DNA from: Nitrospiraceae bacterium
GTDB taxonomy: Bacteria; Nitrospirota; Nitrospiria; Nitrospirales; Nitrospiraceae
Direction: 5' to 3'
Assembly (NCBI GenBank): GCA_050246315.1
Contig: JBFWWG010000021.1
Coordinates: 1-31,909 of the forward strand
DNA: 31,909 nt
This document shows, piece after piece, positions 1-31,909 of this stretch; the stretch's first letter is position 1, and every line of letters starts with the position of its first letter. The notes under the pieces were generated by a model. The model did no database searches. It was not told where the DNA came from and worked only from the letters and a program-made list of their open reading frames with translations. The position numbers were made by a program, and so were the translations under genes.

Positions 1-213
1 AACCTACAGATTCGGATGGGGATGAGGCGGTTTACTCGGCTGACGAATGCTCACAGCAAAAAGATTGAGAATCATGTCCATGCCCTGAACCTCTATTTCA
101 TGTATTACAACTTCGCCAGGATTCATTCGACGCTGAGAGTTACCCCTGCCATGCAAGCCGGAGTTGCAGATCATGTGTGGTCTTTGGATGAAATCGTGGG
201 CTTACTCGGTTGA
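1..213 (+). CDS. IS1-family DDE transposase, C-terminal fragment (5' partial)
   Basis: NLQIRMGMRRFTRLTNAHSKKIENH...YYNFARIHSTLRVTPAMQAGVADHVWS matches the RxxRLTNxFSKK...YNFxRxHxTL..TPAM..G pattern of IS1-like transposases. The frame is open from position 1. Confidence 0.85.
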   Translation, partial: NLQIRMGMRRFTRLTNAHSKKIENHVHALNLYFMYYNFARIHSTLRVTPAMQAGVADHVWSLDEIVGLLG

Positions 214-228
214 AACTTTACCAGTACC
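1..228 (+). mobile_element. Right end of an IS1-family insertion sequence, truncated by the window edge
   Basis: Transposase C-terminus runs to 213, followed by tgaaactttaccagtacc (211-228). Its reverse complement GGTACTGGTAAAGTTTCA has the GGTA start typical of IS1-family terminal inverted repeats. Confidence 0.75.
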
Positions 229-269
229 TATTTTCGCTCTGGTGCAGGATCGTGTATAGTGGCTTTGCT

Positions 270-1019
270 ATGGTTTCAGATCTGATCGCACATGAGTTGG
301 CCCAGCCGTACCCCACCTTGGTTCGCCTCATCGGGGTAAAGGTTAGAAACCACGGAGAGGTCAAGAAACTGAACGGAGCGTCGGTGATCGCCAGTCTGGG
401 CGACCCCCTCGTGCTGGAGCATGATGGGGAGCTGACTTATGGGATCGTCCATACCGAGCCCTATACCGTTCCGTTCAGTCCACCGATGAGGGTGATGAAG
501 TCGGTGCTTCGTGTCCCGACGACGGAGGAATCGGCGATCATTCGCCGTCAACCTTCCCTCTCGCAGGAAGGGATGGCATTTTGCCGGGAACAGGCGGCGG
601 CGTTGGGCCTGCGGATGAAAATGGTCGAGGTTTACGCCGCGTTGGACCGGCGACACATCACGTTCGTCTATACAGCAGACGATCGGATCGACTTTCGGGA
701 ACTGGTCCGCATATTGGCTCGACGGTTCCATTCCCGCATCGAGATGCGGCAGATCGGAGCGCGGGAAGAGGCCAAACGCCTCGGAGGCGTGGATACCTGC
801 GGGTTGGTGCTCTGTTGCGCCAGCTTCCTCACCGACTTTCAACCTGTCAGCGCTAAGCAGGCGAGAAAGCTGGGTGTTCCGGTAGATGATCCCAAGCTGC
901 TGGGTGTCTGCGGTCGCCTCAAGTGTTGCTTGATGTTTGAAGCCATGGAAGCCAACAGTCCGACATGCCAATCGAGCCGGCTCATTTCGCCTTCGTCATC
1001 TTCTCCCGTTTCTTCCTAA
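270..1019 (+). CDS. ricT: PSP1 domain protein (RicT/YaaT family, regulatory Fe-S subunit)
   Basis: TADDRIDFRELVRILARRFHSRIEMRQIGAREEAKRLGG..CG..LCC and GVCGRLKCCL are PSP1 C-terminal signatures. ATG at 270 chosen because the TTG at 210 lies inside the IS end. Confidence 0.88.
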   Translation: MVSDLIAHELAQPYPTLVRLIGVKVRNHGEVKKLNGASVIASLGDPLVLEHDGELTYGIVHTEPYTVPFSPPMRVMKSVLRVPTTEESAIIRRQPSLSQEGMAFCREQAAALGLRMKMVEVYAALDRRHITFVYTADDRIDFRELVRILARRFHSRIEMRQIGAREEAKRLGGVDTCGLVLCCASFLTDFQPVSAKQARKLGVPVDDPKLLGVCGRLKCCLMFEAMEANSPTCQSSRLISPSSSSPVSS

Positions 1020-1292
1020 CCCGCATTATTCATGAAGGATTCTACTGCAACTGCGTATAGGCCGCCCCGACAAGCCTTGCCATGGCTTGTACACGGCCGT
1101 CGGACGGCCTCGCCGCTCGCCCCCTCAACATACTGACATACTGTTTCAAGTATGCTTCGGAACCTCACTCCTCCACGCGGGAGTACCCACTGCTCTTCCG
1201 ATCCAATGGGTCCACCACGTGGCGTCTTCGGGTACCCGTTGCTCCGAACATGCAACGGGTGAACCGTCACGAATCTTCATGAATAATGCGGG
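1020..1292 (+). mobile_element. MITE-like non-autonomous element, copy 1 (273 bp)
   Basis: Terminal inverted repeats cccgcattattcatgaag (1020-1037) and cttcatgaataatgcggg (1275-1292), flanked by direct repeat CTAA (1016-1019 and 1293-1296). Several internal hairpins. Confidence 0.85.
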
Positions 1293-1431
1293 CTAACAGA
1301 CCTCATCTCCCTGTCACGAGACCGGTCCGGTCTGGCGGTGGAGACTTTCAGGTTCTGTCACGCCTGACCCTGCCACCGCCCGGCCACAGAGGGCTGCCGG
1401 CTATGATACGCTAACAGTCGAGATATTCCGG

Positions 1432-2808
1432 GTGACATGGGCCCGAGCCAAGGAGCCGCCGGTGGCACAGAAGGGGCAAGTGGTTCGATGCCCAGTCGAG
1501 GATAGGCTCTACTCCGGTTTCCTGCCCGTCCTCCTCATGCTCGGACTGCTTGCGGCTCCCGCCCAGGCAGAGATCAGAACACTGACGGCCGCGGGTGAAC
1601 ATATCCTCGGGGAACACGACACCAAGGAGGATGCCGTCCGCCTCGCGTCCGAAGCAGCCAAACGGAACGCACTGGAACAGGTGGCGCTCTACTTGGAGAA
1701 CGTCACGATCGTCACAAACTTCAACATCACCCGGGATGAAATCCGCACCTACACCGCCGGAGTCGTCAACATCCTCGATCAACAGGTCTCGACTCGCCTC
1801 GACGACAACAAGGTAGTCTTCCACGTCGAGATGGTCGCGCAGATCGACACGGACGAGGTCGCAGACGCCATCAAAAAGCTCCGGGAGAACGACGAGGCGA
1901 GGCAGCAGTTGGTCGCCCTGCAGACCGAAGTGGATCACCTGCAACAAGCCCTTGAAGCCGCGAACCAAGCCTTGAGTGCTGCCTCCACACGCGATCAGAT
2001 TGAAGAGGCGACACGGCAGCGGGCCGACCTCCTCAACCAAATGCAGTCCAACACGCTGGTCCATCAAGCCTGGACGGAGTGGGTGATCACGGGACCATTC
2101 CTTTGGTCTTCCCTATCCCCCTGGTCCGGCCCCGGCTACATCTACGGATTGCTCGCGCAGGCCGGCCGACTCTATCCCGAAAATCCCTACGTCCCAGTCG
2201 CCCAACAGGCTGTGGCGGCTCAGAGCGGCCTCCCCGTTCCCCCAACCGCACCCGCCCCTCCAGCTCCCCACGCTCCTCCCCAACCGCCGCCTGGAGTCAC
2301 CCGACCGACTCCCGTTGTCCCTACGACAGTCTCGCCGAGCGCGGGAGGTCCGTTCACCTCCACACCCTCGGCCTCCAACCGAAGCCTGCACCGCTTGCAG
2401 ACCACATTTCCCGGGTCGAATCCGATACCGATGTCACCGACTCCTGATTCGGGCGGACAGATGGTGCCTCCAACCGGCAACTCAGCTCCCCCGCGCCAAC
2501 TTCGCCAATTCCTGACGCAGCCCGGCATCGCTCGGCCGCCTTCCGTGGTCGGGCCGCCGGCGGCCGGCAGTCCTTCGGTGGCACCTTCAGTGCCGCCGAT
2601 CGTCCCTCAACTTTCCCCGTCGAACCAGCCCACGAGACCGACCGCGCCATCGGTCCATGTTCCGCATGGGCCAAGTAAGGCTCCGCAAGCCTCAACTCCT
2701 TCGTCAGGCCGCGGGCTGTCTCAACTGCAACGTTCGTTTCCCGGTGTGGCTCCTCAGGGTGGGGCTCAATCCGGCGGGGGCAAATCCAGTGGAGGCGGTG
2801 GCAGGTGA
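1432..2808 (+). CDS. Exported protein with LPP20/FlgT-N-like domain, coiled coil and long Pro/Ser-rich tail
   Basis: Signal-like LLMLGLLAAPAQA|EI; AVRLASEAAKRNALEQVA...IRTYTAGVV...FHVEMVAQID resembles the LPP20/FlgT-N fold; Q/E/A-rich heptads; low-complexity C-terminus. Start uncertain. Confidence 0.6.
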   Translation: MTWARAKEPPVAQKGQVVRCPVEDRLYSGFLPVLLMLGLLAAPAQAEIRTLTAAGEHILGEHDTKEDAVRLASEAAKRNALEQVALYLENVTIVTNFNITRDEIRTYTAGVVNILDQQVSTRLDDNKVVFHVEMVAQIDTDEVADAIKKLRENDEARQQLVALQTEVDHLQQALEAANQALSAASTRDQIEEATRQRADLLNQMQSNTLVHQAWTEWVITGPFLWSSLSPWSGPGYIYGLLAQAGRLYPENPYVPVAQQAVAAQSGLPVPPTAPAPPAPHAPPQPPPGVTRPTPVVPTTVSPSAGGPFTSTPSASNRSLHRLQTTFPGSNPIPMSPTPDSGGQMVPPTGNSAPPRQLRQFLTQPGIARPPSVVGPPAAGSPSVAPSVPPIVPQLSPSNQPTRPTAPSVHVPHGPSKAPQASTPSSGRGLSQLQRSFPGVAPQGGAQSGGGKSSGGGGR

Positions 2809-2811
2809 CGC

Positions 2812-3384
2812 ATGACCGCAATTTTCACTATTATTTCTAGCCTGGTCTCCGCGATGCTCTGGGCATCGGTTTCGTCGGCAGCCGATACCGGCGACGGCAC
2901 CGCTGCCGTTCGCCAACGAGCGAACCAGGCATTCGAGCGTCCGCACCAGCCCGCTCGGAACCAGTGGGGCGAAGCCGGTGTGTCCCGCGTGGAGGGGCGC
3001 TCGCCGGCGCTCGCCCCGCCTTCTTATTCTCCGGACTCCTATCTGATCGGGACCGGGCACGGCGACCTGGGGAAGGGGAGAATCACCTGTCAACGGGTCG
3101 CCGAGCTGTCGGCGCGGACCGACCTCGCGAAGCAGATCCGCGTCCTCGTCAAAGAGCACGCGATCGATCGGGTGCGCGAGCGGACCGGCCACAACAGCGA
3201 GCAAGACATCGAGATCGTCCGAGAAGAAATCGTCCAGGAATATCTGCAAGGCGTCAAAATTATCGACCGCCGGTTCGATGAGGCGAACGGCACCTGCTCC
3301 AGTACCGCCGTCATGCCCAAACAGGCCATTCCCTCCGATCTTCCACGCGAGGCTCCGGCCTCTCCTCCAACCTCGGCACGATAG
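2812..3384 (+). CDS. LPP20-family exported protein
   Basis: N-terminal signal peptide; YLIGTG...AELSARTDLAKQIRVLV...LQGVKIIDR is an LPP20-type pattern. Starts 3 nt after the upstream stop, suggesting an operon. Confidence 0.7.
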   Translation: MTAIFTIISSLVSAMLWASVSSAADTGDGTAAVRQRANQAFERPHQPARNQWGEAGVSRVEGRSPALAPPSYSPDSYLIGTGHGDLGKGRITCQRVAELSARTDLAKQIRVLVKEHAIDRVRERTGHNSEQDIEIVREEIVQEYLQGVKIIDRRFDEANGTCSSTAVMPKQAIPSDLPREAPASPPTSAR

Positions 3385-3542
3385 TGGGTCGGTCAGAACC
3401 TGCGCTGCGCTTCCTCCGATTGCTTGAGCCCCGCCTATGACGGTTCCGATCGTCCTTCGCCTCTGATCATCTCTCGATCATCGCGCCGATTTCCTGCCCC
3501 TCGTTGCACTGGAGCCTATGTTTCGGGTAAGTAAGTCCCGCC

Positions 3543-4811
3543 ATGCCTCTCGACAATAACTTCCAACATGCAGAGTACAGTAGGGCTGAGCCGAAGGACC
3601 GGGTGATTTACCGGGAACTGACTTCCGACCCGCACCCCGATTCCCCAGCCTGGGCTGATGCCATGGCTAGACAGGGGACAGAACTGGCTCGAGGGGGAGT
3701 GCGACTGGTCGTGCTGCTGCACGGCTCCCTCCTGGGTGCCGATCTGTTCGGCATGCAGCGGCTCGATGAAGCCGGTGGCCTCAAGCGCGGCTATTCTCGA
3801 GGCATTGCCGGGTTGGACGCCCTGCTGTCACAGATGAGAGAAGCCACCAACGGCCTGGCCGGTCCCCCCGGCTGGCCCCACCCGCCCTATCGGAACGACG
3901 CCGTGACGAAAACGATGCTCGACGAGACCTTGGCGGACGCCGGAAATGTCACGGAGCGAGGCCTGCAACTCTTTCGCAAGGGGATCAACCGGGAGCTCTC
4001 CAAGCCGATCGTCTGCGAACGGTACCTCTGGTCCTGCGAGCACCATCACTTGGGACGAGCGCAGGCGGCCTGTCGCTTGCTCGATGATCTGCACCGGTGG
4101 ACTGACGACCTTCAACTCGGGCCCGGCGATCGCCTGCTGGTCCACGCCCACGGGCAGGCCGGCCTCCTGCTCGCCCTGGCATCGAATCTCCTCGCTCCGG
4201 AGAGGCTGTCCGGTTACCTACGTTTCTTCGCGATCCAGAAAGAGGTGGCAAGACAGAATCTGTCCGGTACGGTCACGGTCGAGCTGCTGGAATCGCTGGA
4301 CCGGCGTCTGCGCGAACGCACGATCTTCAACGGGGCGACGCTCGACTTGGTGACATTCGGCACACCGGTGCGGTATGGCTGGGACCCCGCCGGCGTCGGT
4401 AAGATCCTCCATATCGTGAACCAACGCATGCTCCGGATCGACGGCAAGGCGTGGCTCGCAAAAGCAGAACTGCCACAGATCACCATGGAATTGCCCATCG
4501 CCTGGGGCGGAGACTATGTCCAGCAACTGGCCGTCGCCGGAACGGATGCCAAGCCCGCGTCATCCGAAGCTCAGGCGGCCAACAAGGCGCTCTGGGAGTT
4601 TCTGGAGCCCTGGGATGGATTCGAACGGTGGCTGGAGTGCGTCCGCCGATCCGTGCGCTGTCAAAACGACGGGCTCTGCATGCTGGTGGATTACAAAGAT
4701 TCGACGGGCTCGACCCAGCCCCGCGACCACTACTATGGCCACGCCGCCTACTCCCGTCAGAACGCGATGCTCTTCAACATATCGGAGATCGCTCGGGCGC
4801 TCTACACCTGA
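3543..4811 (+). CDS. Alpha/beta-hydrolase-fold hypothetical protein lacking the nucleophile Ser
   Basis: VVLLHGS (oxyanion strand), LLVHAHGQAG in place of GHSxGG, LVTFGTPV (lipase-like), C-terminal GHAAY. Confidence 0.65.
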   Translation: MPLDNNFQHAEYSRAEPKDRVIYRELTSDPHPDSPAWADAMARQGTELARGGVRLVVLLHGSLLGADLFGMQRLDEAGGLKRGYSRGIAGLDALLSQMREATNGLAGPPGWPHPPYRNDAVTKTMLDETLADAGNVTERGLQLFRKGINRELSKPIVCERYLWSCEHHHLGRAQAACRLLDDLHRWTDDLQLGPGDRLLVHAHGQAGLLLALASNLLAPERLSGYLRFFAIQKEVARQNLSGTVTVELLESLDRRLRERTIFNGATLDLVTFGTPVRYGWDPAGVGKILHIVNQRMLRIDGKAWLAKAELPQITMELPIAWGGDYVQQLAVAGTDAKPASSEAQAANKALWEFLEPWDGFERWLECVRRSVRCQNDGLCMLVDYKDSTGSTQPRDHYYGHAAYSRQNAMLFNISEIARALYT

Positions 4812-4867
4812 CACCTCCGGCCACATCGGCTGTGCTTGCATCGGACATTCGCCGCCGTGGGTCGCCG

Positions 4868-5794
4868 TTATTTCGTGCGGCGCTTGGTGAGCGAAGCGAG
4901 ATCATCCAGAAAGTATTGCAGATCCTGGTCGGTCGGCGTCCGCTCGATCACTACCAAGGTCCCGTGACTTGAGCCGAGCAGATTCTTGAGCGCAACGGTT
5001 CGCTGCTCGGGCGTCTTCGGCTCGGGAACAACCGCGATGCTGGCTTTCCAGGCGGACACCGCCCAGTACTTGGGTTTCGGGTCCGTCTCCTGAACATAAA
5101 AGTGCCCCGAACCGTCATACACGACACGAACATGTTCGTTCTTCAACACCTCCTCCCCGCTACCCGGATCGAAATAGCGCGAGTTCGTGACCGCCTCGGA
5201 TCCACTCAGCAGGCCCCGCACGATCAGAATCTCATGACCGAGGATCGCCTGCAGGCACGCTTCATTGCGCAAGGCGCGTTTCAGAATTTCGGTGGACACC
5301 ACCACCTGCGTCGTATCTGCCAGGATGTACATCGCCGGCGCCGACTGAGCCACCGCCAGTTTGATCCGCGGTATCCGTTGCACGGCGACATTCATGAAGA
5401 GCGGCAGCTCTTCCTCGACCAGTTTGAACCGCGGGGGGCTGCCGGACGGCCAGAGTTCAGGTACGTGCTGTGGGGCGGGGCGTTGATCCGGAGCGACTAT
5501 ACAGGCCGTGTTGAGAGGACGAGGATTTCCTTTCTTGAAGACAGCCCCGGGCGGCGAGGGTTCGGCAAATGATGGAATCGAGACCAACCGCGAATATTGC
5601 TCCGTGAGGTCCAGGTCTTGTTCCAATGCCTGCAGATAGCGTTGCTTGGCTTCGGCATAGCTGGTCAGGGTGGGGACGTTCGTTGGAGCGACACAGCCGG
5701 TGCCGCCAACAAGAACCGCGATCACGATCAGCCGGCAGCACTGATGAAGGAGGTGCGAACAGCGTGAACCGCCACCGTCATCCAGCTCGTTCAT
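4868..5794 (-). CDS. Hypothetical lipoprotein
   Basis: 308-aa ORF with hydrophobic stretch LIVIAVLVGGTG|C (lipobox-like); no family recognised with certainty. Confidence 0.65.
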   Translation of the reverse strand: MNELDDGGGSRCSHLLHQCCRLIVIAVLVGGTGCVAPTNVPTLTSYAEAKQRYLQALEQDLDLTEQYSRLVSIPSFAEPSPPGAVFKKGNPRPLNTACIVAPDQRPAPQHVPELWPSGSPPRFKLVEEELPLFMNVAVQRIPRIKLAVAQSAPAMYILADTTQVVVSTEILKRALRNEACLQAILGHEILIVRGLLSGSEAVTNSRYFDPGSGEEVLKNEHVRVVYDGSGHFYVQETDPKPKYWAVSAWKASIAVVPEPKTPEQRTVALKNLLGSSHGTLVVIERTPTDQDLQYFLDDLASLTKRRTK

Positions 5795-5940
5795 GAAGCC
5801 ATATTCGATTCAGGCTCGATGCTAGAAGTCCAGGCTCACCGGCCATGCTGGCACCCTTCAGGCGCTAGCCTACTGTGGAGGCGACCAAAGCTCAAGGGAA
5901 CCCAAGTTCATGGCCCAACCCGATCCGGTTGACGCGACAA

Positions 5941-6195
5941 TCACTTCTTAAAGATCAGTCTTGGAGAGGTCAGATCGCCGAAACCCACCGCAACCAGTTC
6001 CCACCCGGCGGCGCCATACTCGTTCAGCAACGTCTGCATGTTGTGGATATCCGTCGTCGCTTCCACGATCTTATATTGAAACTTCCGCGGCTCTTGCGCC
6101 CCGACCTGAAACCAGCGCCCGCCCAACATCAGCACCAGTACGAAGCCGAGCAAGGCCAGTCCGAACGATAGGGATGTGCTTCGAACGAGCATCAT
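5941..6195 (-). CDS. DUF4177-domain small protein
   Basis: N-terminal TM/signal followed by FQYKIVE...LLNEYGAAGWELVAV...LIFKK, the typical DUF4177 motif. Confidence 0.8.
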   Translation of the reverse strand: MMLVRSTSLSFGLALLGFVLVLMLGGRWFQVGAQEPRKFQYKIVEATTDIHNMQTLLNEYGAAGWELVAVGFGDLTSPRLIFKK

Positions 6196-6255
6196 GGTTC
6201 GCCTCCTACGCTGGTACGAGAATGATCAATTGTGGCGCAAGACTCCGTCTCGAGT

Positions 6256-6642
6256 TCAATACGGCATTTCGTCGTCGTCCAACCCGAAATGGTGGCCGAT
6301 CTCGTGGACGACCGTGTCGCGTACTTCCTGCACCACCTCGTTCTTGGTACGACAAAACCGAAGAATCGGCCCCCGATAGATCGAGATGTGCGCCGGAAGC
6401 TGTCCGCCTGCCTGGAAAAACGATTCCTTGTCGATGGAAACGCCCTGATAGAGTCCAAGCAGGTCGTCCTTGCTCTCCAATTCCATCTCGTCGAGCACCT
6501 CCTGCGACGGCTCCTCCTCCACCACGACGGCCACATTAGCCAAATGCTCGGCATAGGGCTCAGGCACGCTGTCGAGCGCCTCTTGCACCAAAGCCTGAAA
6601 CTCAGTTTCCGAGACCGATAGACTTCGCGATCGCCGGGCCAT
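6256..6642 (-). CDS. Zincin_1 (minimal zincin) metallopeptidase family protein
   Basis: LLGLYQG, ISIYRGPI and TVVHEIGHHFGLDDD. Confidence 0.9.
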   Translation of the reverse strand: MARRSRSLSVSETEFQALVQEALDSVPEPYAEHLANVAVVVEEEPSQEVLDEMELESKDDLLGLYQGVSIDKESFFQAGGQLPAHISIYRGPILRFCRTKNEVVQEVRDTVVHEIGHHFGLDDDEMPY

Positions 6643-6846
6643 AATTAGCTGCTCAATGATCGATTCGCCCCTCCTCGATCAACACCGTGTCAACCGGTGC
6701 CTGTGAGCTCTGCTTGAGACCATTCCGAGGTTGCAGGGCGAGCGACACTCGGCTTGACTACTCCCTCCACACTCGATCATCGTCCTTTTCCCAGGAATGA
6801 CGCTCATGCTGGTCCCACTGCGGCCGTCGAACGAGGCCCTTCTTAG

Positions 6847-7055
6847 CCCGCATTATTCATGACGCTTCGTGACGAAACCGACAAGACGCCAGACGAGACA
6901 GGCACGCGGAGCCTCGAGAGGGCGAGGCATACTTGAAACAGTATGTTGAGCCCTTGAGGGGCGAGCCTGCCTGCTTGGCTGCCTCTAACCCGCAGCCAAG
7001 CTCGTCGCAGCAGCGTATCGGCGGTTGCAGTAGAAGCGTTCATGAATAATGCGGG
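6847..7055 (-). mobile_element. MITE-like element, copy 2 (209 bp), inverted relative to copy 1
   Basis: Same inverted repeats, cccgcattattcatga (6847-6862) and tcatgaataatgcggg (7040-7055). Flanks ttag/ttgg (imperfect CTAA duplication on the minus strand). Shares ttctactgcaac, catactgtttcaagtatgc, tggcgtctt and cgtcacgaa with copy 1. Confidence 0.85.
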
Positions 7056-7165
7056 TTGGGGCGCGCGTTCCGGGAGCACAGGACCAGTATGAGCGTCCTT
7101 CCACCTTCCCATCTGCGGCCTCTGCGCGCACGAATATCGCCTCGACACGATGTGCCCCTTCTCTC

Positions 7166-9850
7166 TTATGGATGCGCGGCGCGCCAGTTGCTCCCCACCC
7201 CCACATCCACCTTCAGCGGCACCGACAGGCCCAGCTTCTCCCCTGTCGCCTCCATTTCCGACCGGACAAGGTGCCTCGTCCGCTCCACATCCTCCTCCGG
7301 AGTCTCGAAGACCAACTCGTCGTGGACCTGTAAGATCATCTTGGTGCGGGGGAGTTGGTCGCGAAGGCAACGGTGCACGTTGATCATCGCCAACTTGATC
7401 AGGTCCGCGGCCGACCCTTGAATGGGACTGTTGACCGCCATGCGCTCGCCGAACCCGCGCTGGACCGGATCGGTGCTGGCGAGTTCGGGGATGGACCGGC
7501 GGCGTCCGAGAATCGTGGTCGTGTAGCCCCGTTCGCGCGCTTGGTCGATCGTGCGATCGAGGAACGCCTTCACCGCCGCATAGCGATCGAAATAGGCATC
7601 GATATATTTCTTGGCCTCGGCTTGGGTGATCCCCAGATTTTGGGACAATCCATAGGGACTGATGCCGTAGAGAATCCCGAAGACCACCGTCTTGGCGGCC
7701 CGGCGCATCTCCTTCGTGATACGGTCCGGCGGGAGGTTGAAGATCTCCACGGCGGTCGCCATGTGAATGTCCTCGCCCTGTTCAAACACCTTGATGAGTT
7801 TGTCGTCCTGCGAGAGATGCGCGAGAATCCGCGGCTCGATCTGACTGTAGTCCGCCGACAACAGCAGATGGCCCGGCGGCGGCACGAACGCCTCGCGGAT
7901 GCGCAGGCCGTATTCTCCTTTGACCGGGATGTTTTGAAGATTGGGGTCGGCCGAGGACAGGCGGCCGGTCGCGGCCACCGTCTGATTCAGCGACGTGTGC
8001 AAGCGCCCGGTTTCCGGATTGACCAGACTCGGCAGCGCCTCCACATAGGTCGATTTGAGCTTGCTCAGGCTGCGATAGTTGAGAATCTGCGCCGGCAGCT
8101 CATGCTGCGATGCCAACTGCGTCAGCGTATCCTCATCGGTGGAATAGCCGGTCTTCGTCTTGCGGATCGGCTTGAGCCCCAATTTCTCGAAGAGCACGGC
8201 GGCCAACTGTTTCGGCGAATTGATGTTGAATGCGCCGCCTGCAATGGAGGCAATCTGTCCCATCATCCGATCCAATTCGCGCTCCAGTTCCTTATTGAGT
8301 CCCTCCAGCGCCGCAACGTCGAGCAAGAAGCCCTGCCGCTCGACCTCGGCCAACACCGGCACGAGCGGCATCTCCACCTCCTCGAACAACCGCAACATAC
8401 CCTGAGCTTCTAAGCGTTCCTTCAGAACCGGGAAGAGCCGCTGGATGACAGTTGCGGCCTCACCGGCCTGATGCGCGCCGGGCGGAGGCTGCACGGTGAA
8501 GAGATCGGCCGGCGGCTCGGCCGCCGGACCTCCCCGGGCCCCGCGAAGCTGATAGCCCAGGATATCAAGCGCGACAGTCTCCAAACTGTGGCTCCGGCGG
8601 TTGGGGTTCAGCAGATAGGCCGCGATCATCGTATCGAAATGAGGTCCCGCAAGATCGAGTCCGTCTCGTTTGAACGCCAGCCACACCGGCTTGAGGTCGT
8701 GGGCCACCTTCAGCACGATCGGATCGATCAGCAGGCCTTTCAGTATGGAGTCGAACTCAGTTCCTGGCCCTTCCACGTAGGCCGGAACGCCATCCGGTCC
8801 ACTGAACGCCACGCCCAGCACATCCGCACGGACCGGCGCCTGTTCGCTCAGCAGGCAGACCAGCGCAAGAGACCCTGCTTGTTTCATTCGATCCGCGAAT
8901 CGCTGGAGATCCGGCTGATCGCGAAGGAGCACCACTCCCTCACCCACAGTCTCTGATTCCGCCGGTGTCACCTGAATCGTTCGCAACAGGCTGTGAAACT
9001 CCAATTCGCGTAGAAGCGGAACGAGGTGGTCGGATTCCAGCGGCTTGACCCGATAGTCCTCCGGGTGAAACTCGATCGGCGCATCCACATGGATCGTCGC
9101 GAGCTTCCGGCTCAGCCGAGCCATGTCGGCCTGCTCGGTCAGCAACGTTTTCATTTTCGGCGGTTTCACCTCCTCCAGCCGCGACAGCATCGCCTCGATG
9201 GTGCCGAACTCGGCGATGAGCTTGGCCGCTGTCTTCTCACCGATGCCCTTCACCCCGGGAATGTTGTCCGTCGCATCCCCGACCAGTCCCATGACCTCGA
9301 CCACCCGCCCCGGCTCCACTCCGAACCGTTCACGACAGTCCGCTTCGGTAAACCATCGTTCTTTGACCGGATCGTAAATACGCACCGTCGGCGTCAGCAG
9401 CTGAAACATGTCCTTGTCGCTGGTGACAATCGCCACGTCATACCCGCCCTGTTCCGCCTTTCGCGCCAACGCTCCGATGAGATCGTCGGCCTCGTATCCT
9501 TGCAACCTCACAACCGGAATCCTGAAGGCTTCCACGACCCTGTGAATGTAGGGAATTTGCGCCTGCATCCCGTCCGGCATCGGCGGCCGCTGGGCCTTGT
9601 ACGCTTTGAATTCCTCGTGCCGGTGGGTCGGTCCTTTTTCGTCGAATACGATCGCGAGACCTTGCGGCTGGTGCTCGCGCAGAATCTTGGCGAGCATCGT
9701 CGTGAACCCGTAAATGGCATTGGTTTGAAGGCCTTTGGAGTTCGTCAAGGCCGGCAGGGCAAAGAACGCCCGATAGATGTAGGCGCTTCCGTCGATCAGA
9801 TAGAGCAACGGACGCGGGGTGTCATGAGGTGCCGGAGCAGCGGTGGCCAT
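7166..9850 (-). CDS. polA: DNA polymerase I
   Basis: LYLIDGSAYIYRAFFA 5'-3' exonuclease, GYEADD, TGRLSSADPNLQNIP, SADYSQIEPRILAH, RRAAKTVVFGILYG, LQVHDELVFE. ATG at 9850 has GGAGG upstream. Confidence 0.98.
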   Translation of the reverse strand: MATAAPAPHDTPRPLLYLIDGSAYIYRAFFALPALTNSKGLQTNAIYGFTTMLAKILREHQPQGLAIVFDEKGPTHRHEEFKAYKAQRPPMPDGMQAQIPYIHRVVEAFRIPVVRLQGYEADDLIGALARKAEQGGYDVAIVTSDKDMFQLLTPTVRIYDPVKERWFTEADCRERFGVEPGRVVEVMGLVGDATDNIPGVKGIGEKTAAKLIAEFGTIEAMLSRLEEVKPPKMKTLLTEQADMARLSRKLATIHVDAPIEFHPEDYRVKPLESDHLVPLLRELEFHSLLRTIQVTPAESETVGEGVVLLRDQPDLQRFADRMKQAGSLALVCLLSEQAPVRADVLGVAFSGPDGVPAYVEGPGTEFDSILKGLLIDPIVLKVAHDLKPVWLAFKRDGLDLAGPHFDTMIAAYLLNPNRRSHSLETVALDILGYQLRGARGGPAAEPPADLFTVQPPPGAHQAGEAATVIQRLFPVLKERLEAQGMLRLFEEVEMPLVPVLAEVERQGFLLDVAALEGLNKELERELDRMMGQIASIAGGAFNINSPKQLAAVLFEKLGLKPIRKTKTGYSTDEDTLTQLASQHELPAQILNYRSLSKLKSTYVEALPSLVNPETGRLHTSLNQTVAATGRLSSADPNLQNIPVKGEYGLRIREAFVPPPGHLLLSADYSQIEPRILAHLSQDDKLIKVFEQGEDIHMATAVEIFNLPPDRITKEMRRAAKTVVFGILYGISPYGLSQNLGITQAEAKKYIDAYFDRYAAVKAFLDRTIDQARERGYTTTILGRRRSIPELASTDPVQRGFGERMAVNSPIQGSAADLIKLAMINVHRCLRDQLPRTKMILQVHDELVFETPEEDVERTRHLVRSEMEATGEKLGLSVPLKVDVGVGSNWRAAHP

Positions 9851-9876
9851 ATCAGCGGAATTCCTCCAGCGATCGT

Positions 9877-10320
9877 TCACGGACTCTTAATCACCAGCGG
9901 AGGCGTGCCGAATTTTTCCCGCATCTTGTTGATCGTGGACAGGACAGTCGGCTGACCGACCAATTTCCGCTCGAGTGCCCGCTTGCCCGGGAAATCCAAC
10001 AACGAAATACCGATCAGCATCGTGAGGAGTCCCTGACCGGGCAGGAACAACATGGCAAACCCCGCGATCAGAAAGATGACGCCCAGGACGTTCTTGGTCA
10101 GGTGGCCGAGCATGCGCAGCACGGGGTGGTGATTGCGCATCCATGATTGGGGATAGTCCGAATCGAAATAATTCGATGGGATCCGGACGAGAATCAGCGG
10201 AATGGCGATCAAGGTTCCGACGAAGAGGAACACGGAGGAGAACGCCAGCCAGAGCAACGTCTGGCCGGAGACATACGACTGTACGGTGGAGAGAAAGGAC
10301 TCCATAAGAGGACTGGGCAT
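9877..10320 (-). CDS. PGPGW-domain transmembrane protein
   Basis: Hydrophobic helices; KNVLGVIFLIAGFAMLFLPGQGLLTMLIGISLLDFPGKRALE. Start is 10320 or 10305. Confidence 0.85.
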   Translation of the reverse strand: MPSPLMESFLSTVQSYVSGQTLLWLAFSSVFLFVGTLIAIPLILVRIPSNYFDSDYPQSWMRNHHPVLRMLGHLTKNVLGVIFLIAGFAMLFLPGQGLLTMLIGISLLDFPGKRALERKLVGQPTVLSTINKMREKFGTPPLVIKSP

Positions 10321-10410
10321 CGTAGCATGCAGCTTCGGGGGACAACAATGATCGTCGGCCCTCGCCTGGACCGGCTCTCTCCTCAAGACCCTTTCGGTCC
10401 GACCCGCGGG

Positions 10411-10440
10411 TTTACGTCCCAGAAAGTCTCGGGCTATAAT
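10411..10440 (+). promoter_or_regulatory. Putative sigma70 promoter
   Basis: TTTACG-N18-TATAAT in the divergent intergenic region, upstream of the 10452 and 10850 genes. Confidence 0.45.
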
Positions 10441-10451
10441 GGCCTCGCAGT

Positions 10452-10847
10452 GTGTTCATCCGCGTCGATGCCGGAGCTACTTCCGTGCGCCGTCTGTCTC
10501 TCGACCGGGTTCACCGCGTGATCCGATACGGACTGCTCGTCGTCGCGGCTTCACCGTTCCTCTTGACGCCGAGCGCCGCGCAGGATGGGCCGGACCACGC
10601 CGTGGAGGTGGAGGTCAACAACAAGGGTATCGGCAAGGAGGCCGTGCTCCGCAAGGGCCCTCATGAATGGTACATTCTGGTGGAAGTCACCCCTGACAAC
10701 ACGGTGGTCATTCGCCAGGAAAAAAATCTCGACAGCTACGTGCTCGATGACAGTGAAACTCACGATCGCTCCTTTACCCCGGCCGAAGTCGATGCCGTGA
10801 TCGAGGAATTCGTCAGCAGCGCCAAAGTCAAGGCCGCCAAGTATTAG
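10452..10847 (+). CDS. Hypothetical exported protein
   Basis: Signal peptide (IRYGLLVVAASPFLLTPSAA|Q) followed by a beta-rich domain. The real start may be the GTG at 10518. Confidence 0.65.
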   Translation: MFIRVDAGATSVRRLSLDRVHRVIRYGLLVVAASPFLLTPSAAQDGPDHAVEVEVNNKGIGKEAVLRKGPHEWYILVEVTPDNTVVIRQEKNLDSYVLDDSETHDRSFTPAEVDAVIEEFVSSAKVKAAKY

Positions 10848-10849
10848 CG

Positions 10850-11284
10850 ATGTCCGGCATCACCCGTCCAGCCAAGCCCCGCTTCGTGATTTTTGCGCAC
10901 AACGCGACGTACGACAAGCTGCATCAAGTGGCGACGTTGGGTCTGACGGCCGCCGCCATGGGCCAGGAGGTCCTGGTCATCCTCTTGTTCTGGACGATCA
11001 AGAAACTGGCCGACGGTCGATTGGACGAGGTGGATTTTCCGCCCGAGTATGCGTCGGCGGGCGATGAGGTGCGGCGACTGCTGAAGGAAAAGAAAGTGCC
11101 GACGATCTCAGAGATGTTTCAGGAGGCGAAAGCGGTGGGATCGTTGAAACTGATTGCCTGCAGCGCCGGGCTGGAATATATGGGGGTCGATGCGGCGCGC
11201 GTCGAGAAGAACGTCGATGAGGTCATGGGACTGCCCTCGATTCTCTCTCTCACCGCCCACGCGGAAACGAAGCTGTTCATTTAG
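10850..11284 (+). CDS. DsrE/DsrF/DrsH-like family protein
   Basis: TAAAMGQEVLVILLFW, LKLIACSAGLEYMG, C-terminal LFI. Confidence 0.88.
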   Translation: MSGITRPAKPRFVIFAHNATYDKLHQVATLGLTAAAMGQEVLVILLFWTIKKLADGRLDEVDFPPEYASAGDEVRRLLKEKKVPTISEMFQEAKAVGSLKLIACSAGLEYMGVDAARVEKNVDEVMGLPSILSLTAHAETKLFI

Positions 11285-11327
11285 ACTATCAGACTCCTCA
11301 AAAGCCGCAGAGTCTAGGCTGCTGTAA

Positions 11328-11348
11328 TGTGGGGACTTAACACCCACA
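11328..11348. repeat. REP-like short hairpin at the left edge of the island
   Basis: tgtggg-gacttaaca-cccaca stem-loop. The gggacttaacaccc core resembles REP sequences found near RAYT genes (from recall, unverified). Confidence 0.35.
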
Positions 11349-11593
11349 GACTCAGAGAAATCGCCCCACGCTTGGTTCCGCATCCTATGACTTCAAAATG
11401 CTGTCTCTGGAAGATTGGGTACACTCCTTCAACGGAGACAGTGGGACCAATTTCGACCCATAGTGGCGGCGATCGGCATGGAAGCGATACGGAATGACGT
11501 GCACCTCGGCGGCAGTTGACAACGCTTGCGAACCGGAGGAGACTACGCCCCGTAGTTGCGGCGCCATCCCGAAGGTCAGGCAGAGGAGGTGGA

Positions 11594-12861
11594 ATGCCCA
11601 TCATCTACGTTCACGGCGTTGCGACGCGTGATCCCAATAGTTCCTTTGCCGAAATCAAGCAGTACCTACGTCGCTTCGTGGCGCCAGTGATCTCCGCCAA
11701 GCAGGAAGATGTTTTCATCGACCAGTCGTTCTGGGGTGACGCGGGGGCGCACTTCGCCTGGAACGGCGCGTCGCGTCCGCGATCGCTGCTGCTTGGTCAA
11801 GGCGCTGCCCCCCCCCTTCCGCGTCCGAGCGAGCATCGCTGGCCGCTGCGCTGCGCGCGTCGCTCGCGCAAGTCCCTGCCGCGCCGCCGGCTGCGCGCCC
11901 GTCCGGCCTAGTAAGCGGCCATGCGGGAGCGACCGCCGCTGAGACAGGCGCGTCCCTGCGATTGAAGGACCTGTCGACCGACGAGCTAAGCGATCTGCTT
12001 GCCGACCTCATCGCAGCGTCCGTCGATGATGCCGGCGTTCGCGCTCAAGCAACCCTTGCCGCCGACAGGCTGGCCCACGACGTCGACTTTCTCTCTAGCC
12101 TCGCCGCCGCTCCGGACTTGACGACCGAATGCGATGTCCTGGTCGCGCGACTGCGGGCGGAGGTGCCCTCAGCCGGACTCATTGGCATGGGCGGCGTGGC
12201 AGACTGGTTCCAAAACGTCGGCGATCGCGTTGGTGAGGCGATGAGCCGCGCCGTGAGCATCCCAGGCGTAGCCGCCTCCGCGGTGGCCGGAGAGTTTCGC
12301 AAAGGCTTAAACGAATTCGTCTCGATTTTCTTGGGCGACGTCTTCGCGTATCTGAACGAGCGATTCGATAGGGACAAGGCAAGTCCGGGCGAGATCCAGC
12401 GGCGCTTTCTCGACAAGCTCGATGAAGCCCAAAGGAGTCGCGCGCAGCGCGGCGACGAGCCGATAGTCGTGCTCAGCCACAGCATGGGCGGACAGATTGT
12501 CTACGACGCGATCACATACTTCGTCCCGCGTGATCGGCGCTTCGACAAGCTGCGGATCGATTTGTGGTGCGCGACCGCGAGCCAGGTGGGTTTCTTCGAG
12601 GAACAAAAGCTCTTCATCGAGAGCAAGGATGTCTATAAACCCGGGAATCCAGTCCCATTTCCTTCAGGCCACCTGACCGCGTGGTGGAACGTGTGGGACT
12701 ACAACGACTTCATCAGCTTCACCGCCAAGGACATCGTCGCCGGCGTCGACGATGGTCCCTACAACAGCGGCATGTCGCTGATCGGCGCGCATTCCGGTTA
12801 TCTGCAGCGGCCGAGCTTCTACCGCAAGCTCGCGGACAAAGTCCGCGCGGCTATCGCGTAG
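11594..12861 (+). pseudogene. Alpha/beta-hydrolase (lipase-like) split by a frameshift at a C9 tract; about 422 aa if repaired
   Basis: RBS aggaggt, ATG 11594, then MPIIYVHGV and FWGDAG. After C9 (11808-11816) the shifted frame reads without stops (SASERASLAAALRAS...SLRLKDLS) into ORF 11962-12861, which has FLGDVFAYL, VVLSHSMGG, WWNVWDYNDFIS and AHSGYL (Ser-Asp-His triad). Confidence 0.85.
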
Positions 12862-12872
12862 CGGGAGCTGCC

Positions 12873-14936
12873 ATGGGTCTTGCAGTAGATCAGAACACGC
12901 CCGGGCTTTGGATCGGCGACCAGTGGCGGGAAGGAACGTCCGGCTTGTTCGCAGTAGTCGTCGGCGTGAGCGGCTATGACCATCTCGACGGTGGCGATTC
13001 ACCAGCGCCCGAAACTTATGGCCTCGGGCAGCTCAGCGTCTCCGCGCTCACCGCCTATCGAATGTTCGAATGGCTGAGTGACGCTTACACGCTGGAAGGC
13101 TGCCCGGTGGCGCACGTGTGGATGCTGCTTGCGCCCACGCAGAAGGAGAAGGCGTTCGAGCCTGCGCTCGAACATCACCGCCTGGCGCCCACGATCGACA
13201 ACTGCGAACACGCTATCGGCCAATGGCAGGCGGCGATGCAGGCGTTGCCGCAGGGCGCCGCCGAGGGGAGCAGGGCGCTCTTTTTCTTCAGCGGCCACGG
13301 CCTCGAGGTCCACCAGAATCGGCAGATCCTGCTGCCAGCAGACTACCTGAGTCCGCCCGCGCGCAACCTGAACAACGCGCTGTCGACCGAGAACCTGATC
13401 AACGGGCTCGCTTCGCTGAAAGTGACGCGCCAGTTCTTTTTCCTCGACGCCTGTCGCAACGACAATCAGAAGCTGCGAGAGAAGCTTATCCAAGGCCGCA
13501 AGGTCTTGAACGAAGACGTTTCCGCGCTGGTCAATCCCGACGTCATCGCTCCGATCCTGTACGCGACGGCGTCGGGGCAACAGGCCTTTCAGCAGCCCGA
13601 GCCGCATGCCGGGCTGTCGCTGTTCGGAACGGCGCTGCTCGACGGCCTCGCCGGCAAGCCCGATATCGAGCTGAAGCGCACTAACGGGCACTGGTCGGTG
13701 AACGTCTATCCGCTGCAGGGTTACGTCAAGTCGCGCATCATCAAGCTGCTCGAGCAGGCGAAGGAGCGCGTGCGGCAGCCTGTGAAGCTCGGCGGCACCT
13801 CGGACAACGAGATCGTCACGCTTGTGCCTAAACCGAGACGCGCGGTTGTGATATCCCCGACTGCCCCGCCGCTTTCGGTGCAGCGCGCAATGCGGGTCGA
13901 GAAGGCGCTCGGCGCGACGTTTTCGGTCAGCCGCAAGCCGCCCAAACGAGCTCAAGCTGGCGGTTGGTCGCAGGACGACGAGGTCGGGCACAAAGCCTTC
14001 GGGTCCGAGTCCGCAACCGGGCTTTGGGGCAACTTGCGCCTGATCGCCCTTACCAGCGGCGTCGAAAAGGGCGCCGGTGAGGTGGTCCTGCACCAGGTAT
14101 CGCGCGCCAAGGACACGCGTCGCTTCCAGGTAGAGATCAGCCCAATTGGCAGCGACCCGCTCGGGCATTGGCTGGAATTATTCGACAGCAAGTGCCGATT
14201 TGGCGCGCTGCTGCCGTCGGACAGATCCGAGACGCTGCGGTATATCGTCGAGTTCGATCTGGAATTTCGTGAGGAGGACCCGGACGCGGTGCGTCGCATT
14301 TCCAGACTCCAGGTAACGCTTTCCCCGACGTTGAGCGGCTCAGCCGGGATCGCCGCCAAGTTATGGGAGACCTACAACGCGTCGGACGCGGGCACCGCTA
14401 CGCAAGTGATTCAAGACCAGAAGCTCGCCGAGCGCCTCCTGGCGAAGAAGATCGAGTCGCCGCTCGCCGCGGCGATCGCTTCATTAGTGCTGTTGCGCGC
14501 GAATCGGCTCGACCTCCTGCACGACTGGGTGAGAAACGTCGCGAACTGGTTCCCGCATCTTCCGGACGGCGCTACGCTATGGGCGGAGCAGACGCTGCGG
14601 CAGTCCAAAAAGGCCGATGCCATCCGCGAAGCCGCGGCCTACACGAGCCAACTCACCGGCCGGGGGTTGCCGCTGATGACGGAAACCGTTGCCTACGCGG
14701 CGCGCCATCTCGAACTGCTCGTCCAACGTACCGACGTGCTCGATGCGGATCTGCTTGGACGGCTGGCGCACTTGCGGGAGCGAATGGCGCAGGTGCTTGT
14801 CTACTTCAGGACCGACGGTCTATTCTCCGTCTTCACCGGCTACGACGAGAGATCACAAGTACTAGAGCCGCTTGGACTCGGCGCAATTCGCCTCGGGACA
14901 ACGCCATCGATCTCAAGTTACGAGGCTTCGCCATAG
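12873..14936 (+). CDS. Caspase-like (peptidase C14) protease with an unrecognised C-terminal domain, 687 aa
   Basis: FAVVVGVSGY, FFFSGHG (catalytic His), FFLDACR (catalytic Cys), LYATASGQQAF, SLFGTALLDGL. ATG lies 11 nt after the hydrolase stop, with ggag upstream. Confidence 0.92.
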   Translation: MGLAVDQNTPGLWIGDQWREGTSGLFAVVVGVSGYDHLDGGDSPAPETYGLGQLSVSALTAYRMFEWLSDAYTLEGCPVAHVWMLLAPTQKEKAFEPALEHHRLAPTIDNCEHAIGQWQAAMQALPQGAAEGSRALFFFSGHGLEVHQNRQILLPADYLSPPARNLNNALSTENLINGLASLKVTRQFFFLDACRNDNQKLREKLIQGRKVLNEDVSALVNPDVIAPILYATASGQQAFQQPEPHAGLSLFGTALLDGLAGKPDIELKRTNGHWSVNVYPLQGYVKSRIIKLLEQAKERVRQPVKLGGTSDNEIVTLVPKPRRAVVISPTAPPLSVQRAMRVEKALGATFSVSRKPPKRAQAGGWSQDDEVGHKAFGSESATGLWGNLRLIALTSGVEKGAGEVVLHQVSRAKDTRRFQVEISPIGSDPLGHWLELFDSKCRFGALLPSDRSETLRYIVEFDLEFREEDPDAVRRISRLQVTLSPTLSGSAGIAAKLWETYNASDAGTATQVIQDQKLAERLLAKKIESPLAAAIASLVLLRANRLDLLHDWVRNVANWFPHLPDGATLWAEQTLRQSKKADAIREAAAYTSQLTGRGLPLMTETVAYAARHLELLVQRTDVLDADLLGRLAHLRERMAQVLVYFRTDGLFSVFTGYDERSQVLEPLGLGAIRLGTTPSISSYEASP

Positions 14937-14966
14937 CCTACAGCTCACCCTCGAAGGGCGATCTGC

Positions 14967-15069
14967 TACAGCCTTCCTGAAATCGGTCGGGCATTGGCTT
15001 GCACTACTCGACGATCAGTCGCATCGTGAATCCCCAGAAAAGTGACGGTGCAGACAACAAGATCCCCCC
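14967..15069 (+). pseudogene. Remnant of the C-terminal HTH of a RAYT-like (Y1 HUH) transposase
   Basis: Translates YSLPEIGRAL, then after a 1-nt slip GLHYSTISRIVNPQKSDGADNKI, ending aagatcccccc. This fits the Y.L.EIG..LGLHYSTVSR tail and aagacctgacccc end of such elements (from recall). Confidence 0.55.
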
Positions 15070-15093
15070 ATCACCACTATTTCAGAAAGCACT

Positions 15094-16374
15094 ATGATCC
15101 AACAGCACTTTGTGGAGCCCGAACTCGATAATGCGCGAGCGTGGCTGCGCAGCGAACAACGAAAGATCGCAAATACAGAGCATCAGAGCTCAAATGCGCA
15201 AGTCATAACCGATGCTGCCCTACAGGCGCTCGAGGAGTTGACTCGATTTACTCCCACGGAGGTGCCTGATCTGGTGCGTCGAGGTGTGTTCAGGTATAAA
15301 CGGGAGTGCGAAGCTGCCAGAATCGCACGAGCTCAGGCTATTATTCGTCGTGTCGCGCCCGGCCCGTTCGAGGACCCGATCTACTTCGCAACACTCGCGT
15401 ATCAAGCGGCCTCAGTTGAAATGGCATGTGAACTTCTGTCTCAGAAACCGACTTCGCTAGACTACTTTTCAAAGTTTCTGCTCGGAACTCTCCCCCTTTC
15501 AGAGGTCAACGCCTTCGCGACAAAAATAACGAAGAACAGCTACACTATCGTAATACTTCACACCGCGCTAATAGATTTTATCTACCAAGCGGCCAAAGCT
15601 ATTGTCGAGGCCTTGAATCCATCGCGCTCGGTCGATGGTCGGAGTGCCGTTAATGCGGTGTTCGACCTCGATGTGATTCGGTCGAGGCTAGATTCGGATC
15701 GTCGACCAGCGGAACGTCTTTATCGAACGCTGGAAGCCTACTTCTTCGCTGGCTACCCACGCGCATCGGCGGGTGAGATGATTCCAGAGGAGCACTATCC
15801 GCCGCTGAGCCTCATAGTGGCGATGGCGGAACGCTGGGTCATCGGTCATGAGTACGGACACGGCCTGGCACCTTGGTTTGAGCGAGTGCACGTACCAGCG
15901 ACCGTTAACGTCGATTGGGCTGAAGAGTATTTCTCGGATTCTATCGCCACAATTGCCACAGTCTATTCAGCGGCCAAGCTTGATTCCCTACCTCCTGAAT
16001 TCCCTCTTGGCGGCGCAATCTTCGCATTGGCCTGTTTCGACCTGCTCCAGAAGGGTTTCCATATTTTGCTGAATGGTGAGGAGACAAGGTCAGACCCTGA
16101 GCGAGGGACGCATCCTGAACCTAGCGACCGCGCAGTCGAGGTCATCAACTGTTTCCGACAGTACTTTGACGTGAACTACTACCCGAACGGAGAGTTTGAT
16201 CTTACGTTTACTCTCAGAGAAGAAGTCCCCAAGACGCACAATTTTTCCAGCGAGCACAGTAAGCGAGCTTACGCGTATACCAGCCTGCTTCAGACTCTTT
16301 GGAGGCCTGTCAGGGAACGGCTCCTCGATGAGTTTCATAACAATCGTCCACTTCATCCACTTTGGCGTAGTTAG
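15094..16374 (+). CDS. HExxH zinc metallopeptidase, Lit (U49)/M48-like
   Basis: VNAFA, WVIGHEYGH, EEYFSDSIA (third-ligand helix), GTHPEPSDRA. No signal peptide. Codon usage is visibly more AT-rich than the flanking genes. Confidence 0.75.
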   Translation: MIQQHFVEPELDNARAWLRSEQRKIANTEHQSSNAQVITDAALQALEELTRFTPTEVPDLVRRGVFRYKRECEAARIARAQAIIRRVAPGPFEDPIYFATLAYQAASVEMACELLSQKPTSLDYFSKFLLGTLPLSEVNAFATKITKNSYTIVILHTALIDFIYQAAKAIVEALNPSRSVDGRSAVNAVFDLDVIRSRLDSDRRPAERLYRTLEAYFFAGYPRASAGEMIPEEHYPPLSLIVAMAERWVIGHEYGHGLAPWFERVHVPATVNVDWAEEYFSDSIATIATVYSAAKLDSLPPEFPLGGAIFALACFDLLQKGFHILLNGEETRSDPERGTHPEPSDRAVEVINCFRQYFDVNYYPNGEFDLTFTLREEVPKTHNFSSEHSKRAYAYTSLLQTLWRPVRERLLDEFHNNRPLHPLWRS

Positions 16375-16432
16375 AAGTCAGCCTCTCCTCGTCCATTCCC
16401 CCCACCTCGTCTTCTCATAACACGGTTCGGAT

Positions 16433-17092
16433 TCATCGCGATCTCGTCACGCCCACTCGATCGCAATAGGTCGCGACACGGCAGCGGCTGCACCAGGGCG
16501 AGACCGGTTGGCAGACATGCTGGCCGAAAGGCACGAGCAGATCGTTATAGGTGATCCAATAGCGTTTGGGCAGTTTGGCGCGCAGCGCCGCCTCCGATGC
16601 TTCAGGAGTCTTGGTTTTGATGTAGCCCCAACGGTTGCTGATGCGATGGACGTGGATGTCCACACAGATTCCCGCCTTCCGGTAGCCCACCGTGACGACC
16701 AGATTCGCCGTTTTTCTCCCCACGCCCGGCAGGGTCAGCAACTCGTCGATGTCGTCCGGCACCGTCCCTTCGTACCGATCGAGCAGCGCGCGGCTGATAC
16801 CCAGCAGTTGTTTGGATTTGTTACGGTAGAATCCGACGGGGTAGATGGCTCGTTCGATGCGCGCCGGCGTCAGCTGCAACATCGTGGCCGGCGTGTCGGC
16901 GAGCGCGAAGAGCCGCGCGCTGGCCTGAGCCGTCGTGAGATCCTTCGTGCGGAGACTCAGAACCGTTGCGATCAGGATACGAAAGGGGTCCTGCGAGGAG
17001 GCCTTCGCCACCACTCCGACCACCGGATCGGGCCATTGACGGATCTCTCGCCGCAGCGTGCGCAGCACCGGATGAATGTCTGCGTCACGCAT
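16433..17092 (-). CDS. nth: Endonuclease III
   Basis: PFRILIATVLSLRTKD, HhH LPGVGRKTANLV, VDIHVHRI, and Fe-S motif CQPVSPWCSRCRVATYC. Confidence 0.96.
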   Translation of the reverse strand: MRDADIHPVLRTLRREIRQWPDPVVGVVAKASSQDPFRILIATVLSLRTKDLTTAQASARLFALADTPATMLQLTPARIERAIYPVGFYRNKSKQLLGISRALLDRYEGTVPDDIDELLTLPGVGRKTANLVVTVGYRKAGICVDIHVHRISNRWGYIKTKTPEASEAALRAKLPKRYWITYNDLLVPFGQHVCQPVSPWCSRCRVATYCDRVGVTRSR

Positions 17093-17204
17093 GGGCCTTT
17101 GATTCGAGCCCGGTTACCTTGGCTGATGGCAGGTGTCTGAGGCGGCACCGACTGGCGGGCAGTCGCATGGAAGAACGCGCGCGGACCTCGCACGGGCCGG
17201 AGGG

Positions 17205-17399
17205 TTAGTCGGCTCGATGCTTCGACAGCCACTTCTGGCGTCGGCGCTGTGCTTCCCGCTGCTTGGCTTTTTTGCGGACGCTGGGCTTCTCATAGAAGCG
17301 CCGCCGCTTCAGCTCGCGGAACAACCCTTCACCGGCAAGTTTCTTCTTTGCGACCTTGAGAGCTTTCTCGACGTTGTTGTTGAAGACTTTGATTTCCAT
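17205..17399 (-). CDS. rpsU: 30S ribosomal protein S21
   Basis: MEIKVFNNNVEKALKVAKKKLAGEGLFRELKRRRFYEKPSVRKK. Confidence 0.96.
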   Translation of the reverse strand: MEIKVFNNNVEKALKVAKKKLAGEGLFRELKRRRFYEKPSVRKKAKQREAQRRRQKWLSKHRAD

Positions 17400-17449
17400 G
17401 TTCCCTATTTATCTTGAGGTGGTGTGGCTGAAAACGAGGCGGTAGTCTA

Positions 17450-18973
17450 TCACAGCCCCCCAGACCCCTCAAGGCAACTTTCCAATAGTTTCAACTCATG
17501 CAGAATTTTATCCTTAACCATATGATTTACTTGACGTTTACAGTTCTCATGGACGACCGACCGGAGTCCCAGGAATGAGGCGCGAGCCAGCTCGCGTGCG
17601 ACGAGCACGTCCGGACCCAGCGAAGTATCGCGGCCAGAATCCACGTCCGGCAGGAGGCGCCAAACCTCGACGACCAATCCGGCCAGCGCCAATGGGATCT
17701 GAGTCGCCTCTTCAAGGGCCTTCGAAAATGAACCCGCCTCCTGTGGATCCTTCTTCAATCGGCGCGCCGATTCCAACACCCTGGCGTAAGCCGGGGCATC
17801 GCGCTGCGCAAGCTCCCATAACCCGTTTCCAAGCTTGGTCAGGCGAAGCGCCGAAGCGAGTGGACCTTCCGCTCGTTTTCCCTGGAGAGCCAACACCTTC
17901 GCGCCGAGTTGAGCCGCAAGCGATCCAGCCAAGCCGGCGGCCAGCGCGCCGGCCTTCAGATTGCCGGGCTGTCCAAGCGCGTGTAACAAATCCACGACGC
18001 TGCCGGACGCAGGTTCAGGTCGCTGCTCACGCTCCGGGGCGGCTGCTGGCAGCGGCTTATCGCGGCTGAGCGCCTGTTCCACTTGGATCTCCAGAATCTG
18101 GTCTCCAGAAATGACCGGTAATCCAAGTGCCTCTTGCACCGTTACGAATACGGCCTGGAGCGGAACCAGTCCGATCAATTCCGATCCTGCCAGCCGGACA
18201 CCGGCCTGAGCCGCTTCCCGAGCGACGGCCGCATAAGCCTGATGCAGAGACGTGCGATCAAGATCCGTCAAATTCATCGACACCTGGACAAGCCCGCGGC
18301 TAGCCAGTCGCACACCAATGGCCTTCACGCAGGGCAGTCCGCCGCCGGATTCTCTGACGCGCCGCGCGATGGCTTTGGCTATCGATAGATCCTCGCTTGC
18401 CACGTTCACATTGAAGGCGACAAGAAACGGCCTGGCCCCGATCACCGTGGCGCCGGCCGTCGGATGGAGCTTCGGCGGTCCATAGTCGGGATGCCAGACT
18501 GGGTCCTCCGCCATCCGCTTCGCCAGTGCCTCCAGGCCGCCCCGCCTGATCGCTTCAAGACGACGCCGGACCGACTGCCTGGCCGATTGCTCATACGAAA
18601 ACACGGGAATGCCAAGTTCCTCTCCGATGCGACGTGCGACGCGGTTCGCCAGCTCCACACAGTCGGCCATGGTCATTCCTCGAACCGGCACGAAGGGCAC
18701 CACATCGGTGGCCCCAATTCGAGGGTGCACACCTTGATGCCGGCGCAGATCGATCAGCCCGGTCGCGATTCGACACAATTGAAAGGCCGCTTCGGCCACA
18801 GCGTCGGGCGGCCCGGCCAGCGTCAACACGGACCGGTGATGATCCGGGTCGCTCGTGCAGGCGAGGAGGGCCACCTGCGGGATGGCCTGTACCGCCTCCG
18901 TCAGCGCTTGCACCACCGCGAGATCCCTCCCCTCGCTGAAGTTCGGCACACATTCGACAATGCGATCTGCCAT
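17450..18973 (-). CDS. ftcD: Glutamate formimidoyltransferase with a divergent cyclodeaminase-like C-terminal domain
   Basis: IVECVPNFSEGRD, DPDHHRSVLT, HQGVHPRIGATDVVPFVP, GARPFLVAFNVN, VQVSMNLTD, SELIGLVP; helical C-terminal domain. ATG at 18973 has a GGAGA RBS. Confidence 0.92.
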   Translation of the reverse strand: MADRIVECVPNFSEGRDLAVVQALTEAVQAIPQVALLACTSDPDHHRSVLTLAGPPDAVAEAAFQLCRIATGLIDLRRHQGVHPRIGATDVVPFVPVRGMTMADCVELANRVARRIGEELGIPVFSYEQSARQSVRRRLEAIRRGGLEALAKRMAEDPVWHPDYGPPKLHPTAGATVIGARPFLVAFNVNVASEDLSIAKAIARRVRESGGGLPCVKAIGVRLASRGLVQVSMNLTDLDRTSLHQAYAAVAREAAQAGVRLAGSELIGLVPLQAVFVTVQEALGLPVISGDQILEIQVEQALSRDKPLPAAAPEREQRPEPASGSVVDLLHALGQPGNLKAGALAAGLAGSLAAQLGAKVLALQGKRAEGPLASALRLTKLGNGLWELAQRDAPAYARVLESARRLKKDPQEAGSFSKALEEATQIPLALAGLVVEVWRLLPDVDSGRDTSLGPDVLVARELARASFLGLRSVVHENCKRQVNHMVKDKILHELKLLESCLEGSGGL

Positions 18974-19077
18974 GGGTTCTCCACACTCGATGCTCATTCT
19001 GCCTCATCGAAGGTTGGACCAATGCACGGAATATGCGAACGGGAGAAACACCGGCGGGAGAAAGGAGGGATACGGAC

Positions 19078-19323
19078 TTACTTCGTTTTCTTCACATAGG
19101 CTCTATAAACACGCTTGGCCTGCTGCTCCTCTTCCTCCAGCCCCATCATCTGGTGGCCGGTCGTCTGGCACCAGGCCGGCATGTCTTTCTTGATACCCTC
19201 GTCGTCGGATAACACCTCCAGAACCTGTCCCATGGACAGCTCCTTGATTTTCTTCGAGGTCATGATGATCGGCATCGGGCAGAAGTACCCGAGCGTATCC
19301 AGCTTCACATCGGCTTGCATCAT
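19078..19323 (-). CDS. tusA: Sulfur carrier protein, TusA family
   Basis: LDTLGYFCPMPII (CPxP motif), GQVLEVLSDD, DMPAWC. Confidence 0.93.
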   Translation of the reverse strand: MMQADVKLDTLGYFCPMPIIMTSKKIKELSMGQVLEVLSDDEGIKKDMPAWCQTTGHQMMGLEEEEQQAKRVYRAYVKKTK

Positions 19324-19404
19324 ACGACTCCATCGGGGTGAGATTCAGACTGCAGCTCAGGGTCCCGTTCTCTCAACGTCGGCCCCAGCCGTAACCCCGC
19401 ACGC

Positions 19405-19935
19405 TCAGATGAATAGATTCACCGCACCCTGCCGCGCCTCATTCAAATAGGTGCTCACGCCGGCCAACTGATCAACCCCGTCGATCAGCGTATCTTTCGA
19501 GATCCCCATCAGGCCCATCGTCGTGGTGCAGGCGATAAATCGAACGTCCAGGTCCTTGGCGGTCTGCATCAACTCCGGGATGCCGGGCATCCGATTGTCC
19601 CTCATGACCTTCTGCATCATGCGCGCTCCCATCCCCCCGAAATTGAAACGAGACAGCGGTAATTGATGAGCGCCGCCCTTGTTCAACCAGCCGAACATCC
19701 GGCGGAGCAGATCCTTGGCGGTCGTCGAAGCACCCGGTTTGCGGATCGCGTTCAGGCCCCAAAAGGTGAAAAACATCGTCACCGGCATCCCCATCGCCGC
19801 CGCGCCGGTGGCGATGATGAACGCCGCCATGACACGGTCCATGTCTCCGCTCAGCACCACAATGGTGACGCGCTCCGGCTTCGTTTCCTGTAGGTCGGCT
19901 AAGGCCGCCGACGGCTCAACCTGCGTGAGATTCAT
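19405..19935 (-). CDS. DsrE2-like (DsrE/DsrF/DrsH) sulfur-relay protein
   Basis: SGDMDRVMAAFIIATGAAAMG, MFFTFWGL, LSRFNFGGMG, FIACTTTMGLMG, C-terminal LFI. Confidence 0.92.
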   Translation of the reverse strand: MNLTQVEPSAALADLQETKPERVTIVVLSGDMDRVMAAFIIATGAAAMGMPVTMFFTFWGLNAIRKPGASTTAKDLLRRMFGWLNKGGAHQLPLSRFNFGGMGARMMQKVMRDNRMPGIPELMQTAKDLDVRFIACTTTMGLMGISKDTLIDGVDQLAGVSTYLNEARQGAVNLFI

Positions 19936-20007
19936 GTGGCCACCTCCACCCTGTTCTCCACCGGCCGATCACCGGCCGAGGCAGCGCTGTAAGGGAATCG
20001 CAACGGA

Positions 20008-20042
20008 TTTTCACTATAGTCTCTGATTTTTTTCACTGTCAA
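20008..20042 (-). promoter_or_regulatory. Sigma70 promoter for the dsrE2-tusA-ftcD genes, overlapped by direct repeats
   Basis: Minus strand TTGACA (20042-20037)-N18-TATAGT (20018-20013); AGTGAAAA occurs twice, 22 bp apart. Confidence 0.65.
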
Positions 20043-20134
20043 GCAAGCCGGGAACTGATCCTGAAGCACATGGACCATTCTCCGAAGCCGGCGGCCGGCC
20101 GCGTATTCCCCCCTGTGAACCGATCAGGCAGCAA

Positions 20135-22150
20135 TCATGGCTCGTGGACCTTGGTTTCCGTTACGAGACCGATCGCCCGTCTGATCTGCGGTCGCGTGCC
20201 CAACAACGTGAGCACATCGCCCGCCTGAAGCGCCGTCCGGCCGGATAGATTGGACTCGGTCACACCGCCGCGCGTCAACGCAATCACCGAGGCGCCGGTT
20301 CTGGGCCGTATCAACAGCTCACCCAACGATCTCCCTAAGACGGGGGAGTCCTCGTCGATGCGGCAGGTCTCGACTTCCACATCGGTCAAGGTGCCCGCGC
20401 GAAGATGGTGCGCCATTTCGGGCATCTCACTGCGGCGCAACAGCGAATAGCCTTCCCGCCTGATCTGCTCGGCCTTTTTCATGACGTACTCCTGCGGCAG
20501 CCTGAACGTCCGCAAGACCAGCGCAAAGATCTCGATCGACGTTTCGAATTCTTCCGGTACGACGTCGTCCGCCCCCACCTCGTGCAGTTCCTGCAATTCG
20601 CGCAGATAACGGGTGCGCACGATGATGTAGAGCTTGGGATTCAAGCTTCGCGCAACCTGGACCGCCCGGCGCGCCGCGAACGGGTCCGAGTTCGCCACAA
20701 CGAACACGCGGGCGTCGTGAATCCGCACATGGCGAAGCACGTTGGGATTGGTGCCGTCGCCGTAGTAAATCGGGACTCCGGCCCGCGACTCGCGCCGCAC
20801 GATGTCCCCGTCGAGATCCAGCGCCACGAACGGAATCTCCGTCTCGCTCAGCACGCGGGCCAAGTTTCGGCCGTTGAGCCCATACCCCAGGATAATGACA
20901 TGGTCACGCACCTTGATCTGCACTCCGGTTTCCTGCTGCACGTGGCTGATCGTCCGCCCGGGCAGCACGTGACGGAGCCGCTGCCAAGCTTCGAACCGTC
21001 TGGCGAGGTGCGGCGCCCATTGCATGAGAAACGGCGTCAGCACCATCGTGATCACCGATGTCGCTAGAAAAATCTGGTACGCAGGGCCAGAGAGCAACCC
21101 GACAGTCTGGCCCTGTCCAGCCAGGATGAAACTGAATTCCCCGACCTGGGCAAGCGCGACCCCACTGAGAATCGCCGCACGGGGCGGCTGCTTGGCTCCG
21201 ATGACCGCCCCCATACCGGCAAGGAACTTCACCAGAACCACGGCGAGCACGAGCCCGAGGATCAAGCCCGGGCTTGAGAGCAGCGACCGGACATCCATCA
21301 ACATGCCGATGGAGACGAAAAACAGGCTGTTGAAACTGTCTCGAAACGGCAGCACCTCGGCCATGGCCTGATGGCTGTATTCGGACTCGGAGATCACCAG
21401 CCCGGCGATGAAGGCGCCCAGGGCCAACGAGAGCCCTCCCAGAGAAGTCAGCCAGGCGATCCCCAGGCACAAGACAATGATCGTCAACAAGAACAATTCA
21501 CGGCTGCGACTCCGCACGATCCGCTCGAGAAACCTCGGCACGAGATAGCGGGCTGCAATCAAAATCAGGCCGACCGCTAGCAGTGCCTTGCCTATCGTGA
21601 AGACCACCTGTTTGGCCGCATCTTCCATGTCGGGAGCGGCCAGCAGCGGCACGATCAGCATCATGGGCACGACCGCCAGATCCTGAAAGACGAGGATGCT
21701 GGTGGTGGCCCGGCCCTGGATCGAATCCATCTCGCCACGGTCGGTCAGCAGTTTCAGGACGATCGCCGTGCTGCTCAGGGACAAGACGCAGCCCCAAAAG
21801 ACCGATTCGGCTAACGAGAGGCCCGCCAGAGAACCGATCAATGTGGCGACCAAGATCACGCCGCCGACCTGGAACGTCCCCCCGACCGACATCAGACGTC
21901 GGACCGACGTCAGGTGGGCCAGCGAAAATTCGATGCCGATTGTGAACAGGAGCAGGACCACCCCGATCTCGGCCAGCACCTTGACCTGTTCCTGATCGGA
22001 CACGAGGTTGAGCCCGTGCGGTCCGATCATGGCCCCCGCACAGAGAAACCCGGCGATCGACGGGAGTCGAAACTGGTGGAAGAGAAACACCACCGTGATC
22101 GACACCACAAAAATCGTCAGTAGGTCCGGCAGTAACGTATGGTTGCTCAT
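20135..22150 (-). CDS. CPA2 monovalent cation:proton antiporter (Kef-type) with TrkA-N and TrkA-C domains
   Basis: Multi-TM region with LAEIGVVLLLFTIGIEFS, SLSSTAIV, ILVFQDL and LGAFIAG; then HVIILGYGLNG (RCK-N) and a C-terminal RCK-C domain. Confidence 0.95.
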   Translation of the reverse strand: MSNHTLLPDLLTIFVVSITVVFLFHQFRLPSIAGFLCAGAMIGPHGLNLVSDQEQVKVLAEIGVVLLLFTIGIEFSLAHLTSVRRLMSVGGTFQVGGVILVATLIGSLAGLSLAESVFWGCVLSLSSTAIVLKLLTDRGEMDSIQGRATTSILVFQDLAVVPMMLIVPLLAAPDMEDAAKQVVFTIGKALLAVGLILIAARYLVPRFLERIVRSRSRELFLLTIIVLCLGIAWLTSLGGLSLALGAFIAGLVISESEYSHQAMAEVLPFRDSFNSLFFVSIGMLMDVRSLLSSPGLILGLVLAVVLVKFLAGMGAVIGAKQPPRAAILSGVALAQVGEFSFILAGQGQTVGLLSGPAYQIFLATSVITMVLTPFLMQWAPHLARRFEAWQRLRHVLPGRTISHVQQETGVQIKVRDHVIILGYGLNGRNLARVLSETEIPFVALDLDGDIVRRESRAGVPIYYGDGTNPNVLRHVRIHDARVFVVANSDPFAARRAVQVARSLNPKLYIIVRTRYLRELQELHEVGADDVVPEEFETSIEIFALVLRTFRLPQEYVMKKAEQIRREGYSLLRRSEMPEMAHHLRAGTLTDVEVETCRIDEDSPVLGRSLGELLIRPRTGASVIALTRGGVTESNLSGRTALQAGDVLTLLGTRPQIRRAIGLVTETKVHEP

Positions 22151-22318
22151 TCGAGTATGCAGTCCGGTTGTAGAAGCATCGGTCGCGCCTCGTCAGGTGT
22201 CGCCGTGGAGGAGAATACCGGAGGAGCACCATGGGAACAAGCGAAGGCCGAAAGCCCCACATTCGCTGTGTTCCGGGCTTGCCGGCCGTATCGACTTCGC
22301 GTATCGTGCCCCTTCGCC

Positions 22319-23122
22319 ATGCGTCCAACGACCCCATCCGGCTGGTGCCGAGCCATGATCTTTGATTTCAACGGCGTCCTCGCCGACGACGAGGCACCGC
22401 ACCTCCGATGCTTTCAACAGGCGCTGGCCGAGGAGGGCTTCAGGCTGACGGCCGAAGAATATTATGGAACCTACCGCGGCATGGATGAGCGGACCTGCGC
22501 CGAGGCGCTGATTCGAGCACGGGATAGCCGGAACGATTCCGGCCTGCTCACCCGGATCACAGAGCGCAAGGCCGAGCTCTTCCGAGCGCATAGTCACACG
22601 CACAAGCCGGCGCTATTTCGCGGCGTCGTCGAATTCATCAAAGAGGCGAAGACCTGTTGTCGGCTGGCCATTGCCTCAGGAGGACGGCGCGAACAGATCG
22701 CTCACGCTCTGAGCGGTACACCGATCGAGCATGACTTCGCCGTGATCGTGTCGGCCGACGATTGTGCCGTCGGAAAACCTGACCCCGCCATGTATGCCTT
22801 GACGCTCAAGCTTCTCAACGGCTACGAGCCCCGACCGCCGCTGATCCGGGCCGATGAGTGTTTGGTCTTGGAAGACTCGCAGGCCGGGATTCTGTCCGCC
22901 AAACAGGCCGGCATGAAGGTCATTGGCCTGGCGACGACCTACCCTGCGCCGTCGCTCTCGGAAGCCCATGCGGTCTTGCTGGGACTCGAAGGAATGACCC
23001 TGCGGGCATTGCTGTCCCTCCCGGGTATCCGGAACCGCGGAACCGCGAAGACGATTGGAGCGAGCAAGGAAGACAGGGACGATGGTGGGGGCGCTCAAAA
23101 TGGAATCCGGACACCCATCTGA
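22319..23122 (+). CDS. HAD-superfamily hydrolase (beta-PGM/CbbY-like)
   Basis: RAMIFDFNGVLADDE (motif I, DxN variant), LAIASG, GKPDP, LVLEDSQAGI. Confidence 0.9.
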   Translation: MRPTTPSGWCRAMIFDFNGVLADDEAPHLRCFQQALAEEGFRLTAEEYYGTYRGMDERTCAEALIRARDSRNDSGLLTRITERKAELFRAHSHTHKPALFRGVVEFIKEAKTCCRLAIASGGRREQIAHALSGTPIEHDFAVIVSADDCAVGKPDPAMYALTLKLLNGYEPRPPLIRADECLVLEDSQAGILSAKQAGMKVIGLATTYPAPSLSEAHAVLLGLEGMTLRALLSLPGIRNRGTAKTIGASKEDRDDGGGAQNGIRTPI

Positions 23123-23526
23123 AACTCGTTCGGCATGTAGCCTTTGCCGGAGCCGTCACCGAGGATATTCTTGTTCTGGAGCGTCGGGTCCGGCCCGAGC
23201 ATCCGGTCCTGTTCAGTGACATACCCGCCCCCAAAACCGGCCCCGACATAGGGAATCAAGGTCTGCTCTCCGAACTGGAGTTCTCCATGTATGGTGGGCG
23301 GCTCGCGTAGGAGCGTCTCGGACCGATCGGGCATCGGCATTGATCGAGGCAAGCCGGGCGACTCTGCGGATGGATCCCCCGTGCGCAAATGAAAGGAAGG
23401 CTGAGACGCCTCGGAGGGCGCGTTCGCTTTCTCCTCCTGTTCGGCCCAGGCTCCGGCGTCGAACCATACCAGCGCCCCGATCAAGCAGAGGATCAAGACC
23501 GTTCTTTGCTTACGAGCCACCATCAC
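23095..23526 (-). CDS. Exported hypothetical protein with outer-membrane beta-strand motifs
   Basis: Signal peptide (...AGAWA|E), LIPYVGAGFGGGY, and C-terminal FQMGVRIPF. Confidence 0.7.
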   Translation of the reverse strand: MMVARKQRTVLILCLIGALVWFDAGAWAEQEEKANAPSEASQPSFHLRTGDPSAESPGLPRSMPMPDRSETLLREPPTIHGELQFGEQTLIPYVGAGFGGGYVTEQDRMLGPDPTLQNKNILGDGSGKGYMPNEFQMGVRIPF

Positions 23527-23767
23527 CTGCGCCGCTCATCGCCCGGCGTCACCCTCAACATGGTCGACAACCGCGTTTGCCATCTCGTTCTCCTGATAGC
23601 CCATTCCCATTACCCTTTGCTGCGTATGTCCAGGATACAACGCAAGGACGATCCTCTTCAACCTCCTGCCGCAGAGCGACGCGGACCGTACAGCCGACCC
23701 GGCCCGGTCCACTCATCCGATACCCCTCGCTCCTCGGACCGCCGGCACGTCGCGGAGGGCGATTCTC

Positions 23768-25576
23768 GTGGCGCGGAAGAGCGGTCTGGGAGACAATCTC
23801 GAAGGACCATCCATCGGAGACTCCATGCTCTCCCCGGCACACAAGGCCATCGAGGCCGCGGCATATGATCGCCTTGTCTCCACGGGTCTGCTGACCCGCG
23901 AGGAGTTCGACGCGGCCCTCAAGGAAAGTTTCAGGGGGAAAAAAGAGCTTGAGGCCACCCTCCTCACCAAGTATCGTCTCTCGAAAGCGCAACTGGGACA
24001 GGCGCTAAGCGAGTTCTTCGCCTGCCCCTACGTGCCCTACGACGACCGAACCGTCGTCGACGTGGAGTTGGTGAAGAATCTCAGCTTCGACTACCTCCGC
24101 CGGAACTACTGGATTCCCCTTCGCCGCCAAGGCCCCCTGCTCGACATCCTGATCGACGACCCGCATAACCTCGACAAGGGGGTCGATATCCGTCGCGCAT
24201 TCCCCGGCGTGACCATCCGGTACTCGGTGAGCCTCCGGCAGGAGATTGAGCAATTTATCCTGTCCGCGGTGGGGCAGACAGAATCGGGCTCGATCACCGA
24301 AATCCTAGGGGAGCTCGTCAGCGAGGCCACCGATGCCCCACCCGACGATTCGGGTGCCCAGGCCATCGACGAACACGACTCGGCCATCGTCCGCCTGACC
24401 AACCAGATCATCGCAGAAGCCTATCGCCTAGGGGCCTCCGACATCCACATCGAGCCCTATTCCGATCGCAAGGAAACGGCGGTCCGATACCGGGTGGACG
24501 GGTCCTGCTTTTCCTACATGAAAATTCCACCGGCCTACCGGCGTGCCATCGTGTCGCGCATCAAGATTATGGCGAACCTCGACATCGCGGAACGGCGTCG
24601 GCCACAGGACGGGAAGATCCGCTACAAGTTGGCAAAGGACAAGGAAATTGAATTGCGGGTTGCCACGATACCCACGGCCGGTCACAACGAGGACGTGGCG
24701 ATGCGCATGCTGACGGCCAAGGAATCGATGCCGCTGTCGGCGATGGAATTCTCCCTAGAGGCGGTCGCGGCGATCAAGAACCTCGCCGACCGGCCGCATG
24801 GGTTGATCCTCTGCGTCGGCCCCACCGGCTCCGGGAAAACCACGACGCTCCACGCGATTCTCGGCGCCATCAATACCGATGAACGGAAGATCTGGACGGC
24901 GGAAGATCCGATCGAGATCACGCAGGACGGCTTGCGGCAGGTTCAGATCAATCCGAAGATCGGCTTCACCTTCGCCGCCGCCATGCGGTCATTCTTGCGC
25001 GCGGACCCTGACGTGATCATGATCGGCGAGATGCGGGACAAAGAAACTGCGGACGTAGCCATCGAAGCCTCCCTGACCGGGCATCTCGTCCTCAGCACCC
25101 TCCATACCAACAGCGCCGTGGAAACGGTGACCCGCCTGCTCGACATGGGATGCGACGCCTTCAACTTCGCCGACGCCATGCTCGGCGTCATCGCCAAACG
25201 TCTGTGCAAGCGGATTTGTCTCCAGTGCAAGGAACCCTACCATCCGACCCGCGAGGAATACGATGAACTCGTGCGAGCCTATGGCGCGGCCGCTTGGCAA
25301 TCGCTGGGAGTTCCATACACGGATGAGTTCCGGCTCTCTCGGGGCAGAGGCTGCGAGACCTGCAACCACAGCGGCTTTCGCGGGCGGGTACCGCTGCACG
25401 AACTGCTGGTGGCCTGTGACGAACTTCGCAACTTGATCCAATCGCACGCCCGAACTTCGGAGCTGACCTGCCTGGCCATCAAGAACGGCATGGTCACGCT
25501 CATGCAGGACGGCATTCAGAAGGTCCTGCGCGGCCTGACGACCTTCAAACAGGTCCGAACCGTCGCCATGAAGTAA
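23768..25576 (+). CDS. GspE/PulE/PilB-family secretion or pilus ATPase
   Basis: ASDIHIEP, LDIAERRRPQDG, Walker A GPTGSGKTTT, TAEDPIE, LRADPDVIMIGEMRD, TGHLVLSTLHTN, two CxxC zinc motifs. Start is 23768 or 23825. Confidence 0.95.
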   Translation: MARKSGLGDNLEGPSIGDSMLSPAHKAIEAAAYDRLVSTGLLTREEFDAALKESFRGKKELEATLLTKYRLSKAQLGQALSEFFACPYVPYDDRTVVDVELVKNLSFDYLRRNYWIPLRRQGPLLDILIDDPHNLDKGVDIRRAFPGVTIRYSVSLRQEIEQFILSAVGQTESGSITEILGELVSEATDAPPDDSGAQAIDEHDSAIVRLTNQIIAEAYRLGASDIHIEPYSDRKETAVRYRVDGSCFSYMKIPPAYRRAIVSRIKIMANLDIAERRRPQDGKIRYKLAKDKEIELRVATIPTAGHNEDVAMRMLTAKESMPLSAMEFSLEAVAAIKNLADRPHGLILCVGPTGSGKTTTLHAILGAINTDERKIWTAEDPIEITQDGLRQVQINPKIGFTFAAAMRSFLRADPDVIMIGEMRDKETADVAIEASLTGHLVLSTLHTNSAVETVTRLLDMGCDAFNFADAMLGVIAKRLCKRICLQCKEPYHPTREEYDELVRAYGAAAWQSLGVPYTDEFRLSRGRGCETCNHSGFRGRVPLHELLVACDELRNLIQSHARTSELTCLAIKNGMVTLMQDGIQKVLRGLTTFKQVRTVAMK

Positions 25577-25617
25577 CCGACCCGGTCCGGGGGTGCAATC
25601 AGTGTTCCGGCCTCCGG

Positions 25618-25938
25618 TCACCCGGACGCCGGCGTTTCGAGCAACCGCACGACCTCAGCCAACCGGGACTTCATTACCTCCTGCACCTTGATGAACTCGC
25701 AGCCGAACCGCGAGCCTGCGCGCCAGCGCACGGCCGCCAGTTCGATCTCGAGAGGAGGCTCCTGAGCGCCCAGGTCCAGGTCGATCCTCACATAACTCCC
25801 CACTGCGAACGGCCGGTCGGCGAGAACGGCACACCCATCGACCGAAAGGTTCACGACCGTGCAGTCCAGGTCTGAGCCGTCGCCGTGCAACCGTGCGGGC
25901 AGTTGGACTGAATATCGTTCGACTCGCCGGAGCTTCAT
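25618..25938 (-). CDS. Single-domain PilZ protein (c-di-GMP receptor)
   Basis: RRVER (RxxxR) and NLSVDG (D/NxSxxG) motifs, VRW...FGCEF. Confidence 0.9.
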   Translation of the reverse strand: MKLRRVERYSVQLPARLHGDGSDLDCTVVNLSVDGCAVLADRPFAVGSYVRIDLDLGAQEPPLEIELAAVRWRAGSRFGCEFIKVQEVMKSRLAEVVRLLETPASG

Positions 25939-26007
25939 GCCCTCACCCGAATCCACCACCATCGAAGGACGGCACGACGACGCGCGTGCGCTGCCGCGGA
26001 AGACCGA

Positions 26008-27027
26008 TCAGACTCCATAGTACTCCCGGTACCACTGGACGAAACGGGCAATGCCGGTTTCGATGGAGGTCGAGGGTTTGAAACCAACGTCGCGGGTCAG
26101 ATCTTCCACATCGGCATAGGTCGCCGGCACATCCCCGGCCTGCAACGGCAAGAACCGTTTCTCCGCCTTCCTCCCAAGCGTCTGCTCCAACACTTCAATA
26201 AACCGCAGCAACGGCACCGGCTGATGATTGCCGATGTTGTAGAGTCGATACGGGGCATTGCTGCCGCTCGGGTCGGGCTGGTCGCCCGACCACCGGGGAT
26301 CCGGCTGCGCCGGTCGATCGAGCGTCCGTACGACACCCTCCACGATATCGTCGATGTAAGTGAAATCCCGTTGCATCTGCCCGTGGTTGAAGACGTCGAT
26401 CGGGTGACCCTCCAGAATCGCTTTCGTGAAGAGAAACAGCGCCATGTCGGGCCGCCCCCATGGGCCGTAGACCGTGAAGAAGCGAAGGCCCGTGCAGGGA
26501 ATCCGGTACAAGTGGGCATAGCAATGGGCCATCAGCTCATTCGCCTTCTTGGTGGCCGCATAGAGGGAAACCGGGTGGTCCACATTGTCGTGCACGGAGA
26601 AGGGCATGCGGGTGTTGCCGCCGTAAACCGAACTGGTGGAAGCGAAGACCAGATGTTCGATGCCGCTGTGGCGGCATCCTTCCAAGATATTCAAGAACCC
26701 CTCGATGTTGCTGTCGGTGTAGGCATGGGGATTGACCAAGGAGTACCGCACCCCGGCTTGCGCAGCCAAATGCACGACCTTCTGAACCTTCGAGTCGGCG
26801 AACAACTGCTTCATGCCTACACGATCCGCCAGGTCCATCTTCACGAAACGGAACCGGTCGAACTTGGTCAATCGGGACAGCCGCGCCTCCTTGAGGCGGA
26901 CATCGTAATAGTCATTCATATTGTCGAGGCCGACGATCCGATCACCTCGCTCCAGCAAGCGACTGGTCGTATGGAACCCGATAAACCCCGCCGCTCCCGT
27001 AACCAACACCGTCTCTCCCGCCATCAT
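26008..27027 (-). CDS. NAD-dependent epimerase, UDP-glucuronate 4-epimerase type
   Basis: [32 protein letters not shown] (YxxxK), [14 protein letters not shown]. Confidence 0.95.
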
Positions 27028-27154
27028 CCTCTCCCGTCAGTCCGACGCAGCCAGAGCTAGGACAACCTCATACCTTCGTGGTGCGCATGGTCGATTGAAA
27101 GGCCGCATCGGCCGACAAACCTGCTCGGCTTCGGGACAGACCCTCTCCGCGACT

Positions 27155-28777
27155 CTACCCCCGCCCGGACGGCCGCATGAACGGCGGATCGCCATGATCG
27201 AGCCGATAGAGTTCGAGCGGCGCCAAGGTCTGTGCCAACGACACGGCTTCCATCGAACCGTCCGGCCTGAGGCGAAATCCGTCCAATGCCTGCGCATAGT
27301 GATACCGGCAGCCGAACGGCGCCAGCGCGTGAGCCAACTCGGACGGCGGCTCCCAATGCGCCGTGAGCAGTTTTGTCCGAGCCGGATTGCGCCGGCTGAA
27401 CGTAAAGGACAGGTGGTCCGGATACCAATCGGCCCCGCCGGTCGCATAGGACACCAACCATTTCGCCTGCGCGGTCTGCGCCAACTCGGCCAAATAGGCG
27501 TTGGTCAAGAAGCCGTTTTCTCCGACTTCCAGCCAACTCCCCGGCGGCGCCAGCGCGGCATGGGCCGCATAGGTGCGCAGCTCCTTCAACTGTTGCTGTG
27601 AGGCGCAGACGATGGTGATCGGTCCGTGCTGCCGCACGAGGGCCTGAATCACGCCTTCCTTCAGCGCCGAACGTCCGTCATTCGTCGGACCGCTGTCGGC
27701 ATGGACGAGCACGGAATGTCCACGGTCCAGAATCAGATAGCAATTTCGAGGCATTTCGAGGTCGCACGGATCTTCGCCATAGAACGGGACTGACAACACG
27801 GCTCCGCCGTCGAAGGTCCAGGACTCGCCGTGCGCCAGCTCGATGACATGGGAAAAGCCCAAGTCTCGCAGCAACGCGTGATAGTCGTAGTAGCAGACCT
27901 TCCGATTACGCCGGCTGGGGACGATGACCGGCACATCCTTGGGCAGACTCACCAGCGAGCGAGGTTCCACATGGTCGTCATGGTCGTGTGTGAGAAAAAT
28001 CGCCGACGGCCGCGGCAAGAGTTGGCCCCAGAGCGAGGGGACCGGCATCTCGGCGAACCAGGGCAAGAGCCACGGATCGAACAGGAAAAATTGCTCGCGC
28101 TGGCGATACATCAGCGCCGCATGGCCGAGATGAATCAGGTCACGATCGACCGTCATCTCCAGCCATCGAGCCCGCACACGGTGCTGCGGCGTGGCGGCCA
28201 GACACTCATGCTGATGCAGGAGGTCCATGAATCGGGTGAGGGTGCGCTCATGCTCCCGAGACGAGGTCACGACGGTACGAATCGCGCTGACCGGTTGACT
28301 GCCGTCCAATAATCCGATGAGCCTTGCAACGGCCGGACCGCCCATTCGGTCGAGTGAGAGCGGGATCGCCTGCCGCTTGACCGCGTGAAAGATTCGTAGA
28401 CCGGCGCTGGTCACCGTCGACGATTTGCTTGGATCGTGCGGAAATTCCCACTGGAAGGTTCCATCCGGACGTCGCCCGCACCGGATATGCTGGCTGAGCT
28501 GCGGGCGCGAATTCACCAACTCGGCATAAGCATCCTCCAGCATTGTGCGGAGATTCGGATCGTCGAGCGACGCCCGCCTGGCAAATACGTCGCTGATCGC
28601 CGTCTCCACGCCGCTTAATAGATGTTGATGCGCCTCGTGCAACGCCGCGGTCACCTCCGGCGCGATCCCGCCGAGAAACGGAAATGGACCCGGCGTTTCG
28701 GCGCTCTCGAACTGCACCCACACCCAGGGCAAGAGGGCAAGGTAGTCGGACACACGGTAGTGATCCCAGATTTTCAT
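27155..28777 (-). CDS. MBL-fold metalloenzyme with an N-terminal extension, CmlA-like diiron ligand set
   Basis: LGHAAL, FDPW, THDHDDH (HxHxDH), VPFYGEDPCDL, HADSG; about 210-aa N-terminal domain. ATG at 28777 avoids overlap with the VOC gene. Confidence 0.8.
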   Translation of the reverse strand: MKIWDHYRVSDYLALLPWVWVQFESAETPGPFPFLGGIAPEVTAALHEAHQHLLSGVETAISDVFARRASLDDPNLRTMLEDAYAELVNSRPQLSQHIRCGRRPDGTFQWEFPHDPSKSSTVTSAGLRIFHAVKRQAIPLSLDRMGGPAVARLIGLLDGSQPVSAIRTVVTSSREHERTLTRFMDLLHQHECLAATPQHRVRARWLEMTVDRDLIHLGHAALMYRQREQFFLFDPWLLPWFAEMPVPSLWGQLLPRPSAIFLTHDHDDHVEPRSLVSLPKDVPVIVPSRRNRKVCYYDYHALLRDLGFSHVIELAHGESWTFDGGAVLSVPFYGEDPCDLEMPRNCYLILDRGHSVLVHADSGPTNDGRSALKEGVIQALVRQHGPITIVCASQQQLKELRTYAAHAALAPPGSWLEVGENGFLTNAYLAELAQTAQAKWLVSYATGGADWYPDHLSFTFSRRNPARTKLLTAHWEPPSELAHALAPFGCRYHYAQALDGFRLRPDGSMEAVSLAQTLAPLELYRLDHGDPPFMRPSGRG

Positions 28778-28847
28778 GATAGACACTCGCGAAGGATGAT
28801 GAGGAAGGAGACGAGGTCTCCGTCCCTTGATCGATGTATTCGAAGCC

Positions 28848-29306
28848 TCACGGGTTGTTCGGACCGGCCTCATTGCGGGTGAACGCCAACGGACTAATGG
28901 TCGGTTCATACAAGACCTGCACCACATTGCCGTCAGGATCGGCGACATAAAACGAATAGCTCCCATCCCGGTGCCGTTTCGGAGGCTTTACGATCGTGGC
29001 GCCCAATTGGTCGGCCGCCTCGACGGTCAACTCATAGAGCTCATCGACCGCAGCGGGGTTCGCCATGATCACCCCCGCATGGTCGAGGAATTGGCCGCGC
29101 TGTCCGCGATAGTCAGCCGACTCGGCCTGTGTAATTTGGTGCAGGGCGAGGTTGTCGCATCCCGAGCTGAAATAGACATTGTCGGAGTCCGGCTCCCAGA
29201 CGACCTTCATCCCGAACAGGTGTTCGTAGAAGGCTCTCGATTTTTTCAGATCGGTCACGCGGAGCGCCAGATGGCGCAACCCGCGATGAGGAGGTGGTGT
29301 CGCCAT
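28848..29306 (-). CDS. VOC/glyoxalase family protein
   Basis: GLRHLALRVTDLKKSRAFY, LDHAG, SFYVADPDGNVVQV. Confidence 0.92.
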   Translation of the reverse strand: MATPPPHRGLRHLALRVTDLKKSRAFYEHLFGMKVVWEPDSDNVYFSSGCDNLALHQITQAESADYRGQRGQFLDHAGVIMANPAAVDELYELTVEAADQLGATIVKPPKRHRDGSYSFYVADPDGNVVQVLYEPTISPLAFTRNEAGPNNP

Positions 29307-29498
29307 GGCTCCAGATCGAGATCGCAGGGGCTTTCTTGCCTGCACGAATGCTGTGTATAGTAGGGAGCCGTCGAGAAGGCGTCAATCGCTTTTCTTGCGG
29401 ACACGTGTCTTTCTGTCTCTCAAGGTTGCGGGACCCCGCGCGGAGAGGGTGCCGATCTCGCAGCTCTGTTGACCTTCACCGTGTCGGAGGAATGACCC

Positions 29499-30368
29499 AT
29501 GTGGACCAGGTTCTCTGTGCTGACTCTTTGTGCCTGCTCGATGCTCTGGAATGTCGGCTTGAGTGGAGCCGCCGGCGAGACACCGTCGAGACAATCTGGA
29601 GGTACGCAGACCGGTGAGATCACCGGCAAGGATGGCGCTCCAATGGTACTGATCCCCTCCGGTCCGTTCGCCATGGGAGTCCCTCCCGGCGATCGTGATG
29701 GAGGCCGCGACGAGTATCCCCGCCACGAAGTCGATCTGGACGCCTTCTACATCGACAAGTTTGAAGTGACCAACGGCCGCTATATCGATTTCGTACGCAC
29801 AACGAACCATCGCATCCCGCAGCATCCCAAGGACTCGAGCCGGAACCTCTGGCACAAGAACCTGATGCCGGAATCGGTCGCGGACCGACCGGTCGTGAAC
29901 GTCGATTGGTATGACGCCGAGGCCTATTGTAAGTGGGCGGGGAAGCGCCTGCCGACCGAAGCCGAATGGGAAAAGGCGGCACGCGGCGGGGACAACCGGC
30001 GGTTTCCCTGGGGCAATGTGGAGCCAACCGCCAAGCACTTGAACTACAACCAACGCTGGATCGGGGAGAAGACCTTGATGCCGGTCGGCAGCTACGAGTT
30101 GGGCAAGAGTCCTTACGGCGCCTATGACATGGCGGGCAACGTTTGGGAATGGGTGAACGATTGGTACGATGATCGTTATTATGAAAAGAGTCCCGCCAAG
30201 AACCCGCCCGGTCCGGAAACCGGATCGGATAAGGTGTTACGTAGTTCCGGTTGGCAAGTCGAGACTCCGCTCGTCCGTATTTTCACACGCGTGAAAAGCG
30301 ATCCCCTGATCCGCAATGAATCGACGGGGTTCCGGTGCGCTATGGATGCCAAAGACACCGCCCGGTAA
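29499..30368 (+). CDS. Formylglycine-generating-enzyme (SUMF1/EgtB/PvdO) family exported protein
   Basis: Signal peptide, MVLIPSGPFAMG, FYIDKFEVTN, RLPTEAEWEKAARG, DMAGNVWEW, GFRCA. Confidence 0.93.
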   Translation: MWTRFSVLTLCACSMLWNVGLSGAAGETPSRQSGGTQTGEITGKDGAPMVLIPSGPFAMGVPPGDRDGGRDEYPRHEVDLDAFYIDKFEVTNGRYIDFVRTTNHRIPQHPKDSSRNLWHKNLMPESVADRPVVNVDWYDAEAYCKWAGKRLPTEAEWEKAARGGDNRRFPWGNVEPTAKHLNYNQRWIGEKTLMPVGSYELGKSPYGAYDMAGNVWEWVNDWYDDRYYEKSPAKNPPGPETGSDKVLRSSGWQVETPLVRIFTRVKSDPLIRNESTGFRCAMDAKDTAR

Positions 30369-30805
30369 TGAGCGCGGGCGGAGTGGTACGGGGCGTACTG
30401 TGCGCCGCGGTGGTCATCTCCACCGGAACCGGCTCGCTCGCCGCCGACAGCACCGAAGGCGACGCCCCGGTGGCCATCGCGCGCATCCTCTCCACTCCCT
30501 CCGTCTATAACCTGGACGTGGTGACATTGGTCGGCACGATTCGGGACATCCGTCGCATCCAGGTTGAAGGTAGCTGCGGCGAGGACAGCGGATTCATTTT
30601 GTATCTCCGGGACGAAACCGGCGAGCTTCCCATCCGCCATGTCGGGACCTGTGCCGAAGGCGAATCGGCGCCGGTCTTGCCGGGGGACTATCGGCAGGGC
30701 GAACAGGTTCGCGTTCGAGCGGCAATCATCGAGCATCCGACCACCGATCCGGACCGGCATGAGATTGAAGCCACGCTGGTGCGTGTCGATCATCTCGCCG
30801 AATAG
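30368..30805 (+). CDS. Exported hypothetical protein, probable OB-fold
   Basis: TAATG coupling to the upstream gene; signal peptide; VVTLVGTI, LYLRDETGEL, GEQVRVRA pattern. Confidence 0.7.
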   Translation: MSAGGVVRGVLCAAVVISTGTGSLAADSTEGDAPVAIARILSTPSVYNLDVVTLVGTIRDIRRIQVEGSCGEDSGFILYLRDETGELPIRHVGTCAEGESAPVLPGDYRQGEQVRVRAAIIEHPTTDPDRHEIEATLVRVDHLAE

Positions 30806-30826
30806 CGCCGGTTGAGCGAGACCCCG

Positions 30827-31687
30827 ATGAGCCAAGACCAACCGGCTGAAAGCACAAGCTTTCGGGGACTCCGCGTCGCGGCCTTCGAAAGCCGCATGGC
30901 GGGATCGATGGCGAACCTGATCCGTCGCTACGGGGGCGAGCCTCTGGTTACTCCGGCACTCCGCGAGGTTCCGCTGTCCGACCACCATTCGGTCTTTGAA
31001 TTCGGCGAACGCCTGTTCGCCGGACAGATCGACATGGTGCTGCTGCTCACCGGCGTCGGGACCCAAGTCCTGGTCGAGACGCTCGCCACACGCCATCCGA
31101 TTGAATCCATTACCCGGGCCTTGGCCCATACGACACTCGTCGCCAGAGGCCCGAAACCCGTGGCAGCACTGAAGCGCCTCGGACTGACACCGTCCCTGAT
31201 TGTGCCGGAACCGAACACCTGGCGGGATCTGCTGGCAGCGTTAGATGAACAGGGCTCGCTGACGAATCGACGGGTGGCGATCCAGGAATATGGTGCGCCC
31301 AATCAAGAGCTTATACATGGGCTCGTCGAACGGGAGGCGCAGGTGATGCCTGTATCTGTCTACAAGTGGGCGCTCCCGGAAGACACGACCCAGTTACGCA
31401 ATCTGTTGTTCGACGTGATCGCCGGAACAATCGACATTCTGCTCGTCACCAATGCCGCGCAGGTGGATCATGTCATGCAGGTGCTTGAGAGAGACGGCCA
31501 CGTGGATACGATTCGGGCGGCGCTCAAACGGATCGTCGTGGCTTCGATTGGCCCGACCGCCAGCGAACGGATGCGCAACCACGGCTGGCCCGTGGACCTG
31601 GAGCCTTCGCACCCCAAGATGGGCGTCTTAGTCAAGGAAGTCAGCGAAGCGGCCCGCGCGCTTCTGGATCGAAAGAGACCAGGATAA
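30827..31687 (+). CDS. hemD: Uroporphyrinogen-III synthase
   Basis: GLRVAAFESR, LLTGVG, VARGPKP, VAIQEYG, VYKWALPED, TNAAQV, SIGPTASE, PSHPKMG. Confidence 0.92.
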   Translation: MSQDQPAESTSFRGLRVAAFESRMAGSMANLIRRYGGEPLVTPALREVPLSDHHSVFEFGERLFAGQIDMVLLLTGVGTQVLVETLATRHPIESITRALAHTTLVARGPKPVAALKRLGLTPSLIVPEPNTWRDLLAALDEQGSLTNRRVAIQEYGAPNQELIHGLVEREAQVMPVSVYKWALPEDTTQLRNLLFDVIAGTIDILLVTNAAQVDHVMQVLERDGHVDTIRAALKRIVVASIGPTASERMRNHGWPVDLEPSHPKMGVLVKEVSEAARALLDRKRPG

Positions 31688-31789
31688 ATTTTCTGACCAT
31701 TAGAAGCAAAGGTCACGATGCCAGTCAAACTAGACAGCATGATCGATGAGACCTGCAGAATAGGAGCATCAATCGAATAAGTCACGACC

Positions 31790-31909
31790 TGAGGTGGCCC
31801 GGATTTGACAGACACCTTGAAACGGGGACAGGATTCCCCGAGGAGGTGTCCGATGGGTACACGCACACCGTTCACACCCGAGTTTAAGCGCGAAGCGGTC
31901 CAGTTGCTC
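31790..31909 (+). mobile_element. Left end of an IS3-family insertion sequence, truncated by the window edge
   Basis: Starts with TG (tgaggtggcccggatttgacagacacc). gacacct/aggtgtc inverted repeat overlaps the RBS aggagg, followed by orfA. Confidence 0.85.
31853..31909 (+). CDS. IS3-family transposase OrfA, N-terminus (3' partial)
   Basis: MGTRTPFTPEFKREAVQLL, the HTH_Tnp_1-type F.xEFKxEAV motif. Confidence 0.88.
   Translation, partial: MGTRTPFTPEFKREAVQLL

Follow-up and report, generated by a model that had tools for sequence, protein, structure and literature searches.

Does a caspase-like protease encoded directly after an alpha/beta-hydrolase in a Nitrospiraceae bacterium serve to release its neighbour from latency and, if so, where would it cut and to what end? 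The original prediction for this part of the window (the whole stretch of 31,909 nt that was analysed) had the hydrolase as a zymogen and the protease as its activator. Gene adjacency, homology to the published LcHydrolase-LcCaspase module, twin motifs confined to hydrolases paired with a caspase, and co-variation of the P1 residue with a residue of the protease's pocket together give that reading good support. We consider it likely that the pair is a mobile two-gene protease-effector module forming a Gln/Met-cleaving sister clade of the alpha/beta-hydrolase-caspase system. The overall logic of such modules is already published; what the locus adds is that a generic guess gives way to exact predictions, namely where the two cuts fall, how large the three fragments are and which single residue sets the specificity, and that the uncharacterised Y4kD_C domain gains a context.

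The insert and its genes

The pair lies, as first described, within an insert between convergent genes, and the insert (Table 1) holds three genes: hydrolase, caspase and a metallopeptidase that the earlier account had not included. Relatives have 17-20 bp at the position of the 5.1 kb. Five were tested for an empty site: in four (G001, G002, G004 and G014) the flanking genes are adjacent, G002, whose sequence was inspected, at 98-99% identity, and the fifth (G003) gave no match at all. Contigs joining 11280 to 16393 are present in two of four metagenome runs (X1 and X15). The caspase was matched in two of the 41 genomes searched, the window's own and one other from the same order (G032), where the hydrolase again precedes the caspase and a gene of its own encodes the C-terminal domain. 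With empty sites in close kin and no caspase match in three same-genus and 24 same-family genomes, the pair does not belong to the core genome. Elsewhere in the genome neither a repeat of the insert nor a further close caspase or hydrolase copy was found; a promoter and terminator scan of the locus came out at chance level, and Rfam gave no match. The runs containing the locus are wastewater and sludge metagenomes, and the genes present have a Nitrospira-like appearance. Contigs from RNA runs span parts of all three insert genes at a low depth that is not a measure of expression.

Table 1. Features of the insert, its flanks and its gene products (hydrolase residues numbered as in the in-frame protein P0387)
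Feature	Position	Strand	Remarks
DsrE-like gene	10850-11284	+	insert flank
Accessory insert, 5.1 kb	11284..16392	.	between DsrE-like gene and HhH-GPD glycosylase gene
Alpha/beta-hydrolase gene, predicted zymogen	11594-12861	+	ATG 11594; frameshifted in this genome
Predicted cut site 1, Q69-G70	11798..11803	+	aligns with R73-G74 of Lc-type family
Predicted inhibitory middle segment, residues 70-198, 129 aa	11801..12189	+	helical bundle between two low-confidence loops
C9 homopolymer at frameshift	11808..11816	+	proteins P0387 and P0121 imply C7 and C8 alleles
Predicted cut site 2, M198-G199	12187..12192	+	aligns with Lc-type site 2, [RK]-G; register uncertain by one Gly
Ser296 (HSMGG), nucleophile	12481..12483	+	invariant in 117 homologues
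Asp371, putative catalytic	12706..12708	+	invariant in 117 homologues
His399, putative catalytic	12790..12792	+	invariant in 117 homologues
Caspase-like C14 protease	12873-14936	+	687 aa; intact; catalytic domain about residues 1-320
Gln240, predicted S1-pocket residue	13590..13592	+	MALT1 Glu500 position; co-varies with hydrolase P1
Y4kD_C domain (PF27295)	13905..14867	+	beta-sheet part plus TPR-like helices about residues 487-643
HExxH metallopeptidase gene, Lit/U49-like, 53% GC	15094-16374	+	426 aa; third insert gene
HhH-GPD glycosylase gene	16433-17092	-	insert flank, convergent with DsrE-like gene

In its in-frame allele the hydrolase has 421 aa; homologues run to about 410-440 aa, with close ones intact at about 422 aa. 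The predicted fold is that of an alpha/beta-hydrolase (AlphaFold model, pLDDT 89) with a helical bundle at residues 76-189, and from this fold and the invariance of the three residues, S296, D371 and H399 would make up the catalytic triad. Of the intact triad originally described the residues stand and the gene does not, on account of the C9 frameshift. Closest by fold are a lipase (Z 15.4), the DDHD domain of Nir2 (Z 14.1, rmsd 4.1, 219 aligned), which is about level with other hydrolases, and lysosomal PLA2 (Z 13.8). DDHD is not among 25 of the 27 Pfam families listed for the 117 members, and 55 of the 117 have weak LCAT matches. From its fold neighbours our guess, by a small margin, is that the enzyme is a phospholipase or lipase; the substrate of the hydrolase family is given as unknown in the sections of PMC12642450 covered. 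The family comprises 562 clusters at 50% identity (E up to 1e-30), and neither PADLOC nor NCBIfam names the hydrolase or the module. Inspection, and that only, agrees with the earlier statement that neither protein has a signal peptide.

The protease has a Pfam C14 match (E 4e-8) and a His142 (SGHG, 13296) and Cys194 (DACR, 13452) that are invariant in 65 homologues, and it starts 11 nt after the hydrolase stop (12861 to ATG 12873); coordinates, Pfam and invariance all bear out the description of a C14 protease at that distance with an intact His-Cys dyad. The whole model is confident (pLDDT 92, pTM 0.92). Its best structural match is MALT1 (Z 20.9, rmsd 3.0 over 220 residues), also the sole hit, at E 1.5, of a sequence search against solved structures, and the NCBIfam model for EACC1-type caspases gave 22 bits against a cut-off of 140. 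The TPR-like helices of Y4kD_C match at Z about 10, a value that generic repeats also reach. In pNGR234a and at other loci the domain has a gene of its own; it is a plausible candidate for a sensor or regulator. In vitro, LcCaspase needed no trigger to cut its substrate, according to the portions of PMC12642450 covered, which by analogy would argue against treating gating by a sensor domain as established. Fusions of caspase to bDLD1 in P0046 and of hydrolase to CHAT in P0291 give further links to death domains and clan-CD proteases; for P0291 a hydrolase-caspase (Y4kD) fusion was rejected. A complex prediction of caspase residues 1-322 with the hydrolase scored 0.01 against a mark of 0.32 and is used neither for nor against an interaction.

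Do the two genes stay together elsewhere, as was proposed for checking? They do. Of 153 hydrolase loci confirmed in GTDB genomes the best 80 were taken, and 51 of the 80 have a same-strand caspase, 50 of these starting between -30 and +25 nt from the hydrolase stop and one being in a shared ORF, and the C-terminal domain is also present in 50 of the 51. (The single hydrolase-caspase ORF of L036 may be a frameshift artefact.) The paired loci span Proteobacteria, Acidobacteria, Bacteroidota, Planctomycetes, Actinobacteria, Cyanobacteria and others. The 29 loci scored without a caspase, of which at least two (L033 and L061) end too near the hydrolase gene to score, are mostly from Obscuribacterales and Intrasporangiaceae. 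Since the linkage is conserved, chance adjacency is excluded: the pair is a conserved, mobile and tightly linked module. The metallopeptidase was rejected as its fixed partner, being beside none of the other stored loci; it reaches an Atlas score of 0.97, with TM 0.58-0.69, to clusters in which 31-49% of members have PF10463, without itself giving a direct Pfam match.

Predicted cut sites and the pocket that would read them

LcCaspase cuts LcHydrolase at R73-G and R117-G, and the N-terminal and C-terminal pieces together kill Escherichia coli (Evans 2025, PMC12642450, in the parts covered). For comparison an Lc-type set was assembled by motif pattern, comprising 59 loci and 41 full-length proteins, with L155, close to Lc by eye, as a proxy for the Lc protein, which was itself compared by eye only. 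The hydrolase matched the 41-protein family in hhalign with probability 97-99% (E 1e-11 to 4e-16) and the caspase matched its counterpart with probability 98% (E 5e-14). Q69-G70 here and R73-G74 there are each 22 residues past a [WY]GD conserved in both families; the N-terminal profile match that fixes this register is weak (probability 18%, E 3e-4). Within the Lc-type set itself the distance from the YGD glycine on to [RK]G is 22 residues in 29 of 41 proteins and 20-21 in five, [RK]G being missing in seven, and site 2 is Arg or Lys in 35 of 41. Both sites predicted for the window's hydrolase are in low-pLDDT loops around the helical insert of the AlphaFold model. We infer from homology and co-variation that the caspase would cut at Q69-G70 and M198-G199, which predicts fragments of 7.6, 12.7 and 24.9 kDa.

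The motif scored for, a hydrophobic residue, any residue, then Gln or Met before Gly, was sought in full-length loci, with broken or shortened ones and L033 left out. At site 1 it is present in 32 of 36 scorable paired hydrolases versus two of 23 orphans; for site 2 the counts are 39 of 46 and none of 24. No caspase-less orphan among the 24 has both. The orphans represent few lineages, and Fisher values for these counts overstate independence. Short orphan hydrolases are without most of the middle segment, and such insert-less relatives may be constitutively active enzymes, which would suit them for tracing the substrate of the family.

A set of 86 pairs was available for asking which residues go together: 49 genome loci, two plasmids, the window, and 34 joined only by equal size of contigs, one of which duplicates L007. 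P1' at site 1 is Gly in 85 of the 86, and G70 and G200 are each at least 90% conserved. P1 there is Gln or Met in 76 and Lys in three. Because its P1 is not Arg/Lys, the window's pair is placed outside the narrow LcHydrolase R-G clade.

What in the protease might account for this? The S1 pocket of MALT1 has Asp365, Asp462 and Glu500, and the same loop carries Gln494 and Ala498 (PMC4357240, in the parts covered). By the motif spacing G-x-x-A-x-E, Gln240 would be the counterpart of Glu500. Position 240 is Glu in 18 of 21 Lc-type Arg/Lys caspases, the other three being unparsed; in the window's clade 52 of 65 have Gln. By motif spacing two of the three acidic MALT1 residues, Asp365 and Glu500, appear here as Thr60 and Gln240, which predicts a non-basic P1; the change of Asp to Thr60 was rejected as the cause of the shift, as Lc-type caspases are also without that Asp. 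Among the 86 pairs Glu240 is found in three, and these are exactly the three with Lys-Gly at site 1, one of them a size-joined pair; a random match of three Glu to three such pairs has a chance of 1 in 102,340. In a FastTree tree they are scattered, their common ancestors taking in 74-76 tips. Both His-Gly cases at site 1 carry Ser at the pocket position, and there is one exception, L076, with Arg-Gly at site 1 and Gln240.

The hydrolase-caspase branch to which the window belongs accordingly seems, as far as sequence can tell, to differ from the known kind in P1, with Gln/Met instead of Arg/Lys. The clan-CD proteases described so far cleave chiefly after Asp, Arg/Lys or Asn, and a caspase that prefers Gln/Met and has a natural switch of one residue would therefore be of value for evolution and as an orthogonal protease. 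The literature covered on the module, on Y4kD and on a DDHD link, with most subscription papers outside its scope, describes no Gln/Met-cleaving clade; the neighbourhood figure of Evans 2025 may already include it.

As a course of events, the hydrolase would be made as an inactive 45-kDa zymogen, and the caspase, which its Y4kD_C/TPR-like domain may gate in response to some phage or stress cue, would cut it at both sites. The 12.7-kDa middle bundle would then drop out, leaving the 7.6- and 24.9-kDa pieces as an active serine hydrolase, most likely a phospholipase or lipase, that on the model of its Lc homologue would kill or arrest the cell. In the genome of the window the effector is off through the homopolymer frameshift, with the protease intact.

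A poly-C tract and the output of the module

The frameshift, hinted at in the original prediction only within a proposed assay, is real in the sense that the C9 run breaks the hydrolase frame and leaves a 105-aa product. Is it a switch, or has the locus here begun to decay? The chances of slippage-based switching on the one hand, and of fixed loss with the C7 and C8 forms being sequencing errors on the other, strike us as near even, and decay in this one genome would be compatible with the mechanism proposed for the family. All four metagenome runs, from four studies, show C9 and no indel, which speaks for a fixed state; an assembly error is not supported by these runs, though three of the four may be the assembly's own source DNA. 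The shortened product, of 299 aa, of the C9 form is on 24 contigs versus one contig for each other allele, and in X1 and X15 a strain with the empty site has greater depth than the one that bears the insert. Against decay, the caspase is intact with its invariant residues kept, and one public contig encodes the in-frame 421-aa protein P0387, exactly reproduced by C7 and otherwise letter-identical to the window's hydrolase; P0121, also on one contig, is reproduced by C8. Runs of C or G of at least 9 are moreover rare, with only seven in the 4.39-Mb genome. The homologue at L004 has no C run at the corresponding position. Two alternative starts were considered: an internal start at M198, giving an active C-terminal fragment uncut, was rejected on inspection for want of a normally spaced ribosome-binding site and with P1 often being Gln, and for rescue by re-initiation at TTG 11962 there is no evidence.

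An anti-phage role for the pair is plausible. The defence-island part of the original proposal fared less well than the adjacency part: in a PADLOC scan that used crude ORF calls and a 4-kb window and took in 30 of the 51 paired loci and 15 of the 29 unpaired ones, six of the 30 and one of the 15 had matches (p 0.40; with cysteine desulfurase counted, two of 15, p 0.70), so that the defence neighbours, which include CBASS, DUF262-like (Orf5/HEC-06), mad2, mad3, LeoA-like and CapH/CapP, are suggestive and not significant. Might the proteolytic switch instead serve to remodel lipids upon stress, to signal, or to run an addiction-like selfish module carried by mobile DNA? We regard such a non-anti-phage output as improbable, though the lack of enrichment suits it, as do several plasmid copies among IS elements and integrases and the persistence of orphan hydrolases in conserved, housekeeping-looking neighbourhoods, so that the enzyme is not obligatorily lethal. 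Stress roles were also raised for related modules by Evans et al. (PMC12642450), which in the parts covered reports no phage plating for the Lc module. Weighing the other way are the killing of E. coli by cleaved LcHydrolase, a patchy spread over many phyla with empty sites in close kin and co-insertion with a Lit-like peptidase, and the cases beside CBASS, a DUF262-like gene, qatA or CapH/CapP. (Among eight plasmid regions opened out of 15 hits one is near qatA and one beside an ATPase and S8 peptidase pair.)

That the two proteins are merely co-transcribed partners sharing another target, the twin motifs being structural or binding elements of an uncut hydrolase, is very improbable: an insert and C-terminal domain unlike those of the Lc system leave it some room, set against motifs that match proven Lc cut sites in position and vanish in orphans, and a P1 residue that tracks the pocket residue three separate times.

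Returning to the proteolytically activated effector, a more daring synthesis can be entertained, which we think unlikely to hold in full. An undescribed, widespread caspase clade would cut after Gln/Met under a one-residue code (pocket Gln with Gln/Met-Gly; Glu with Lys-Gly, having arisen anew three times or more; perhaps Ser with His/Ala) and would license a membrane-destroying phospholipase zymogen by way of a TPR-like Y4kD_C sensor, with slippage of the poly-C just past cut site 1 turning the effector ON and OFF, in short a phase-variable suicide defence. A search of the literature on phase-variable defence found nothing on this module.

Comparison with known systems

On sequence comparison the window's clade is a distant sister of the LcHydrolase-LcCaspase zymogen module of Lysobacter capsici AZ78. 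Shared are the homologous domains, the gene adjacency, two motifs with Gly at P1' at equivalent positions, and a nucleophile and Asp/His motifs that align. The differences are several: P1 is Gln/Met here and Arg/Lys there, with pocket Gln here versus Glu; the middle piece has 129 aa versus 44 aa, in proteins of 421 and 296 aa; and the order is hydrolase-caspase, whereas 24 of 25 Lc-type loci have the caspase upstream. Here the protease ends in Y4kD_C, whose comparison with the Lc-type one gave no significant match (E 0.3), homology of the two being set aside accordingly, and identity between the clades is about 21%.

An adjacent alpha/beta-hydrolase gene always accompanies the caspase in VMAP ternary systems as described by Kaur et al. 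2020 (PMC7159879, in the parts covered); the MoxR, vWA and VMAP genes of those systems are absent from the insert, which has a stand-alone two-gene form. At the y4kD locus of Sinorhizobium fredii pNGR234a, on which no functional paper was found in the literature searched, hydrolase, caspase and Y4kD_C follow in the same order, with caspase and Y4kD_C as separate genes there and fused here. MALT1 paracaspase and the metacaspases share the protease's fold, and the Asp before the catalytic Cys is kept here. Finally, bacterial gasdermin and EACC1 systems with a caspase-like protease have in common with the pair that a protease releases an adjacent latent effector; the effector predicted here would be an enzyme needing two cuts, not a pore.

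Tract length, broken pairs and hydrolases without a protease

The poly-C tract of the frameshifted hydrolase gene (11808-11816) is one of seven C or G runs of at least 9 nt in the genome, and C7, C8 and C9 alleles of it can be inferred from public assemblies, the last being the window's own form. At three further pairs (L015, L038, L062) the hydrolase is broken into several ORFs, and at each of them the reading frame is interrupted within the middle segment, the predicted inhibitory piece between two predicted cut sites; since the caspases of L015 and L038 are broken too, decay or assembly error is the likely cause.

Among the orphans, hydrolase loci lacking a caspase partner (L040, L044-L049, L052, L054-L057, L063-L083), those of Obscuribacterales encode long proteins devoid of cut motifs, while those of Intrasporangiaceae or Pseudanabaena encode proteins of about 300 aa with most of the middle segment absent. 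Neighbourhoods are stable in both, and the orphans are possibly domesticated, constitutively active enzymes.

Other genes of the window

The product of the ORF at 3543 drew no match in a Pfam search, and appears to be another protein of the alpha/beta-hydrolase fold, in which the nucleophile position is not Ser. The third gene of the insert could be a second abortive-infection gene, independent of the pair. A 98-bp stretch (14965-15062) of the spacer that separates it from the caspase gene has two matches, at 75% identity, in a relative lacking the insert (G001), no further copy being found in the window's own genome.

Features of the window and of plasmid variants
Feature	Position	Strand	Remark
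422-aa ORF	3543-4811	+	HG and H-A-H-G-Q-A-G motifs
Sulfur-relay genes (two DsrE-like, TusA); fused formiminotransferase-cyclodeaminase	10850-11284, 19078-19935, 17450-18997		Around insertion site
HExxH metallopeptidase, Lit/U49-like	15094-16374	+	53% GC; same insert as pair
Plasmid variant, second caspase	L096:11343-12899		Convergent with pair
Plasmid variant, y4k form	L094:4737-9547		Three genes; adjoins RES gene
Plasmid variant, four-gene form	L095:5548-12131

Variant architectures

Proteins P0046 and P0114, which join a caspase to the Y4kD_C domain, bear an extra C-terminal domain, either a bacterial Death-like domain (bDLD1; P0046) or DHHA2. Elsewhere a CHAT protease is fused to a related hydrolase (P0291) or flanks one (L158:3261-8208): another clan-CD protease has recruited the same effector.
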